Shown here piece after piece: positions 1 to 64,000 of a DNA stretch of 64,000 bases. The notes below the pieces were generated by a model that did not search any database, was not told where the DNA came from, and saw only the letters and a program-made list of their open reading frames with translations. A program made the position numbers and the translations under genes. Positions within the stretch are counted from its first letter, which is position 1. The number at the start of each line of letters is the position of its first letter. Origin of the DNA: Nitrosopumilaceae archaeon (lineage in GTDB: Archaea; Thermoproteota; Nitrososphaeria; Nitrososphaerales; Nitrosopumilaceae); NCBI GenBank assembly GCA_965209085.1, contig OZ242376.1, forward strand, positions 1,600,001 to 1,664,000, in the 5' to 3' direction.

Positions 1-319
1 TATCAATTACCAACGCTCCAAGGGTTATCTGTGTTATTACAAGCCCGCATGCAAATGCGCTGGTAAAACGTATTCTGGTGTGAGTGTATGCTGATTTCCA
101 GCTAAATACTGCAGTAGCTATAATCAGTGCGGAGGTTGTCACGGCGATAAACCTGTGTATCCATTCTACAAGAAACTCGTCATTGGGCAGCAATCCGCTG
201 GGACATAAAGGCCATTCAGGACATGTCAGACCAAGACCCGCTGCTGAAATGTATCCGCCTATGAACATTAACGAATAAAGAACAATCAACGTTGCAAGTG
301 CCAGATATTTAAAAGCCAA
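1..319 (-). CDS. ctaA: Heme A synthase (COX15/CtaA family), truncated by window start
   Basis: Hand translation from TTG at 319: MAFKYLALATLIVLYSLMFIGGYISAAGLGLTCPEWPLCPSG..EWIHR; C-x-x-WP-x-C and EWxHR motifs; directly downstream of the oxidase operon. Not in ORF track. Confidence 0.88.
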   Translation of the reverse strand, partial: MAFKYLALATLIVLYSLMFIGGYISAAGLGLTCPEWPLCPSGLLPNDEFLVEWIHRFIAVTTSALIIATAVFSWKSAYTHTRIRFTSAFACGLVITQITLGALVID

Positions 320-321
320 AT

Positions 322-1263
322 CTATTCAACTATAAACGAGCCCGTCATTCCCTGGGCTGCGTGTCCAGGTACTGTGCAAATATAGTAATATTCTCCTGGC
401 GCTCCTGCCGTAAACGATACTGTTCCAGATTCTCCGGATTTTAGAGGATTTGTAACAGCTGCAATGGCAGAATCCCAAAGAACGTTGTTAAAATCTGACG
501 GATCTGAGACTATGCCAAATGCGTGAAACGATACTCCCGTATTTGTTGCAGTAAAGGTCACATTATCACCAGAGTTTACCGTAAAGTCCGGATTGTTGCC
601 GTCTTCGCCTGGCAGTGCGTTAAATGCCAGTGATCTAAAGTCATCAGATTCTACAAAGTTCACTTCAAAGTCGTGTGAAACGCCTGTCGGAGCAGAAGCC
701 ATTGCCGGCTCTTCTGCTGCCGTGACCGTAATGGTTCCTTGCATTCCCTGTGCTCTATGACCTGGAACCGTACAAATGTAATAATAGGTGCCCTCTTTGG
801 CGGCAATAAATTCAGATTGGCCTCTTTCTCCTCCCTTTAACGGGTTTGCCGCTGCGGCAATATCCGTGCCGGCAATTATGCTGGTAAAACCTTCCTCGTC
901 GGCAGTTACACCAAATGCATGAAATGAGACGCCATCATTTACAACATCAAATTCTATCTTGTCACCTACTGCAACCGTAATGGACGGATTATTCTCCGGC
1001 TCTCCGGGCAGCGCGTTAAAAGCTAACGTCCTAAAGTCTGAAGATTCTATGAACGAGAGGGATATTGGCACTGTTTTGCCCGTTGCGACAGCGTTTTCTG
1101 TTACTTGATATGTCATATTTGCAGCTTCGGGCGGTATGGATATCCAATAGTCCCACATTCCAAAAAAGATGGCTCCGCCAGCTATGCAAATTCCAAGCAT
1201 TATGGCCATCATGCGGATCGTTCTGTCCGGAGATGTCCTGTAAATTTGATCTTGTCCGCTCAT
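322..1263 (-). CDS. Membrane-anchored blue copper protein with two cupredoxin domains
   Basis: N-terminal TM helix; two HAFG...YICTVPGH..QGM type-1 copper motifs; in cox operon. Confidence 0.9.
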   Translation of the reverse strand: MSGQDQIYRTSPDRTIRMMAIMLGICIAGGAIFFGMWDYWISIPPEAANMTYQVTENAVATGKTVPISLSFIESSDFRTLAFNALPGEPENNPSITVAVGDKIEFDVVNDGVSFHAFGVTADEEGFTSIIAGTDIAAAANPLKGGERGQSEFIAAKEGTYYYICTVPGHRAQGMQGTITVTAAEEPAMASAPTGVSHDFEVNFVESDDFRSLAFNALPGEDGNNPDFTVNSGDNVTFTATNTGVSFHAFGIVSDPSDFNNVLWDSAIAAVTNPLKSGESGTVSFTAGAPGEYYYICTVPGHAAQGMTGSFIVE

Positions 1264-1273
1264 GCCATTTCAC

Positions 1274-2833
1274 CTAATGATGCGGGTTTTTACTTTGGAA
1301 CGGATAATAGTATTTTCCGCCCAAGCCCCAGGGATCGTCTACGTTTGCCGGCTTGCCTTTGGCCGTGGAGTATATCATGTTGGCGAGGAATATTACCATG
1401 CTGATTCCTATTAGCATTGCACCCATGGTAATTACCTGGTTCATCACTATCCATTCGGGAATTGGCGGATAGTCATATACGCGCCGCGGCATTCCAAAGA
1501 GACCTAGCACGTGCTGTGTAAAGAATACCAAAATCGTTCCCACAAACGCAAGTATGAAATGAATTTTGCCCAGCCTTTCATGGTACATACGGCCTGTAAC
1601 ATAGGGGAACATGTAGTAGAGGTATCCTATTGAACCGAATGCTATCGTGCCCATTACAAACAGGTGAAAGTGTCCCACAACCCAGTACGAGTCGTGTGTT
1701 ACAAAGTCCAAAGGCATTGCACTGTTTACCACTCCACCGGCTCCTGCTGAGAAAAATAGTGCAATTCCGCCTATTGCCCACATCATGGGTGTTGCAAACT
1801 TTATGCGGCCATTCCACATTGTTGCCAAAAAGTTAAAGACGTGCATGGCAGAGGCTGGAACCGCCGCAAGCGTTCCCACCATGAAGACTGTTTTTTCCGT
1901 AAATGACATGCCGGTTGCATACATGTGGTGTGCCCAGGATGAAAATGCCACAATTGAGAGCAGTACAAATGCAAAGATTCCAGAGCTCTTGCTGTATATG
2001 GGTTTGCGTGAAAATCTTGGAATTATCTCGTACATCATTCCGATGGCAGGTATTACTAGCACATACACTTCAGGATGGAATGTAAACCAAAACAAGTGTG
2101 CATATGCTATAGGATCGCCGCCAAGTGCAGGATTGAAAAATCCGCTAGCTCCAAGTCTGTCAGTTAAGAGCATCAGCAATGCGGCTGCAAACGTAGGAAT
2201 TGCCACCAAAACTATCAGTGAAGAGGAAAGAAATGACCATGCAAGTAGCGGAACCTGCCCTATAGACATGTCCGGGTGTTTGCACTTTAGAATTGTAACG
2301 ATAAAGTTTATCGCGCCCAAAATGGAGGATATGCCCAGTATTTTTAATCCAAATATCCACATATCTGCTGCAGGACCTGGTGCGCTGATTATCGAATAGG
2401 GGGGGGTTGCATACCATGTAAAGTCCGCAAATCCAAGCCAAATGAGCGCGCCTGCAGGAGGTATCATCCAAAACGCAATTGCATTTAGCTTTGGATACGC
2501 CATGTCTTTGTATCTGACCATGATTGGAACGAAATAGTTTCCCACTGCGGAGGCAAACGGGAGTATAAACAGGAATATCAACGTGGTTCCATGAACTGTG
2601 AATATTCTGTTATAAGTCATCGAGTCTGCAATAAACTGCGATCCTGGAAGGAACAGTTCCAAGCGGATTATTAGAGCCAGTGATCCTCCCATGAACAAAA
2701 ATGCCAAAGATGTAATCAGATACAACAGGCCTATATCGGTATGATGCGTTGAAAACATGATCTGCCATATGGGTCTAGGTTTTGCAAGTTCCAGTGTCAT
2801 ATTAGTAACTGCCTCCGTGTGTAGATACAGCAA
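1274..2833 (-). CDS. coxA: Heme-copper oxidase subunit I
   Basis: HLFWFTFHPEVY, WAHH, GHFH metal-ligand motifs; true start probably MTLELAK at about 2800. Confidence 0.97.
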   Translation of the reverse strand: MLYLHTEAVTNMTLELAKPRPIWQIMFSTHHTDIGLLYLITSLAFLFMGGSLALIIRLELFLPGSQFIADSMTYNRIFTVHGTTLIFLFILPFASAVGNYFVPIMVRYKDMAYPKLNAIAFWMIPPAGALIWLGFADFTWYATPPYSIISAPGPAADMWIFGLKILGISSILGAINFIVTILKCKHPDMSIGQVPLLAWSFLSSSLIVLVAIPTFAAALLMLLTDRLGASGFFNPALGGDPIAYAHLFWFTFHPEVYVLVIPAIGMMYEIIPRFSRKPIYSKSSGIFAFVLLSIVAFSSWAHHMYATGMSFTEKTVFMVGTLAAVPASAMHVFNFLATMWNGRIKFATPMMWAIGGIALFFSAGAGGVVNSAMPLDFVTHDSYWVVGHFHLFVMGTIAFGSIGYLYYMFPYVTGRMYHERLGKIHFILAFVGTILVFFTQHVLGLFGMPRRVYDYPPIPEWIVMNQVITMGAMLIGISMVIFLANMIYSTAKGKPANVDDPWGLGGKYYYPFQSKNPHH

Positions 2834-2845
2834 TTAAAAGCGTTA

Positions 2846-3274
2846 TCATGTAGCAGGCTCCACGTACAGTTTGCCTCTCATGTTATAGTGTATCAGACCG
2901 CAGTATTCCCTGCATTGTATGTCATGCTCGCCCGGTTCGTTTGGTGCAAACCATACAGTATTGACGCGTCCTGGAACTGCATCCAAAAGCACCACGTAAT
3001 CGTGTATGTTGAAAGAATGTATGACATCAGTTGAAGTTATTTCAAATTTGTATGCCTCTCCAACTTTGACATGCAGCTCGCCAATCTCCTTTGTTCCATC
3101 CTCGTGCTCAAATGTCCAATACCACTGCTGACCGATTACTTTGATTACTTTGGCATCTTCTGGTATGTGCTCTACAAGTCTCTCAATGTTCCAAGCCTCA
3201 GCTCCCACCCAGACCAGCAATGCAACGACCACGGCGATGTATACCCATTCGGGCCAGTTTGAATGCCCGCCCAT
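2846..3274 (-). CDS. coxB: Heme-copper oxidase subunit II (CuA domain)
   Basis: GQQWYW, DVIHSF, CREYCGLIHYNM CuA motif. Confidence 0.95.
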   Translation of the reverse strand: MGGHSNWPEWVYIAVVVALLVWVGAEAWNIERLVEHIPEDAKVIKVIGQQWYWTFEHEDGTKEIGELHVKVGEAYKFEITSTDVIHSFNIHDYVVLLDAVPGRVNTVWFAPNEPGEHDIQCREYCGLIHYNMRGKLYVEPAT

Positions 3275-3276
3275 TA

Positions 3277-3564
3277 TTACCAGTTTCCCTTTCCTTCGTA
3301 TTCTGTAGGTTTTGCATGCGGATTAGATTCCCTAAATCTCCAGCAAAGCCACACAATGGTTCCAGATACGATAGCACCGATGGTAAATGCAACCACCATC
3401 ATTCTAAAAAATAGATTCCATATCTCAGCCTTGCGGTCAAGATATTCTCCTGGCTCATCTCCAGCACCAAATACGTCCGAAGGGGTAGTTATTATGATTA
3501 AAGATGCCAGCGTTGCATACAGGATTGATACGGTTTTAAGCAATTTCTCAAATTGAGTCATCAA
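3277..3564 (-). CDS. Small membrane protein resembling the TM part of oxidase subunit II
   Basis: Two hydrophobic segments, WRFRE motif, first gene of cox operon. Confidence 0.7.
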   Translation of the reverse strand: MMTQFEKLLKTVSILYATLASLIIITTPSDVFGAGDEPGEYLDRKAEIWNLFFRMMVVAFTIGAIVSGTIVWLCWRFRESNPHAKPTEYEGKGNW

Positions 3565-3975
3565 ATATTTCTATTTAAGGGTTTTGAGATACAGGCGTAA
3601 TAAAATGTCAAATTGAAAATGAAGCCGCATGCGATCCAAGTTACCGTTGTTTTTGATAAATGTGTTTTTGTAATTTGTATATGATTCAGTACTGAGAATT
3701 CAATTGCATATCTGCAAGTATGCAGCTTTGACGGATCGTGGCAGTATCTGATCTGTTGCGATATGAACAGGATTTTTTCATGATCTATAGCAAGAGTACG
3801 GTCTGCCATGCGTGGTTGCATCTACAATGTTCATGCCGTATAATCTGCCTATGAAATGTAATTTTTTGCCATGATGATATGGGTATGGTCAGGCGTGTCT
3901 GCAATATCTTATCTTGTATGAAATTTCAAACGAGTTAGGTTTAATTAATAAAAAAAACGGCGTACATGATGTAAG

Positions 3976-4887
3976 ATGATTACAATAATAGGAGCAGGAA
4001 AAGTGGGCGGAGATGCGGCAATGTTCTGCGCGCTACGGAATTTAGGGGATATTTTGCTGCTAGACATTGTGGACGGTCTGCCACGTGGCGAGGCCATGGA
4101 CATAAACCAAATGCTCTCAGAGCGCGGCATCGATTCAGAGGTGCAAGGTTCGACGGATTATTCAGAGATGAAAAATTCAGACATAGTGGTGGTTGTAGCC
4201 GGATCTCCAAGAAAACCCGGCATGACTAGAATGGATCTTTTAAAGATAAACTCGTCCATCGTAAGCAATGTTGCCGGTAAGATAAAACAATACGCTCCGG
4301 ATTCAGCCATAATACCCGTTACAAACCCGCTTGATCCAATGGTATACGCCACATACAAGGCATCAGGCTTTGAGAGGAAAAAAATAATAGGCATGGGAGG
4401 GATGCTAGATTTGTCACGCTTTAGACAGTACATACACAAAGCTACTGGAAAATCAAGGGATTCGATACGTGCAATGGTAATAAGCGAGCACGGTGAACAA
4501 ATGTTGCCGCTTACAAGATACGCGTCAATCTCAGGTATTCCGCTTCGATCCTTTTTGTCCGACGAAAAGCTTTCCCAGATAGTTGATGAGACAAAAAAAT
4601 CTGCCGCAAAGATTATAGAATTAAAAGGTGCAACCGTGCACGCCCCAGGAAACGCCATATCGGCAATTGCCGATTCCATATTAAACGACAAAAGACAGCT
4701 TGTTCCAGTTTCAGCCTGTCTTGATGGCCAGTACGGACACTCGGACGTGGCAATAGGCGTTCCGGCAGTGATCGGCAGTGAGGGCATACATGAAATTGTA
4801 GAGTTGGATCTTGATGATGCTGAAAAAACAGTTTTTGATGCCGGCGTTGCCAACGTAAAAAACGCCATAAAATCAATGGAGATTTAG
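3976..4887 (+). CDS. mdh: Malate dehydrogenase (LDH-like)
   Basis: [32 protein letters not shown]. Confidence 0.95.
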
Positions 4888-5868
4888 TTAGTCCGAATAC
4901 ACGGGTTTTATCAGGTCGGCAATATCATTCCACGTCTTTTCTATGCGTTCAAAAAGATACAGCAGATCAAGATAATCCACAGAAACTTTTTTTTCCGATC
5001 CCAGTGAAGTGTGAAGGTGTTGCATTCTTTTCTCAAACTGTTTGTGCTGTGCTATTGCCACAATGGCAGCCTTGCGGTCGCTTCCAACAAAGGCGTCAAT
5101 AACGCTTTTCCCCATGTCTGAAAATTCCTCTGCAACTCCGTGTATTTTTTTAAGATATGCAGACGGTGTTGAGGTTCCATGCAGTTGAGATGCAAGCTGT
5201 ACTACCGTATCGCCGGCATCCTCCAAAAGATGTGCAGCTATTCTATAATCCAGTATGTCAATATTTTCCAGATTAAACGCGCTGTGGAGTCTTGTATCCA
5301 CCATGGTGCTTCTAACCAGTCTGACCAACAGGAAATACTGCCGGTTTACTTCATTGTCCCTGTTCTCCATTTTAAGCAGGTTTGAACGGTTTTTCTTCAA
5401 CAGGCAGACTGTTACATCATCAAACATTCCAAGTACAATGTTGCTCATACGTTTGAGTATTTTTTGGGGATTCAAAGTTGTAGCATCCATGAGAAACTGC
5501 ATGTCCACAGTTGCAGCATCCTCTTCCACAATCTCCATGCCCACCAGCCGCCTCATGGAGCTGCGAATTTTTTCGCGTTCATCAGCTGGTATGGCTAATT
5601 TTGATCGTATCTTTATCATATCATAACCTAAAAGATATGCCCCGGTAATCGAAGCTGCTATATTTTCATCCTTTACCGGCGGATACTGGATTTCAATTTC
5701 ACTCAAAGGTCCGGTTCTAGTCCCTACCGTAATTGATACTGAATTTATTCCAGTCTCCACGTCAACTTCGGAATTTTTTTCAAGACCAAGTTTATCCACC
5801 CAAGCTTTAGGCAGTGAAACCATCGTAGTGCTCCCTATTCGTTGCAGGCGTCTGACATATTTAGTCAA
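4888..5868 (-). CDS. AbrB-PhoU phosphate uptake regulator
   Basis: RRLQRIGSTTMVSLPKAW AbrB domain followed by PhoU-like helical repeats. Confidence 0.85.
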   Translation of the reverse strand: MTKYVRRLQRIGSTTMVSLPKAWVDKLGLEKNSEVDVETGINSVSITVGTRTGPLSEIEIQYPPVKDENIAASITGAYLLGYDMIKIRSKLAIPADEREKIRSSMRRLVGMEIVEEDAATVDMQFLMDATTLNPQKILKRMSNIVLGMFDDVTVCLLKKNRSNLLKMENRDNEVNRQYFLLVRLVRSTMVDTRLHSAFNLENIDILDYRIAAHLLEDAGDTVVQLASQLHGTSTPSAYLKKIHGVAEEFSDMGKSVIDAFVGSDRKAAIVAIAQHKQFEKRMQHLHTSLGSEKKVSVDYLDLLYLFERIEKTWNDIADLIKPVYSD

Positions 5869-5932
5869 TTTATACCAATTTATATTATTTAATACATATT
5901 CTTATATTTTTCTAAAAATTTAAACCCAAATC

Positions 5933-6844
5933 ATGATGGCAGAGGCATTTTGTCCAGCACACCTGACTGGATTCTTTACGGTCAGGAAAAATGACAATAT
6001 TCAAAAGACCGGTTCCATGGGTGCCGGGTTTTCCATACGGCTGGGCGTTAACACCAGTGTCAAAATTGGGTCTGGCGCAAGCTCGAATACAGAAATTATG
6101 GTTTTTGGATACTCGTCTCCAAATACGCACGTATCTGAGAATATAGTAAGAGCATACCGCGAAAAATTCAAGATTGGTCCTCTCCGAATACTCCACGAGA
6201 TAAAAGTGCCCGTCGGATACGGTTTTGGATGCAGTGCGGCAGTGGCACTCTCATTATCCATGGCACTCAATGCAGCCCTTGGATCGCCGTTGACAAAAGA
6301 AGAGGAGGCAGGTATCGCACACAAAGCTGAGATAGAATGCAAGACAGGATTAGGCGATGTTTTAGCAGCATATCATGGAGGATTTGAAATGAGATACCGT
6401 GCCGGAGCTCCTGGAATCGGCATGGTTGAAAAGATCAAAGATAATCCAAGCATAGTGATTGCATGCTTTGCTCCAATATCCACTGAGAAATTTATTTCTG
6501 AAAAAATGGACAGTATAAACGGTCTTGGCGGAAAAATGCTTGAAAAGCTTGCAGGATCCAAAGACCGCGTTGCAGATTTTCAAGACATGTCACTGGAATT
6601 TGCCGAACACATCGGCTTGATGACTCCAAATATTAAAAAAACATCGGATGCATTGCGCAAAGCCGGCATAAAATGCGGGGTTGCGTTGTTTGGGGAAACC
6701 GTTTTTGCAATGGTTGATTCAGACACTGAAAAATCCGCAATCAACATTTTAGAAAATTTCAAAGGATGTCAGATAATAAAATCCCGCATAGACATGAACG
6801 GGGCAAGACTACAGACGGTTGCGCCGGTGATCACTGGTGGTTAA
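5933..6844 (+). CDS. pok: Pantoate kinase (GHMP kinase)
   Basis: PAHLTGFF, PVGYGFGCSAA, TGLGDV; first gene of CoA operon. Confidence 0.9.
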   Translation: MMAEAFCPAHLTGFFTVRKNDNIQKTGSMGAGFSIRLGVNTSVKIGSGASSNTEIMVFGYSSPNTHVSENIVRAYREKFKIGPLRILHEIKVPVGYGFGCSAAVALSLSMALNAALGSPLTKEEEAGIAHKAEIECKTGLGDVLAAYHGGFEMRYRAGAPGIGMVEKIKDNPSIVIACFAPISTEKFISEKMDSINGLGGKMLEKLAGSKDRVADFQDMSLEFAEHIGLMTPNIKKTSDALRKAGIKCGVALFGETVFAMVDSDTEKSAINILENFKGCQIIKSRIDMNGARLQTVAPVITGG

Positions 6845-7604
6845 AATTCCAAAAACGCATCCGCGTGCAGCATCACTTTTAATCCGTCAAAAGCTTCTCA
6901 AAGGTTTTGATGCAGGGCTTGTCGCAAAAGAAGGACTTTTTGCGCACGGAAGGGGCGAGGCATTTGACTATATGTTTGGGGAGAAAAGCAGCGTTGAATC
7001 AAAAAAAGCCTGCCGTGCAGCAGCTGCCTCACTGCTTTATGCCTCAAATCCGGTCATATCCGTGAATGGTAATGTCGCAGCCCTGTGTGGAAAAGAGGTG
7101 GTTGCCCTCTCAAAGGTTTCGGGGGCAAAATTAGAGGTAAACATCTTTTATTCAGGCATGGATAGGAGAGAGAAAATAGCAAAAACACTGATGCATCATG
7201 GGGCAAAAAATGTCCTAGGTGCAGATATGGTTAATTCTGCCCGGTTGCGCAAAATAGGTTCAGCCCGTTCGATGGTGGATAAGCGCGGAATCGCAGCATC
7301 GGATTTGGTGCTTGTTGCACTAGAAGACGGAGATAGAACATCAGCTCTCAAAGCTGCAGGCAAAACCGTCATTGCCGTGGATTTGAATCCACTCTCAAGA
7401 ACGGCGCAGGATGCGGACATTACAATAGTGGACAATCTCACGCGAAGTACAATATTGCTTGCCGCACAGTGCAAATTATTATCCGGCCGCAGCAAACCTG
7501 CCTTGAAAAAAATTATAGACGAATTTGACAACAATGCGTGCCTTGCATCCGGCATAACAAGGGCAATGTCAGGATTAAAAAAGAGGGCGAAGAGTTTTGC
7601 ATAA
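6837..7604 (+). CDS. pps: Phosphopantothenate synthetase
   Basis: HPR, AHGRGEAFDY, SVNGN, LEDGDR, DLNPLSRT. Confidence 0.93.
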   Translation: MVKIPKTHPRAASLLIRQKLLKGFDAGLVAKEGLFAHGRGEAFDYMFGEKSSVESKKACRAAAASLLYASNPVISVNGNVAALCGKEVVALSKVSGAKLEVNIFYSGMDRREKIAKTLMHHGAKNVLGADMVNSARLRKIGSARSMVDKRGIAASDLVLVALEDGDRTSALKAAGKTVIAVDLNPLSRTAQDADITIVDNLTRSTILLAAQCKLLSGRSKPALKKIIDEFDNNACLASGITRAMSGLKKRAKSFA

Positions 7605-8433
7605 ATCCGTCAGGGACATTATAACTGTAAAAAATTCTGGAAAAAAATTAACCGCACTGACAAGTTTTGACTATACGCTTGCACGTATGTGCGATGCGGC
7701 AGGCACTGACATTCTGCTTGTAGGGGACAGCGCAGGTATGGTGGCTTTGGGATATGATGATACAACACGCGTTACGATGGATCAAATGTGTCTTTTTACA
7801 AATGCGGTAAGCCGTGCAAGGGAAAATGCGCTACTAGTTGCAGACATGCCTTTCATGTCATACCAGCCAGGATTGCAGGTTGCGCTGCAAAATGCCGGGA
7901 TGTTAGTAGCTGCCGGTGCTGATGCTGTAAAGTTAGAGGGGGGAGCGCACGTGGTGCCAATAGTGAAAGGATTAGTGGAGGCGGGAATACCCGTCATGGG
8001 TCATATTGGCGTGCAGCCTCAGACGGCTACGATGGATGGCGGGTATGCTGCGCGCGGCATGACAAAAGAGTCCGCACTTGGTTTGATTGGAGATGCAGAC
8101 ATGCTTGCACGGGCCGGAATATTTGCACTGACTTTGGAGATGGTCGCATCGCAGACGGCTGCCATCATAACTAGAAGAATTCCAGTTCCCACCATAGGCA
8201 TAGGATCAGGACCAGAATGTGACGGGCAGATCCTAGTCACGCACGATATGCTAGGCATGTATGAAAAGATCTCTCCCAGATTTGTCAAAAAATATCTTGG
8301 TAATCAAATAACAGATGCGCTACTCAAATACGGCGAGGAAGTACGTGGAGGTAAATTTCCCAGCGATGAGAATTCATACCAGATGGATGCATCAGAATTA
8401 AAAGAGCTGAACGAGGAGCTTGGCAAAAAATAA
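7597..8433 (+). CDS. panB: Ketopantoate hydroxymethyltransferase
   Basis: LLVGDSAGM, ADMPFMSY, VKLEGG, GHIG, GIGSG. Confidence 0.95.
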   Translation: MHKSVRDIITVKNSGKKLTALTSFDYTLARMCDAAGTDILLVGDSAGMVALGYDDTTRVTMDQMCLFTNAVSRARENALLVADMPFMSYQPGLQVALQNAGMLVAAGADAVKLEGGAHVVPIVKGLVEAGIPVMGHIGVQPQTATMDGGYAARGMTKESALGLIGDADMLARAGIFALTLEMVASQTAAIITRRIPVPTIGIGSGPECDGQILVTHDMLGMYEKISPRFVKKYLGNQITDALLKYGEEVRGGKFPSDENSYQMDASELKELNEELGKK

Positions 8434-9676
8434 AACGCTAGGGCAGATGCACCCTTCGCTTGACATAGTGGAAACTCACAGCTCCAAGCTTGCCGGGAAA
8501 AAAATTGTTTTGTGCGTATCGGGGAGCGTTGCAGCATACAAGGCAATAGAGCTTGCAAGGATGATGATGCGGCACGGGGCCAAAGTTACATGTGTTGCAA
8601 GCGAGGCATCCATGAAGCTTTTGCGTCCTGATTATCTAAAATGGGCCACAGGTAACAAGGTCATAACAAAGTTAACCGGTTCTCTAGAGCACATACGCAT
8701 AGCTGAGAAAAAAACTTCCGATATTATAGTTGTCTATCCGTGCACGGCAAACACGCTGGGCAAGCTTGCAAACGGCATAGACGATGATCCCATACCCACG
8801 GTTCTTACTGTTGCGTTTGGTGCAAACATACCCATACTCATATGCCCGGCCATGCACGCATCCATGTACGAGAATGTCGCTGTAAAAAGAAACATTGAAT
8901 TTTTAAAATCAAAACGCGTAAAATTTTCCCAGCCGCACATGAGAGAAGGCAAAGCAAAGATATCCGAACCGCCGGAGATACTCTTGCAGATAATGAGAAT
9001 GCTTGGCGCATCAAACGGTCCGCTAGAAGGCAAACGTGTGCTAGTTACGGTAGGCGGCACTTCAGAACGCATAGATGCTGTGCGCAGTATAACAAACCAA
9101 AGCTCGGGCAGGATGGGAACGGCAATTGTATCGGAATTTTTACGGGCAGGCTCAAAGGTAACTGCCGTATACGGCCATTCCACGTATGAGCCGCCTGATG
9201 GCGCAGCTGTAACAAGGGTAGAGAGCGCAGCTCAGATGGCAAAGGCTGTAAATGCGCATTTAAAGGCAAAAAAATACGACATTCTCGTAATGGCAGCTGC
9301 TGTATCCGACTATGCCCCGGTAAGATCAAATGGTGGGAAAATTTCCAGCAGAAAAAAATCCATTGTATTAAAACTTTGGAAAACTCCAAAGATTATAGAT
9401 GGAATAAAAAAGATTCAAAGTGATATTTTTTTGGTCGGATTCAAGGCTGAATCGCGTGTTTCTGCAACTGTATTGGAAAAGAGCGCTAGGGCAAAAATGA
9501 AGGCATCAATGGCTGAGATGATCGTTGCAAATGATGTGGGTTTGGCGCGCCATCTAAAAAATCCCGGCTCCAACGAGGTTCTCGTTATAGATGAGAACCG
9601 TTCGGTAAAATCAGGATACAAAACAAAGGAAAAGCTTGCATTATTTATCGTGAAAGAAATTTCAAAGAGAATCTAA
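8420..9676 (+). CDS. coaBC: Phosphopantothenoylcysteine decarboxylase/synthetase
   Basis: GSVAAYK, PAMH, IDAVRSITNQSSGRMG, AAVSDY, GFKAE. Confidence 0.95.
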   Translation: MAKNKTLGQMHPSLDIVETHSSKLAGKKIVLCVSGSVAAYKAIELARMMMRHGAKVTCVASEASMKLLRPDYLKWATGNKVITKLTGSLEHIRIAEKKTSDIIVVYPCTANTLGKLANGIDDDPIPTVLTVAFGANIPILICPAMHASMYENVAVKRNIEFLKSKRVKFSQPHMREGKAKISEPPEILLQIMRMLGASNGPLEGKRVLVTVGGTSERIDAVRSITNQSSGRMGTAIVSEFLRAGSKVTAVYGHSTYEPPDGAAVTRVESAAQMAKAVNAHLKAKKYDILVMAAAVSDYAPVRSNGGKISSRKKSIVLKLWKTPKIIDGIKKIQSDIFLVGFKAESRVSATVLEKSARAKMKASMAEMIVANDVGLARHLKNPGSNEVLVIDENRSVKSGYKTKEKLALFIVKEISKRI

Positions 9677-11220
9677 TATATGGTGCGTTTTTTGACAAGC
9701 GATACGGCAAATACTAGAAGAGATACTATCATTCCGGCAGCTCCAAGCGTCTGATCCGCACCGTACAGTATTGCAGAACCGACAAAACCGGCTCCTGACA
9801 TTACCGATATGGGCATGGTTGTTGTACGTTTTTTCATGTATTTCATCTTGCGGTTCTCATCGAGGAATTTTTTCATCTCTGGTGCGAGGGATACTGCATC
9901 ACGTGCGGATTTTATAAAATCATTTACGGATGTTTTTATCTCATTTGCATACGCCCCGTACATGAGATTTTCTTCTGTTAGTATCTGCCTCATCATATTG
10001 ACAAACTGGAACTGTATCTTATGCGTCTTGTATATGCCCTCTATGATGGAGGTCATCCGCAGATACAGTGCAAGATTCTTTGGCAGCAAAAACGGAAAAT
10101 TGCTCATGGTTCTGTTTGCAATCTCCATGAGGCTCTCAACTTCCATCTGATCCGGCTTTTTGCCGTGCAATGCCTGCACGCTCAGCTCGATTGCCCTCTC
10201 GATTAGTTCCATGTTTGCATCAGGTGCAAGCATTCCAAGCGAGTTCATCACGCGCACCGTACGCGGAGGGTCCTGTTCTATCAGTGCAAGATACAGCCGT
10301 ACAAGTTTCATGCGCGTCTGCTCATCGATGCGGCCAACCATGCCAAAATCATACAGTATGAGACGTCCTTCTTTTGTGACTGAGATATTTCCCGGATGCG
10401 GATCGGCGTGAAATATTGCGTTTGATAAGAGCATCCTGAAAAACACTTTATGCACGTCAAGGACAAGTTTCTGGCGGTCAATTCCCATGCGTTCAAGGGA
10501 TTCAATATCGGTCACCTTTGTTCCTGCAAGATATTCCATTGTAAGCACGTTTTTTGTGGACATTTCATCATATACTTGCGGTATTATCACATCATCGCGG
10601 TCTGCAATGTTGTTTTTAATTTCTTTTAGATTTTTGGACTCTATCGTATAGTCCAATTCCTCCCGTATGCTCTCCTCAAACTGTTCAAGCATCCCTTTTG
10701 CCGAAAATCCCAGGTTTGGATCCACAAATTTAAGCGCTATTGGAAATATCCTCTTTAATACAGCAATATCCACTTTGATTATTTTTTCTATTCCGGGCCG
10801 CTTTACCTTTACTGCTATTTGTTTTCCGTCCATTTCTGCAAGGTAAACCTGTCCAAGAGAAGCTCCAGAGACTGCGTTTGAATCAATGTTTTTTAATTTG
10901 TGAAACGATTCTCCCAAATCGTGCCGCATTATCTGCTCTACCTGCTCGTACGGGGCAGGAGGCACCTCATCCTGTAATTTTCCAAGCTCTGCCATGTACG
11001 GCTGCGGAAGTATGTCAGCCCGTGCAGAAAGCCACTGACCGAGTTTTATGTATGCCGGACCCAGTGATACAAGCGTGGTCATAAGTTTGCGGGCATTTTT
11101 TTGTGCCTTGCGCGTATATTCGGGTCCGTACTCTTTTTTGATCCATTTTTTTCTATCCTTACGCAGTGCAAACGACACCGGAAGCAAGAGTACAAACACT
11201 TTGATCATTCGAAAAATCAT
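9673..11220 (-). CDS. ABC1/UbiB family kinase
   Basis: LGPAYIKLGQ, ASLGQVY, VKVKRP, FHADPHPGN, DFGM. Confidence 0.93.
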   Translation of the reverse strand: MIFRMIKVFVLLLPVSFALRKDRKKWIKKEYGPEYTRKAQKNARKLMTTLVSLGPAYIKLGQWLSARADILPQPYMAELGKLQDEVPPAPYEQVEQIMRHDLGESFHKLKNIDSNAVSGASLGQVYLAEMDGKQIAVKVKRPGIEKIIKVDIAVLKRIFPIALKFVDPNLGFSAKGMLEQFEESIREELDYTIESKNLKEIKNNIADRDDVIIPQVYDEMSTKNVLTMEYLAGTKVTDIESLERMGIDRQKLVLDVHKVFFRMLLSNAIFHADPHPGNISVTKEGRLILYDFGMVGRIDEQTRMKLVRLYLALIEQDPPRTVRVMNSLGMLAPDANMELIERAIELSVQALHGKKPDQMEVESLMEIANRTMSNFPFLLPKNLALYLRMTSIIEGIYKTHKIQFQFVNMMRQILTEENLMYGAYANEIKTSVNDFIKSARDAVSLAPEMKKFLDENRKMKYMKKRTTTMPISVMSGAGFVGSAILYGADQTLGAAGMIVSLLVFAVSLVKKRTIY

Positions 11221-11227
11221 TACATGT

Positions 11228-11608
11228 TCACTCTTTTTTTAGCCACTCGCATCCTTTTTTTGCAGCATACGCTGCGATCAGTCCGGCAGATATTGCAGCA
11301 GCGGCAGCTACAAATTTTGATCCTGTTTTTTTGTACGTAGCAATTCCACTTGCAGCAGCTGCTACAGCTCCGGCACCTGCAGCCGCTAGTACTTCGGGCG
11401 CGTCCCAGACAATATGTCCCAACGGATCCGTTTCCGGATTTATCCTGTCAACATGCGCCTCAAATCTATCCTCGTATTCGCGCACGTGCAGCCGGCCGTA
11501 CCGATATTGTCTGATTGATTTTTTTGGCCATCCAAGTTTTGTCACCTTGAATTTTGAGGGCAACGAATCCATCTGCTTTTTTGGTATGACAGTATGCTTT
11601 TCGCTCAT
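11228..11608 (-). CDS. Hypothetical membrane protein
   Basis: 126-aa ORF with C-terminal Ala-rich hydrophobic segments, co-oriented with neighbours. Confidence 0.65.
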   Translation of the reverse strand: MSEKHTVIPKKQMDSLPSKFKVTKLGWPKKSIRQYRYGRLHVREYEDRFEAHVDRINPETDPLGHIVWDAPEVLAAAGAGAVAAAASGIATYKKTGSKFVAAAAAISAGLIAAYAAKKGCEWLKKE

Positions 11609-11648
11609 GTCAAAGTATGAGCCTCGGATCGTTATAATTCTACATGCA

Positions 11649-12815
11649 TTATCCTACAATCAGACCGGTCAGATACATTACAAGCATGCCTGTTGCAATA
11701 CCGGCAGGCATTGCAAAGCCTTTTGGCCACTGGTTTGAATTCTGATCCCGCAGCATCTTTAGAACAAGCAGTATTACCTGAAATACCGCCCCTCCTGCTA
11801 GGGATAAAAAAACTACTGCTGCAAGCGGCGAGTATTCAAGTCCGCCTAACAAAGTTCCAATTACTGCCGGCACTCCCGCTATTGCGCCAAGTATGCCAAG
11901 TCTGAATACTGAGGTACGTGCCCTAGCCTGCGAAGATGCGATTGCCACGCCTTCTGTTGTATTGTGTAGGGCAAATCCGACTATGAGAAACGCGCCAAGC
12001 GCTGCCTGGCCCAATCCTATGGCAGCTCCTATTGCAAGACCCTCGCCCAAATTATGCAATCCGATTCCAGTTGAGATTGCAATTCCGGCTGCAAGAGGTC
12101 CGGATATTCCTGCCATTCCCGAAAGCCTGCGTTCGGTATAATATAAGGCTAGAAATGAGATTACCGATACGGTTGCCACAAGCATCACTCCATCAAAGCT
12201 CTCCGAGAGGTTTTCTGCTGCAACCGCGGATGCTGCAAACAGTGAATCAATTCCAATAAAGAACAGCATTCCCACCGTAAGGGATAGAAAAAATGCATAA
12301 CTGCCGGAACCGGCCCGGCGTATAAACGGGAACCACAAAAGTCCCACCATTACCGGAATAATTCCCACGTATACGCCTATTATTGCAAGCGCTCCGACAA
12401 GTCCGATTCCACGCTCTAGAACCGGGACGGCTGATTCAATGTTGCGTGCAAACCGAGTTCCATCATTTATGGTAACCCCCACCGAATACGGTTCTGCTTC
12501 ATTCCATTCAAATGGAATCCGTACAATTGCACTCTCAAATCTTCCTAGTTTTCCGTCCGGTTCTATTGCGGCCGGCTGTATCCTGTCGTTTACGTCCGCC
12601 ATGACAATCTCCACTTCGAGAAGACCGGTATTTCGTATATTTAGCAAAATCATGGAATCCTCAAAGGAGACCTGCTCTATGGTCACTTCAGGCAGTCTTT
12701 GTGGCAGTATTTCATCAATGGCCTGCGAGCCGTATCCGAGAAGCCAAAATGCCATTATGGCTATTGCTACGACCGGAACTGTGGCCGCGATTATCCCTTG
12801 CCGATTAACCCTCAT
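11649..12815 (-). CDS. ZIP family divalent metal transporter
   Basis: HNLGEGLAIG and HNTTEG motifs; start placed at MRVNRQ overlapping the MCO stop. Confidence 0.9.
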   Translation of the reverse strand: MRVNRQGIIAATVPVVAIAIMAFWLLGYGSQAIDEILPQRLPEVTIEQVSFEDSMILLNIRNTGLLEVEIVMADVNDRIQPAAIEPDGKLGRFESAIVRIPFEWNEAEPYSVGVTINDGTRFARNIESAVPVLERGIGLVGALAIIGVYVGIIPVMVGLLWFPFIRRAGSGSYAFFLSLTVGMLFFIGIDSLFAASAVAAENLSESFDGVMLVATVSVISFLALYYTERRLSGMAGISGPLAAGIAISTGIGLHNLGEGLAIGAAIGLGQAALGAFLIVGFALHNTTEGVAIASSQARARTSVFRLGILGAIAGVPAVIGTLLGGLEYSPLAAVVFLSLAGGAVFQVILLVLKMLRDQNSNQWPKGFAMPAGIATGMLVMYLTGLIVG

Positions 12816-13866
12816 ACGGTCCGGATCCTCTATCTGATACTGCAAACATACCGACCCAGCCTTTTTCGGAAAACTCTGTTTTATGCGCGTGGAATACATA
12901 ATTGCCCGGATAGTTGTAGACAAATTCCATTATTCCCCGTTCAGTCTGCGAGAGGGTTATCATGTCGGTGTAAAATGACGGAACCGTGTCCGTGCCGGTG
13001 GGATAGTAATGATAAAGATTGCCGTGCAGATGAAAATTGTTTATCGCGTCAAACTCGACCATGTTTACAACGTATATGCGGACAAGCTCTTCAGTGTCTA
13101 TCTGTATTGGATGGTGCAGATAGTAAAATGGCACAGTATTTGCAGCATACAGATTGTTTTCTGTATCAAAGTCAGTGTCAAATCCGTTAAGAACCATCAC
13201 CATCTCGTCTGCAGGAGCTCTTTGTTCTTTTGGATCCACAATGTATACGCCGTACAAGCCGTGTGCAATATGCTCCTCCAATGGCATTACATGACAGTGG
13301 TACGGATGCACGCCAACCGGATCTGCTATCCATTCATAGACAAATTGGCCGCCAGGACCCACCGTTTCAAAAACACCGTCAAACTCTGCAGCATGTATTC
13401 CATGAAAATGCATCGTATGAGATTTTGAGCCGTTGTTTATGAAATGAATTCTCACCAAATCCCCCTCAGTTGCCCGTATTGTAGGGCCTGGCACCGTTCC
13501 ATTAAACGTCCAGACATTGTAAAAGATACCTGGTGATATTTCCATTATCTGCGAATCATCTGCCACAATGGTGAATTCCCTCAGCACCGTGCCATCCTTC
13601 AGAGTGGTAACTGTGCCATATTCAAAATTGCGCAAAAATTCCATCGGATCAAACTCTAATGTTGATTCAGTGTATAGCGGATCAAGTATTTGGCCTGTGG
13701 TTTTGATTATGGCACCTGAATGTGTCATGAACGTCTGCGTGTTTTTTTGGCCCGTAATTGACATGGGGGCAAACGCAAGAGCGGCAATTATTGCACCAAT
13801 AACCACAATAGAGAGAATCATCTTGCTTGATCGCGAATAAGGCATGATGATTGGTTGAGAGGTCAT
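12805..13866 (-). CDS. Two-domain multicopper oxidase
   Basis: TM anchor; HTMHFHG, YHCH..HIAHGLYG, FHLHG, FHAH copper motifs. Confidence 0.9.
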   Translation of the reverse strand: MTSQPIIMPYSRSSKMILSIVVIGAIIAALAFAPMSITGQKNTQTFMTHSGAIIKTTGQILDPLYTESTLEFDPMEFLRNFEYGTVTTLKDGTVLREFTIVADDSQIMEISPGIFYNVWTFNGTVPGPTIRATEGDLVRIHFINNGSKSHTMHFHGIHAAEFDGVFETVGPGGQFVYEWIADPVGVHPYHCHVMPLEEHIAHGLYGVYIVDPKEQRAPADEMVMVLNGFDTDFDTENNLYAANTVPFYYLHHPIQIDTEELVRIYVVNMVEFDAINNFHLHGNLYHYYPTGTDTVPSFYTDMITLSQTERGIMEFVYNYPGNYVFHAHKTEFSEKGWVGMFAVSDRGSGPYEG

Positions 13867-13871
13867 TATTT

Positions 13872-13895
13872 AAAAGTTAGCCTAGGCTAACTTTT
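13872..13895. promoter_or_regulatory. Perfect 24-bp palindrome, DtxR/MntR-like operator
   Basis: AAAAGTTAGCCT-AGGCTAACTTTT just upstream of the MCO-ZIP operon start codon. Confidence 0.8.
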
Positions 13896-13955
13896 TTACC
13901 CTTGTCTAAACCTGCCATATCGTACGCAAAAAAGGAGCTTTTGTAAAAATCCCGC

Positions 13956-14579
13956 CTAGAACTGATCATCAAAACGCGAGATTGGCATCAGATTAATGGC
14001 CCTAATCCAGACCGTTTTGCCGTCCATGCCTAGAACCGTCAACGAGGCGTTTGCTATGATAAAATCGTGTATGGACTCTGCGTCAAGATTCATTGCGTAT
14101 GAAACGGCAGCTTTGATAGGATCCATATGCGTTACCAAAACAACGGATTCTCCCGGATGCTTATTTCTGACAAATTCAACCATGTCTAAAACGCGTTCTC
14201 TTAGATGATCAAAAGTCTCCACGCCATAATTTGGGATTTCCGGGTCGTTTTTATAGAATTTCAAAAATACGTTGCCGTGTTTTTCCATAATATCATCGTA
14301 TTTTGATCCTGTAAACGAGCCCATGTCCAGCTCTGTAAGTCTCTCATCTATGGTAAGCGGAATCCCGTTATATTCGGCAGTTATGCGTGCCGTTTCATGC
14401 GCTCGTTCTATAGGACTAGAGTAAATGTGCGCGATTTTATGCCCTTTTAAAAATCTGGCAGTATCCTGTGCCTGCTGTATGCCTTTTTCCGTAAGTGCAA
14501 CTCCTGCGGAACGTCCGGTGAGCATGCGTTTTGTATTGTTTTCTGCCTGACCGTGCCTTAGAAAAATGATCGAATCCAT
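13956..14579 (-). CDS. Histidine phosphatase family protein
   Basis: LRHGQAENN, SSPIERA, LVTH. Confidence 0.9.
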   Translation of the reverse strand: MDSIIFLRHGQAENNTKRMLTGRSAGVALTEKGIQQAQDTARFLKGHKIAHIYSSPIERAHETARITAEYNGIPLTIDERLTELDMGSFTGSKYDDIMEKHGNVFLKFYKNDPEIPNYGVETFDHLRERVLDMVEFVRNKHPGESVVLVTHMDPIKAAVSYAMNLDAESIHDFIIANASLTVLGMDGKTVWIRAINLMPISRFDDQF

Positions 14580-14632
14580 CTAATATTGCCGCTGTATATA
14601 CGAATAATAATAACATTAGGCGCACGGATGTC

Positions 14633-15304
14633 ATGAAAGTTGGTATTATTGGCGGAACCGGAGGAATGGGAAAAGGTTTTGCCACAAGATGGTGTAAAGA
14701 GAACGATATTTTGATAGGATCCAGGGATGCGGCAAGGGCAGTTGAATCTGCTGTAAAATACGAACATGATGCAAAAGAAGCGTATGGGGAGATAAACGGG
14801 AGCATATCTGGATACTCCAACGCAGATGTGGCCGTGCAAAGCGACGTGCTTGTTTTGTCCATACCGTATGAAAATATCGATGCAGTGTGTCCAGATCTTT
14901 TCTCAAAAACAAAAAAAGAATGCGTTATAATCAGCCCCATAGTACCAATGACAAAAACCGACAAAGGTTTTGAATTCATACCTATAAAGGAGAACAAAAA
15001 ATCAGCCCACCAAATGGTTGCAGCCCATATGAAAAATCCCGAATTACTGATCTCAGCATTTCACGTAATATCGGAAAAGAAACTTGCAGATCCCAAAAAA
15101 GATCTAGACTATGACATATTCGTATGTGGGGATGATTCTGGAGCGGTTGAAACGGTAAACGCTTTGATATCCCAGATAGGAGGACTGCGCGCCCTGTATC
15201 TTGGTTCCGGCGAGTTGGCATACATGGCCGAAATGGCCACACCCCTTTTACTAAACGTCATGATAAAAAACAAGCTGAAAAATCCGGGAATAAAAATAGC
15301 CTAA
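14633..15304 (+). CDS. npdG: F420-dependent NADP oxidoreductase
   Basis: IIGGTGGMGKG, IGSR, SAFH, VCGDD. Confidence 0.88.
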   Translation: MKVGIIGGTGGMGKGFATRWCKENDILIGSRDAARAVESAVKYEHDAKEAYGEINGSISGYSNADVAVQSDVLVLSIPYENIDAVCPDLFSKTKKECVIISPIVPMTKTDKGFEFIPIKENKKSAHQMVAAHMKNPELLISAFHVISEKKLADPKKDLDYDIFVCGDDSGAVETVNALISQIGGLRALYLGSGELAYMAEMATPLLLNVMIKNKLKNPGIKIA

Positions 15305-15547
15305 GTGTTTCACATGAGCTATGAATACAAGCGTCGTGGAAAAAACTGGCAGACTGCAATGGGTGTGCTCTTTATAGTATCTGGTACAATAGTACTGGTA
15401 CGTCAGATACTGATATGGACTCCGGATTTTGTCTTTGATTTTCTTGTAAATTCTGAATTTACAAATGAAAAAGTTTCCGTTGCAATGCTGTGTTTTGGCG
15501 GAATTTTGATTGCATTTGGAATGCGTGGTGTAAGTGAACAGCGATAA
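15305..15547 (+). CDS. Small two-TM hypothetical protein
   Basis: Two hydrophobic helices, operonic spacing. Confidence 0.65.
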   Translation: MFHMSYEYKRRGKNWQTAMGVLFIVSGTIVLVRQILIWTPDFVFDFLVNSEFTNEKVSVAMLCFGGILIAFGMRGVSEQR

Positions 15548-15929
15548 ATTTTTGCGTAAACAAAAGATAATGAGACTTGGTACAGTCGATGGAGACGGGA
15601 TACCGCATGTGGTTCCTGTCTGGTATTTGTACGATGGTGAAAAATTTTGGATTGGAACCAATACGAGAACTGTCAAGATACGCAACATACGCGCCAATAA
15701 ACGGGTTGCATATTGTATAGATAAGGGAGTGCGCGCTCCTGAAATCAGGGCGTGTGCCGGGCGAGGAACCGCCAAGATCATGACAGGCTCAAAAGTGGCT
15801 GAAATTGCCAAATCCATACTGCTGCGCTATTTTGAGAGTATGGAATCAAAGGGGGCGCAAGAGTTGCTAGATGATACGGACTGTATAATAGAGATCACGC
15901 CCAATGATTCCTTTGAATGGAGTTATTGA
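15534..15929 (+). CDS. Pyridoxamine 5'-phosphate oxidase-like (F420/FMN-binding) protein
   Basis: RLGTVDGDGIPHVVPVWY...KIRNIRANKRV. Confidence 0.85.
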   Translation: MNSDKFLRKQKIMRLGTVDGDGIPHVVPVWYLYDGEKFWIGTNTRTVKIRNIRANKRVAYCIDKGVRAPEIRACAGRGTAKIMTGSKVAEIAKSILLRYFESMESKGAQELLDDTDCIIEITPNDSFEWSY

Positions 15930-17107
15930 CGGCCGGCACAAAACGATTCTATCTTATCCATGGCAGATTCAAGTCTAGTAATCTGAGGCAGATATACTAG
16001 CCGAAAGTGTCCCGTGCCGTATTTTGATCCAAATCCGGAACCGTGTACGGTCAGCACTCCATACTGCTCCAAGAGTTCTTGGACAAATTCCACATCTGTA
16101 CCAAAACGAGGATTTTCTATTTTTGGAAATGCGTAAAATGCGCCGCCTGGAACAGGACATGAGAGACCGTCAATAGAATTTAGACGTTTTATCACATAAT
16201 CACGCCTCACTCTGAGATCGTTTACAAACTCGTCGATATACCCCTGCGGGCCGCGCAGTGATTCAATTGCAGCGTACTGTACTGGCATGTTTGTTGATAT
16301 GCGTACGCGGGCAAGTTTTGGGAGATTCTCGCGCAGATTTTCTAATGCGGCACATCCACGGTTTAAGCAAATGTATCCTATTCTCCAACCTGACATCAGA
16401 TGGACTTTGGAGAATCCGTTTAGAATTATCACAGGCGCGTCTTTGGCGATGGTGCCTATGCTTTTAAAATTTCCCTCAAAGAATATGCGATCGTATATCT
16501 CATCGCATATTAAATACAAATTACGTTCAGAGGAGATATCCACAATTTCTTGAATCGATCCAATATCAAATACGGCTCCGGTCGGATTGTTTGGGTTTAT
16601 TATGCAAATTGCCACGGTTTTATCGGTGATCTTTGATTTTAAATCATCCATGTCAGGTTTTGCATTTTTCAAATCAACTGCAAATTCCACCGGAATTCCA
16701 CCGTGTAGCCGGACATACGAGGCATATGGCGGATAATACGGACCTGGAAGCAAAACTTCGTCCCCGTCTTCCACAATTGACGAGATTAACATGTCCAATC
16801 CTTCAGAGACGCCGTTTGTCACAATAACGTTATCTGCGTCAACATCAAATCCTTTTGATGATTCTTTTTTTGCAATCTCCTGACAGAGTTCCGGCAAACC
16901 TTCGGATTGCGAATAATAATTTTTATCCTCATTTACCGCCCTAATCAGTGCGTCTTTGACATTCTGGGGAGGGGTAAAACCAAACTGGAGCGGGTCGCCT
17001 ATGTTGAGGTATTCCACTTTTTTTCCGGTACGCTCCACGCGTTTTGCGGCAGTTACAATGTCGCGTATGGCATATTCTACATTTAGTACTTTTTTTGATA
17101 CTTTCAA
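15923..17107 (-). CDS. PLP-dependent class I/II aminotransferase (alanine aminotransferase-like)
   Basis: LNIGDP, NPNNPTGA, DEIY, SKVHLMSGWRIG. Confidence 0.92.
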   Translation of the reverse strand: MKVSKKVLNVEYAIRDIVTAAKRVERTGKKVEYLNIGDPLQFGFTPPQNVKDALIRAVNEDKNYYSQSEGLPELCQEIAKKESSKGFDVDADNVIVTNGVSEGLDMLISSIVEDGDEVLLPGPYYPPYASYVRLHGGIPVEFAVDLKNAKPDMDDLKSKITDKTVAICIINPNNPTGAVFDIGSIQEIVDISSERNLYLICDEIYDRIFFEGNFKSIGTIAKDAPVIILNGFSKVHLMSGWRIGYICLNRGCAALENLRENLPKLARVRISTNMPVQYAAIESLRGPQGYIDEFVNDLRVRRDYVIKRLNSIDGLSCPVPGGAFYAFPKIENPRFGTDVEFVQELLEQYGVLTVHGSGFGSKYGTGHFRLVYLPQITRLESAMDKIESFCAGRQ

Positions 17108-17149
17108 GAATATACAAGGTATTTAGCCCCGATAAAATCTAATTGTTTT

Positions 17150-17224
17150 GGACTCGTTGCATAGTCTGGACAGTGCAGGCGGCTTCGGACCGCCAGGTCG
17201 AGGGATCGAAGCCCTCCGAGCCCT
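17150..17224 (+). tRNA. tRNA-Arg(TCG)
   Basis: Cloverleaf; anticodon arm GGCGG-CTTCGGA-CCGCC; A3:C70 mismatch in acceptor stem. Confidence 0.88.
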
Positions 17225-17270
17225 TGGATTTAATCAGCATGTGTATATACAAGCACGCCAAATTTTCACC

Positions 17271-17510
17271 ATGTCTCCTGGAATAGGTCTGATGAAACGC
17301 AGAATAGAGGATGAAAAAAGTGCGGTTTCTCTTGCCATATCGCACGTTTCAAAAAAATACGAGATTGAGCCAAAAGATACCAAAGTGCTGGAGACAAAAT
17401 ATCACAAAGATGCAGGGGACTGGTACGTGGCCCTTGGTTGGCAGAAAAAACGGGCCATAGTACAGATGGATTCAATTCTTGGAAACGTGATTGGAATTAA
17501 AGAAATTTAA
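17271..17510 (+). CDS. Small hypothetical protein
   Basis: ORF from MSPGIGLMKRR; the ORF-track extension overlaps the tRNA. Confidence 0.65.
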   Translation: MSPGIGLMKRRIEDEKSAVSLAISHVSKKYEIEPKDTKVLETKYHKDAGDWYVALGWQKKRAIVQMDSILGNVIGIKEI

Positions 17511-17534
17511 TGTCAAAGGTATTGCAGTATTGTA

Positions 17535-18179
17535 ATGCACGCGATTGTTCTTGGAGGATCCAGAGGGATAGGACACGCCATAGCAAAATCACTTTGCAAA
17601 GCCGGATGCGACGTGTATGCTGCATCAAAAAAAGATATCGACACATCCGATCTGGATAGTGTGAAAAAATTTGCAGCATTACATCCCAAAACCGACGTAT
17701 TGGTGCTAAACACCGGAGGGCCGCCACCTGCCGAATTTGATGAAATTACAGAAGATGACTGGCAAAAATATCACAATCAGCTTTTTTTGGGATTTTGCAT
17801 TCTAGTGCGCCAAATTAACATTACAAACGGAGGTTATCTATTCCTGATAAGCTCATCCGTTGTCAAAGAGCCGTCCGCTAGACTTGCAGTTTCAGGCGCA
17901 TACCGCTCCGCTTTTGCCAGCATATTTAGGCTGTTGTCTGCAAAATTGGCCAAAAGAGACATCACCTGCGTTACAATAATGCCCGGTCCCATCAACACTG
18001 ATCGTACAAGGGAGTTGGTGGATGATGTGGATAAATTTGCATCCAATCTTCCAATGGGCAGACTTGGAGAGCCAGGAGAAATTGGAGATTTGGTTGAATC
18101 CATAGTCAAGAATAAAATAAAATACATATCCGGTGCCACGATAGGCTTTGATGGCGGAGCATCAAAATACATCCACTAG
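17535..18179 (+). CDS. Short-chain dehydrogenase/reductase
   Basis: GGSRGIG, NTGGP, PGPINTDR, PMGRLGEP. Confidence 0.9.
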   Translation: MHAIVLGGSRGIGHAIAKSLCKAGCDVYAASKKDIDTSDLDSVKKFAALHPKTDVLVLNTGGPPPAEFDEITEDDWQKYHNQLFLGFCILVRQINITNGGYLFLISSSVVKEPSARLAVSGAYRSAFASIFRLLSAKLAKRDITCVTIMPGPINTDRTRELVDDVDKFASNLPMGRLGEPGEIGDLVESIVKNKIKYISGATIGFDGGASKYIH

Positions 18180-18820
18180 CTGCGGTTGAATTCCACGTTT
18201 GGTGCTTCCGGCGATGTGGGTATTATGACAAGTCCGCCTTCCCGGAGCTGCTGTATTAGCTGCATGACTTCTTTTTCCACCTGGCCTCGCTGCATACCGG
18301 TATGTTTTGCAAACAGATCAACTAGTTCGGTAACCTTTCTTTTACCGTTGCACATTTTCCAAAATTCAATTATTGCATCATTTACCATAAAGCCCTGATC
18401 GTGCTCGTTTGTCAAAACCATGGAACCGTCTTCCTGTTTTACCAACTTTCCCACTCCCTGTGGATGGGCAATCTCATAGTTTATCGGAGCAGGTGTAGAT
18501 ATTCCCGCACCGGCACCCATTTTTTTAAGAGTCTCTCTTGCATCATCGGAGAGCTTTTCCATTGTCCAGGGGGGATCCCATACAACCTCAACGTTTACGT
18601 TTGCAACGCCCGGAACTTTTTTTGCATAACGTTTTACATCCTGTACCATTGTTTCGTGAAGCGGGCATCCCTGCGTGGTCATTGTCATACGGACGTTTAC
18701 ATCAGAGCCGGAAACGTCAATTCCGTATATTAGTCCCATATCCACTATGTTTATCGGAACTTCCGGATCCATGCACTGTTTTAGTGATTGTCTGACCGCA
18801 TCAGAGGTAACGTCTGCCAT
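18176..18820 (-). CDS. DUF59 (Fe-S assembly) domain fused to PqqD-like domain
   Basis: DPEVPINIVDMGLIY, TTQGCP, WDPPW; C-terminal FWKMCNGKRKVTEL. Confidence 0.85.
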   Translation of the reverse strand: MADVTSDAVRQSLKQCMDPEVPINIVDMGLIYGIDVSGSDVNVRMTMTTQGCPLHETMVQDVKRYAKKVPGVANVNVEVVWDPPWTMEKLSDDARETLKKMGAGAGISTPAPINYEIAHPQGVGKLVKQEDGSMVLTNEHDQGFMVNDAIIEFWKMCNGKRKVTELVDLFAKHTGMQRGQVEKEVMQLIQQLREGGLVIIPTSPEAPNVEFNRS

Positions 18821-18859
18821 GTTATACCACGGGGATAAAAAGAATAAAAATGTGATGCA

Positions 18860-20782
18860 TTACTGATAATACTCCTTGTTTTTGCCCGAATCCACCATAT
18901 GACACATGCTAGGAGGCAGAACGCGTACATACTCATCCACCCCTATTGGTTTTGCGACTGAATCGTCAAGTTTGAGGAATTCTGATCGGATTTTTTTTGC
19001 AGCATCCGTGGATTTTGATCCCAGCGGTTCTATTACCGCATATAGGATACATTTTTTCTTTATTGGTTCCACGGGGCCGCATATTAGCACGTATGCATCG
19101 TTGTCTTTTGTTATGCCAAGTGCTAGTCTCAGCGTCGGAACATGAAGTACATTTCTAGTGCCGCGTATTAAAAATGATCCCTTTGGAAGGTACTGGCCGC
19201 TTGGGGCGCTTTTTTCTACCTGTTCAGGTTTTACCCAATATGCGCTCAAACCAAACATTGTTTCCCGCCATGCTCTGCTAAAACATACTGTAGCACTGGC
19301 CACTTCGGTAATGCTTGCACCCGTGGCATTTTGTGCATTTTTCAATATAAAAAACGGCGAACCGTGTATGTCAGCATGAAACACCAAATCGTCTTTTTCC
19401 ACGTGTTTACGAATCATGGCCATGTTTGAAGATGAGTCCCTCCCGCCTATGGCAAGAAGTCCATCCACAGTATAAAACCATCTGTATCTTTCATACCAGC
19501 TCTTTTTTCTTATATGCGAATATGAGATTGATTCTTTTTGCAATGTTGATGTGCCTTTGAGCAGATCAATTTTTTTCTGTGCGTAAATTGTAGCTGACTC
19601 TATGATAGGGATGGCTCCAATTTGTTTTTTTGATTCATTATATAGACATGATGCTATTGCGTGAAGAGATGTTTGCGGATCTATTGTAATTTTTTCCTCG
19701 CAGATTTGAATCAAATGTACTCCTTTTTCATTGATTCTGCACGCATTTGCGCTCAAAAGTACCGACTGTACCTCATCATCATCAAGTGAATTTATCCCGC
19801 GTACGATCAGAGTCTGCAGTGATGATGCCAAATCAGATATTGCATGTGATTTGTTTTTGACAGTTTCCACCGCTTTTTTCTGTTTTTCAATGGTATTTTC
19901 CAGATCGATGATCCGTTTGTCCATTTCTTCTGATATGGATTCTTTTCCATACTCTAGAATGCGCAGAGTAAAAATCTCGTCCAATCCTGTCTCAAAACTT
20001 GCAACCGGTACAGTATCCTCGTCTGTATGCATTCGGATTGGATGCACATATCTGTCGGATCCTTTGCCCACGATGACTGCATCATGCTTTCCCCCTATGA
20101 CCGATTTGATAATTTTTTGAACAGAATCCGCTATTGATACAAGATCATCTTTTGAGAGATCCGAGCATGAAGCCTTTTTGCTAACGGATGAATTTTTAAA
20201 AATCTCTTCCACGTATCTGGTAGGAAGACCCAGTGTTCTACCCAGCCATTTTCCCGCAGGCAAATCCGGCTGCATGGAGGATTCAAGACTGTCCGCTGAA
20301 ACTTTGAACACGTCTATGCCGTGACTTGGCGGAGGAACATAAGTTGCTCCAACTCTTAGTTTTCTGTGTCGTACGTCAAGCGAATGCAATAATGCCTGTA
20401 TTTTCATCTCTTCGTTGCATAGTATTATGTTTCCTTCGTTGAAAAATTCCCCCACAAGTACAAATTTCTTATCCTTTCCTTCAAACGTAAGATATGCTAT
20501 ACGTTCTGCTCCAAGTTGTTTTACATTTTCCAGTTTGGTTCTTAACAGATCCATTCTGAATCTGCGCTGCAGTTTGTTTTCTTCTATGGGGTTTATTTTA
20601 GAGGAGCTAAGCCACAGTCCAAATGTAGAGAACATGAGTGAGAGTTCATCTTTTTCCGGATGACGGAGTTTAAAGAGCAGGCAGTTCCGTGTTATCCCAT
20701 ATATGTTGGAGAGGTAATATCCGGAATTTTTGGATGCAAGATCGCGTAAAAGGTAGCTTATTTCTATTCCAGCAAGATTCAT
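18860..20782 (-). CDS. rqcH: Rqc2/NEMF (NFACT) ribosome quality control protein
   Basis: WYERYRWF, IGGRD, FHADIHGSP, KSAPSGQYLPKGSF. Confidence 0.9.
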   Translation of the reverse strand: MNLAGIEISYLLRDLASKNSGYYLSNIYGITRNCLLFKLRHPEKDELSLMFSTFGLWLSSSKINPIEENKLQRRFRMDLLRTKLENVKQLGAERIAYLTFEGKDKKFVLVGEFFNEGNIILCNEEMKIQALLHSLDVRHRKLRVGATYVPPPSHGIDVFKVSADSLESSMQPDLPAGKWLGRTLGLPTRYVEEIFKNSSVSKKASCSDLSKDDLVSIADSVQKIIKSVIGGKHDAVIVGKGSDRYVHPIRMHTDEDTVPVASFETGLDEIFTLRILEYGKESISEEMDKRIIDLENTIEKQKKAVETVKNKSHAISDLASSLQTLIVRGINSLDDDEVQSVLLSANACRINEKGVHLIQICEEKITIDPQTSLHAIASCLYNESKKQIGAIPIIESATIYAQKKIDLLKGTSTLQKESISYSHIRKKSWYERYRWFYTVDGLLAIGGRDSSSNMAMIRKHVEKDDLVFHADIHGSPFFILKNAQNATGASITEVASATVCFSRAWRETMFGLSAYWVKPEQVEKSAPSGQYLPKGSFLIRGTRNVLHVPTLRLALGITKDNDAYVLICGPVEPIKKKCILYAVIEPLGSKSTDAAKKIRSEFLKLDDSVAKPIGVDEYVRVLPPSMCHMVDSGKNKEYYQ

Positions 20783-20946
20783 GTTTCAAATATAAAGTAA
20801 AATATCCCTCCTTTATCTTTTACAGCAAAAAACAACAGATCATGTGCGTTCATTGCGGCATATTTGATTCAGGTATAAGAATAATTTGCAAGAGGCGTCT
20901 TTGAGGGTTATTTTAGATACATGGGTGTCATTGGAAATTTTACATT

Positions 20947-21007
20947 AGATCGTGTGCATAATAGACTTCATGCATAATGGGCCAAATTTACAATTTTTAT
21001 GAATAAA
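20947..21007 (+). mobile_element. Nested remnants of family-1 MITE ends (IS5-like TIR)
   Basis: AGATCGTGTGCATAAT directly followed by AGACTTCATGCATAATGGGCCAAATTTACAATTTTT. Confidence 0.7.
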
Positions 21008-21338
21008 GCAAGTGTATGAAGAATATTAAAAAATCATTGTGCAAATCGCTGTTTTCTTTTATCACTATATTTCTTTTTTAGTTGATGTAGCGAAGTCACA
21101 TTTTCTCTTTTCAAGATAGTGTTCAGAGGTGAATCAGATCTGTATTTTTCTTTTACATCCTTAGGGATTTTTGATATATTTTCCATTTTAGTATCGCTAC
21201 GTTTTCTTCGGAAATTCATCATGTATTATTGTTTGTAATATTATATTTATGCCTTTATGTTAGTATGTATTTATCATAGTGTACAACAGTTTATGCACAA
21301 TTAACCAAAAAAGCAATTTTGGTAAATCAAAAGATCTA

Positions 21339-22921
21339 GTAACTGTCTAGAGTTTTGAAGCGATTTGATCATATGATCGAGTATTTTCTATCGTGATCTT
21401 TATGGATCAAGCACAAACATGACGAATTGTTGTCAGAACGTGACCAAAATAACCTCAATCCTGGATTACTCCACAAGGTATTGCAGGAAAATGCACGGTT
21501 ACGACGTATCGACAAACAACAGAAAAAAGAGAACACACATGAAAATCAAATATTCCACACTTGAAGTAAAGTATTCCATACTTGAAAAAAAAATCTGCAG
21601 TTCAACAAAAAGAAATAGATGATCTAAAATTCGCTATAAAGGAACTTGTCGCAAAGAATATCCGTGCAAAACCCAACATTTCCAAAACTCTTACAGAAAG
21701 AAAATACTCTGATCATACAAGAACCAGCAGAAAAAAACCCGTCAGAATCGACAATAAAACAAATGTGGATCAAAAGATGTGCAGCGGATGTGGAAACGAG
21801 CTCTCAAAAATCATCGACAAATACACCCGTACGGTGGAGGATATTATTCCAGCAAAGACATACAATACAGAATATACGATATACAGAAGATATTGCAAAC
21901 ACTGTAAAAAGACAATCACACCAAAAATACACACCGCACTTCCAAACAGCAGGTTTGGGATCAGATTGGGAGTGTTTATCGTCTCACTCAAATTATTGGG
22001 AATTTCATATGTAAAAATATCACGACTGGTAAATACAATAGACTTCATGCATAATAGGCCAAATTCACAATTTTTACGAATAAAAATGACTGATTTTAAT
22101 GATTATGCATGAGGTCTAATGTATTCGATACACGTGACACCTTCCACCATAAACCACGTGATAACAAAAATGGCGACAGCGTTTGGTTCGCTGTACGAGC
22201 AGATGATAAAGGAATTAAACCAAGAATTAAACATACACGGAGATGAGACCAGCTGGCGGATTGATGGCATCAACCACTGGTTGTGGGTGTTTGTTGGAAA
22301 ATGGACCATCATATATGAAATTGACAAATCACGTGGCCGCGAGGTACCAAAAAAAATATTAAAAGAATACAAGGGAAACGTTACAAGCGATTCATGGCCA
22401 GCATGGAATTATGCTGGTAAAACACATCAGCGTTGCCATGTTCACTATAAAAGAGAGATCCTGGGTACAATAGATCATAAAAACCCCGGCAAAGAGTTTG
22501 AACCATTTGCAAAACGTCTGCAAAAAATACTCTACGACTCACAGAATGCTGCAAAGATACAAAGCAAGATCAAGAGGCTTAAAATCAAGAAAAATCTAGA
22601 GGTAAGAATTGACAGACTGATCTCAAAGCCGTACAAGGAGAAAAACTGTATCAGATTTGTAAAAAGAATCAGGCGAGAAAAAGATATGCTCTTTACGTTT
22701 CTAAAAACGGGTACTGACTGACACAACAATACCGCCGAGAGGGGGATTCGACCAAATGTCGTAATACGCAAAATTACAAATGGTCACCGCTCAGAGGATG
22801 GTGCCAAAGCTCACAGGATATTGATGAGCATAAAGGAGACATGCAGGTTGAGGAATCTGAACTTTCATGATTATTTGGAAGAATATCTATCCAATTTAAC
22901 TTCAAAACTCTAGACAGTTAC
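21339..22921 (+). mobile_element. IS66-family element A, transposase pseudogenised
   Basis: Perfect 22-bp IRs GTAACTGTCTAGAGTTTTGAAG; CxxC finger, HGDETSW, SDSW, QRCHVH, NNTAERGIR; frameshift near 21590, MITE insertion, TGA at 22719. Confidence 0.92.
22040..22117 (+). mobile_element. 78-bp family-1 MITE inserted in the IS66 transposase
   Basis: TIRs AGACTTCATGCATAAT / ATTATGCATGAGGTCT, AAT target duplication; removal restores LVNTMYSIH. Confidence 0.9.
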
Positions 22922-23090
22922 AAAATTTCTTGTGAACGTCCATTCCAACAAACATATCCTTCCCAGAATATCGGGTAATCTGTTTGTTTACATTTGGATC
23001 TTTTTTAGATGATTTACGTCTCGGCAATACGGATCGTTTGACATTCTTACAACCATCTGTGGTCTTAGAAGCTCTCTTCACATATGGTTA
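22922..23090 (-). mobile_element. Left end and N-terminus of an IS110/IS1111 element, cut off by IS66-A
   Basis: Hand translation 23027->22922: LPRRKSSKKDPNVNKQITRYSGKDMFVGMDVHKKF (first DEDD motif); end TA-ACCAT-ATGTGAA. Confidence 0.8.
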
Positions 23091-23160
23091 TGCATAATGG
23101 GTCAAATTCACAATTTTTACGAATAAAAATGACCGATTTGAACGATTATGCATACGGTCT
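23089..23160 (+). mobile_element. Family-1 MITE whose left TIR is interrupted by the IS110/IS1111 end
   Basis: TATGCATAATGGGTCAAATTCACAATTTTTACGAATAAAAATGAC...ATTATGCATACGGTCT. Confidence 0.85.
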
Positions 23161-23161
23161 A

Positions 23162-24436
23162 TTATATCCGATATGAAGACGTATGTCCATAGTCATTAAA
23201 TTTTTTGAAATCATCTTCACCTAACATTCCATTTTGATCAAATATGGATGACTCTTCGTCATACTTGTAAGCGCCCAATATTTTACTTGTAAAATATTTG
23301 ACAATTTTCATGATCTCTACATTTGTTAATTCCAATACGTTGCAGATTTGCTCACTGTAAACATCATTATAATCACATTTGTTAGAATCCTCTCTCATCC
23401 ATGATCGTTTTGAAGCGCGCAAAATTTTTCCATTACTCTTCAAATCACTTAAAGTCATATCTATAGATCTTTTGATCGCGATCCCGAAAGTAATGCTGTC
23501 TTCATATTTGATATATTTGTAATAATCTCTACAAATTATGACGAATGATAATAACGACATAGTCGTACTCTGCAAACTAAGATACAATTTATTATTTTCA
23601 ATGTTTAAGAGAGGATTTGTAACTGCTTGAATTACGGATCCGTTATCATAATGTTGGAGATAATCTGATTGTTTCGCATATTTGGAATAATATCTTATAA
23701 AATCTATATTTGATTCTTGTTCTCTTTTATATAATATTATTAAATTATTTTGAATTTTTATTTCTTTACCATCAGCTAAACTTTTAAAAAATTTTTTACT
23801 ATCATCCGAAAATAACTTCAAATTTTGCTGTGGCTGCACTATGAAATATGTGCATGGATATAGTATAGTATGCAATGCACGAGATGCCACATCTTGTATG
23901 ATGTTATCATTACTGTGTAACATGACATCAAGTTTTTTCAAATCTTGATGATTTCCAAACATACTTGAATCCGTACCATTAAATCCATATTTTTTTTGTA
24001 ATTGATCTTCTAATTTTATATCGTTCATTTTACCCGATAAATTAAATGACATACATTTATTCTTGATTCTTTCAACTAGATCTTTAACGTCTTTTGATGA
24101 ATTTATATCAAATTTATTCGCCTGAATCTTACTCAAAAGCCCTTTTGGGGTTGAATTATCTAATCTAATCGGAAGTATTGGCATTTTGTTTCGATCTGCC
24201 ATCCCTGCCTCTTGATTAGCATATGGAGAATTATTATAATTCTCTGTAATCAGAGCTAAAAACAATTTTGACGTTATTAAATTATTCTTTATTATGTCTG
24301 ACCAATTTTCACCACTTTGGATGTTCCGTTGTGCCACGAATGTATTTATGCCATATTTATTAAGCGCGGTGGCTATTTTTGTTACAATGGCATAATCGGC
24401 ACTTGCATAACTTATGAAAATTTTTATATCATTCAA
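23162..24436 (-). CDS. TIR-domain protein
   Basis: IFISYASAD...GENWSDII...SPYANQEAG...ILPIR; very AT-rich; uncharacterised C-terminal region. Confidence 0.85.
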   Translation of the reverse strand: MNDIKIFISYASADYAIVTKIATALNKYGINTFVAQRNIQSGENWSDIIKNNLITSKLFLALITENYNNSPYANQEAGMADRNKMPILPIRLDNSTPKGLLSKIQANKFDINSSKDVKDLVERIKNKCMSFNLSGKMNDIKLEDQLQKKYGFNGTDSSMFGNHQDLKKLDVMLHSNDNIIQDVASRALHTILYPCTYFIVQPQQNLKLFSDDSKKFFKSLADGKEIKIQNNLIILYKREQESNIDFIRYYSKYAKQSDYLQHYDNGSVIQAVTNPLLNIENNKLYLSLQSTTMSLLSFVIICRDYYKYIKYEDSITFGIAIKRSIDMTLSDLKSNGKILRASKRSWMREDSNKCDYNDVYSEQICNVLELTNVEIMKIVKYFTSKILGAYKYDEESSIFDQNGMLGEDDFKKFNDYGHTSSYRI

Positions 24437-24446
24437 TAGTCTGTGT

Positions 24447-25800
24447 GTATGAGGTCAGCTATTAAACGATACTGAACACATCTTCAAAGACGATTTTATC
24501 ATGTGATCTCCATGTCAAAACGCACGTTAGAAAGTTTGACATTCTTCTCATGGATTCAGATCCTCTGATCAGTCCGCTTATCTTACGCCAAACCATGACA
24601 TCCCGTAATGCACGCTCGGCTACATTGTTTGTAGGTGTGATGTTTTCATGCTCTATAAAGGCAAGCAGATTCATCGTCGCATTCTCCAACCGTTTGATCA
24701 AACTTTGCATTTTGGACATTTCTGTACTGCGGTATTTATCTAACATGACATCAAGTGTGTATTCAAACGCATGTCGTACACTTGCACCACCGTGGATATT
24801 ATTTTTAGCGTCGTTGAACAGTATGCATAGATTCTCGTAGAGTCTCGGATGTGTACCGCCATGTTTTACCGCCATGTGTTTAACAATCCACAGCTCGTGT
24901 ACCCAGCACCGTTGATACATTCCTCCAGGATCAAATCTCTTGTATGCAAGATATCCGTCAGTTACTGCAAAACCATCAAATTTGTCCATATATGCGTCCA
25001 TAACATGCGCACCACATCTCTTCATGATTATCGTAATATTTTTCTCGTATGCGATTGTCCACGCCCAAACCATCAATCCATTCAGTATGTACGAGATCTC
25101 ATCAATATTGACAAACTGTGATTGCATAACCGTGTTTGTTATTGTTTTTGCCTCCGTTTCCATTAGATCCGAGACATTTGAGATCATGTTGATTATAGTG
25201 GATTTGACAATGACTAGACCGCATGTTGCTTTGAGCAGTTCTTGTATCGCATCATGCGTGATTTTCACTGCTCTGTATTGGAGAACTAGGCAATCCCATT
25301 TTTAACATACGAGTCAGATTTTGACAGATCGTTTTCTGCCTTGTGGACATGTTTACAGTTTGAGCATACGTGTGCGTCGATCATATGTTTGATCTCTGTT
25401 GCAACTGCTGGTATGTAATCAATAATGTCACGCGTTTTTGTATACGAGTATTCCATGGTACTGTCACAGCTGCATTTGGTATTTTTCATGATGTGCTTTA
25501 CAGTATTGGTTAGATTGTATTTACGTGATACTCCCTTGTGACCTAGACTGCCATCTGGTTTTTTGTGGCGGTAATTCGCCATTTTCTCTTGCCTTACGTA
25601 TTTTGCGTTTTTCTTGCATGTATTCAAGTGAACGTAAAGAGGTTGGTGTGTTTGAATTTTCATAATATACGAGTCAAGTTTTGAGGGTTTTAATTTCCCC
25701 CATCCTTTGTGTCCAATCTATGCGTAAATTCTGTCATTTGTTTATTCGTCTTTTCGACAAAAACTCTCAGTCTTCCAATTTGCGATATGTTGGACATCAT
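24447..25800 (-). mobile_element. IS66-family element B, frameshifted transposase
   Basis: ORFs 25663-25286 and 25268-24462: GHKG, CxxC, IDE, VTDGY, QRCWVH, TNNVAERALR; terminal GTATGAGGTCA at 24447; other end not found. Confidence 0.85.
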
Positions 25801-25867
25801 TGCTCATGAGATGGATTATTTATTGATGATATTTGGATCTAAATGATCGTATGTTATTGACTAATTT

Positions 25868-25939
25868 GTTAGGCATGAGATGACTACAATTTCCCACATA
25901 AATACTCAATTCAGAGAAGATCCGTATTTCATGCCTAAC
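25868..25939. repeat. 72-bp inverted-repeat-bounded segment, possible MITE
   Basis: GTTAGGCATGAGAT ... ATTTCATGCCTAAC (13/14 match). Confidence 0.5.
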
Positions 25940-26009
25940 GCCTATGAACCGATAACTTTACAGAACCCATTGGCGGATGATTTATTAATATAGAGTTTAA
26001 ACATAATAT

Positions 26010-26696
26010 ATGAATGATGATGAATTTAAGGATCTATGCAATAAACAGGGATGGGATTCAGATCTTGCACAAGAATATTATAACATAATATCGAAAATAT
26101 TTGATGATGCATTACAAAAAGATACTGAATTTAACGAAAAACTTGTAAATAGACAAAACGAATTTCATCGCACAGCATTACAAAATTATAAAAATTGGAT
26201 GGAGTTATATGAAAAAATACGAAAAACCGTTGATTTTAAAAATGGTGATGAAGTAGACTTGATGTTTCTTACACGTTATTTGATGACAGTTGAGAGTTTG
26301 GCTTCCCATTATGTAACTATATTATATTATGCATGTCGTAAAGCATACGATGATGTTGATGATAAAGAACATAAGTCGTTTAATACCGTACATAATTACA
26401 TATCACTTGGAAACAAATTAGAATTTATTAAAAAACACGGTTTAAAAAAGTATGCAAATCATGTAGATCATAAAACTCGTAATTCTATAGGACATATGAC
26501 TTTTAAAATAAATAATGGTAAAATCAAAATCCCTGAAAATAAAACTGAAATACATGGTTATGATGAAATAAATATAGAACAAATGGGCGAAAATTTAGAC
26601 ACTCATACTATTGCCATATTTGCTGCCATATGGCGCTATTATGGTCAGTATTCCAATGTCTCATCTGATATTTCTGATTGGATAACTCATCTATAA
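26010..26696 (+). CDS. AT-rich hypothetical protein with HEPN-like R-x4-H motif
   Basis: Helical protein, ISLGNKLEF..RNSIGH; TATA-like sequence upstream. Confidence 0.65.
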   Translation: MNDDEFKDLCNKQGWDSDLAQEYYNIISKIFDDALQKDTEFNEKLVNRQNEFHRTALQNYKNWMELYEKIRKTVDFKNGDEVDLMFLTRYLMTVESLASHYVTILYYACRKAYDDVDDKEHKSFNTVHNYISLGNKLEFIKKHGLKKYANHVDHKTRNSIGHMTFKINNGKIKIPENKTEIHGYDEINIEQMGENLDTHTIAIFAAIWRYYGQYSNVSSDISDWITHL

Positions 26697-26727
26697 TACA
26701 ATATTTTAATTTAAAACAAACCAAATC

Positions 26728-27146
26728 GTAACTGTCTAGAGTTTTGAAGCGATTTGATCATATGATCGAGTATTTTCCATCATGATCTTTATGGATCGGG
26801 TACAAACATAACGAATTGTTGCCAGAACGTGACCAAAATGACCATAACCAAAGGCCACACTGCATTGCAAGAAATTGCGCAGTTACAACGTATCAATAAA
26901 CGACAGAAAAGCGAGATTACAGATCTGAAAAACAAATATTCTGCATCTGAGGAAAAATATTCCATACTTGAAAAAAATCTGCAGATCAACAAAAAGAAAT
27001 AGATGATCTAAAATTCGCTATAAAGGAACTTGCCGCAAAGAACATCCGCACAAAACCAAACATTTCCAAAACTCTTACAGAAAGAAAATGCTCCGATCAT
27101 GCAAGAGTCAGCAGAAAAACCCGTCAGAATCGACAATAAAACAAAT
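26728..27146 (+). mobile_element. 5' fragment of a second IS66-A copy
   Basis: Same IR GTAACTGTCTAGAGTTTTGAAG; closely resembles 21339-21763; cut by IS5-like insertion after AAT. Confidence 0.88.
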
Positions 27147-28536
27147 AGACCTTATACATAATTAACCAAAAAATCAATTTTGGCAAATCGAAAGATCTAT
27201 GATCTAGTATCACGTGCGCATAGCATATGCCAATCAGATAAACGCATGATCTCTAAACTGAAAAAGACGATCTTAAAGATGGGAAAGAAGAGTTCCGTGC
27301 AGGAAAAAAGAATTTCCAAACAGGAATCAGAAATTCAACACTACAAAAAGATGGCACAGAGTAGCAATGATGACAAAAGACAGCATGTCGACAAATATTT
27401 GAACAAGGGAATTGGAAATGATGTTCATCTATATGAAATGACAGGAATGGACCGTGAAGAATTTGAATGGATTCTATAACGGTTCAAAAAAACCGTAAAA
27501 AATTCATCAGGGACTCCCCGTTTTTCAGAATATGTGGACGATCCTGGAAACACCTGTATCCTTACCGTAAAGCAAGTTTTGTTTATCAGTGCCGCAAACG
27601 CAATAATCTCAAACAGGGAGCACTTGCGTTCATTGCAGACGTTGATCAGAGCACCATCAGCAGATATCTGACCTTTTCTGATGAGCAGTTGATGGATATT
27701 CTTCCAACGGCTAAGAATATTGGTGCTGCAATACGGACTACGTACAAGCGAGTTGTTTAAGAAATTCGTACCTGGCAGGGGCGGCGGCGAGCTGTATCTT
27801 GATGCCACGTTTGTACAGGTTCAAAGGCCGCAGGAGAATCCAGAGGCAGTATACTCTGGAAAACGCAAGAGGCACGTCTACAGCGTACCGATAGCCTCCA
27901 ACAAAGATGGAGTGGTAAATGACATTGGCGGTCCAGAAGAGGGCTCCGCACACGACATGGAGGTACTGCGGCGTAATCTGCCAAATTTTGGCAAATGGAC
28001 CGATGGTATGAAAAATCCGGACACGAAAAAAGAGCGCCAAATTATGCTATATACTGACAAGGGATATCTGTCCGTGGAAAAAGACTATCCTGGAATTATC
28101 TCAAAGCAGCCGTACAAAAACCAAAGGGCAGGAGATTGACAGAGGCAGAACGCGAATACAGCAAGAGGATCAGTCGTAAGCGCATAAAAATAGAGCATAC
28201 AATAAACTGACTCAAATGGTTCCGTAGAATGAGTGCCGTATATGATGATACAATGGATGCGTTTTATACAGAAATCCAAGTGGTTACAGGACTGACCAAT
28301 CTGCACATCATGTTAAAGGATCGCAAGTATATCGAACCGTTGGAAAAGGTCTGCCCTCAAATCAAGTAGCACATCTTTGTGCATACAGTCACGCATAATA
28401 TTCTACTTTTTGTCATACATATGATATTTTGATTTATTTTGTTGTCTGCTTGAAGGTTTTAGGTCATGTGTACTTTGATCATGACAGTGTCATAGTCGGA
28501 ACCGTATGTTTCAGTGATTGATTATGCATGAGGTCT
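27147..28536 (+). mobile_element. IS5-superfamily (DDE_Tnp_4, ISL2/PIF-like) element, pseudogenised
   Basis: TIRs AGACCTTATACATAAT / ATTATGCATGAGGTCT; YLDAT, YSGKRKRH, HD, TDKGY, RIKIEH motifs; stops and frameshifts. Confidence 0.88.
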
Positions 28537-28563
28537 TATGCATAAACTCTTGCAAAAATTGCA

Positions 28564-28983
28564 TCATCCGCTCTTGGATAATTCAATCAGCGCGGACCAT
28601 ATATGTGCGGGAACCGGCACCACCGAGAGCCGTGATATCCGCAACAGATCCCATCCTGCAAATTGCGAATTAGATTTTATCTCCGAAAGCCCTACTGGTC
28701 GCGCAAGCGGTTTTACGTATTTTACGTCCACTACAATAAACCTCTCCTCATCCTCTTCGGGGTTTGGATACGGCTCGGATACGATTTTCATAATTCCAAC
28801 CGCGCGCCTCTCCGTACCAGTGTGATAGTACAGTACAAGATCGCCTTTTTTCATGGAGCGCATGTGCTTTAATGCAAGGTTGTTGTGTACGCCGTCCCAA
28901 ACGGTTTTACCGTCTTTTTTAAACTGCTCAAAGCTATATCCGCGCGGACCGGAAGGTTCCTGTTTTGCAAGCCAATATTTCAC
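28564..28983 (-). CDS. EVE domain protein
   Basis: GTG start; KYWLAKQEP, WDGVHN, GDLVLYYHTG, SRLSVVPV. Confidence 0.9.
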   Translation of the reverse strand: MKYWLAKQEPSGPRGYSFEQFKKDGKTVWDGVHNNLALKHMRSMKKGDLVLYYHTGTERRAVGIMKIVSEPYPNPEEDEERFIVVDVKYVKPLARPVGLSEIKSNSQFAGWDLLRISRLSVVPVPAHIWSALIELSKSG

Positions 28984-29031
28984 AATACGGCAAGACCGCA
29001 TGTACATTTTACCCTTGCTTGCATATTTCAA

Positions 29032-29190
29032 AAATGTTCCCCGGTTCTGACTCGCACCAGGGTCATCGGCAATAGCCACAACCTCCCTGAGTTCTTTGGC
29101 CGGGGGAATGCCCTGTAGCGTGCCTGGGTGAACCGCCTGCTCATCTAAATCACAACGATACGAATCACGCGGTCCGTCTGCACGCCTGCT
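29032..29190 (-). ncRNA. Candidate two-hairpin box H/ACA guide RNA
   Basis: Two hairpins with internal pockets, apical ATGA/GA K-turn-like elements, each followed by ACA (29114-29116 and 29035-29037). Confidence 0.7.
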
Positions 29191-29213
29191 CTTGGGGCAA
29201 TTCGCACTCAAAC

Positions 29214-30809
29214 CTAGTCAAATATTAATCCAGAGACGTCAATTTCAAATGCGGACACAGACTGGCGTATTTTTCTGTCGGATCGAACTGTACCTGCGAT
29301 TGTACCAACCGATCCAATCTTCTTTCCTCCCACTTCCACGGACGCGCTCTGACCTGCATCAAGCAACGGATGCTTTGATGCTGCAGTTTTTGCCTTTAAG
29401 CCAAGCCCGGATAAAACAGCCTGTAAAAGTGATTTTGCCTCCGTATAGTTTGCCCCGCCATGCGCCAAAACCGCGCACAGATGCGTCTCTTCGTGAACCG
29501 GAGATTTTACATCAAAAACGGTTCCAATCTCAAAGAGTCTCTGCGGATATTCTTCGTGTACGTTGTGCGAGAGGGAATCAAGCAGTCCGTCAAGCAAAGA
29601 GCTGCGCAATACAGTATTTGCTGCAACTTTGAGATTTTTTTTGCCATCCCCCTCTACGAGTGCGGAATTTTTCGCCTCTGTACATCCAAGTCCCACCATG
29701 GCATATCCTAGCGCGCCGGTCATATCGGATGCGGCACTAAGAGAACCGATGAATGGGTGCGGCGAGAGCTTTGGAGTTATGTTTTGCACCCCATACCCCA
29801 GTATTGCCTCCTCTACAAGATCCATCGGACCGAATATGTCAAAACGGTGCCGCAGTATGTGGCACACCAGGTTTGCACCAGAAACTGTAGAGTAAATTCC
29901 GCTCTTGGCCAGCGAAGAACGGACTTGTTTTGCACCCATGTCCAATCCCAATGTATCAGATACCAGTTTGATGGGCAGTTTTTGCACTACAGGCAAAAGC
30001 TTTGCAGTAGAATTTCCCGCACCAGATACTCCAACCTCGTATATGGTAAATCCCATCTCCGATAAAGTGGCAGATACTATGGAGAGCGCATCTTCGGCAT
30101 TGCGCCTCTCTGTTCCGGTAACTTCGACAAATATGCCATCCACTCCGGCAGTTAACGCCGTAGAGGCGGCGTTTATTATCGGAGGTAAGGATATGACAGA
30201 ATCTGTCGAATCCTTCAAAAGAGGCACTCTTGCAAAACCTTGTAGCAGATTCCCGTATAATGCGCCAATTGGGGTTTTTTTCAAAATATCGGCAACGGAC
30301 ATTTCATGAACAGAGCCCAAGGGTACAAACTTTTCGGATAATTCAGCCGTACCGTAGGAGAGCGGAAAGGATACTGCCCCAAGATTGTGCACTCCGATGG
30401 AGGATTTTTTCCTGTTTCGGCACAGTCCCATATGCAGATCCTCCTGCATTGCCATGAGCATTTTTATCTCAGAATTGCCCAGTTTTTTACCGCGTGCTAT
30501 AATTCCTACAATGTACGGGCGCACTTTGCTAACGGCTGAATCAACCCTGATGCGGTTTAATTTAGTGCCTGATTTTAGCGGGAATTTTGGAGCAGGTTTT
30601 GATTTACCCCCCATGTAGCGCAGTCCTGCGGCAATTCCGTATACTGTGGAATAGTCTGGCCTGTTTGGACTGTATTCTACCCGCACCGTGTGCGCATCCT
30701 CGCCCTCTATGTCAAGTCCAAGATACGGCAGCATTTGTAGCAGTTTTTTTGTATTTTTTATTCCCACAAGTTTGGACAGCTGTGCAAATTCCAGCTCGAC
30801 TACCGGCAT
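29214..30809 (-). CDS. pheT: Phenylalanyl-tRNA synthetase beta subunit
   Basis: PNRPD, MQEDLH, PPIIN, DLVEE, LRSSL, FEIG. Confidence 0.93.
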   Translation of the reverse strand: MPVVELEFAQLSKLVGIKNTKKLLQMLPYLGLDIEGEDAHTVRVEYSPNRPDYSTVYGIAAGLRYMGGKSKPAPKFPLKSGTKLNRIRVDSAVSKVRPYIVGIIARGKKLGNSEIKMLMAMQEDLHMGLCRNRKKSSIGVHNLGAVSFPLSYGTAELSEKFVPLGSVHEMSVADILKKTPIGALYGNLLQGFARVPLLKDSTDSVISLPPIINAASTALTAGVDGIFVEVTGTERRNAEDALSIVSATLSEMGFTIYEVGVSGAGNSTAKLLPVVQKLPIKLVSDTLGLDMGAKQVRSSLAKSGIYSTVSGANLVCHILRHRFDIFGPMDLVEEAILGYGVQNITPKLSPHPFIGSLSAASDMTGALGYAMVGLGCTEAKNSALVEGDGKKNLKVAANTVLRSSLLDGLLDSLSHNVHEEYPQRLFEIGTVFDVKSPVHEETHLCAVLAHGGANYTEAKSLLQAVLSGLGLKAKTAASKHPLLDAGQSASVEVGGKKIGSVGTIAGTVRSDRKIRQSVSAFEIDVSGLIFD

Positions 30810-32221
30810 TTTGAAACCTCTCTGAGCCATTTTATGTCATTATTGTAAAATTCCCGCACGTCAGATACGCCATACTTTAGCATTGCAATGCGTTCAATTC
30901 CGCCGCCCCATGCAAGCACGGGACCTGGAATTGCAAGCGGTCGTATAACTTCGGGCCGGAATATTCCCATTCCAAACATTTCCACCCATTTTCCAAGATT
31001 TTCATTATACACCATTGTCTGTAAAGACGGCTCAGTGTATGGAAAGAATGTGGGCCAAAACCGAACTTTACCCAATCCTATGCGCCGGTAAAATTCCCCC
31101 TGTATTCCCATAAGATCCCGCAGCGTGGCATCCGGGCCTGAGAGCACGCCCTCTACCTGGTGGAATTCTGCTAGGTGCTTGTAGCTCTGTTTTTCGTTGC
31201 GAAAAACACTCCCTAATGAAAAGATGCGCGCTTTTTTTGGACGCGTTTTTGCAAGATGGTTTACCGTAACGCACGTAGTATGCGTACGCAGCACCATACG
31301 GGAAGATTCTGTCCTGTTCCATGTATATTTCCAGTTTTTTTCATGAGCTGCTGCCACCTTTGAGAATTGATCCTTTGATGCAAATCTGGAGGATTTTGCC
31401 CCCTCGATGTAAAACGTATCCTGCATTTCCCGCGCCGGATGATCCTGCGGCGTAAAGAGTGCATCAAAATTCCAAAATCCAGGCTGTGCCAAATTTCCGT
31501 CAATCTCCTCAAAGCCAAGAGCCACAAACGCCTCCCTTACCTCGCGTATTGTTTCAGTTAGTGGATGGCGCCGTGAAGCGTACATCACCGGAACGTCTGC
31601 ATCAACATCGATGGCTCCCGCATGTATGTTTTTTGAAAAATCAAGTGCTAGACCTTCATCGGTAAGTGATATTTGCTGTCTGTTGGTTTTTTTGATTTTA
31701 AAAAAATCCGGACGCTCCATCAAATGTATGCATCCTGGATCTGTCTTTGCTTGACTTTCGGCAATTTCCCTTCCAGGGTCGGCCATCCCCGCGCTCTTGA
31801 ACATTTCCAAAACTTTTTCTCCAGGCAAAAGTTTTGGCGCAGATTTTTCCAAACGTAAAATTCCGTCCCTGACGGATACAAATTTGCCATCCCGGGCCTC
31901 TTTTATTGCAGAACCAAACGCTCCGCCAAGCATGCCGGATGCTTCTGCCATACTCATCTCTTTTGATTTTAAAAGTTTCAGCAGCCTTCTCTCCGGAAGC
32001 CCATGTTCTGCAGCCTCGAGTCCGTTTTTTCCAAGCAAGAGTACAATCGAGGTCTGTGTGTTTACATTTGCAAGTTTTTTCAGCCGAAGCCATTCGGTTC
32101 CGCGTCTAATCTGATCCTCGCCAAGATCCGTCCGGGTCAAAAGTTTTGTCATATCAGATGTGCCATACTCTTTTAACGCTTTGATTATTTTTTCCTCTAT
32201 TGCGTGTAATACCTGCGCCAT
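30800..32221 (-). CDS. pheS: Phenylalanyl-tRNA synthetase alpha subunit
   Basis: WNFDALFTPQDHPAREMQDT, LRTHTT, FRNE, FFPYTEPS. Confidence 0.96.
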   Translation of the reverse strand: MAQVLHAIEEKIIKALKEYGTSDMTKLLTRTDLGEDQIRRGTEWLRLKKLANVNTQTSIVLLLGKNGLEAAEHGLPERRLLKLLKSKEMSMAEASGMLGGAFGSAIKEARDGKFVSVRDGILRLEKSAPKLLPGEKVLEMFKSAGMADPGREIAESQAKTDPGCIHLMERPDFFKIKKTNRQQISLTDEGLALDFSKNIHAGAIDVDADVPVMYASRRHPLTETIREVREAFVALGFEEIDGNLAQPGFWNFDALFTPQDHPAREMQDTFYIEGAKSSRFASKDQFSKVAAAHEKNWKYTWNRTESSRMVLRTHTTCVTVNHLAKTRPKKARIFSLGSVFRNEKQSYKHLAEFHQVEGVLSGPDATLRDLMGIQGEFYRRIGLGKVRFWPTFFPYTEPSLQTMVYNENLGKWVEMFGMGIFRPEVIRPLAIPGPVLAWGGGIERIAMLKYGVSDVREFYNNDIKWLREVSKCR

Positions 32222-32265
32222 TTGGAAAAAATATCTAAAAAGACTTTTTAAACCTTGAGACAGAT

Positions 32266-33387
32266 TTGAAAGAGATGTCAGCGGATGATTTTACGGTAAC
32301 CCCGTGGAACGTCAGCGGCAAAATTGATTACGAGAAACTCATAAAACGCTTTGGCACTGAAAAGATGACCGAAAAGATGCTCGAAAAGATGCGCGCGGTT
32401 GCAGGTGAAGATCATTTTATGCTGCGCAGAGGTATTTTTTTCTCGCATCGGGATTTGGGGGAAGTGCTTGATGCGTACAAAAAAGGCGAAAAATTTTTCA
32501 TGTATACCGGAAGAGGTCCGTCCGGCCATACACACATAGGCCATCTGCTTCCGTGGGTTTTTGCAAAATGGCTGCAGGACAGATTTGGCGCCAAAATGTA
32601 CTTTCAGATTACCGATGATGAAAAATTTTATACAAAACAAAACCTTACTTTGGAGGAGACCTCCAAATATGCAATTGAAAACGCACTTGACTTTATCGCT
32701 CTTGGATTTGATCCCAAAAAAACAAAGATCATAATAAATACAAAAGACATTGCAGATTTGTATCCCATTGCAGCGCAGGTTGCAAAAAAGATAAATTTTT
32801 CAAACACAAAGGCGGTCTTTGGATTTAACGGTAAGACAAACATCGGAACCATATTTTATACGGCTCTCCAGTCCGCGCCGTGTTTTATCGAAAATAAACG
32901 CGTACTCATCCCGTTGGGCGTTGATCAGGATCCGCACTTTAGACTCACGCGCGATGTTGCACCAAAACTTGGCAGGCCAAAGCCGGCGCTGATACACAAT
33001 GTAATGCTTCCAGCTCTTGAAGGTCCAGGGGGGAAAATGTCCGCATCCTCAGATACTGGAACGATATACACAACAGACGATCCCGTACAGGTAAAGAAAA
33101 AAATAACAAAATATGCATTTTCAGGCGGCCAGCCGGACATCAAAATGCACCGCCAGATGGGCGGCAATACGGACATTGACGTATCTTTCCAGTATCTGAA
33201 AATGTTCTTCGAGCCAGATGATGCAAAACTTGAAGATATACGCAAGAAGTACAGTTCTGGCAGCATGCTGACCGGCGAATTAAAGGCAATATTGGTTGAA
33301 AAAGTAAACGAATTTTTATCAGAACATCAGAAAAAACGTATGGAGGCAAAGAACCGTCTTGACGAGTTTCTTTATTCGAGGAAATGA
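32266..33387 (+). CDS. trpS: Tryptophanyl-tRNA synthetase
   Basis: YTGRGPS, HIGH, DQDPHFR, KMSAS. Confidence 0.96.
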   Translation: MKEMSADDFTVTPWNVSGKIDYEKLIKRFGTEKMTEKMLEKMRAVAGEDHFMLRRGIFFSHRDLGEVLDAYKKGEKFFMYTGRGPSGHTHIGHLLPWVFAKWLQDRFGAKMYFQITDDEKFYTKQNLTLEETSKYAIENALDFIALGFDPKKTKIIINTKDIADLYPIAAQVAKKINFSNTKAVFGFNGKTNIGTIFYTALQSAPCFIENKRVLIPLGVDQDPHFRLTRDVAPKLGRPKPALIHNVMLPALEGPGGKMSASSDTGTIYTTDDPVQVKKKITKYAFSGGQPDIKMHRQMGGNTDIDVSFQYLKMFFEPDDAKLEDIRKKYSSGSMLTGELKAILVEKVNEFLSEHQKKRMEAKNRLDEFLYSRK

Positions 33388-33671
33388 ACAAAACACGCGT
33401 ACAGTGTCAGGACAAATATGAGGCTCAAAAACTTGCCAGCATTATATATCGGCAGGAAAAAGGCGAGACGTTTTTGCATGCAGTAATCGGGGTATACGAG
33501 CAGGAGGTTGTCCTAGCATTAAAGGACAAGTCAGCGCACAGCGTCATCATGGCAGATTCGAATAACGCTGAAACGTTTGTTGATTTTGTCCAGTCAGTCA
33601 TAGACGGAAGCGCCCAGATGCTTGGAACCAGTACGACCGGCTCTCAGGTAGAGATGATAAAGTCAGATTAG
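33384..33671 (+). CDS. Hypothetical protein
   Basis: 95-aa ORF overlapping trpS stop. Confidence 0.65.
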   Translation: MNKTRVQCQDKYEAQKLASIIYRQEKGETFLHAVIGVYEQEVVLALKDKSAHSVIMADSNNAETFVDFVQSVIDGSAQMLGTSTTGSQVEMIKSD

Positions 33672-33989
33672 CGGTTTTGATACTTCCGAGTCTAGCTCTT
33701 CTTGTACGCGAAGAAAATACATTGCCGTCGTATACGGCATCGCATCTATGTTCGAATCCGCCGCCATGACAAAATAACGTACTGCACGCTTTGATATGTC
33801 CAGATTGAATTTTTGGGGCAAAATTGGATCCTGTTTTACAGCAATTTTATCCTGCAGCCACGGAGGTGCCATCTCTATTGCATCAGCTATGATTTTCTCA
33901 TACCAAGAGGCCAAAAGTTCAGGCTGTAGTCCATCCTGCATATTTTTTACATCCGATCCCAGTTTCTTTGCCAAATTCTGTATTATCAT
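33663..33989 (-). CDS. Hypothetical protein
   Basis: 108-aa ORF convergent with previous gene. Confidence 0.65.
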   Translation of the reverse strand: MIIQNLAKKLGSDVKNMQDGLQPELLASWYEKIIADAIEMAPPWLQDKIAVKQDPILPQKFNLDISKRAVRYFVMAADSNIDAMPYTTAMYFLRVQEELDSEVSKPLI

Positions 33990-34054
33990 GCCATAATGTG
34001 GCAGTTTTTGGTATTACAGTATATGATCAAAATTCTAAAGCTGCATGTCAAATT

Positions 34055-34519
34055 TTAGAGTCTGTGACCTTCAGAATCCACTTCTCCGTTTCTCATGCGC
34101 GTGCTAGATATCGGCTTCCCGTCATACGCATTTACCATCGGCACTCTCACAATATCCACCGCCGGCAATTTTCTTTTTGCTCTTTTGGCGTTTAATTCCT
34201 TGCCCCTGTACGAGGTCTCCTCGCTTGCAATCAGCGCGTCCACATCTCCTTGCAGTACCGCCGGACCAAAGTCATCCTCCAAAGGACTTGTGGAATATTT
34301 TGCGCTAGGAAAGTTTTTTTCCAGTGCTTTGCGGAGATTCGCCAGTCTCTTATCGTACGTGTTACGCAATTTTTTTCCTTTTTTACTGGCCATATTGTCC
34401 GTACATATGCCTATGATCACACTTTCTGAAATTTCAAAGGATGCGGCAAATATGGCCATATGTCCCTTGTGAAGTATGTCAAATGTGCCGCCCGTAGCTG
34501 AAATTTTGAATCGTTTCAT
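34055..34519 (-). CDS. coaD: Archaeal phosphopantetheine adenylyltransferase
   Basis: GGTFDILHKGH, SEET, ISSTRMR. Confidence 0.9.
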   Translation of the reverse strand: MKRFKISATGGTFDILHKGHMAIFAASFEISESVIIGICTDNMASKKGKKLRNTYDKRLANLRKALEKNFPSAKYSTSPLEDDFGPAVLQGDVDALIASEETSYRGKELNAKRAKRKLPAVDIVRVPMVNAYDGKPISSTRMRNGEVDSEGHRL

Positions 34520-34550
34520 GAAATTTTTTACGACATCTCCAAAAATAAAC

Positions 34551-34988
34551 CTAGTTTATCAGTACAAGTAAAACTGGTCCAGGACTCGTCAGTGCCTCCA
34601 TTCCGTCCCACACATATGTCTCAACATAATAAAGTCCCGCCTTCTCCGGAGTCCACATTATCCATGCGATTGTCGTTCCGTCAGTATCAAGCACTCCCTC
34701 GTACACTCCGACATATTCTACATGTGGATCTTTTTCTGCAACTTTGATTTGAGCATAATACGTATACTCTTGCATGTTATTATCATATCCGACCACTTTG
34801 TTTATTGTAATAGGAGACTGGATCAATACGAGTTCTCCTAACTGTCCGCTTCCTATGAGAGAACCTTCATTGTCGCGAATTTGCACGCCATCAATTGTAG
34901 CCCTAAATACATCTCCGGTTTCAGGGAAAGCTGCATGTGGAATCATCAGTATGGCGAAGATTAGCAATGCCGTTACCGCATAGCGCAT
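34551..34988 (-). CDS. Secreted hypothetical protein (beta-rich, Ig-like)
   Basis: Signal peptide; WTPEKAGLYYVETYVW. Confidence 0.65.
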   Translation of the reverse strand: MRYAVTALLIFAILMIPHAAFPETGDVFRATIDGVQIRDNEGSLIGSGQLGELVLIQSPITINKVVGYDNNMQEYTYYAQIKVAEKDPHVEYVGVYEGVLDTDGTTIAWIMWTPEKAGLYYVETYVWDGMEALTSPGPVLLVLIN

Positions 34989-35106
34989 GGATAATCTACA
35001 TGAAGGATCGTTAAATCAGCATCATACGATCTAATCAAACAAGGTGGTTAGCGGTATTTACCCTAGAGCATACGCTAGGAGTAATAAAAAAGAGTGTAAA
35101 TGTCGT

Positions 35107-35214
35107 TTAACGACGTTTTTTCATACCAGTGATTACTATCCAGTAAACTAGACCTGGAGCTAAACCAACTATAAGAGGTATCCATACTGGCCAACCATCT
35201 TCTACATTTGCCAT
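35107..35214 (-). CDS. 35-aa single-TM membrane peptide
   Basis: MANVEDGWPVWIPLIVGLAPGLVYWIVITGMKKRR; TTTAAATA promoter-like sequence upstream, T-tract downstream. Confidence 0.7.
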   Translation of the reverse strand: MANVEDGWPVWIPLIVGLAPGLVYWIVITGMKKRR

Positions 35215-35314
35215 GTACGATAACAAAAAGGCATTATATTTAAACCCATCTCATAACGTGCTCGGATATGATTTTGAAAATGTGGTAAAATAGAATTGTG
35301 TCATGATGAAAAGG

Positions 35315-35388
35315 TGGACCGAAGGGGATTTGAACCCCTGACCCCCCGCGTGCAAGGCGGGTATACTACCAGGCTATACTATCGGCCC
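35315..35388 (-). tRNA. tRNA-Ala(TGC)
   Basis: Cloverleaf, anticodon arm CCCGC-CTTGCAC-GCGGG, G3:U70. Confidence 0.95.
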
Positions 35389-35510
35389 CTGTCAAGATAC
35401 CGCATCAAGTGATTTTAATTGTTATTGTTTGCATGCATATGGCGTATTTATGCCAAATGTTGCCCCGTATGCGGGTCAAAGATTTTATTTGCATAAAATT
35501 TGGTGTGTTT

Positions 35511-36065
35511 ATGGTTCTTTTAGAGTCAAATCAGGGTTTAAAAACCGGTCAAAAAGCGCCTGATTTTGATCTTCCCGGAATTGACGGTTCAAATCATTCC
35601 CTGTCAAGCTATGACAGCTATGAAGGTGTTCTAGTAATATTCATGTGCAATCACTGTCCGTACGTAAAGGCAAAAGTTGAGGCTATAAAAGAAATCCACC
35701 AGACATATGGCAAACGCGTGGCAATAATAGGAATAAACAGCAATGATGCCGTAAAGTATCCAGATGACAGCTTTGATAGTATGAAATCAGTGGCAGCTGA
35801 AAAAGGTATAAAATTCGACTATCTGTACGATGAATTCCAACAGGTGGCAAAGTCGTACGGTGCAATGTGCACTCCGGATCCGTTTTTGTTTGATTCAAAA
35901 GGCAAACTGGCCTTTCATGGAAGAATTGACAACGCCATGAAACCAGAGGATACTGCCACAGAAAAGACCATGATGGACAATATTGGCTTGCTGCTTGACG
36001 GCGGGAAAATCGAAAAAGACTTTGATCCGTCCATTGGATGCTCCATAAAATGGAAACAATCCTAA
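35511..36065 (+). CDS. AhpC/TSA thioredoxin-fold protein
   Basis: APDFDLP, CNHCPYV, CTPDPF, GCSIKW. Confidence 0.9.
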   Translation: MVLLESNQGLKTGQKAPDFDLPGIDGSNHSLSSYDSYEGVLVIFMCNHCPYVKAKVEAIKEIHQTYGKRVAIIGINSNDAVKYPDDSFDSMKSVAAEKGIKFDYLYDEFQQVAKSYGAMCTPDPFLFDSKGKLAFHGRIDNAMKPEDTATEKTMMDNIGLLLDGGKIEKDFDPSIGCSIKWKQS

Positions 36066-36129
36066 CCGATAAACGCACTTTACAAACAAACGATAAACCT
36101 AAAATGTCCTTCTGATTCTGCATATGCAT

Positions 36130-36217
36130 GGGCCGGTAGCTCAGCTTGGCTGGAGCGTTCGACTGATATGGTTTCTCAGAAATCGAAAGGTCGTGAGTTC
36201 GAATCTCACTCGGCCCA
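36130..36217 (+). tRNA. tRNA-Ile(GAT) with 13-nt intron at 37/38
   Basis: TTCGA-CTGATA-[TGGTTTCTCAGAA]-A-TCGAA; BHB helix CTGA/TCAG. Confidence 0.92.
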
Positions 36218-36224
36218 TTTGTTT

Positions 36225-37115
36225 TTAGCCCAAGACGGTTTCGTATGAAGTCTGAAACCACTGGATTGCATGCGTGAAATCTTTTGTGGCAAGATCCGCC
36301 CTAGAGGAGGCATCTTTGGAGTCTGAACCAAACAACAGCAGTCTGATTTTTCTAGTATGCAATTTTTTCACAACCGCTACTGCGGCCTCCGAGAAGAGTC
36401 CAAGTCCCTCGCCGGTTCCGGAGAAAATAGCAATTATCATCACGCCTTGTTTTTTTGACCATACACGGCGCAACAATTTGTGCAGATCCAAATCAAGCAT
36501 TGTATCGGCCGAATTTGACATGTCTCCAACGCATGAAACCGTCCATCCGCCGTTTTGCAGTATCGATGATGCAGCACTGCACATGATTGAGCCGGTAGCA
36601 TCAGATGCTAACAGTACGGCGTTTTTATCATCATCTAGAGTCGCATTCCCATCATATGCAAACCGTGTAGAATCCTGCAGGGTGTTTTGCAACAAATGTA
36701 GTTCCACGCTTCCGATGTTACCCTCCGCGTACGCATGCAGTACAGAGTCAAAAGCGGGCAGTACCACCTCTGTGATTATTTTTTCGGATGATGCCCCCAT
36801 GTGCAGGCAATTGCGTATTACATGGTGTGCCGCTTTGGAAGAATTTACAAGCAACAGATCCAGATATTTTTTTGCAGCAACGTCGTAATCTTCTGGAAAT
36901 GAAAATGAATCGGTCCCTTCGTGAACAAACCACACTATGGCATTTCCCACGTGTTTTTGTCCGATAATTCCCTCAGCAGAGAGTATTCCAAGATATTTTG
37001 AGAGCGTAACGCGATTCATTCCAATAGCTTTTGATATTTCAAGTCCAGAGAGTCCCATCTTGGATTTTCCAAGCTTGTCCACTATTTTGTGCCGGATTTC
37101 ATCTACATCAGCCAT
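36225..37115 (-). CDS. HTH regulator with cobalamin-binding-like domain
   Basis: N-terminal wHTH (GMNRVTLSKYL), B12-cap-like helices and Rossmann-like C-terminus. Confidence 0.75.
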   Translation of the reverse strand: MADVDEIRHKIVDKLGKSKMGLSGLEISKAIGMNRVTLSKYLGILSAEGIIGQKHVGNAIVWFVHEGTDSFSFPEDYDVAAKKYLDLLLVNSSKAAHHVIRNCLHMGASSEKIITEVVLPAFDSVLHAYAEGNIGSVELHLLQNTLQDSTRFAYDGNATLDDDKNAVLLASDATGSIMCSAASSILQNGGWTVSCVGDMSNSADTMLDLDLHKLLRRVWSKKQGVMIIAIFSGTGEGLGLFSEAAVAVVKKLHTRKIRLLLFGSDSKDASSRADLATKDFTHAIQWFQTSYETVLG

Positions 37116-37284
37116 GAATTATGCACCGCACGGTGTCGTATAAAGTATAATTTCAATTCGCACAGGTTTGCATAAAAAATATTGGGTTACATTATGCGTT
37201 ATTGACTAATTTGTTAGTCATGAGGTAACCTCGTACTAGAAAAACATGCCAAGTTTTATATAGTAATATACCATAAAGTACGGT

Positions 37285-37671
37285 ATGCCAAAAGCAGGAT
37301 TCAAATCAATAACAGTCTCAGAAGCAGTCTATGAAAAATTCTACGACACTTATGAGGAAAGCAAAACGGATCTTGCCGTAAAGGGCGTTCGCAGTTTTTC
37401 CGGCTATGTCACATACATGCTAGAGGAGATGATGCAAAAGGACAAAATTTTTGCAAGATATGCCCCGAAACTTGAGAAATTATCAATTGACGATGACAGG
37501 GTCGTCATTAAAGACAACATCAAAAATAGAATAGCAGAAGTTGCCATACAAAAAGGCGAATTGTACTGTCAATTGTGCGAATCCAAAAACTGCGTACACG
37601 TAGGGTACGTATTTTCCCTGCCAGACGTCTATTTGATTTTAAATTCCCATGGAGTAAAACGCCCGCGTTAA
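37285..37671 (+). CDS. Hypothetical protein (RHH-like N-terminus, CxxC..CxH C-terminus)
   Basis: KSITVSEAVY; CQLCESKNCVH. Confidence 0.7.
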   Translation: MPKAGFKSITVSEAVYEKFYDTYEESKTDLAVKGVRSFSGYVTYMLEEMMQKDKIFARYAPKLEKLSIDDDRVVIKDNIKNRIAEVAIQKGELYCQLCESKNCVHVGYVFSLPDVYLILNSHGVKRPR

Positions 37672-37790
37672 TGGAGGAGGTGGGATTCGAACCCACGAAC
37701 CCCTAAGAGACGGGATCGCCCATTTTAGATCTTAAGTCCCGCGTGTCCAAGGATTATACATCCTCTTTGGCCAGGCTTGACTACTCCTCC
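37672..37790 (-). tRNA. tRNA-Leu(TAA) with two introns (D-arm and 37/38)
   Basis: GGAGGAG/CTCCTCC acceptor, CGGGA-CTTAAG, long variable arm; about 20-nt and 14-nt inserts. Confidence 0.88.
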
Positions 37791-37913
37791 ATGGTTATAC
37801 TGCCATATGTGTAAGATTTAACGGTTATTGAAAGATGTATTATAATGGAATTTTACATCATGCTGGTTTGGATCATAAAAGAGTTATAAGGATTTTAGAA
37901 ATATTTAGTATAT

Positions 37914-37987
37914 GCTTCGATAGCTCAGTCTGGTAGAGCGTTACCTTGGTAAGGTAAAGGTCGCGGGTTCGGATCCCGCTCGAAGCT
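37914..37987 (+). tRNA. tRNA-Thr(GGT)
   Basis: Cloverleaf, TTACC-TTGGTAA-GGTAA. Confidence 0.95.
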
Positions 37988-38845
37988 CTAATAATTTTTC
38001 AGTAGCAGTTCCTTATGCCCGGTACGCCTGCTTGCATTGGAGTTTATTGCCCTGTTTACTGCCACATGATGCATCTTCCATCCGGATCCAAAGATTTTTG
38101 CAACTTCGGGCAGATCAGAATTCGTGGTCATGACATTGCATCCTTTTTTTGTCAGATTATTGCACAATGATGCAAGACGTTCAAGTTCTGCATCTCCAAA
38201 ACTTTTAGCTGAATAGCTGGTAAAGCTGGCAGTTTCACTTACCGGTTTGTATGGGGGATCAAAATAGATAAAATCTCCTTTTGTAGCATCTAACACGGTA
38301 TTTTCAAAATCGGCATACATTATTTTGATATTAGAAGAACGCAGCAACGAGCTTGCCGCACGTATGTTTTCCTCGTTTACGATGTTTGGTTTTATATAAC
38401 TTCCAATTGGTACGTTGAATTTTCCTCGTTTGTTTACTCGGTACAGGCCGTTAAAACATGTACGGTTCAAAAAGATCAGTCTAGATGATTTTGCCACTTC
38501 GCTTCTAGGTGCCGAAGCCCTTACCATTCCATAATATGTATGGCGGTCTTGGTCATACTCTCGTGCATGCCGTTTTAATGACGTAATGAGCTCTTCGGGT
38601 CTGTCCCGTACTGTGGCATATGTAAGAACAAGGTCCGCATTGATGTCAGATACGATGCAACGTTGGGACGGATTTTGCTCAAGTATGTGGAATAAAAATG
38701 CCCCCCCACCTAGAAACGGTTCATAGTATGTTCCATATTTTTCAGGCATGTTTTCAGATAATGCTCCAATAAGCTGGCGTTTTCCCCCTGCCCATTTTAC
38801 AAACGGTTTTGCACCTTGAATGAGCCTGGCATACTGTAGCGTCAT
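37988..38845 (-). CDS. dam: Dam-family DNA adenine methyltransferase (orphan)
   Basis: KWAGGK, EPFLGGG, FNGLYRVN, DPPY. Confidence 0.92.
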   Translation of the reverse strand: MTLQYARLIQGAKPFVKWAGGKRQLIGALSENMPEKYGTYYEPFLGGGAFLFHILEQNPSQRCIVSDINADLVLTYATVRDRPEELITSLKRHAREYDQDRHTYYGMVRASAPRSEVAKSSRLIFLNRTCFNGLYRVNKRGKFNVPIGSYIKPNIVNEENIRAASSLLRSSNIKIMYADFENTVLDATKGDFIYFDPPYKPVSETASFTSYSAKSFGDAELERLASLCNNLTKKGCNVMTTNSDLPEVAKIFGSGWKMHHVAVNRAINSNASRRTGHKELLLKNY

Positions 38846-38982
38846 ATGGTTACCTGTTAATCTTGTTTGAAGTTAGTAAAAGACAATAAACGATCACAAT
38901 TTGTGTAATTTTTTTAGTTAAAATGCATGAACAGGCACCATTAAGGAATGAAAAATAAAAAGAGGATTAGTGTATTTCCGAT

Positions 38983-39633
38983 TTAGTCCCACTTTGACCA
39001 AGCGGCCATCCACCTGTATGTCCAGGTGTTCAGCTTCACACCCAATGCCGCCATCGTTACCGATAGCACTGCTCCGGCACCAGCACCTAACGCGACAGGA
39101 CTATTGTAGAACTTTCCTACCTGCGGTTCGATTGGTGTCATGTATGGAGGCAACGTTGGTCTTGGGTACTTGAACGCAGTCTCAAGTGGGTCTGCCACGG
39201 TAATTAGATTGACCATGTTGAACAGTGGTAAAGACATTCCAACCAGTACGCCACCGAATAGTATCAGTGAGTGCTTGTTGCGTTTTGTTGCCCAGTATGC
39301 CAAATCCAACAGCATTGCTGATGGGAGCCAAACTGGAGTAACAATGAAGTCATATGGATAACCAAGTGCAAACCATGCGCCCTTGGCAATCCACGTATAC
39401 ACTGTCATAATCAATGCGTAATACGTAGCTGTTCCTGGAACGCCAGTAAAGGTGAGATAATATGTCGCACCTACAACTAACATCAAAGTTTGCGATATTG
39501 AAAATATCGTAAACGATGTCCAAGCCCAGTCAGTATAGAAGATATAATCTCCCGCATTGATTGTCAATAGAGTCGAATTTACCGCAACTACAATTATGAA
39601 GAGGTAGTGGGTACATCGTCTAAGCCAGACCAT
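38983..39633 (-). CDS. amoA: Ammonia monooxygenase subunit A
   Basis: 216 aa, MVWLRRCTHYLF...WMAAWSKWD. Confidence 0.99.
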   Translation of the reverse strand: MVWLRRCTHYLFIIVVAVNSTLLTINAGDYIFYTDWAWTSFTIFSISQTLMLVVGATYYLTFTGVPGTATYYALIMTVYTWIAKGAWFALGYPYDFIVTPVWLPSAMLLDLAYWATKRNKHSLILFGGVLVGMSLPLFNMVNLITVADPLETAFKYPRPTLPPYMTPIEPQVGKFYNSPVALGAGAGAVLSVTMAALGVKLNTWTYRWMAAWSKWD

Positions 39634-40069
39634 TGTTAGATTAACAATAAGGTTAGTATATAAAATTATAGCAAGATATGGACGCATGTAGCCAGTCACA
39701 GGCGTAAAAAAGACAATATTGCCAAAAATCGCCGATTTTACTGATGCTTATTTGGTAAATATCGATATTTCAGGCATTATCCACACCTTTGGCATCCATG
39801 GTCATAATCCATGAGATCTGCCTGATCGACCATATTGCCAAAAGTGATCTGTTTGAATCAAGAATTTAAAGAACGATTGCCTAGTTGGGTATACAGTCAG
39901 AATCTAATTCATGGGGCAATTATGTAGATATCAAGAGACAAACGCGGCCGCAACTCTTGTTTACTTGCATCCAAAAGTATGATTTGTTCAATATATGGCT
40001 GAACGTGAAAAATATCGTATCATGTACAATAGATCAGAATCTAATTTGAATTGCAGTATGCATTACATT

Positions 40070-40146
40070 AGACCATATGTATGATTGGCCAAATTCACAA
40101 TTTTTACAAATAAAATGACTGATTTGAACGATTATGCATACGGTGT
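40070..40146 (+). mobile_element. Family-1 MITE copy
   Basis: AGACCATATGTATGATTGGCCAAATTCACAATTTTTAC...ATTATGCATACGGTGT. Confidence 0.85.
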
Positions 40147-40381
40147 TATACCCATTTGACCATTTCGTATATCTGAAAATGGAACATATGTTTTGCATGA
40201 AATTATGATCAGATGATCAGAATATGAAATCAGACGTATGATGTAGCAAAAAATATCCAAATGTATAGTCGGTTATGTTGGACGCGATATGAGCGTACGT
40301 AAATACGGTTTTTTAGAATTTAATTCCCGCCACCATAATACGGCATGGTAATTCACTGCATGTGTAATTCTAATGTACAAT

Positions 40382-40457
40382 AGATATTTGCGTAATCATT
40401 CAAATTAGTTATTTTATTTGTAAAAATTGTGTATCTGATCCATTATGCATACGATCC
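40382..40457 (-). mobile_element. Degenerate family-1 MITE copy, inverted
   Basis: Reverse complement of the MITE body; AAT on both flanks. Confidence 0.75.
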
Positions 40458-40624
40458 AATAGAAATTAATGAACCTGTACGTATAACCACGACATTGTAA
40501 TTGATTTGAAGATCATACAGTTTCATAAATATCAATAAACAAACATTACAGTTGGCAGGTTGATAGAAAAATAAAATCTACAAACAACACTAGGAAGTAT
40601 TCAAAAATGAAAAAAAATTGCTAT

Positions 40625-40987
40625 CTAGTGTCCTACGAACAATGAAATTAATACTGTACCTACTGCTACTGCGCCAAGTGTAACAGCAATGAGTTTGTTG
40701 CTGTTTTTAGATGAACCCTCTTCGCATACTTTGACGGAAAATAGGTAGGCAATTGACTCGACAATAGTCAAGACAATAAATGCATAGTGTCCGCTAGGTG
40801 TGGGGTAAGCCCAAGGATAATAGAAATATCCTGCTGCAGTACCTCCGAACGTGGCTAGCCATGCTGCAATGAAAGAAAGCGTGATAATGCCAGTCATGTT
40901 TTCTACACGACGACCAATCATTTTTTCTACATCAGCTGCACCGACACCGCCGCCGCCACCTGAACCAAATCCTTTTGGTAGAGTCAT
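40625..40987 (-). CDS. amoX: Ammonia monooxygenase-associated subunit X
   Basis: MTLPKGFGSGGG..IGRRVENMTG..YYPWAYPTPSGHYAF; next to amoA. Confidence 0.92.
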   Translation of the reverse strand: MTLPKGFGSGGGGGVGAADVEKMIGRRVENMTGIITLSFIAAWLATFGGTAAGYFYYPWAYPTPSGHYAFIVLTIVESIAYLFSVKVCEEGSSKNSNKLIAVTLGAVAVGTVLISLFVGH

Positions 40988-41078
40988 TTGAACTAATGAG
41001 ATATTGAATCCTTTTAAGTCTTTTTAATTAAATAGTATGCGCTGTGTCTGAAAATCACCAATATTCCATAAAGATGGA

Positions 41079-41159
41079 GTATGAGGTCACATCATGCCTA
41101 GAATTTATGCAATAAATGAAGATGTATGCACAAAATAGCACGAGGTGCTGACCTCATAC
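41079..41159 (+). mobile_element. 81-bp family-2 MITE with IS66-B ends
   Basis: TIR GTATGAGGTCA/TGACCTCATAC; flanks AAGATGGA/AAGATGGG. Confidence 0.85.
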
Positions 41160-41367
41160 AAGATGGGCTATTCACAGGCATTGTAGAGTTTCTGAGTGTG
41201 AAAATACATGTATGCACTATAGATCCGTGAACTAGAGTTGGCCGTAATTCACGTAAAATTGTATACAAACTATGGCCTGTCATATATCTAATAATTTGCC
41301 TTGAATGTTTGAACTTTTGTAACCGTCTAAAGTTTCAAAGTTGTATGCATATTTGATCAAACACAAT

Positions 41368-42555
41368 AGACCTCATACATAATTAACCAAAAAATCAATT
41401 TTGGCAAATCGAAAGATCTATGATCTAGTATCAGGTGCGCATAGCATATGCCAATCAGACAAACGCATGATCTCTAAACTGAAAAAGACGATCTTAAAGA
41501 TGGGAAAGAAGAGTTCCATGCAGGAAAAAAGAATTTCCAATCAAAAAGAAAGAATTTCCAAGCTGGAAGCAAAGAATCAACGCTACAAAAAAACGACTCT
41601 GAGCATCAATGATGACAAAAGACAGCATGTCGACAAATATTTGAACAAGGGAATTGGGAATGATGTTCATCCATATGAAATGACAGGAATGAACCGTGAA
41701 GAATTTGAATGGATTCTAGAACGGTTCTGAAAAACCGTGGAAGATTCGTCAGAGACTTCCCGCTTTTCAGAATATGTGGACAATCCTGAAAACATCTATA
41801 TCCTTACCGTAAAGCAAGTTTTGTTTATCGTAGTGCCGCAAACGCAATAATCTCAAACCGGGAGCACTTGCGTTCATTGCAAACGTTGATCAGAGCACCA
41901 TTAGCAGATATCTGACCTTTTCTGATGAGCAGTTGATGGATGTTCTTCCAACGGCTAAGAATATTGGTGCTGCAATACGGACAATACGTACAAGCGAGTT
42001 GTTTAAAAAATTCGTACCTGGCAGGGGCGGCGGCGAGATGTATCTTGATGCCACGTTTGTACAGGTTCAAAGGCCGCAGGAGAATCCAGAGGCAGTATAC
42101 TCTGGAAAACGCAAGAGGCACGTCTACAGCGTACCGATAGCCTCCAACAAAGATGGAGTGGTAAATGACATTGGCGGTCCAGAAGAGGGCTCAGTACACG
42201 ACATGGAGGTACTGCGGCGTAATCTGCCAAATTTTGGCAAATGGACCGATGGTATGAAAAATCCGGACACGAAAAAAGAGCGCCAAATTATGCTATATAC
42301 TGACAAGGGATATCTGTCCGTGGAAAAAGACTATCCTGGAATTATCTCAAAACAACCGTACAAAAAACCAAAGGGCAGGGGATTGACAGAGGCAGAACGC
42401 GAATACAGCAAGAGGATCAGTCGTAAGCGCATAAAAATAGAGCATGCCATAAACTGACTCAAATGGTTCCGTAGAATGAGTGCTGTATATGATGATACAA
42501 TGGATGCGTTTTATACAGAAATCCAAGTGGTTACAGGACTGACCAATCTGCACAT
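41368..42555 (+). mobile_element. Second IS5-like copy, 3' end deleted
   Basis: Near-identical to the 27147 copy; TIR AGACCTCATACATAAT after AAT; similarity stops at CTGCACAT. Confidence 0.9.
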
Positions 42556-42714
42556 GTCCAATTTGCATCAGAGAGTAACATTTCTGAATTTTACCGGCGT
42601 CTTGCAAAAAAGAGAGGATCATCCAAGGCCAAAGTTGCAGCAGCGGCCAAGATGCTTGATGTCATATTTGGTATGCTAAAGGATAGGAGTGAATTTGAAA
42701 TACATCATAGTTAA
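42553..42714 (+). pseudogene. C-terminus of IS110/IS1111 recombinase
   Basis: Hand translation HVQFASESNISEFYRRLAKKRGSSKAKVAAAAKMLDVIFGMLKDRSEFEIHHS*, typical IS110 C-terminal pattern. Confidence 0.8.
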
Positions 42715-42921
42715 AGCAACAAACCGCGGGTTAGACTTTGGAGATGTTACCCCGGTTGCATAACTGCGGTAAGCTTTAACATGTGGATAAAGATGGTTGT
42801 GGGATTAAATCCCGAATGGATAGATGTCTTTTCATCTTTTGGTTGGAAACAGACACATGGCGAAAGCCATACCGCATGACACAAAAAAGCAAGAAACCTT
42901 TAAAAAATATTCACATGAATA
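42715..42921 (+). ncRNA. IS1111-type non-coding right end, candidate bridge/seek RNA
   Basis: Stem-loops holding target- and donor-matching segments, GAAA tetraloop hairpin 42857-42870, sub-terminal TTCACAT-GAA-TA. Confidence 0.68.
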
Positions 42922-43175
42922 TGGTCTAATCATCATATTCTAGATGTGGAACTTTGGACAGATGTGAATTTTTTTTTGAATTGTATCTTGTAGGTGTCAC
43001 TTGCAGTTTTCAATATTTTCCAATATGTGCTGCAAATGATTTCCGCATAAAGTACAAACAGCATTGAAGAATATTTTCTAGTTTATCATATGAGAAAACG
43101 TTTTCTGTAAAAATACATGTGGAAAAAATCTAGCAGACAGCGTCTGCTGGTATGTTGAAAAATGAGATAAGTTTA

Positions 43176-43745
43176 CTAGATTACTTGCCAAGGTCTTGTA
43201 GCGAATGTTATTACATATCCGACGCCAATTATGATTGACTGGTATGCAATGTTTGTGTAAGGTATCTCTTTGAGAATGTAAGAACCTTCGACTACGACTG
43301 TTTGTCCCGGACCAAGACCTGGACCAACGGTTGCCACGTTGAGTTGTGTGTGTACATGGTATACACCAGGCTCTAAAGCCTTTGCGCAGATTTTGTATGG
43401 GACAAGATCGTTTCCTTCAATGTCAAAGACGTTTCCAGGAGGATCTCTAGATTGTATCTCCCATCTGTTTCCTGCATTAGTTGATTCTGAGAATATTGAA
43501 ACCCATGCTCTCAGATCTCTTTCTACAAGACTTTGTAGTTCGCCTTCAAGACAAAGTTGTTCACCAGTATTAAATGACTGTCCGTTAAAGGTTTCATCTT
43601 GGATCTTTACGAAACGACTTTGTAGTTGTGCTTGAACTCCGTGTGCTTCTGCAGTAGGCAGTATGGTATCAACCCAGTTGAAACCGAGGCTACCTAGTGC
43701 CAAAACTGCACCAAGTCCAATTACAAGAATTGTGTTGTTTTTCAT
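43176..43745 (-). CDS. amoB: Ammonia monooxygenase subunit B
   Basis: AEAHGVQAQLQSRF, NAGNRWE, YHVHTQLN, FATRPWQVI. Confidence 0.98.
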   Translation of the reverse strand: MKNNTILVIGLGAVLALGSLGFNWVDTILPTAEAHGVQAQLQSRFVKIQDETFNGQSFNTGEQLCLEGELQSLVERDLRAWVSIFSESTNAGNRWEIQSRDPPGNVFDIEGNDLVPYKICAKALEPGVYHVHTQLNVATVGPGLGPGQTVVVEGSYILKEIPYTNIAYQSIIIGVGYVITFATRPWQVI

Positions 43746-43986
43746 ATCTGTTAACTTGCATCAAACTACACATGGTTATATGTTTTATCTTATCATACGT
43801 GAGTTGGATATTGTTTAATGGCTATGATTAACATAGTTTTAATATCTGTAAATAATGAATAATAGCAATTTTTTATCAAAATATTCAAAATTATCGCATA
43901 CATTTTAGCAATATTTATGTTAATTTTCATGCATTTACGTATATTTGATACTATTGCTTTATATCAGATGAAGTGGTAATATCAGT

Positions 43987-44550
43987 ATGACACAAATGCC
44001 GGCACTGATCCCAAAAGAAGTCGAAATCCAAAGATTGAAAAAGATTTGGCTCATCATAATAGCCATGGGTTCTGTTGCTGCATCCGTCGAAGTAGACAAC
44101 TTCGTCGACGGATCTCTGCACCAAACATCTATCAGAGATAGCGCATTTACTCCAGCACACTGGTGGCTATATTCCCACTTTGTGGCGCTACCACTCGGTT
44201 GGGGTTCTGTAGCAATCTATGACAGAAAGGTGCCCATACTTCGTGGACCAAACAACTCGATGAACACGGGACTCAAAATGACCATTCTTGGTTATCTTGC
44301 AACCATGTTTACGATTGGTATAAATGAAATGTGGCACTTTTGGTTTGTAGAAGAGATATTTGCAGTACCGAACCACTGGATGTTCAACATGGGTGTTGTT
44401 GTGGCCTTTATGGGCGCTCTAGCTTACGTAGTTAGAGTGTACGCAAGGCTCGTCGAACTTGGCGCAGAAACGCCTGGTGAGAACCCCTATATCGCCGAGA
44501 TGTACAAGATGGCTTTAGAGGGCAAACTATACAGCAGATCCATACCCTAG
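43987..44550 (+). CDS. amoC: Ammonia monooxygenase subunit C
   Basis: DNFVDGSLHQTSIRDSAFTPAH, NEMWHFWFVEEIFAVPNHW. Confidence 0.99.
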   Translation: MTQMPALIPKEVEIQRLKKIWLIIIAMGSVAASVEVDNFVDGSLHQTSIRDSAFTPAHWWLYSHFVALPLGWGSVAIYDRKVPILRGPNNSMNTGLKMTILGYLATMFTIGINEMWHFWFVEEIFAVPNHWMFNMGVVVAFMGALAYVVRVYARLVELGAETPGENPYIAEMYKMALEGKLYSRSIP

Positions 44551-44761
44551 ATGCAACGCACCAATTTTTTTATTTTTATTTCACCATCAGCGAATGCTGT
44601 ACAACAGTTTGCACCCAATTTTTCAGAGGCTATTATTCCAGGTTCCGGCAGCCGCTTCCACCTATGCCTAAAACGAGGTTATTTTGCAGGCAATTATACC
44701 CATATATCGCATATAAGGCAATTTGAGAAATGTATATATCATACACAAATAACCTGAATTC

Positions 44762-45031
44762 ATGCTACCTGTATTAGGAATGTTCCTGAATATCATATCA
44801 GCACTGACTGGACAGCTTGGACCAAACTATGATCCATTGTTCTACGATGTGATGGTCTACATCTTTGGCACAATAATGTTTACGGTTTTCCTGCTATCAA
44901 TCATAGCTTACTGGCTACGTGTACACGGCTGGGGCTACAAAGACAACCGCGAACGCTGGATTGACGAATTAGACAGACATTTTGAAAGAGAAGGTATCGG
45001 TCTCATTCCAGACAACGGAAAGTACTGGTAA
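44762..45031 (+). CDS. Small membrane protein downstream of amoC
   Basis: 89 aa, TM helix, upstream TATA-like box and downstream T-tract. Confidence 0.7.
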   Translation: MLPVLGMFLNIISALTGQLGPNYDPLFYDVMVYIFGTIMFTVFLLSIIAYWLRVHGWGYKDNRERWIDELDRHFEREGIGLIPDNGKYW

Positions 45032-45136
45032 TCTTTTTTTATATTTTTATTTTTCAAACCCACAGGGTTGGAATTTGCAGCTTGCCGCAAAACACGTTAG
45101 AAAAACTATGAAAAGTCAGATTTAATTTTTCGCAAG

Positions 45137-45673
45137 TTATTGGATTGGGTCTACTGGTAAAAAGTCACGATCCTTTACATCATCATATTCTTTTGTCATA
45201 AACTTTGCAACATAATGCTCTTTGTCCACAAACGGCACTCGGATAAAGCTGTTTACAGGTTTGCCGTCTACCAGTACTGTCGATCTGCTTTCATCCATGT
45301 CCCGCAGTGGAAAGTCCCACATCCATAGAAAATGTCCCAGCTCAAACGGCCACTCTTCTTCCCATGTTGCATATATTTTGCCATCATCTGCAAGCGTGTA
45401 CATTGTTCTTTTACATCCATCATCAAATCCCACGTTGGCAGGAATATCCGCTTTTTGTCCGTCAACATACAGTTCCAGTGTTGCAGAAATTTCATACGGA
45501 GTGTACCTGTTGTTGATGCACACTTTGAGAGGATTGTCCACGTTAAGCTGGGTTTGTACTGCAGTGCTAGCTGCTGCAACTGATATTGCAATCACCGCCG
45601 TAATTATGAGGAATTTTAACGTCTGTTTTCTTTTGGCTGGATCACCCATGCCGGGCCAGTTCATGACATACAC
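45137..45673 (-). CDS. Membrane-anchored hypothetical protein
   Basis: N-terminal TM, two Cys, IPANVG motif. Confidence 0.75.
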   Translation of the reverse strand: MYVMNWPGMGDPAKRKQTLKFLIITAVIAISVAAASTAVQTQLNVDNPLKVCINNRYTPYEISATLELYVDGQKADIPANVGFDDGCKRTMYTLADDGKIYATWEEEWPFELGHFLWMWDFPLRDMDESRSTVLVDGKPVNSFIRVPFVDKEHYVAKFMTKEYDDVKDRDFLPVDPIQ

Positions 45674-45767
45674 ACAAGTAAGATTCCTTAAAGTCTTTTC
45701 TAAAAACCAGTATTATTCAAAACATACCTTGCGGTAAGTGTCAAACAATAAAAATAGAAAACAGGGA

Positions 45768-46097
45768 TTAGCCTCTACCTTGTGCTGCGTATTTGCCTTT
45801 GCGACTACGTATCATAAATACGCCTGCAATGCTGCCAAAGATGGCACCAGATATCACAGAAGCACCCAAGACGCTGCTTGCGTCAATATACGGAGTTCCC
45901 GAGCCAGCACCTGGATTATTTTTTACAGCTAAAACACGTGCATGTTGGAGTTTTAGAGCCTCTTCCAAGGTAAATCTACCAGTTTCGCCTTCAGAGCCAA
46001 CGTTACCACCATAGTATTGTGCTGAAGCACTGGTAATACCAAGGCTTACAACAAGTACTGAAGCGAGAATACCAGATAAGAGTAGTGTTGTATTCAT
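45768..46097 (-). CDS. Hypothetical membrane protein (signal peptide plus C-terminal TM)
   Basis: ASAQYY, TLEEAL, GSGTPY, KGKYAAQGRG. Confidence 0.75.
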   Translation of the reverse strand: MNTTLLLSGILASVLVVSLGITSASAQYYGGNVGSEGETGRFTLEEALKLQHARVLAVKNNPGAGSGTPYIDASSVLGASVISGAIFGSIAGVFMIRSRKGKYAAQGRG

Positions 46098-46145
46098 GTA
46101 TGTTTTAAACAACCAAGAGTATTTAACTTTACCTTTATTTTTGGT

Positions 46146-46226
46146 GTATAAGGTCAGCATCTCGTGCTATTTTGTGCCTACATCTTCATTTATTGCATAA
46201 ATTCTAGGCATGACGTGACCTCATAC
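46146..46226 (-). mobile_element. 81-bp family-2 MITE, second copy
   Basis: Near reverse complement of 41079-41159; perfect 8-bp duplication TTTTTGGT. Confidence 0.9.
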
Positions 46227-46281
46227 TTTTTGGTCATCTCAAAGGCAAAGGTTAATCTTGAAACAAATATGCCACGTTTAC

Positions 46282-46731
46282 ATGGGCAGACTACATTCGC
46301 ATAGGCACGGCAAATCCCACTCTACTAGACCGATAACTGCGGTAATTCCAAAATGGGTCACGCAGGATACGGCCGAGATAGAAGATATGATTGAAAAATA
46401 TGCCAAAGATGGCATGAGTCCAAGTCAGATAGGGATAAAGCTGCGCGATCAACACTCCATACCACTTACAAAATCCATTACGGGTAAGACAATATCGGAG
46501 ATACTTGTAGAGCACAAACTGCTCCCCGATCTGCCGGAAGATTTGGACAACATGGTCAAAAAGGCAGTAGGTTTGCAAAGACACCTCAAAGTAAACAAGG
46601 GCGATCGGCGTAACGTCAGATCCTTGGAGCTCATAGAGGCCAAAGTTCACAGACTTACCGTATATTACAAGCGCATAGAGCGCATTCCGAAAAACTGGAA
46701 ATATAAGTCAGTCATTGCCCAATTAGAATAA
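46282..46731 (+). CDS. rps15: 30S ribosomal protein uS15
   Basis: MGRLHSHRHGKSHSTRP, LRDQH, LPEDL, LIEAKVHRL. Confidence 0.96.
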   Translation: MGRLHSHRHGKSHSTRPITAVIPKWVTQDTAEIEDMIEKYAKDGMSPSQIGIKLRDQHSIPLTKSITGKTISEILVEHKLLPDLPEDLDNMVKKAVGLQRHLKVNKGDRRNVRSLELIEAKVHRLTVYYKRIERIPKNWKYKSVIAQLE

Positions 46732-46732
46732 C

Positions 46733-48145
46733 ATGCAAAAAGACCTTGGAGAATCGCTTTCGTATTTTGCAGATACTATACACGATGCGATCAAAACCGG
46801 AAAAACATTTTCTGTTACGACCCATTCAGACTGTGACGGATTAGTTTCAGGATCCATACTCTCCTCGGCACTTGACAGGGCGGGTGCAAAATTTACCATT
46901 AGAACCATACAGGGGTTTGAAGTGGATTCTGTAAAATCCCTCGAACGCGACGTAAATCTGATAACCGATCTTGGCAGTAATAACGCATCCGAGATTGAAT
47001 CAAAGATTGGCGGCGAGTGGTTTGTTTTGGATCACCACAGTGCGTCAGATTCAGAGTTGGAAAATCAAAGAGTGATAAACTCTTGGAAGTTTGGAATCGA
47101 TGGCGGTACTGAGGCATGCAGTGGTACAATGGCATATCTTGCTTCAGTTGCGCTTGATTCGGATAATTCGGATCTTTCAAAATTAGCTTTGGTTGCGGCA
47201 ATAGGGGACAGGCAGGACAAAGGCGAGAGAAAAACAATGCTAGGAGAGAATGCAAAAGTGCTAAAAACTGCCATAGATGCCGGACTTGTCGAATCACATC
47301 AGGATCTGCTTTTGGTTGGAAGGGAAACGCGCCCGCTTGCAGACGCGATGGCATTTACTGCAAGACCGTTTATCGAGGGGGTTACGTGGAATCATAAAGC
47401 ATGCATGGAGATTTTAAAATTATGCAACATTCCGCTAAAAAACGGAGGCAGATGGCGCGTTCCCGCAGAGCTCTCAAAGGAAGAAAAAGATTCCATTTTA
47501 AAATCACTAGTAGAGCATGCACACGGTGAGAATGCCTCAGCGGTAATCCACGAGATGATTGGCAGTGCGTACATTTTGAGTATGGAAGAATATGGAAGCT
47601 GCACGCGCGATGCCAGGGAATTTTCCACAATGTTAAATTCCTGTGGGCGCATCGGCATGCCAGGTATTGGCATCGCAGTGTGCATGGGAGAACGCGGTAC
47701 AATGCTCAAAGAAGCAGACGGGATGCTCGTACAGTACCGTTCTATGATTAAAGAATACATGAATGTGCTCTCCGGCGAGAGATGGAGAACTAGCAGCAGT
47801 GGCAAATGTATAATGGTTGACGGAAGCGGACTTGTTCCAGAATATATGACCGGTACTGTATCCTCGGTTATAGCAGGAGCGCCAAAAAACGCCGGAAAGA
47901 TTGTCATTTTGAGAACCAACAGCGGCGGAGATTCTGTGAAATTCTCCTCGCGCAAATCATCCAAATTTGCCGGTAAAATCAGCCTCAGCGATGTTATGCA
48001 CAATGGAGCGAAAAAATTTGACGGTATGGGCGGAGGCCACGATGGGGCTGCAAGTGCCCGCATAACTAGAGACAAATTAGACGGTTTTCTTGACTATCTT
48101 GAGGCAAATGTCGCTAACGTGCAAGATCAGGATAATAATCCGTGA
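46733..48145 (+). CDS. DHH/RecJ-like (GAN/Cdc45-type) protein
   Basis: HSDCDG, TDLG, LDHH, GGGHDGAA. Confidence 0.9.
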   Translation: MQKDLGESLSYFADTIHDAIKTGKTFSVTTHSDCDGLVSGSILSSALDRAGAKFTIRTIQGFEVDSVKSLERDVNLITDLGSNNASEIESKIGGEWFVLDHHSASDSELENQRVINSWKFGIDGGTEACSGTMAYLASVALDSDNSDLSKLALVAAIGDRQDKGERKTMLGENAKVLKTAIDAGLVESHQDLLLVGRETRPLADAMAFTARPFIEGVTWNHKACMEILKLCNIPLKNGGRWRVPAELSKEEKDSILKSLVEHAHGENASAVIHEMIGSAYILSMEEYGSCTRDAREFSTMLNSCGRIGMPGIGIAVCMGERGTMLKEADGMLVQYRSMIKEYMNVLSGERWRTSSSGKCIMVDGSGLVPEYMTGTVSSVIAGAPKNAGKIVILRTNSGGDSVKFSSRKSSKFAGKISLSDVMHNGAKKFDGMGGGHDGAASARITRDKLDGFLDYLEANVANVQDQDNNP

Positions 48146-48353
48146 AATGACCAAAGAGAAGATCAAGACTGTTTGTGAATCACTAGAACCGGACAATGTT
48201 GATTTTCCAAAAGGCCTGTCCATGAGCATAAAACATGAATCAACGGTACTGTTTTTGGATTTTGAAGGAACCGGCAGGGCTGTGGCATCTCTTTCTCCTA
48301 CAATAGACGAGGTGCTCGGACACGTGCAGACATCGCTTGGAGTTATAAAATAA
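48108..48353 (+). CDS. pcc1: KEOPS subunit Pcc1-like
   Basis: SLEPDN motif, conserved position between DHH and serS. Confidence 0.7.
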   Translation: MSLTCKIRIIIREMTKEKIKTVCESLEPDNVDFPKGLSMSIKHESTVLFLDFEGTGRAVASLSPTIDEVLGHVQTSLGVIK

Positions 48354-48354
48354 A

Positions 48355-49617
48355 ATGCTGGATCCGGACATACTGCGCGAAAAACCACAAGAGGTCCGGC
48401 GCATGCTGCAAAAACGTGGTGTGGAATTTGACATTGAAGGACTGCTTGCTGTAAACGAGACAAGACTCAAAGATATGGCATCAAGTGATGCACTGCGTCA
48501 TGAAAGAAACAAAATGGGCAAGATGATCTCGGATGCAAAAAAATCCGGCAATGATCCGGCAGATCTGTTCAAAAAAATGACCGAAATCTCAGAGCAGATT
48601 ACAAGAGCCGAAGAGGCTAGCATGGAATCGGAAAAAAAATACCGCCGTCTAGCGTTTACAATGCCCAACATGTTGGATGAGACAGTCCCGACAGGTCCGG
48701 ATGAATCAGCAAACAAGCTTGTCCGCAAATGGGGCGATAATACAAATGCTGAATTTGAGTCAAAAAACCATCTAGACGTTGCAGCATCTTCGAATATGAT
48801 AGACATGGAAAGAGCTGCAAAGACTGCCGGTTCCAGATTTTATTATCTGCGCGACGGGCTAGTGCGGCTCAACCAGGCAATCATATCTTACTCGTTGGAT
48901 TTTCTCTCAGGCAAAGGCTACGGTCTAGTGCAGCCTCCATACATGATAAACCGTGCCGCAATGGAGGGGGCAATCATAACCGAGGACTTTGAGGATGTCA
49001 TATACAAAATAGAGGATGAGGATTTGTACCTCATAGGCACCTCCGAGCATGCAATGGCTGCCATGCATTCAAAAGAGATCATAGAGGGGGCAGATATTCC
49101 CAAAAGATACGCAGGAGTCAGCCCGTGCTTTAGAAAAGAAGCCGGAGCGCACGGCAGAGATCAAAAAGGAATATTCCGCGTGCATCAGTTTGAAAAAATA
49201 GAACAGTTTGTCTTTACAAGACCTGAAGAATCACGTCAAGAGCACGAAAAGATGCTTGAGATTGCAGAAGAATTTTATCAGAATTTGGAGATACCCTACA
49301 GGGTCATGCTGCTATGTACCGGGGATATTGGTAAAGTCTCGGCCAAAACATACGACATTGAAGCGTGGATGCCGGCCCAAAAGGCGTATAGGGAAATTGT
49401 CTCATGTTCCAACTGTCTTGACTATCAGACCCGCAGGCTCTTAATCCGGTACAGAGAGCGCACAAACGAGCAAACATCCTATCCTCATACGCTAAACTCA
49501 ACTTTGGCGGCAACCACAAGGGTCATGGTTGCAATTTTGGAGAATTTTCAGACAAAGGACGGACATGTCGCCGTTCCAAACCCCCTCAGGGCATACATGG
49601 GCAGGGAAATTCTCTGA
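48355..49617 (+). CDS. serS: Seryl-tRNA synthetase
   Basis: GTSEH, FRKEAG, FRVHQF, EIVSCSNC. Confidence 0.97.
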   Translation: MLDPDILREKPQEVRRMLQKRGVEFDIEGLLAVNETRLKDMASSDALRHERNKMGKMISDAKKSGNDPADLFKKMTEISEQITRAEEASMESEKKYRRLAFTMPNMLDETVPTGPDESANKLVRKWGDNTNAEFESKNHLDVAASSNMIDMERAAKTAGSRFYYLRDGLVRLNQAIISYSLDFLSGKGYGLVQPPYMINRAAMEGAIITEDFEDVIYKIEDEDLYLIGTSEHAMAAMHSKEIIEGADIPKRYAGVSPCFRKEAGAHGRDQKGIFRVHQFEKIEQFVFTRPEESRQEHEKMLEIAEEFYQNLEIPYRVMLLCTGDIGKVSAKTYDIEAWMPAQKAYREIVSCSNCLDYQTRRLLIRYRERTNEQTSYPHTLNSTLAATTRVMVAILENFQTKDGHVAVPNPLRAYMGREIL

Positions 49618-49653
49618 CGTACCCTTATATTTTGGACTAGGAGCACATGGCTA

Positions 49654-50268
49654 TTGGCTCGGAGAAAAACCAGGGTAAAAGACAAGTGGCGTGAGAAAAA
49701 ATGGGTTACGGTTCACGCCCCAGAATCCTTTGGCAGTGTACCCCTAGCATACATTCCAATAACAGACATCAAAAAAATCGGTGGCAGGGTCGTAGAGGTT
49801 ACCCTCTTTGATGTCCTAAAGGGCGATCCTTCACAGCACCAGTATAAAATTTACTTTCAATTGGATAAAATAAATGATGATGGAACGGCAAGCAGTATAT
49901 TCAAAAGATACCAGTATGCGACAGAATATCTGCGCAGTCTCGTCCGCCGCGGCTCTTCAAAAATTACATTCATCATAGACTCACAGACAAAGGACGGCTA
50001 TGTATTCAGAATTAAAGTAATTGCCCTGACGCACCGCCCGTTAAACACTTCCCGCAAACATGCACTCCGTTTGATAGCGCGCGATATAATAACAAAATCA
50101 GTTCCAAACATGAACATTGACGAGTTTGTCCAGACCGCCTGTTACGGCAAGCTAAACTCGGACATTATGGCACAGGCCAAAAAAATTATACGTCTCAGAC
50201 ACGTCGGACTTGAAAACGTAAAACTGATCAAGACGGCAAAGGAACAGATTACACTCCTAGAGGCATAA
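49654..50268 (+). CDS. rps3ae: 30S ribosomal protein eS1 (S3Ae)
   Basis: KDKWREKKW, GRVVEVTL, YLRSLVRRGSSK. Confidence 0.95.
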   Translation: MARRKTRVKDKWREKKWVTVHAPESFGSVPLAYIPITDIKKIGGRVVEVTLFDVLKGDPSQHQYKIYFQLDKINDDGTASSIFKRYQYATEYLRSLVRRGSSKITFIIDSQTKDGYVFRIKVIALTHRPLNTSRKHALRLIARDIITKSVPNMNIDEFVQTACYGKLNSDIMAQAKKIIRLRHVGLENVKLIKTAKEQITLLEA

Positions 50269-50277
50269 CAGGAGAAA

Positions 50278-50688
50278 ATGGCTGTACAGGCCTCCATTGA
50301 GATAATACTGCACGCAACAGAGGATGTGCCAAAGTTTTACAAAGCGGTAAAAGATATCTTTGACTTTGATGATGAAAATATTTCAGAAACGCGCACCACC
50401 GGCCATTATGGCAACGAGATCAGGATTTTGCACATGAGTGCAAAAAAACACAAAGCTGAGAAAATTATTCATGCCATATCAAAAGGCCTGCACGACTCAG
50501 TTAATGACATCCCCGGCGAGATTGCCCAGAGGCTTTCAGATTCAGGATTATACATAAGACTTGACAAACAGGAATTCGTGCAGGGTAAGATTACACTGCA
50601 GGATGGAGGGTCAGTAAGGGTCCGCATATACACTCCCGTATACGTAAAAAAGAACGCCGAATCCGAATATATCGCGCTCTTCCAATAA
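50278..50688 (+). CDS. RNA-binding protein (DUF54-like)
   Basis: HATED, GHYGNEI, YIRLDKQ. Confidence 0.85.
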   Translation: MAVQASIEIILHATEDVPKFYKAVKDIFDFDDENISETRTTGHYGNEIRILHMSAKKHKAEKIIHAISKGLHDSVNDIPGEIAQRLSDSGLYIRLDKQEFVQGKITLQDGGSVRVRIYTPVYVKKNAESEYIALFQ

Positions 50689-50719
50689 GAGATATACGCC
50701 CTCACATGTGCCATAATGC

Positions 50720-50787
50720 GGGTATGAGGAGATAACAGCCGCTCCAGTCTGAGCGAAAGCGTTGAAGATGCCGCGACGAACCGACCC
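50720..50787 (+). ncRNA. Candidate box C/D sRNA
   Basis: C ATGAGGA, D' CTGA, GCGAAAGC hairpin, C' TTGAAGA, D CCGA, terminal GGG/CCC stem. Confidence 0.65.
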
Positions 50788-50824
50788 AAATTCTCAAAAT
50801 GTATAAGGCACTATTTTGTAAACC

Positions 50825-52618
50825 ATGTATTACATGACTCACAGAGTGGCCGTTTTGGATGATGATTTATGCCAGCCCAAAAAATGCGGTTTAGAATGCA
50901 TAAAGTACTGTCCGGTAAACAAATCCGGAGCAGATTGCATTGTTTTGAACGAAGAGATCGGCAAGGCCCGCATAGACGAGGATATTTGCAACGGGTGCGG
51001 CATATGCGTAAAGGTGTGCCCCTTTGATGCAATTACTATTGTAAATCTGGCCTCAGAGCTCTCCGCTGAAAAGATTCACCAGTATGGAGAAAATTCCTTT
51101 AGGCTCTACAGACTGCCGACTCCAAAGAGCGGCGAGGTTGTGGGACTGTTGGGAAGAAACGGAATGGGAAAGAGCACCATTGTAGGATTGTTGTCTGGAA
51201 CACTCAAACCGAATCTTGGCAATTATGAAAATCCCCCCGAATGGGACGAGATTTTAAAATATTATGCGGGAACGGAAATGAAGAAACATTTTGAGATGAT
51301 ACGCGATGGAAATCTTCGTGCCGCAATAAAACCCCAGCAGATATCTCACATTGCCGGCGCGTTTAAAGGAACAGCATCAGAGCTGCTTGAAAAATACGAC
51401 GAGCGCGGAGCTGCGGGCCACCTTGTAAAAGATTTGGGTCTTGAGAATGCCATGCAGAAAAATCTTGAAGAGTTAAGCGGCGGGGAGATGCAGCGTCTTG
51501 CCACAGCTGCTGTTGCCGCACGCGATGTTGATTTTTATTTTTTTGACGAGCCATCCTCGTACAACGATGTCTACCAAAGGGCAGGCGTTGCACGTGTCAT
51601 ACACGCGCTGGCCGATTCTGGAAAAAGCGTCATGGTGGTCGAGCACGATCTGACGCTGCTTGACTATCTTAGCGACTATATCGAGCTTGTATACGGCGAA
51701 CCGGCAGCATATGGCATTGTTTCAGGCATACTCTCGACAAAGGTCGGCATTAACGTATTTCTTGACGGATACCTGCCAAGCGAGAACGTCCGATTCCGGG
51801 ATAAAGCATTTTCTTTTGACGTTTCAACCTCGGAGGATAGTTTTACATCAGATGTAACGGTAATCGAGTATCCAAAACTTGTAAAAAACTATCCGTCATT
51901 TTCCATAGAGGTTGAGGCAGGCAGCGTTAAAAAAGGGCAGGTGCTAGGCATAGTCGGCGCCAATGCGCTGGGTAAAACTACGTTTATGAAGATGATATCG
52001 GGGGTTTTACAGCCAGATTCCGGAGAGATTAAAAAAGAAATCAAGATAGCCTACAAACCCCAGTATCTAAAATCAGATACGGATGCAGAAACAATCAGCG
52101 TCCTGGAGCGCGCAGCAGGTTGCAGGCTTGAAGGGAGTGAGTCAGAGGAGCGCATCATAAACCCGCTTCGGATTAAAAAACTCTACAACAAGAGTATCTC
52201 AAAGCTCTCCGGCGGTGAGCTGCAAAAAGTGGCGGTTGCATCATGTCTGATGCAAAAAGCCGACCTGTATGCGCTCGATGAGCCTTCGGCATTTTTGGAC
52301 GTAGAGGACCGCATTGCGGTGGCAAAGTTTCTGCAAAAATTTGTCCGCTCCTACGGCCTCTCTGCTGTGGTAATTGATCATGACATACAAATGATGGATT
52401 TAATCTCCGATACGATGGTGCTCTTTGAGGGCGTCTCCGGAGTAAGGGGTACTGCCACAGCACCTCTTGCAAAAGCTGATGCCATGAACCGTTTTCTGCG
52501 CTCGCTTGGAATATCCTTCCGGCGTGATGAAAAATCCCGCCGGCCGCGCGTAAACAAGGCAATGAGCAGGCTAGATAAGGAGCAAAAATCTTCTGGTAAT
52601 TTTTACTATCGCAACTGA
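50825..52618 (+). CDS. rli1: ABCE1/Rli1 ribosome recycling ATPase
   Basis: Two Fe-S motifs, two ABC cassettes. Confidence 0.96.
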   Translation: MYYMTHRVAVLDDDLCQPKKCGLECIKYCPVNKSGADCIVLNEEIGKARIDEDICNGCGICVKVCPFDAITIVNLASELSAEKIHQYGENSFRLYRLPTPKSGEVVGLLGRNGMGKSTIVGLLSGTLKPNLGNYENPPEWDEILKYYAGTEMKKHFEMIRDGNLRAAIKPQQISHIAGAFKGTASELLEKYDERGAAGHLVKDLGLENAMQKNLEELSGGEMQRLATAAVAARDVDFYFFDEPSSYNDVYQRAGVARVIHALADSGKSVMVVEHDLTLLDYLSDYIELVYGEPAAYGIVSGILSTKVGINVFLDGYLPSENVRFRDKAFSFDVSTSEDSFTSDVTVIEYPKLVKNYPSFSIEVEAGSVKKGQVLGIVGANALGKTTFMKMISGVLQPDSGEIKKEIKIAYKPQYLKSDTDAETISVLERAAGCRLEGSESEERIINPLRIKKLYNKSISKLSGGELQKVAVASCLMQKADLYALDEPSAFLDVEDRIAVAKFLQKFVRSYGLSAVVIDHDIQMMDLISDTMVLFEGVSGVRGTATAPLAKADAMNRFLRSLGISFRRDEKSRRPRVNKAMSRLDKEQKSSGNFYYRN

Positions 52619-52650
52619 AAATAAATGACCCATATACTGACACACCGCGT

Positions 52651-53490
52651 ATGACAAGGATGCTCAGGCGCGCTTTGGAAGGGGTATTATCAGAGGATGA
52701 ATCATCGTATCTGTACTCGGCATTTGATCAGGTAGGGGACGTGATTATAGTAAGAATTCCTAAACAGTTAATGTCCAAAAAAGACCGCATTGGAGAGGCA
52801 CTCTTGGCAAATGTAAAGGTCTCAAGGGCAGTATTCTGCCAGAAAACTGACATAGCCGGCGATCACCGTACGCGCAGCTTGGAGCTGATTGCAGGGGAGG
52901 GTACGACTCGTACAGAATACAAGGAGAGTGGCTGCAGGTTTGCAGTGGACGTTGAAAAGGCGTTTTTCTCGCCCAGATTATCCACGGAGAGATCCCGTAT
53001 TGCAGGGCTTGTACAAAACGGACAGACCCTGCTGAATATGTTTGCCGGCGTGGGCATGTTTTCAATTCTTGCCGCATCAAAATGCAAATGCACCGCATAC
53101 AGCGTGGATTTAAATCCGGTTGCATCCTTTTTGTGCGAGCAGAGCATCAGGATGAACAAGCTTGCCGGAGAGGTCATATCCATCAATGGTGACATATCCA
53201 AAGTAATACGGGAACAAAATTTGGCCGACCGCTCAGATCATACCCTCATGCTTTTGCCTGAAAGATCCGACGAGTTTGTAGATGATGCCATATATGCAAC
53301 AAAGAGCGGCGGAATTATACACTATTACGCCCACGTTCATGCTGATAAAAAATCCCTTATTGCAGAGGCGATAAACGAACGCTGGGTTAGGGTAAGCGGG
53401 ATAAAATCTGAGATTATCGAATCAAAGCTTGTACGTGCCGTAGGTCCAAGATACTATCAGGCAGTAGCTGACGTTAAAATTACCAAATGA
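52651..53490 (+). CDS. Trm5/TYW2-family SAM-dependent tRNA transferase
   Basis: VGDVII, FFSPRLSTER, MFAGVG, DLNP. Confidence 0.88.
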   Translation: MTRMLRRALEGVLSEDESSYLYSAFDQVGDVIIVRIPKQLMSKKDRIGEALLANVKVSRAVFCQKTDIAGDHRTRSLELIAGEGTTRTEYKESGCRFAVDVEKAFFSPRLSTERSRIAGLVQNGQTLLNMFAGVGMFSILAASKCKCTAYSVDLNPVASFLCEQSIRMNKLAGEVISINGDISKVIREQNLADRSDHTLMLLPERSDEFVDDAIYATKSGGIIHYYAHVHADKKSLIAEAINERWVRVSGIKSEIIESKLVRAVGPRYYQAVADVKITK

Positions 53491-53493
53491 GAT

Positions 53494-53709
53494 TTATTCG
53501 TCAGTTATCATTGATTGTTTTGGTTTTACGGTAATCATTGAATATCCGACCCAGGAGATTGCGCTCAAAATTCCCCCCACGATCATCAGAATTGATATGT
53601 GCAATACGTGCTGGCTCCAGTCGGAAAGTATGAGAAGATATGCGTATGCAAAAAACGCCCCTATGCATCCGACAAAAATAAGAGCTCCTGCAATCTGCCT
53701 TTTGGTCAT
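53494..53709 (-). CDS. Small two-TM membrane protein
   Basis: 71 aa hydrophobic, WVGY motif. Confidence 0.7.
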   Translation of the reverse strand: MTKRQIAGALIFVGCIGAFFAYAYLLILSDWSQHVLHISILMIVGGILSAISWVGYSMITVKPKQSMITDE

Positions 53710-53736
53710 ATTTGTGCGCCGTACCCCATTTCATTA

Positions 53737-54234
53737 TCACCCAAGCTCTATGGACATCAAGTATGCATCCTCGCCGTCCCTGTAATATGAACCGAGCCTA
53801 TTGCGGATTTGAAAATTCATTTTTTGATACATTTCGACTGCCTCGTTGTTGCTGCACCTAACCTCCAGGTACAGTTCCATGCATTTGTATGTGCGCGCCC
53901 CGTTAATGACCCCGCTTAACATGGCAGATCCCATTCCTTTGCGGCGGTGCTCATCCAAGACGGCAATTGAGACTAGGTGGCATTTTTTTACAAATCCAAG
54001 TTTTTTAAAATTTGAAAATCCGTGCTCGCATTTGCACATTACATATCCCACATCGCGGCCGGCAGATTCTACCACCATGAATGTTTCAGGAAATTCCGAG
54101 AGCAGACTTTCGTAGAAAAAATCAGAATAATGTTCCGGCAGTGTCTTTAGATTTACTTCCATTATAGGTATCAGATCCCCCAGTTGTGCCCGGCGTATTG
54201 TATAATCATCCCTCTGGCGTACTGCAACCTGCAT
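53737..54234 (-). CDS. ard1: N-terminal acetyltransferase (Ard1/RimI GNAT)
   Basis: LPEHY, SIAV..RRKGMG, LEVRCSN, YYRDGEDAY. Confidence 0.92.
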   Translation of the reverse strand: MQVAVRQRDDYTIRRAQLGDLIPIMEVNLKTLPEHYSDFFYESLLSEFPETFMVVESAGRDVGYVMCKCEHGFSNFKKLGFVKKCHLVSIAVLDEHRRKGMGSAMLSGVINGARTYKCMELYLEVRCSNNEAVEMYQKMNFQIRNRLGSYYRDGEDAYLMSIELG

Positions 54235-54294
54235 GGTTTTTCTTCCCCGTGTCAGATATTTAATAGTAAGCGTGCCGCGTACTGCATGTATACG

Positions 54295-55371
54295 ATGGAA
54301 GAATGGCAGGTGCAGAGTGCGACAGGTGTAATATCATCGGCATTTAAGATTATAGAATACACCACAGCTCCCAAAGCCGTACGGTATGAGATTGCAGGTG
54401 GAAATTTACGCGAGGATTTTCCCAAAATCGTGCGCAAATTGGAGGCAATGGACATGGGGGCAAGTGCTGAATATCTCAAAGGAAGCCTTGTAATACTAGT
54501 ATATGATGCTGGGGTAAAAAAAGTTGGTTGGGCATCCTCTGTACACATACCAAGAATTCTCTTTGCGGTAGCTGTTGTGCTTGTCATGGTTGACGGATAT
54601 TACCGCACCGGTATTGCAAACAATATAGTAAACATCGGGGATCCGTTTTACACCGCAGCAGTATACACTTTGGCTCTGCTTGGCATACTGGGCGTGCATG
54701 AGTTGGGACATCTTGTAGCATCCCGCATGCACAAAGTAAAGACAAGTTGGCCGTATTTTATTCCAGGACTGCCAATATACGGTGTGCCCACTTTTGGAGC
54801 TTTTATCCGCTCCCGCAGCAGTACGCCAAACCGCATAATACTCTTTGACATTGCCATAGCCGGTCCGATTGCAGGACTGGCTGTCGCAATAATTGTTTCA
54901 CTATATGCTGCATACGATGCCCCGTTTGTTCCCGAATATGCGCAAAATAATTTCCTGGTTGAAGAGTGGGGTAGCGGCGAATCCATTCTGATGAAGGCCA
55001 CGCTGATAATATTCGACAAGGATACGGATGAAAAACCCGTACTGATGACCCCGCTGCTGTTTGCCGCATGGGTGGGATTTTTGCTTACGTTTTTGAACCT
55101 GCTTCCCGCGTGGCAGTTGGACGGCGGACACATGGCCCGAACCGTATTCGGTAAAAAGACGCATACGTATGCAACGTATGCAAGTCTTGGCGTTCTAGTG
55201 CTGCTCGGATACTGGGTTATGGCCGCGTTAATATTTATGCTCAGCCGCCGCAACGAAGGAGCCCGTCCGGCAGACGATGTGACAAAACTTGACGGAAAAA
55301 GAAAAGCTGCATATGTTGTAACGCTTGTTCTTGCGATCCTATGTGCGCCTATTCAGGCCGGAGTACTGTAG
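54295..55371 (+). CDS. Site-2 (M50) intramembrane metalloprotease
   Basis: HELGH, IAGP, NLLPAWQLDGG. Confidence 0.93.
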   Translation: MEEWQVQSATGVISSAFKIIEYTTAPKAVRYEIAGGNLREDFPKIVRKLEAMDMGASAEYLKGSLVILVYDAGVKKVGWASSVHIPRILFAVAVVLVMVDGYYRTGIANNIVNIGDPFYTAAVYTLALLGILGVHELGHLVASRMHKVKTSWPYFIPGLPIYGVPTFGAFIRSRSSTPNRIILFDIAIAGPIAGLAVAIIVSLYAAYDAPFVPEYAQNNFLVEEWGSGESILMKATLIIFDKDTDEKPVLMTPLLFAAWVGFLLTFLNLLPAWQLDGGHMARTVFGKKTHTYATYASLGVLVLLGYWVMAALIFMLSRRNEGARPADDVTKLDGKRKAAYVVTLVLAILCAPIQAGVL

Positions 55372-56458
55372 ATTCCTGACGAAGAAGAACTCTTGAACCG
55401 TCCGATACAACGGTGATTTTTTGCCGTTGCCCGCGGGTTTTCAGCATATATTCAAGTGCTTTTTTTGACGAATCCAAATGTACAAGATCCAGTTTTTTTG
55501 TATACATCTCCGGCAGTACTGATACTAGGCCAATCTGAATTCGTTTCTTTATCTCTCCAAGATACAGCAGATCCTCCATGCCCTGGACGTATTTTGACGG
55601 GCTTTTTAGACGGTCTGCATTCATTCGCCCCTCTACGAATTGCTGCAGTGCGTGCGAGCCCATGCCTTCGGCACACTCGGCCAACAATACTGCGACTCCC
55701 CCATTTTTTACCGCCGTATGTGCTGACCATATGGAATGCAGCGCCTGTGAGAGCGTCCGGTTGCTTGATGATTTTCCCGTACTGACCACCAGTGCTCCTG
55801 TTTCCTGCGCTTCAATGCTTGATGCAGGTTCAAGTTTTTTGCTCATCTGTGAGGTTTTTGAAGGATGTCCGATTTCCACGTCCAGTATGCCCTGGGCGTT
55901 TGCCACAATCTCAACTGACTGGATTTCAAATTTATCCGCAAAACTGTTTGCCACCTCTGCACATTTGGTCGACTGTCCTGGAACCGGCATGTTTCCTGCG
56001 CGTTTTGTATATGCGGAAAGCATTTCCTCCTCGCCGAATTTTCTAAGCAGTTTAACAGCAGATGTAGAAAATCCAAAAAGACCGTCAAGATCCAGTTCAG
56101 ATATGAATACCAAATTTGCAGCGTCAATGGATATTGTATCCATTCTTGACACGGCGCTGCCCTCTGGCAGAAAATCTTTTATTGATGCGACAGTTTTGGA
56201 GTCAGCTATGATGCGCGGTATGGGTTTTGATTTTTGCTCGCATATGGAACATATTGCCGCAATGGTTTCTCGTACGGCCGGCGTATCATGCAGTACTGCC
56301 AGCTCTGTGCCTTTGCTTGTGTCAATTGTTCCGAGTTTTTCTGCCAGTTTTGATCCATTAATTGTCTCACCTTGCGATGTAATATGCTCGCCGAGATTTT
56401 CTGCACTCACATCCACGACAAGATCGGTAGGACCATAATTTAGCCAAATTTCCGTCAT
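55349..56458 (-). CDS. LarA/DUF2088-like protein
   Basis: WLNYG start, AVKNGGVAVLLAECAEGMG. Confidence 0.7.
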   Translation of the reverse strand: MTEIWLNYGPTDLVVDVSAENLGEHITSQGETINGSKLAEKLGTIDTSKGTELAVLHDTPAVRETIAAICSICEQKSKPIPRIIADSKTVASIKDFLPEGSAVSRMDTISIDAANLVFISELDLDGLFGFSTSAVKLLRKFGEEEMLSAYTKRAGNMPVPGQSTKCAEVANSFADKFEIQSVEIVANAQGILDVEIGHPSKTSQMSKKLEPASSIEAQETGALVVSTGKSSSNRTLSQALHSIWSAHTAVKNGGVAVLLAECAEGMGSHALQQFVEGRMNADRLKSPSKYVQGMEDLLYLGEIKKRIQIGLVSVLPEMYTKKLDLVHLDSSKKALEYMLKTRGQRQKITVVSDGSRVLLRQESTVLRPE

Positions 56459-56716
56459 TACATATCATATATGATGTTGGAAAATAAACTGTTTGGATTG
56501 CCTTTACAGGGGGCATGATTGGTTAGCAGCTCAGACAAATGCCTTTTCGTCATAATTTCCGTTTTAACTCTGATTCTTCATTGCGGCCGCTCTGATGTGG
56601 TTTCAGCCGTATTTATTTAATTGGCACGCTATCCGTGTTGTAAGATAGCAGTCCCCACCTCACGCTGCATTGTGCATCCAGCGTACAGCAGATAGATGGT
56701 CAGGTGTGCTCTATCT

Positions 56717-59700
56717 TTAACCACGTTTAAAGACGTTCCGGTCTATCTCTCTTTCTGCGGTATTGCCAGAAAAGTCCTGTATGTTTGAGAGGAGGGTGAT
56801 CTGGACTACTGTAGAAGTGAACTGGTTTATGGATATTAACACAGTATTTGAGCCGATCTTTGTAACGTCCTGGATCTCTATTCCTATTATTGCATAGTTT
56901 ATCGCATTATCAGATGGCGCAGTTATCGGTTCGCTAAACGTGAGGATTATTTCAGTTGTGGTTGTTGAAATGGCAGATACTAGTACAGGAGGTGCCAAAT
57001 CCTGCGTACTAGTGCGAGTTAGATTTACACTATCACCAAGAATGTTAAGAATATCGCCGGATTGTTCTATAAATGGGGTTGTGCCGGTTCCAAATGGAGA
57101 TGTCATTGTGAGTGTAACTGTAGTGTCGTCATTTGAGAGTGCAATCGAATCGATGGTTGCATCCACGATCAAACCATATGATACTGTATAATCAGAAATG
57201 TCCAATGTTGCAGGATTTATGGTCATATTATACTGTATGACTATTGTCCTATCGTTGGAAATGTACGGACCCATAGAGTGAGTATTGTTTGTCAAAATAG
57301 AGCTAGCTGTAAAGCTGTTTCCGCTTGTATCTTCGATATTGGGGCTAGTTCCTATAAAACTAATGTTCAATACCGCATCAGAAAACGACGATAGGAATGT
57401 GGATATGCTCAGGGTGTTTCCAAAGATGCTACTAGAGATGAGGGTTGTAGATCCGTCGATATCAAGTAATTGGAGAGGTGCTGTTCCGGGTATAAATTGA
57501 ACATTTTCGTCAAAATACACCTCTATTAGATTAGAGGATACTACAGTGGCGCTTTTCATCGACGGTTTTATTCCATCAGATGCGGTAATGGTTGTAAATG
57601 ATAGACTGTTTCCTGCAAGATCTGTAAGCTCGCCAAAGTTTGAAGAGATGTCAAATTGGATCTCTGGCTGAGAATTTGATTCAAACGGGGTTGAAGGAGC
57701 AATTGTAATTTCAAGTATACTCTTTGGTATTGCAGACCCGTCTTTTACGTTAAATGATGTCAGGGAATATCCCGTAATTTTCAGAACAAAGTCTATATCC
57801 GCAGTAATTGCAATGGATTCATCAAATGCGACAGAAACCAGATACGGGGTGAGGGTTGTAGACGAGATTATCTGCGGGGGTATTCCATCCGTGGCGGTGA
57901 CACCATGTGATTGTATACTAAAACCAGATAGATCCTGTATCATACCCACATATGCGATGTACGGGGTGGCACCTGAGGAAAATAGAGTATTTGTGGTCAA
58001 TGTTACAACATTATCATATACGATAGTTCCGATAGGTTGTATGCCGTTTATTAAAAAGTCAGTGGAATCTACGCTACTCGCATTTATTGTTCTGCTAAAT
58101 GTCGCGTTTACTGTCGATGTATTTATCGTGTGAGCGGATTCAAGTACGGTATTCAACGCGGATGCAACCGTACTTGTACCATCAGATACTGTATCTCCGT
58201 CTACTGTAAGATTTGATTGGGTATTTTCATTGTATGTTACTAACGGTGTCTGATCTGGATCTTGTATTTCCGATGTTGTAATCTGCAGATGATCACCATA
58301 ATACAAGAATAAGACGGTTCCAGTATCAATGCCTTTGGCATAGCTGGAAAACGGCGTGCCTACGGCAAGAGCCGTACCTTCATCTGAGATTATACCCGTA
58401 TATGCCAAAGACATACCAAATCCGTAATTAAAACTCACACCAGTTGAAAATACGACATTGTCGGCCTTTGGATGCAGCGTGTACACTATACCATGATATT
58501 GCTCCAACGCTACAGCGGCAAATTCGGATCTGCCGTCGCCGTCTATATCGTTCATAACGGACAAGGCATATCCAAAACCAGTATTGTCAGGATCAAATAT
58601 TTTGATCGTGTTCTTTACCGTGCCGTTGGAATAAAGGTATGCTATATGCACCGCACCTGAACCGTTGCCATCTCCTGGAGCGCCTATGGCAAGATCCGGC
58701 ACTCCGTCACCATCAAAGTCTCCTGCCGCAAGCGATGTACCGAATGTATCTATAATGCTGAGATTAAAGTCTGTCAATTTTATCGTCGAGCTTACCGTAC
58801 CGTTGGAATAAAGGTATGCTATATGCACCGCACCTGAACCGTTGCCGTCTCCCGGAGCGCCTATGGCAAGATCCGGCACTCCGTCACCATCAAAGTCTTC
58901 TGCCGCAAGCGATGTACCGAATGTATCTACAATACTAAGATTAAAGCCTGTCAATTTTATCGTCGAGCTTACCGTACCGTTGGAATAAAGGTATGCTATA
59001 TGCACCGCACCTGAACCGTTGCCATCTCCCGGATCGCCTATGGCAAGATCCGGCACCCCATCACCATCAAAGTCTTCTGCCGCAAGCGATGTACCGAATG
59101 TATCAAAATTAAAATTATTAAATTCAAAGTAATCTAATGTGTGGGATGTATTTGCAGAACCGTCAGGGTTCATGTATACGATAGATATGAATCCAGTTCC
59201 ATTACCTAGTGCGCCAACTGCAAGATCTTTTGTCCCATCGTTGTCAAAATCAGCTGATGCAAGCGATGTTCCAAAGTGATCATGATCCTCAAGATTCAAT
59301 TCCGGTAGACCTTGATTGATTACATAGCCTTTTTCGGTGTAATAAGGAACTATATCCCAGGATAAAATTTCTGCAAAAGGATCCGTGATCGAAAAAGTGT
59401 CAGTGTTGTACGATGCAACATCCAAGTCTATTACATCATATCCATATAGAGTAAAGCTTAGCTCTATCGTTGAAGTATCTATGCGTTCGGCTGTAAATAT
59501 TGCAGAAAGTGAATTCAAGCTCCCTCTAAATTCTATCGGGATGTTTTGCAGGGCCAAATTTCCGGATAAATCTTCCACCGTGCCGTTTATTGAAACGGAC
59601 AGGAGATCGTCACGTTCAAAAGGATCTGTGATCAATTCGATATAGTTATCCTGAGATGAGATAGTGACGGATTTAACGCCTATGCCGGTTATTTCAAAAT

Positions 59701-62700
59701 CTGAAGGTTGGAGAGGACTCTTGATGGATTCATCAAATTCCACTATAATGGTTTGTTCATCATACGGGTATGCATCTATCATCAAAGGCCGCACCCCATC
59801 TTCAGTATAGTAATATCCATCTAAAGTCAACAGATTACCTGCAAGATCGCCCAACATACCATCTATGAAAATTCCAATTACCGCATCTGAAGAAAATCCT
59901 GTAGTTTTCATGTTTACTGTATTCTCTACAGACGTTACACCGATAAGATTTGCGCCATCTATGATAAATTTACTACCGGAAACGGATGCAGCATCCAACA
60001 CTTCGCTAAAATCCAATGCTATTATTCCATTTGATGCCGTTTTTACAGACAGCATTTCAGGCGATATTGTATCCACTATGACATTGCGTGTTGTAAGATT
60101 TTCCTGTGTTATCTGCAGGGTGTTATTTTGTTCATCATATGCAAACAAGGTAAAATTTACCAGACCCTGTACATCATCGGATGTTACGTTGAGCTCAAAT
60201 GTCACATGATTTCCCGAAATTACAGGCTGTATTGATCTGCCAAGCATTGTGGCATTGGCAGACGATGCAGTCTCGTCCGTTGTAAGATTTACCGTAATGG
60301 TATCATTTGCTTTTGCAAGGGTTGTATTTGGATTGCTGCTGTACGCTTCTAGAGAGACAAATTTTGGAGCTATGGTATCTGTTGCATCAAATCCTACCAC
60401 AGTCGGAATGGAAACTCCGGATATGCTGTTTCCTGCCAAATCTTCCACGGATCCGGACAGATTTAAACTTGGCAGGGAGGAAATATTCAAGGCGGATGTA
60501 ACAAGATTAACCATATCATATGATACAGTATGCCCCATTATGACCGCATTATTCATTGTAAAATCATCAGAGGATACTGATTCTGCACGAATGCCTTCAC
60601 TAAATACAACAGTTACAGAATTTGACGAAGAAGCATATGATGATTCCATATTCGGAGCTATTGTATCCACTTGGATGCTAGAGCCTGTTAGAGTCTGCGG
60701 TGTGGCAGTTACAAGATTTCCGTCCACGTCAACTATGTTTAATGAAAAATCAGCAAAACCCTGTGTGTCATTTTCCAACACCATTACAGTGGCGTTTGCA
60801 GTGTTTCCCGAATGGCTTACTGGCACAGAACGGCCAAATATCGTGGCACTAACAGAAGAGATGGTGTTGTTTGCAGACACATATACGGTTGCCAGATCTC
60901 CGGCTTTAACATACGGATGGTTTACCCCTCCAGATACGGTAACGGTTGGAAGCAGTTCTGCTGCATCATGTAAAGACATGATTCCAGATCCGCATCCGTT
61001 AGGACCAGGTTCTGCTGAGGTTTCAATGCTGCGCTGTATCTCATCTGCAGTTGCAGATGGATTTGCATCTAACAAGAGTGCGGCCATTCCAGCCACGTGT
61101 GGCGCTGATGCCGAAGTTCCAGAAAATGTTGAGCCTAAATTTTTAACGCCATCATATCCGCATATCTCCGGTTTTTCACGTCCATCATCAGTCGGACCCC
61201 TAGAGCTGAATGATTCTAGATTCTTGGTGGAATAATGCACTGCGCCAACACTCACAGCTCCACGTGCATCAGCTGGCGTTCCTATTGAACCTGCGGGCGT
61301 ACTTGGAGTCAAAGAAGCATCTGATGCATAAATATGTAAATTATGATTCTGTACAGAAGATTTAGAGGCTACAACTAGGCATTTGTTTCCAGATATGTCA
61401 GGCGATATTATCTCTTCCAACGGTAAGTATCCAATGGGCTGCCAATATGTAGAATAAGCATGCAGTTCTGACATATCACTGCTAAATAGAAAAAGATCAT
61501 AATCATCGCTTACAGAATTTTGATCCCATGCATCCCATGCAAGAATGATAAGTTCCTTTTGACTATTAGTGGAAAAACATGCTTTTTGAAGACCCGACGC
61601 TGATGGATTCACTTCCAGAATGCTCTGGTATGAATCAAGTTGCGGAATTAATTCAGGGGTAACAGTAGAGCTTGAAATGTATATTCCACTCCAATGCTCA
61701 TTAGCCGAGTTACCGGATGAGACTGTAACCAGTATTCCATTTTCCCGTGCTCTATCTACTGCCTGTGCTACGCTGCTTGTTCCATCACGATAATGTTTTG
61801 TGCTTCCATCTCCGCCCAGTCCTGGAACGCTAAGCGATATTGTCAATACGTCCGCTTTTCCTCTTGAGATTATGTGGGATATGGCCTCTTCAATGCCAAT
61901 ATTGTTACTTACGGCATACAGTTCCAAATTGGCATCAGGTGCCATGTCAGCTACTATGTGCGATACGCGGGTTCCGTGATGACTGCTGTATCCGCATGAT
62001 AAATCACTGCAGGATCTAAACAGTGCCGAATATGAAACGCGCGGGGATATTGCAGCATCATTTGGATTAAAAGAGGTATCTATAATTGCAACCGTAATGT
62101 TCTTGCCAGTTATCCCCATACTATGGAGAGTATCAGCCTGTGATACTGAAACACCCTCGCTTATAGACGATCCGGCCGTGGGTACAATCGTATGAGGCAG
62201 TCGGATTGACCGTACCTGATCGTGTTCTGCAAGATCTCGTATGCGGGATTCAGGGATCACCGCTAGAATGATTTTATCAAGCTGTGTTACGATCTCATCC
62301 TCGTTCAAAGGCACTAGGGAATTATTTGAGATTAGGTTTATGTAAACCTGGATTTTTTTATCCGAATTCTCAAACAGGGCGTATACGTTTGGCGATATTT
62401 TGAATTGGTTTGTTTTTGATTTTAATTCGTCCTGTACACGCACGTATTCGGCCGTACCATTTTGCAGCATTTCAAGAGTCTGATGCACATTTGAGCTGGT
62501 TTGGGCTGCAAAAGCGCCAAATATGCCAAAACCCTGCTGGGTGCGTGCATTATCTAGTACGGTTGCGGCCAAATCCGCAAGTGTCCTGTTCAGCTGGTGG
62601 GATGTACGGTTTAGATCCACATATTCATACCGCACATCCATGAACATATCGTGTGCCAAATTTGTTGCAGTTGTATTTGCCCTGCCTGTAATATTTGGTA

Positions 62701-62899
62701 TTTTGGCAAAAATTTCATTATACGCCATAAACGTATCCGACAATTTTATACCGGTCGAATTTTGTACTGGTGCAGCAGTGGGAGGACCTGGCATGGTTTT
62801 GTTTGTCTGGGCATACACGCCCCCATACCATGGAGATACAAATGGAAGAGGTGATAAGAGTGCTAGAAAAATTATCAAAACAAAAAAAGTGTGAACCAT
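56717..62899 (-). CDS. 2060-aa secreted S8 peptidase with Ig-like and FG-GAP repeats
   Basis: Signal peptide; triad IIDT/HGT/GTSASAP; repeated DLAGN beta domains; FGTSLA..DFDGDGVPDLAIGAP. Confidence 0.9.
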   Translation of the reverse strand: MVHTFFVLIIFLALLSPLPFVSPWYGGVYAQTNKTMPGPPTAAPVQNSTGIKLSDTFMAYNEIFAKIPNITGRANTTATNLAHDMFMDVRYEYVDLNRTSHQLNRTLADLAATVLDNARTQQGFGIFGAFAAQTSSNVHQTLEMLQNGTAEYVRVQDELKSKTNQFKISPNVYALFENSDKKIQVYINLISNNSLVPLNEDEIVTQLDKIILAVIPESRIRDLAEHDQVRSIRLPHTIVPTAGSSISEGVSVSQADTLHSMGITGKNITVAIIDTSFNPNDAAISPRVSYSALFRSCSDLSCGYSSHHGTRVSHIVADMAPDANLELYAVSNNIGIEEAISHIISRGKADVLTISLSVPGLGGDGSTKHYRDGTSSVAQAVDRARENGILVTVSSGNSANEHWSGIYISSSTVTPELIPQLDSYQSILEVNPSASGLQKACFSTNSQKELIILAWDAWDQNSVSDDYDLFLFSSDMSELHAYSTYWQPIGYLPLEEIISPDISGNKCLVVASKSSVQNHNLHIYASDASLTPSTPAGSIGTPADARGAVSVGAVHYSTKNLESFSSRGPTDDGREKPEICGYDGVKNLGSTFSGTSASAPHVAGMAALLLDANPSATADEIQRSIETSAEPGPNGCGSGIMSLHDAAELLPTVTVSGGVNHPYVKAGDLATVYVSANNTISSVSATIFGRSVPVSHSGNTANATVMVLENDTQGFADFSLNIVDVDGNLVTATPQTLTGSSIQVDTIAPNMESSYASSSNSVTVVFSEGIRAESVSSDDFTMNNAVIMGHTVSYDMVNLVTSALNISSLPSLNLSGSVEDLAGNSISGVSIPTVVGFDATDTIAPKFVSLEAYSSNPNTTLAKANDTITVNLTTDETASSANATMLGRSIQPVISGNHVTFELNVTSDDVQGLVNFTLFAYDEQNNTLQITQENLTTRNVIVDTISPEMLSVKTASNGIIALDFSEVLDAASVSGSKFIIDGANLIGVTSVENTVNMKTTGFSSDAVIGIFIDGMLGDLAGNLLTLDGYYYTEDGVRPLMIDAYPYDEQTIIVEFDESIKSPLQPSDFEITGIGVKSVTISSQDNYIELITDPFERDDLLSVSINGTVEDLSGNLALQNIPIEFRGSLNSLSAIFTAERIDTSTIELSFTLYGYDVIDLDVASYNTDTFSITDPFAEILSWDIVPYYTEKGYVINQGLPELNLEDHDHFGTSLASADFDNDGTKDLAVGALGNGTGFISIVYMNPDGSANTSHTLDYFEFNNFNFDTFGTSLAAEDFDGDGVPDLAIGDPGDGNGSGAVHIAYLYSNGTVSSTIKLTGFNLSIVDTFGTSLAAEDFDGDGVPDLAIGAPGDGNGSGAVHIAYLYSNGTVSSTIKLTDFNLSIIDTFGTSLAAGDFDGDGVPDLAIGAPGDGNGSGAVHIAYLYSNGTVKNTIKIFDPDNTGFGYALSVMNDIDGDGRSEFAAVALEQYHGIVYTLHPKADNVVFSTGVSFNYGFGMSLAYTGIISDEGTALAVGTPFSSYAKGIDTGTVLFLYYGDHLQITTSEIQDPDQTPLVTYNENTQSNLTVDGDTVSDGTSTVASALNTVLESAHTINTSTVNATFSRTINASSVDSTDFLINGIQPIGTIVYDNVVTLTTNTLFSSGATPYIAYVGMIQDLSGFSIQSHGVTATDGIPPQIISSTTLTPYLVSVAFDESIAITADIDFVLKITGYSLTSFNVKDGSAIPKSILEITIAPSTPFESNSQPEIQFDISSNFGELTDLAGNSLSFTTITASDGIKPSMKSATVVSSNLIEVYFDENVQFIPGTAPLQLLDIDGSTTLISSSIFGNTLSISTFLSSFSDAVLNISFIGTSPNIEDTSGNSFTASSILTNNTHSMGPYISNDRTIVIQYNMTINPATLDISDYTVSYGLIVDATIDSIALSNDDTTVTLTMTSPFGTGTTPFIEQSGDILNILGDSVNLTRTSTQDLAPPVLVSAISTTTTEIILTFSEPITAPSDNAINYAIIGIEIQDVTKIGSNTVLISINQFTSTVVQITLLSNIQDFSGNTAEREIDRNVFKRG
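58616..59104. repeat. Near-identical 177-bp tandem repeats (FG-GAP blades)
   Basis: CGTTGGAATAAAGG recurs at 58624, 58801, 58978. Confidence 0.9.
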
Positions 62900-62951
62900 A
62901 TCAGTAGTTTATTGTGAAATTCCACATATAAAAAGAAGCGATATGTAACTG

Positions 62952-63047
62952 ATATAGTGACACGCCAAAGTTCATGAGCGTTTGACCGTCCATGTACTAT
63001 CGAATTGAGACTATTTTTAGCTCACGAACTTTTGCGTGTGACTATAT
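62952..63047. mobile_element. Family-3 MITE candidate (TA-flanked)
   Basis: TAGTGACACGCCAAAGTTCATGAGC / GCTCACGAACTTTTGCGTGTGACTA, 22/25 inverted match. Confidence 0.7.
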
Positions 63048-63074
63048 GTATTTGCAAATGCTCGAGGTATTAAT

Positions 63075-64000
63075 TTATCTGAAAAAAAAATCATGTGACT
63101 GTTTTGAGATATTGTTATAATAATTCATGAAATCATCTGCCCAGTCATCATCAGGGATAAAGTTATATGCAAATGATCTAGGATCAGTGAGATTAACTGC
63201 ATCCATAGATTCTGCCATATATGGAAATTCCGTACTAGGCATTATGCGATATCCTATAGATGGCAAATTTGTAACGTTTTTACCATCGACTAGTTGGCAT
63301 GTAGTTTGATTATTTAGAATTGTATTCATTTCATCCTGAGATAAAAGACTCCAGAAATATTCGTTAATGCAACTAGGTCTTGGATCTGCCATTGGTTTTT
63401 GTGCTTGGGTCGCGTTCTGAGTTGGAATATTTGTACCATTATTTACATTTGATGTATGTTCAGCATCACAGGGATTTACAGAAGTTGTAAGGTCTTTTGG
63501 ATTTATTTCATTTACGGTTATAGTACCGTTTCCATTACTTGTCGCATTAAATAGAGTGATGGAACCATCAATAAAAAATAGTGCCATAGATAATTTACCG
63601 TGGTAGGTTGGAATTTCTTTGAATTTTAATGAAAAGTTCCCAGTTCTACCTTCATCATTAATCGATTCAGAATTAATACTTCCTGTGACATATGTAACAC
63701 ACACAGCGGTACGAGGTGTCTGTGTGACATCTACAAACTCTAAATCCTGAGATATTACAAAAAAAACTATATTTGATGTATTTGCAGTTTCAGCACAAAA
63801 TGACTCAAATTTTACACTATCACACGCTACAATATATCTAGCAGGGGTATCAGACATATTTCGCATCCATGTATATTCAAGAACAAATGTTTCATTTACT
63901 AGAACAGAATTTGGAAATGTGTTGGAAAAGGATCCTTTACTTGTAGGAAAATAAGATGTTTGAGATAATCTAGTTTTATCAGGAACAATATTTTTTGATA
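63075..64000 (-). CDS. AT-rich hypothetical protein, 5' part outside window
   Basis: Frame stays open from 63866 to the window end; Asn/Thr-rich. Confidence 0.65.
   Translation of the reverse strand, partial: SKNIVPDKTRLSQTSYFPTSKGSFSNTFPNSVLVNETFVLEYTWMRNMSDTPARYIVACDSVKFESFCAETANTSNIVFFVISQDLEFVDVTQTPRTAVCVTYVTGSINSESINDEGRTGNFSLKFKEIPTYHGKLSMALFFIDGSITLFNATSNGNGTITVNEINPKDLTTSVNPCDAEHTSNVNNGTNIPTQNATQAQKPMADPRPSCINEYFWSLLSQDEMNTILNNQTTCQLVDGKNVTNLPSIGYRIMPSTEFPYMAESMDAVNLTDPRSFAYNFIPDDDWADDFMNYYNNISKQSHDFFFR

Follow-up and report, generated by a model that had tools for sequence, protein, structure and literature searches.

An IS1111-type element of an archaeon that inserts at a fixed TA in the terminal inverted repeats of IS5-type elements and MITEs and carries a candidate guide RNA

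Among described insertion sequences, IS4321 and IS5075 offer the closest precedent for an element that lodges in the ends of other transposons, and Partridge and Hall 2003 is reportedly the paper to name alongside them. Nearly 900 insertions of these elements in the inverted repeats that transposons of the Tn21 family carry are counted in Siddiquee et al. 2024 (PMC11187229), which presents them as DEDD-type insertion sequences with sub-terminal inverted repeats (IRs), a fixed position and orientation within the terminal inverted repeat (TIR) of the other transposon, and a 3′ non-coding region that determines a guide RNA. A MITE as landing site is known from IS1111 itself, the founding member of the group: PMC5896051 places 20 of its 21 copies in Coxiella burnetii within QMITE2, at a GTAG palindrome inside the MITE. 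The guides of the experimentally studied systems, namely the seekRNAs of ISEc11, ISKpn4, ISPst6 and ISPa11 and the bridge RNA of IS621, are described in the literature as two-part RNAs with short matches to both target strands and to the IS ends. For ISPa11, ISPpu9/10 and IS621, an abundant short genomic repeat (REP) serves as a safe multi-copy landing site.

The element described here, which we call ISa, shares with IS4321/IS5075 the DEDD transposase, the sub-terminal IRs, the fixed position and orientation in other transposons' TIRs and, as a candidate feature, a 3′ non-coding region that would determine a guide RNA, but its host is archaeal and its targets are IS5-type insertion sequences and MITEs, not Tn3-family transposons. 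Like IS1111 it uses a MITE as landing site, and the idea of MITEs as landing pads is thus not new; unlike the palindrome inside QMITE2, however, its target is a TIR that the MITE shares with autonomous insertion sequences, and its host is not a bacterium. The candidate ISa guide is read from sequence, unlike the experimentally studied seekRNAs and bridge RNA. The IS621 bridge RNA lies 5′ of its gene, whereas the structured, guide-bearing region of ISa lies downstream, and the ISa core is TA. ISa also resembles ISPa11, ISPpu9/10 and IS621 in exploiting an abundant repeat, but REPs are not the termini of mobile elements, whereas the repeat used by ISa is the functional end of other transposable elements. 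Keyword searches of the open-access literature, which are not proof of absence, did not turn up any archaeal IS110/IS1111-type element described from IS5/MITE TIRs. By its anatomy, ISa is a new archaeal IS1111-type member of the IS110 family, well documented by sequence and with behaviour already known from bacteria, and it leaves the current picture of the IS110/IS1111 family unchanged.

Family, anatomy and copies of ISa

We analysed a window, a stretch of 64,000 nt (G000:C1:1600001-1664000), within a genome that consists of a single contig of 1.69 Mb (G000) and that rRNA models assign to an archaeon. A preliminary description drawn from the window had proposed that an IS1111-type element of an archaeon inserts at one fixed TA inside the TIRs of IS5-like elements and MITEs, and the rRNA models agree with it on the host. 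From TA to TA, ISa measures 1337 bp. It encodes a 331-aa transposase of the DEDD type (P0001), in which Pfam recognizes an N-terminal DEDD/RuvC-like domain (PF01548, 98.1 bits) and a C-terminal domain (PF02371, 77.3 bits), and which scores 219 bits against a cut-off of 140 with NF033542, the NCBIfam model for IS110-family RNA-guided transposases. The GL-P----S(T)G motif of the IS1111 group reads GLAPSVRNSA in this protein.

The ends of the element read TAACCAT-ATGTGAA ... TTCACAT-GGA-TA, with a sub-terminal IR of 7 bp and extensions of 7 bp on the left and 3 bp on the right, which is the geometry of the IS1111 type. Such IRs usually span 11-13 bp according to PMC11187229, and PMC11208160 gives a range of 7-17 bp. 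A non-coding region of 207 nt follows the transposase stop, while the 135 nt before the ATG form an open frame; the longer non-coding region thus lies downstream of the gene. Both domains, the NF033542 match, the repeat with its 7/3-bp extensions and the downstream non-coding region bear out the family and type given in the preliminary description. The assignment to the IS1111 type is made by anatomy; by sequence, ISa is far from IS4321, with 20% identity over 280 aa to the R751 transposase (E 2e-10), and at this identity and with its different TIR target it falls outside the IS4321/IS5075 subgroup. Comparison with the PDB aligned only residues 206-326, in the C-terminal domain, to IS621 (E 5.6e-6) and ISCro4 (2e-8), and the nearest plasmid-borne relatives are haloarchaeal, at about 36%.

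With a full copy as query, BLAST finds 22 pieces of ISa in the genome, which we grouped into 19 loci; seven of these are uninterrupted and full-length. The transposase ORF is intact in two copies (G000 156313-157649 and 693557-694893), which are 99.7% identical.

The two ISa pieces in the window are separate truncated copies on opposite strands (Table 1), and the preliminary description was right to treat them as fragments of the same IS, since BLAST matches both to one full copy. The right-end fragment holds the last ~50 transposase codons, the stop at 42713-42715 and the whole 3′ non-coding region. On its other side it is joined to a truncated IS5-type element, whose matches occupy genome rows 1641366-1641433 and 1641542-1642555; this fusion is no simple insertion junction.

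Table 1. Coordinates of ISa pieces, host elements and candidate guide units in the window
Feature	Position	Strand	Remarks
Complete MITE with CA for TA in both TIRs, without ISa	22040-22117		
IS66-family ORF	22119-22721	+	PF03050; element end cuts the ISa fragment at 22922
ISa left-end fragment (IS positions 1-168)	22923-23090	-	BLAST 95.8% identity to full copy
Shared TA of the left-end ISa fragment	23089-23090		
MITE split by ISa	23089-23160		97% identity to MITE query from position 7
3-bp flank of split MITE	23161-23163		ATT
Intact MITE (reference TIR)	40070-40146		Begins AGACCATATG; MITE-query row 1640070-1640144
Truncated IS5-type element, fused to ISa position 968	41366-42555	-	TIR variant AGACCTCATACATAAT at 41370
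ISa right-end fragment (IS positions 968-1337)	42551-42921	+	BLAST 96.2% identity to full copy
Candidate target-binding loop (unit 1)	42724-42769	+	Stem CCGCGG/CTGCGG, hairpin between sides
Candidate donor-binding loop (unit 2)	42786-42835	+	Hairpin 42801-42813
Outer 6 bp of targeted TIR and host 3-bp duplication	42922-42930	+	TGGTCT and AAT

Further features of the window adjoin these pieces. Next to the MITE that ISa has split lies a 424-aa ORF (23162-24436, minus strand) whose N-terminus carries a TIR_2 (Toll/interleukin-receptor-type) domain. IS66-family transposase fragments flank this ORF on both sides, on opposite strands (22119-22721, plus; 24462-25268, minus), and it could represent a defence-type gene within a patch rich in insertion sequences. 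The IS5-type transposase next to the right-end fragment contains an in-frame TGA at 42455-42457 (..AIN*LKWF..), where the intact copy L045 has R (..AINRLKWF..). The same TGA context occurs beside an ISa fragment at G000 ~670.4 kb, and the change appears to be a nonsense mutation passed on within a single IS5 sub-lineage.

A fixed TA within a shared terminal repeat

The target of ISa is a TIR of 16 bp, AGAnnn-TA-TGCATAAT, which is common to a 78-bp MITE and to IS5-type elements and in which the crossover TA lies 6 bp in from the outer end. The MITE matches 47 loci, some of them degenerate, and eight carry ISa. One IS with this TIR, 1357 bp long and with a subfamily of about 1.40 kb, encodes a 384-aa ORF with PF13359, PF01609 and PF13613, and a second IS of 1475 bp also carries PF01609; the label IS5-type rests on PF13359/PF01609 matches above cut-off, the best NCBIfam models being those of IS5 at scores below cut-off. 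The MITE and both types of IS make 3-bp duplications of the ANT type.

In the window, the minus strand at 23077-23098 reads ATTATGCA-TA-ACCAT-ATGTGAA and the plus strand at 42910-42930 reads TTCACAT-GAA-TA-TGGTCT-AAT, with the right arm of the IR at 42910-42916 and the TA at 42920-42921. Both junctions are present where the preliminary description had placed them, and the target site that it rebuilt from them does match the TIR at 40070, as reverse-complementing the final 10 bases of this site gives AGACCATATG. The MITE split at 23 kb keeps the inner part of the split TIR and the whole of its other end (ATTATGCATACGGTCT).

Across the genome, the left-end 14-mer of ISa has 12 exact occurrences, compared to none for a reversed control pattern; two additional one-mismatch matches, which have unrelated flanks and continuations and are missing from the BLAST list, were discarded as chance. 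ATGCA precedes 11 of the 12 left ends, within ATTATGCA in nine cases and AATATGCA in two, and the lone exception, at G000 683416, has an unrelated flank that is not a TIR. By host, eight left junctions lie in MITEs, three in IS5-type ends (two different ends) and one outside any TIR. On the opposite side, the sequence that comes after the right end is NN[G/C]T[C/T][T/C] and A[A/T]T in 16 of 17 cases, corresponding to the outer 6 bp of the TIR plus the 3-bp target duplication, and the remaining flank is one base short. The right end itself reads GGATA or near it in 16 copies, the GAATA of the window copy being a degenerate variant. All TIR-linked copies share one orientation, with the left end toward the inside of the host element, and only the TA is shared, with no further target duplication. 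This junction pattern is far beyond chance. The genome-wide tabulation of flanks that the preliminary description had called for thus finds TIR halves beside the other copies, at one fixed TA and in hosts of both kinds it had named. It is reasonable to expect that splitting of the TIR disables the host element.

Unoccupied sites remain abundant: one regular expression finds 36 unoccupied copies of the target site, and a census of recognisable element ends, with classes defined by regular expressions, counts 41 TA-core and 43 CA-core ends that are unoccupied (43/84 CA) and 11 that are occupied. The CA-core ends include a young IS5-type subfamily of six copies, with 99.1-100% identity.

The order of events follows from the split itself: ISa has the 6 outer bp of the TIR and the host duplication on its right and the remainder of the host on its left, and must therefore have entered a resident element. 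In four of the six MITE-hosted copies with both junctions, the MITE and ISa together are flanked by the same triplet, with mismatches in c677 and c686. Among the 17 right ends there are 16 distinct outer flanks; the one duplicate pair, the right-end fragments at G000 728.5 kb and 959.4 kb, shares a flank and counts as one event. We also compared contigs of four public runs (X1-X4) with one intact ISa copy (L015:1282-2699; G000 156303-157720). A contig of run X4, with a depth of 4.4 and 36 letters on its shorter side, skips exactly 1416 bases, with 3 ambiguous letters; because this length is the sum of the MITE (78), ISa (1335) and the duplication (3), the X4 site is empty of MITE and ISa together, and the locus therefore cannot separate insertion of the MITE from insertion of ISa. 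The contig weakly suggests a related population in which the combined site is empty.

Some ISa copies show local peculiarities. Insertion also goes in the other direction, into ISa: copy c558 contains an IS5-type copy of the CA-core subfamily (1.40 kb; G000 559667-561068), and copy c677 an 89-bp element (G000 675998-676086) whose inverted ends resemble an IS630-type terminus. Two inverted copies that lie 3 kb apart, c683 (G000 682080-683415) and c686 (G000 686398-687732), have identical frameshifts, and one holds the only non-TIR left flank, the other the only off-register right flank, an arrangement that points to local rearrangement. We considered an inversion involving c683 and c686 as the source of the non-TIR left flank and rejected it by reasoning, because an inversion would only swap left flanks between both copies.

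A candidate guide RNA in ISa and its relatives

The 3′ region of ISa contains two stem/internal-loop/hairpin units resembling those of bridge RNAs and seekRNAs, and a candidate guide RNA in this region is probably what directs the element to the TIR. On the 5′ side of unit 1, GUUAGACUUU is the complement of AAAGTCTAAC, and the 3′ side reads GGCUGCAUAA; in unit 2, the 5′ side AUGGUUGU complements AACCAT and the 3′ side GAAUGGAUAGAUG contains ATGGATA. The window copy has corresponding matches: within unit 1, GTTAGACTTT (42730-42739) complements the ...GTCTAA of the outer TIR and GGTTGCATAA (42754-42763) matches TGCATAA at the left junction in the same sense, and within unit 2, ATGGTTGT (42793-42800) complements the IS left end AACCAT and GAATGGATAGATG (42814-42826) is a same-sense match to ATGGATA, the right end of the IS. 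By these matches, therefore, unit 1 fits the TIR on either side of its TA, and unit 2 fits the abutted IS ends. In both arrangement and position the region follows its group, with the top-strand complement located 5′ of the bottom-strand match; PMC11187229 gives the same order and the same 3′ location for IS1111-type seekRNAs, and PMC11208160 predicts a downstream bridge RNA in 93% of IS1111 elements.

The fit of the 5′ target loop of ISa is partial. It matches real right flanks only over GTCTA(A), that is, five to six contiguous bases, in a best register shifted by about 2 nt relative to that of ISb (below), and its best fit, AAAGTCTAA, is a variant found at two unoccupied ends only. When single-sequence folds were compared with shuffles, the window copy had a z-score of -0.54 and the intact copy one of -1.59, neither of them significant; the case for the RNA is therefore a comparative one, built on the relatives. 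An Rfam scan of the full ISa copy with E up to 1 returned no bridge RNA family and only a chance microRNA match (E 0.13). Automatic searching for the stem/internal-loop/hairpin motif was too noisy, and alignment columns were used instead.

Relatives were sought in 101 genomes of the same family, of which 24, G000 included, gave a match. An alignment of 15 3′ regions, which excluded L041 and L028 (both without the anchor motif), keeps the two-unit architecture; L042, the same IS as L020, was dropped before counting. RNAalifold run on 13 sequences, with L017 excluded, identifies four helices that contain compensatory pairs. In six elements, the 3′ side of unit 1 is identical over 7-8 letters to the left flank followed by TAA. 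The 5′ side of unit 1 complements the right junction over 6-10 letters in 7 of the 13 elements scored and over 2-5 letters in the other six, ISa among them. We then set the summed longest cognate matches between loops and flanks in 12 elements, which are related and not independent, against 20,000 permutations using flanks only (L026 was excluded on the right side, where L017 is without a junction): none reached the observed sum on the right and one did on the left, with mean matches of 5.9 versus 3.6 and 5.75 versus 3.45. Left-guide matches are weak in 5 of the 12 relatives, extending at most 3 bases beyond TAA. In unit 2, a G/A position of the donor loop changes together with the right end (ATGGATA/ATAGATA) in all relatives that are readable at both places.

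Built-in comparisons are provided by ISb, which has the same ends and another target, and by a relative in a sister genome, which uses another position in the same repeat. ISb is a second IS1111-type element of the same genome, with 60% aa identity to ISa; its four copies (G000 666533-668874, 730168-733620, 855.4-857.8 kb and, in L079, 1171.1-1173.5 kb) all have an in-frame stop and always occupy the terminal TA of an element that NF033545, above cut-off, assigns to the IS630 family. It has the same ends as ISa, apart from an IR changed on both arms (ATGTGCC/GGCACAT), and a near-identical unit 2, but a different unit 1, whose 5′ side complements the right junction of ISb at 10/10 positions. 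The four left flanks of ISb differ from one another and match its left guide poorly; given the 10/10 match of the right guide, one half-site may be enough for this element. The sister genome (G019, same genus) contains a 59%-identical IS, with 11 left ends among 30 loci examined, and all nine right ends found for it are followed by T(G/A)CATA-N2-3-(G/A)TCT-A(A/T)T. This is the outer stretch of 14 bp in the TIR family that ISa targets, which places its insertion point at the inner TA, 6 bp further in. The 3′ side of its unit 1, GTCAATAA, is equal to its own left junction. A relative in another genus (G001) sits between ...ACGCA and TA-CGGTCTAAT, and its loop reads ACGCATAA.

Conserved sequence was also observed outside the two units. 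The motif CAGATGGT.. is conserved about 25-100 nt inside the left end (L015-L028) and repeats the 5′ side of the donor loop, and a second motif, GCAAACAAACAGATTA, occurs in the same region, in relatives of 44-62% protein identity; both lie in the open frame upstream of the ATG. At the other end, 12 of 12 relatives read (L015-L025) have an A/T-rich, TATA-like octamer (e.g. CTTTAAAAA, TTTATAAAG) that precedes the right sub-terminal repeat by 6-8 nt, at 42893-42905 in the window. In an archaeal host this octamer could act as an outward or junction promoter, a reading based on the consensus and position of the archaeal TATA box.

Proposed mechanism and alternatives

We consider it very probable that ISa is an IS1111-type element inserting in one orientation at the TA of the TIR under the guidance of a bridge RNA or seekRNA from its 3′ region. 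From the family, anatomy, site and orientation specificity, sequence matches and covariation observed above, we infer the RNA itself, a circle, strand exchange and lost mobility of the split host. The 3′ non-coding region would yield an RNA with two internal loops, the first of which would pair with the top strand of the outer TIR (...GTCTAA) and with the bottom strand of TGCA-TA, and the second likewise with the abutted IS ends (ATGGA-TA-ACCAT) of the excised circle. The transposase would then exchange strands at the shared TA. Insertion leaves the TIR's outer 6 bp to the right of the IS and the remainder of the host to the left. In IS621, target and donor cores must match. A search of the assembly for the circle junction, that is, for abutted ISa ends, gave 0 matches.

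The TIR might instead be recognised by the transposase protein itself, the matches in the 3′ region being coincidental or serving some other role. Such recognition would sit comfortably with the weak fold z-scores, with the imperfect right guide of ISa and with the poor left matches of several relatives, but we judge it improbable: the loops change with the flanks while protein and ends stay similar, both between ISa and ISb and across the 12 elements, and the donor loop covaries with the IS end. RNA dependence has, moreover, been demonstrated experimentally for the family, according to PMC11187229. Nor do we find it at all likely that the association of ISa with the TIR arose once or a few times, with segmental duplication or mobile host elements carrying ISa accounting for its later spread, a scenario to which we give even less weight than to recognition by protein. 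Duplication did produce the paired fragments at 728.5 kb and 959.4 kb, c683 and c686 share identical frameshifts, and the X4 site lacks MITE and ISa together; against this, insertions are found in both MITE ends and in two different IS5-type ends, with at least five outer hexamers, the outer flanks are otherwise all different, and relatives in other genomes behave alike. A host with a split TIR would also be an unlikely substrate for its own transposase.

The order of insertion could in principle be the reverse, with MITEs and IS5-type elements inserting beside ISa ends, and the IS5-type copy inside c558 and the small TIR element inside c677 are points in its favour. We nevertheless accord this order next to no chance, as it is contradicted by the split TIR and by the host's 3-bp duplication outside both parts, an arrangement that only insertion of ISa into a pre-existing TIR gives.

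RNA-guided insertion of ISa, if correct, would make it a natural multi-copy archaeal example in which target, donor ends and candidate guide loops can all be read in one genome, convenient for testing the rules of guiding (the core TA, tolerated mismatches near the core) in an archaeal orthologue, and for asking whether transposons restrain each other by splitting ends. A broader interpretation, which we regard as rather unlikely, is that several IS1111-type lineages of the genus live on the termini of transposable elements with re-programmed loops, and that CA ends are escape variants in a transposon arms race. Its basis is that ISa uses the outer TA, the relative in G019 the inner TA, and ISb the terminal TA of an IS630-family element; if true, CA ends would escape ISa, and the arms race would be fought through guide RNAs.

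Elsewhere in the genome, outside the window, long arrays with a period of about 1.1 kb appear as regularly spaced identical 26-mers at G000 ~586.8-629.4 kb, ~1022-1031 kb and ~1492-1501 kb, and are probably very large repetitive genes.

What the first reader, a model, noticed from the sequence alone, without database searches (positions are those of the whole stretch)
42715..42921. Candidate archaeal bridge/seek RNA programmed against another transposon's terminal repeat
Seen: downstream of an IS110-type recombinase C-terminus lies a roughly 200-nt structured non-coding end with two parallel loops. Loop 1, closed by ACCGCGG/CTGCGGT (42723-42770), holds TTAGACTTTG (42731-40) and TGCATA (42757-62), matching the two strands of the reconstructed target ATTATGCA-TA-TGGTCTAA, which is the IS5-like/MITE TIR. 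Loop 2 holds AGATGGTTG (42791-99) and CGAATG (42813-18) around a GGGAT/ATCCC hairpin, matching the reconstructed circle junction ATGAA-TA-ACCATAT (7/9 and 4/6). Known: IS110/IS1111 recombinases use a non-coding RNA with target- and donor-binding loops, located downstream of the ORF in IS1111. Inference: this is that RNA, and its U/G-rich guide could read TIR variants AGACTTCA, AGACCTCA and AGACCTTA by wobble pairing. Matches are short and no intact recombinase is in the window.
Basis: partly seen in the sequence, partly recalled or inferred. Interest (0 to 1): 0.92.

Follow-up and report, generated by a model that had tools for sequence, protein, structure and literature searches.

The report
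Decayed archaeal bridge-RNA gene copy
This stretch is the broken-off tail of a jumping gene in an ammonia-oxidising archaeon; it carries the gene for a two-loop guide RNA that steers the element into the tip of another jumping gene, a mechanism known from bacteria and seen here in a new archaeal family.

Summary
Window 42553-42921 is the last 370 bp of a 1,335-bp IS110-family element ("ISA") of the IS1111 layout. The genome holds 7 full-length copies, 2 of them with an intact recombinase gene. The window copy is dead: it lacks its first 967 nt and has two point defects. Its 3' non-coding end folds into two internal loops. That fold is kept in 16 of 16 aligned relatives: 97% of cells are paired, against 33-44% when partners are slid, and 15 of 22 pairs show compensatory change. 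In loop 1, the 5' strand is complementary to the right flank and the 3' strand repeats the left flank. Both track each element's own insertion site (0/20000 and 0/50000 permutations; held-out set 2/50000). In loop 2, the 3' strand repeats the element's right terminus (0/50000). ISA's target is the terminal-repeat tip of an IS5-like element and its miniature derivative. No RNA data exist. This is a new archaeal member of a known kind. Three points go beyond the finding. The recombinase frame opens at left-end nt 2, with a GTG at nt 8 that lies one promoter-spacing downstream of a TATA-like box in the right end once the element is circular. The 5' strand of loop 2 duplicates a coding site inside the left end. 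A sister element carrying a nonsense codon has spread.

The parts
41366..42555 (+). Degenerate IS5-like element (DDE_Tnp_4), 3'-truncated; its right terminal repeat was the target of ISA
   Evidence: Pfam PF13359/PF01609 on ORF 41933-42457. About 25 related copies in the genome all stop matching at window 42555 and then run on for at least 170 nt that the window copy lacks. The left boundary is approximate.
42553..42921 (+). 3' remnant of ISA (positions 968-1337 of the 1,337-nt core-to-core unit), joined to the IS5-like element at a 5-nt microhomology
   Evidence: BLAST to full-length copies, 96% identity. Joint read.
42553..42714 (+). Last 53 codons of the recombinase plus stop (TAA 42712-42714)
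   Evidence: Frame 42481+3n. The full-length product P0001 hits PF01548, PF02371 and NF033542.
42710..42829 (+). Bridge/seek RNA gene (decayed): helix P1 42710-42717 / 42773-42780; helix P2 42724-42728 / 42765-42769; helix P4 42785-42789 / 42825-42829
   Evidence: RNAalifold and pair counts on 16 relatives. Model R1 hits window 42708-42833 at 96.9 bits. Folds.
42731..42738 (+). Target loop, 5' guide strand: complementary to the top strand of the right flank
   Evidence: Pairs with 42922-42929 and with the flanks of sister copies. Own versus cross 5.06 versus 3.61, 0/20000. Held-out 2/50000.
42739..42754 (+). Hairpin P3 between the two target-guide strands; broken in this copy by A at 42742 (G in the 14 other copies that keep this part)
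   Evidence: hairpin present in 16 of 16 relatives, at least 4 pairs in 14.
42757..42763 (+). Target loop, 3' guide strand: same sense as left flank plus core TA plus one base
   Evidence: Fixed-register test: 47 of 65 positions equal to the element's own left flank, against 23% cross, 0/50000.
42791..42799 (+). Donor loop, 5' strand: complementary to the left terminus (5-8 nt) and identical to an internal left-end site missing from this copy
42800..42814 (+). Hairpin P5 of the donor loop
   Evidence: helix 4, 97.5% of cells paired, 3 pairs with compensatory change.
42815..42822 (+). Donor loop, 3' guide strand: same sense as right terminus plus core
   Evidence: At least 7-nt exact match in 13 of 16 relatives (7 in 12, 8 in 1); own versus cross 6.75 versus 5.08, 0/50000; tracks the G/A difference at right-end position -3 in 16 of 16.
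42829..42841 (+). T-rich run after the last helix; possible archaeal terminator or 3' end of the RNA
   Evidence: Read from the sequence. Inference only.
42899..42906 (+). TATA-like box facing outward from the right end
   Evidence: In 13 of 13 elements the most A+T-rich 8-mer starts 30 to 26 nt upstream of the GTG at left-end nt 8, when the ends are joined on paper.
42912..42921 (+). Right terminus with subterminal inverted repeat and core TA (42920-42921); 42918 is mutated in this copy
42922..42929 (+). Outer tip of the IS5-like terminal repeat, left behind to the right of the insertion

Best explanation
The region is the 3' end of a dead copy of ISA, a 1,335-bp insertion sequence of the IS110 family with the IS1111 layout: recombinase gene first, long non-coding right end, short subterminal inverted repeats. 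That right end encodes a bridge (seek) RNA of about 120 nt with two internal loops. In the target loop, the 5' strand pairs with the top strand of the DNA to the right of a TA core. The 3' strand repeats the left flank plus TA, so it pairs with the bottom strand. In the donor loop, the 3' strand does the same for the element's right terminus, and the 5' strand pairs with the left terminus. Inferred, not shown: the recombinase loaded with this RNA brings the joined ends of a circular copy together with the target and exchanges strands at TA. ISA's target is the tip of the terminal inverted repeat of an IS5-like element and of its roughly 80-bp miniature derivative. The window copy inserted there. 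It then lost its first 967 nt and the end of the IS5-like element in a deletion at a 5-nt microhomology, and picked up point defects at 42742 and 42918.
For: Anatomy: the genome has 7 full-length copies and 17 right ends. 11 of 11 left and 16 of 17 right junctions carry TA, and uninterrupted sites form the end of the IS5-like element. Protein: PF01548 and PF02371; NF033542 'IS110 family RNA-guided transposase' at 223.9 bits against a cut-off of 140; nearest solved chains are the ISCro4 and IS621 transposases. Fold: 22 pairs in 4 helices, 97.2% of cells paired against 32.9-43.9% when slid, 15 pairs with compensatory change, 0/500 shuffles on 4 of 5 measures. The hairpin between the guide strands is present in 16 of 16. 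Target guides: 0/20000; four wrong-strand or wrong-side controls gave 8541, 1686, 12993 and 19249 of 20000; 0/50000. Held-out test on 8 guide clusters not used before: own 6.19 against cross 3.79, 2/50000, own flank best for 6 of 8. Within one cluster of a sister genome, a G/A guide position matches the C/T first flank base in 9 of 9 copies. In the same genome, sister element ISB has the same termini and donor loop but a different target loop, which matches its own, different right flank over 9 nt including the core. All 4 ISA copies with the GAG guide sit at CTC sites. Donor 3' strand against right terminus: 0/50000. Layout and strand order agree with what is reported for IS1111-type seekRNAs: non-coding region downstream, top-strand match 5' of bottom-strand match, matches overlapping in the target (PMC11187229, sections 6 and 9 read).
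Against: No RNA evidence: no RNA run was listed and Rfam has no matching family. Expression, RNA ends and binding are therefore all inferred. 4 of 10 ISA copies with the GAC guide sit at CTC sites (two are one duplicated locus), so the in-genome association is weak. This is expected if the RNA acts in trans, but that was not shown. The register of the 5' guide relative to the hairpin differs by 2 nt between ISA and ISB. Some relatives match poorly: own score is 2.25 for the G033 and G088 elements. The free-offset test of the 3' strand against the left flank was only 529/20000. The donor 5' strand is only weakly tied to the left terminus (1654/50000). The structure tested was derived from the same alignment, which favours it over the slid controls. 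The relatives are kin, so the permutation counts are not true probabilities.
Confidence: 0.88

Rival explanations
1. No guide RNA is involved. The conserved right end is a protein-binding terminus, and its similarity to the flanks arose because pieces of target were captured into the element or by chance.
For: No RNA data. The target is partly palindromic, so short matches to either strand come easily: for ISA alone, the wrong-strand control of the 3' strand scored 7.0.
Against: Four helices with compensatory changes argue for a folded RNA. The matches lie on the two sides of an internal loop, on the expected strands, in elements with unrelated targets. Wrong-strand and wrong-side controls are not significant. 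Held-out elements behave the same way.
Confidence: 0.04
2. The structured end is a 3' UTR, terminator or regulatory RNA of the recombinase transcript and does not choose targets.
For: It starts at the stop codon and is followed by a T-rich run. No promoter of its own was recognised.
Against: This does not explain why loop strands covary with flanks and termini, nor why ISA and ISB share everything except the target loop.
Confidence: 0.05
3. The window copy, though truncated, still supplies guide RNA in trans to intact copies, like a solo guide-RNA gene.
For: About 7 of the 17 right ends are 5'-truncated (no matching left part was found) yet all but two still hold the RNA gene. The window copy still scores 96.9 bits with R1. 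Extra copies of the small-RNA gene without a transposase are reported for ISPpu9 (PMC12288879, abstract only).
Against: Hairpin P3 is broken at 42742. No promoter is evident upstream, and the only promoter-like box in the element points outward. There are no expression data.
Confidence: 0.12

Closest known systems
seekRNA / bridge RNA of IS1111-group elements (ISEc11, ISPa11, ISKpn4; Siddiquee et al. 2024, PMC11187229; Durrant et al. 2024, PMC11208160)
   Same: DEDD recombinase with PF01548 and PF02371. The long non-coding region lies downstream. There are subterminal inverted repeats. The top-strand match lies 5' of the bottom-strand match and the two meet at the core. Durrant et al. predicted a bridge RNA in the right end of 93% of IS1111s (passage read).
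   Different: The host is an ammonia-oxidising archaeon. The recombinase is only 24-37% identical to the plasmid-borne relatives found. A promoter-like TATA box of archaeal type sits in the right end and a GTG at left-end nt 8. The donor-loop 5' strand duplicates a coding site inside the left end. No Rfam family matches.
IS621 bridge RNA (IS110 group; PDB 8wt6)
   Same: Two internal loops, each with a hairpin between two guide strands: one for the target, one for the joined ends. There is a dinucleotide core. The recombinase is related (E = 2.2e-6).
   Different: In IS621 the RNA is encoded in the left end, upstream of the gene, and the strand order is reversed (PMC11187229 abstract). The core is TA here; the CT core of IS621 is recalled, not checked.
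IS4321 / IS5075 (IS1111 family)
   Same: They insert at one position and orientation into the terminal inverted repeats of other transposons (title of Partridge and Hall 2003, seen in a reference list).
   Different: Bacterial, with Tn21-family targets. Here the prey is an IS5-like element and its miniature derivative in an archaeon. ISB and a family in the sister genome hit other transposon ends or another position of the same repeat.
ISPpu9 and its Ssr9 small RNA (Pseudomonas putida; PMC12288879, abstract only)
   Same: An IS110-family element inserted in repeated palindromic elements, with a small-RNA gene downstream of the transposase and extra RNA-gene copies elsewhere.
   Different: Bacterial and REP-targeted. 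No sequence comparison was made here.

Membership tests
IS110 family insertion sequence | DEDD (RuvC-like) N-terminal domain plus Transposase_20 C-terminal domain | tested here: met
   Full-length copy P0001: PF01548 98.5 bits, PF02371 81.5 bits; NF033542 223.9 bits against cut-off 140. The 50-aa window fragment alone has no hit.
IS110 family insertion sequence | Site-specific insertion without terminal inverted repeats; only a short core is repeated at both junctions | tested here: met
   TA at 11 of 11 left and 16 of 17 right junctions. 10 of 11 left flanks share the same 6 nt. Uninterrupted sites exist.
IS110 family insertion sequence | Catalytic D-E-D-D and the conserved Ser in the C-terminal domain | not tested
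   Only the HMMER alignment to ISCro4 was seen. Residues were not mapped. The motif around the Ser reads S-A rather than S-G in P0001 (read; interpretation recalled from PMC11187229 section 6).
IS1111 group | Long non-coding region downstream of the gene, short one upstream | tested here: met
   About 200-250 nt downstream, against 7 nt before the GTG, in 13 of 13 elements.
IS1111 group | Subterminal inverted repeats of 7-17 bp | tested here: inconclusive
   The longest exact inverted repeat is 5-8 bp, starting at left-end nt 5-7 and right-end nt 3-4. 7 of 13 reach 7 bp, at the lower edge of the stated range.
IS1111 group | Recombinase branches within the IS1111 clade | not testable with these tools
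   No ISfinder reference set was on hand. The nearest solved chains belong to elements I recall, without checking, as IS110-group elements. A 36%-identical haloarchaeal relative appears to carry a loop-like module upstream of its gene instead.
Bridge / seek RNA | Conserved fold with two internal loops, each split by a hairpin | tested here: met
   Model R1 finds 20 copies in the own genome and hits in 19 of 151 family genomes.
Bridge / seek RNA | Target-loop strands match the two strands of the insertion site and covary with it | tested here: met
   ISA against ISB within one genome.
Bridge / seek RNA | Donor-loop strands match the joined element ends | tested here: inconclusive
   3' strand against right terminus: met (0/50000). 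5' strand against left terminus: weak (5-8 nt, 1654/50000). It does follow 3 of 4 variant left termini by eye.
Bridge / seek RNA | The RNA is made and binds the recombinase; reprogramming the loops retargets insertion | not testable with these tools
   No RNA run was listed.

The most novel reading that the evidence does not exclude
This archaeal clade has rewired the IS1111 scheme in three ways. (1) The recombinase gene has no promoter of its own. Its frame opens at left-end nt 2 and starts at a GTG at nt 8, while a complete archaeal-type TATA-like box lies in the right end. Only the circular or tandem junction would therefore place that box about 26 nt upstream of the GTG and yield a leaderless mRNA, so recombinase and 3' guide RNA would be made only after excision. 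(2) The 5' strand of the donor loop is kept identical to a coding site at left-end nt 30-42. The RNA is thus fully complementary to the template strand just downstream of that start. This could be a second docking site or a feedback brake that known bridge systems are not described as having. (3) Guide modules are exchanged naturally: ISB has the same ends and donor loop, a different target loop and a nonsense codon shared by all 4 copies, so it appears to be moved in trans while using its own guide.
Probability: 0.35. Interest if true: 0.72.

Novelty: new member of a known kind. Interest (0 to 1): 0.52.

Why it matters
Bridge and seek RNAs were worked out in bacterial elements. Archaeal IS110 recombinases have been catalogued (662 in one survey, bioRxiv 10.1101/2024.06.21.599552, passages read). 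I found no description of their guide RNAs, and none for ammonia-oxidising archaea, in four full-text searches. This family offers a natural series of retargeted guides: at least 20 distinct target loops across 19 genomes, with insertion sites that can be read off the genomes. That is useful for learning pairing rules such as register, wobble and core. It also shows transposons preying on the ends of other transposons in small archaeal genomes. If the junction-dependent promoter and the internal left-end site hold up, they bear on an open question in the field: how excision, expression and insertion are ordered.

Tried and rejected
Rfam scan of 41000-44000 at E up to 10 gave only a sub-threshold SNORD24 match (20.1 bits against 41), taken as chance.

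Public runs: no RNA holder was listed. Laying contigs of four DNA runs on the intact copy showed a joint skipping 1,416 nt. The same joined form exists as paralogous uninterrupted repeats in this genome, so it is no evidence of excision.

A search of the genome for a head-to-tail junction of ISA ends (up to 4 errors) found none.

RNAfold on the isolated loop interiors paired the guide strands with each other and mis-set the hairpin borders. It was replaced by fixed windows and a constrained fold.

A regex attempt to locate the non-coding ends found only 8 of 17 and was abandoned.

The idea that the 2-3 variable letters at the 3' end of the donor 5' strand pair with the core or with target flanks was checked by eye and dropped. 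They are rarely complementary to TA, and ISA and the G001 element share a target but differ there.

Plasmid relatives were fetched to ask whether the internal left-end duplicate exists outside this clade. The nearest (36% identity, a haloarchaeon) has a different layout, so the question stays open.

Rows dropped: of 16 relative loci L024-L039, L038 (match cut by a contig end) and L039 (non-coding end diverges after the first half of loop 1) were left out of the alignments. L040-L052 (at most 36% identity, or cut) were not examined. The G088, G124 and G070 elements were left out of all left-end tests because their left ends could not be located. In the held-out test, 4 of 40 hits were dropped for an unlocated right terminus, 13 for guides within 3 differences of a training guide, and the remaining 23 were collapsed to 8 clusters.

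Supplementary files of the papers were not opened; the supplementary figures of PMC11187229 and PMC11208160 on IS1111 folds may already show features I call new.

Full report
WHAT IS THERE

The window lies in a 1.69-Mb single-contig genome of an ammonia-oxidising archaeon. ORFs flanking the region hit archaeal AmoA, monooxygenase subunit B and AmoC.

The 421 nt around the finding recur at 22 places in the genome. Extending the copies shows a 1,335-bp element, here called ISA, counting the TA core once. Seven copies are full length. Two more are split by later insertions, and the rest are fragments.

The intact copy encodes a protein that hits PF01548 and PF02371. It also hits NCBIfam NF033542, 'IS110 family RNA-guided transposase', at 223.9 bits against a cut-off of 140. 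Its nearest solved relatives are the ISCro4 and IS621 transposases. In one search, two copies have an uninterrupted gene.

The window copy corresponds to positions 968-1337 only. Its left side is fused to an IS5-like element (PF13359) at a 5-nt microhomology. All other copies of that IS5-like element run on for at least 170 nt beyond the fusion point.

So ISA first inserted in the right terminal repeat of the IS5-like element. A later deletion removed the end of one element and the first 967 nt of the other. The outer 8 nt of the repeat still follow the ISA right end, at 42922-42929.

ENDS AND TARGET

All 11 left junctions and 16 of 17 right junctions carry TA. Ten of 11 left flanks share the same last six letters. 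The right flanks are variants of one 8-mer.

The uninterrupted sequence is the very end of the IS5-like element. It is also the end of a miniature derivative of about 80 bp, inside which several ISA copies sit. The genome still holds 94 unoccupied sites within 3 substitutions of an 18-nt intact site: 52 with TA at the core position, 38 with TG and 4 with CA.

THE FOLD

I aligned the non-coding right ends of ISA, of a second element in the same genome (ISB, about 65% nucleotide identity, 60% at protein level) and of 14 relatives. The relatives come from 14 other genomes of the same taxonomic family, at 41-62% protein identity.

RNAalifold returns four helices that frame two internal loops. Sixteen of its 24 predicted pairs show compensatory change. 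Counting those four helices (22 pairs) gave these results:
- 97.2% of cells paired, against 32.9-43.9% with partners slid by 1-3 columns;
- 15 pairs with changes on both sides;
- no shuffle of 500 reached the observed value on four of five measures (71 of 500 did on the fifth).

This structure came from the same alignment, which flatters it. The relatives are also kin.

A hairpin separates the two strands of loop 1 in 16 of 16 sequences, with at least 4 pairs in 14. A covariance model of the 126-nt core finds 20 copies in the own genome, the window copy at 96.9 bits. It also finds hits in 19 of 151 sampled genomes of the family, in 9 of 27 genera.

GUIDES AND SITES

5' strand of loop 1 against the right flank:
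- It is complementary to the 12 nt right of the core of its own element far better than to those of other elements: mean score 5.06 against 3.61, 0 of 20000 permutations, n = 16.
- Four controls with the wrong strand or wrong side were unremarkable: 8541, 1686, 12993 and 19249 of 20000.

3' strand of loop 1 against the left flank:
- The strand ends in an invariant TA.
- The five letters before that TA equal the last five letters of the element's own left flank at 47 of 65 positions, against 23% across elements (0 of 50000; n = 13; three elements dropped because the left end was not located).
- A looser, free-offset version of this test gave only 529 of 20000.

Held-out check. I fetched 40 further model hits not used so far and located their right termini by alignment. 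I removed anything close to a training guide and collapsed the rest to 8 guide clusters. Own flank scored 6.19 against 3.79 for other flanks, 2 of 50000 permutations, and the own flank was best for 6 of 8. Inside one cluster of the sister genome, a G/A difference in the guide goes with a C/T difference in the first flank base in 9 of 9 copies.

Within the window's own genome:
- ISB has the same termini and donor loop as ISA.
- Its target loop is different.
- The 5' strand of that loop pairs over 9 nt, core included, with ISB's own right flank.
- That flank is the end of yet another repeated element.

Among ISA copies, all four with the GAG guide sit at CTC sites. Copies with the GAC guide sit at GTC sites six times and at CTC sites four times, two of the four being one duplicated locus. 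That is only suggestive.

DONOR LOOP

The 3' strand of loop 2 repeats the right terminus plus core: at least 7 exact letters in 13 of 16 (7 in 12, 8 in 1); 6.75 against 5.08; 0 of 50000. It follows the G/A difference at right-end position -3 in 16 of 16. This is the segment at 42815-42822.

The 5' strand is complementary to the left terminus over only 5-8 nt, and the permutation test is weak (1654 of 50000). By eye it does follow three of four variant left termini.

HOW THIS COMPARES WITH PRINT

For IS1111-type elements, Siddiquee et al. report three things (PMC11187229, abstract and sections 6, 9, 13 read):
- the non-coding region lies downstream;
- a top-strand match lies 5' of a bottom-strand match;
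- the two matches overlap in the target.

Durrant et al. predicted bridge RNAs in the right end of 93% of IS1111s and describe subterminal repeats of 7-17 bp (PMC11208160, passages found).

The present elements fit on the layout and strand-order points above. Their subterminal repeats are short, 5-8 bp exact. Targeting of another transposon's terminal repeat is known for IS4321 and IS5075 (title seen in a reference list).

I therefore file this as a new archaeal member of a known kind. Placement inside the IS1111 clade by phylogeny was not tested.

BEYOND THE FINDING

(1) Reading frame and start codon
- In 13 of 13 elements the recombinase frame is open from left-end nt 2, and the core TA plus the first base forms a TAA just before it.
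- A GTG stands at nt 8-10 in all 13.
- The stretch up to the catalytic motif has 0 stops in 596 codons, against 28 and 32 in the other two frames.
- Three of the 13 have no ATG in that stretch.
- So the gene most likely starts 7 nt from the element's edge and has no room for a promoter.

(2) Promoter-like box
- Each right end carries an A+T-rich, TATA-like box.
- Once the ends are joined, it starts 30 to 26 nt upstream of that GTG.
- This is the spacing I recall for archaeal promoters, and it would give a leaderless mRNA.
- Junction promoters are reported for bacterial relatives (recalled).
- This archaeal version is inferred from sequence only.

(3) Internal left-end site
- The 5' strand of the donor loop is identical, in the same sense, to a site at left-end nt 30-42. 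The match is 7-10 nt in 9 of 13 elements; 6.92 against 5.42; 8 of 50000.
- That site lies in the coding extension, at codons S-D-G-x.
- The RNA strand is therefore fully complementary to the template strand there.
- I have no tested explanation.

(4) ISB
- All four ISB copies share an in-frame TAA at the same codon.
- Their left flanks nevertheless differ.
- This suggests movement in trans.

VERDICT

The window copy is a relic, and nothing here shows the RNA itself.

Noticed in passing
window 38983-44550: The IS5-like/ISA composite (41366-42929) sits inside the ammonia monooxygenase gene neighbourhood, between amoA (38983-39699, minus) and amoB (43176-43745, minus) / amoC (43987-44550, plus). 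The outward TATA-like box of the ISA right end (42899-42906) points toward amoB in antisense.
   Followed up: partly
own genome, ISB copies at C1:666534(+), 730168(+), 857775(-), 1173451(-): Sister element ISB has the same termini and donor loop as ISA and a different target loop. All 4 copies share one in-frame TAA (codon 211) yet have different left flanks, so a defective element seems to have spread, perhaps moved by the ISA enzyme.
   Followed up: partly
left ends of 13 elements (e.g. L002, L019, L024-L034): The recombinase frame is open from left-end nt 2 with a GTG at nt 8-10 in 13 of 13. It encodes a basic N-terminal extension of 34-66 codons with a conserved S-D-G motif (0 stops in 596 codons, against 28 and 32 in the other frames). 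This extension lies outside the Pfam and NCBIfam domain matches.
   Followed up: yes
left-end nt 30-42 of the same elements; window 42791-42799 for the loop strand: The donor-loop 5' strand is same-sense identical to this internal coding site and covaries with it (8 of 50000 permutations). Unexplained.
   Followed up: partly
own genome, many places (e.g. C1:1623088-1623154 = window 23088-23154; window 40065-40140, 40389-40451): A palindromic miniature element of about 75-80 bp shares the terminal repeat of the IS5-like element and is scattered over the genome. 94 unoccupied ISA-target-like sites were counted.
   Followed up: partly
window 22923-23090: A 168-bp left-end fragment of ISA (96% identity) lies elsewhere in the window. 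No intact recombinase gene is in the window.
   Followed up: no
sister genome G019, loci L075-L088: Another family of the same clade has a target loop matching the same IS5-like terminal repeat a few nt away from the ISA site. Different elements thus prey on the same repeat at different positions.
   Followed up: no
L035 (G088) and L036 (G124): G088 has tandem repeats of about 90 bp upstream of the gene and a duplicated right terminus. G124 carries two different IS110-type genes about 100 bp apart, and this pair recurs at three places.
   Followed up: no
L053 (Halorubrum ezzemoulense megaplasmid, 330003-332371): The nearest plasmid-borne relative (36.6% identity) has about 220 nt of structured non-coding sequence upstream of its gene, including a GC hairpin followed by a stretch resembling the donor-loop 3' strand. 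The module may sit at the other end in this haloarchaeal element.
   Followed up: no
window 42856-42873: A conserved box with a GNRA-type tetraloop hairpin lies between the RNA core and the TATA-like box. It is kept in most of the 16 relatives. Function unknown.
   Followed up: no
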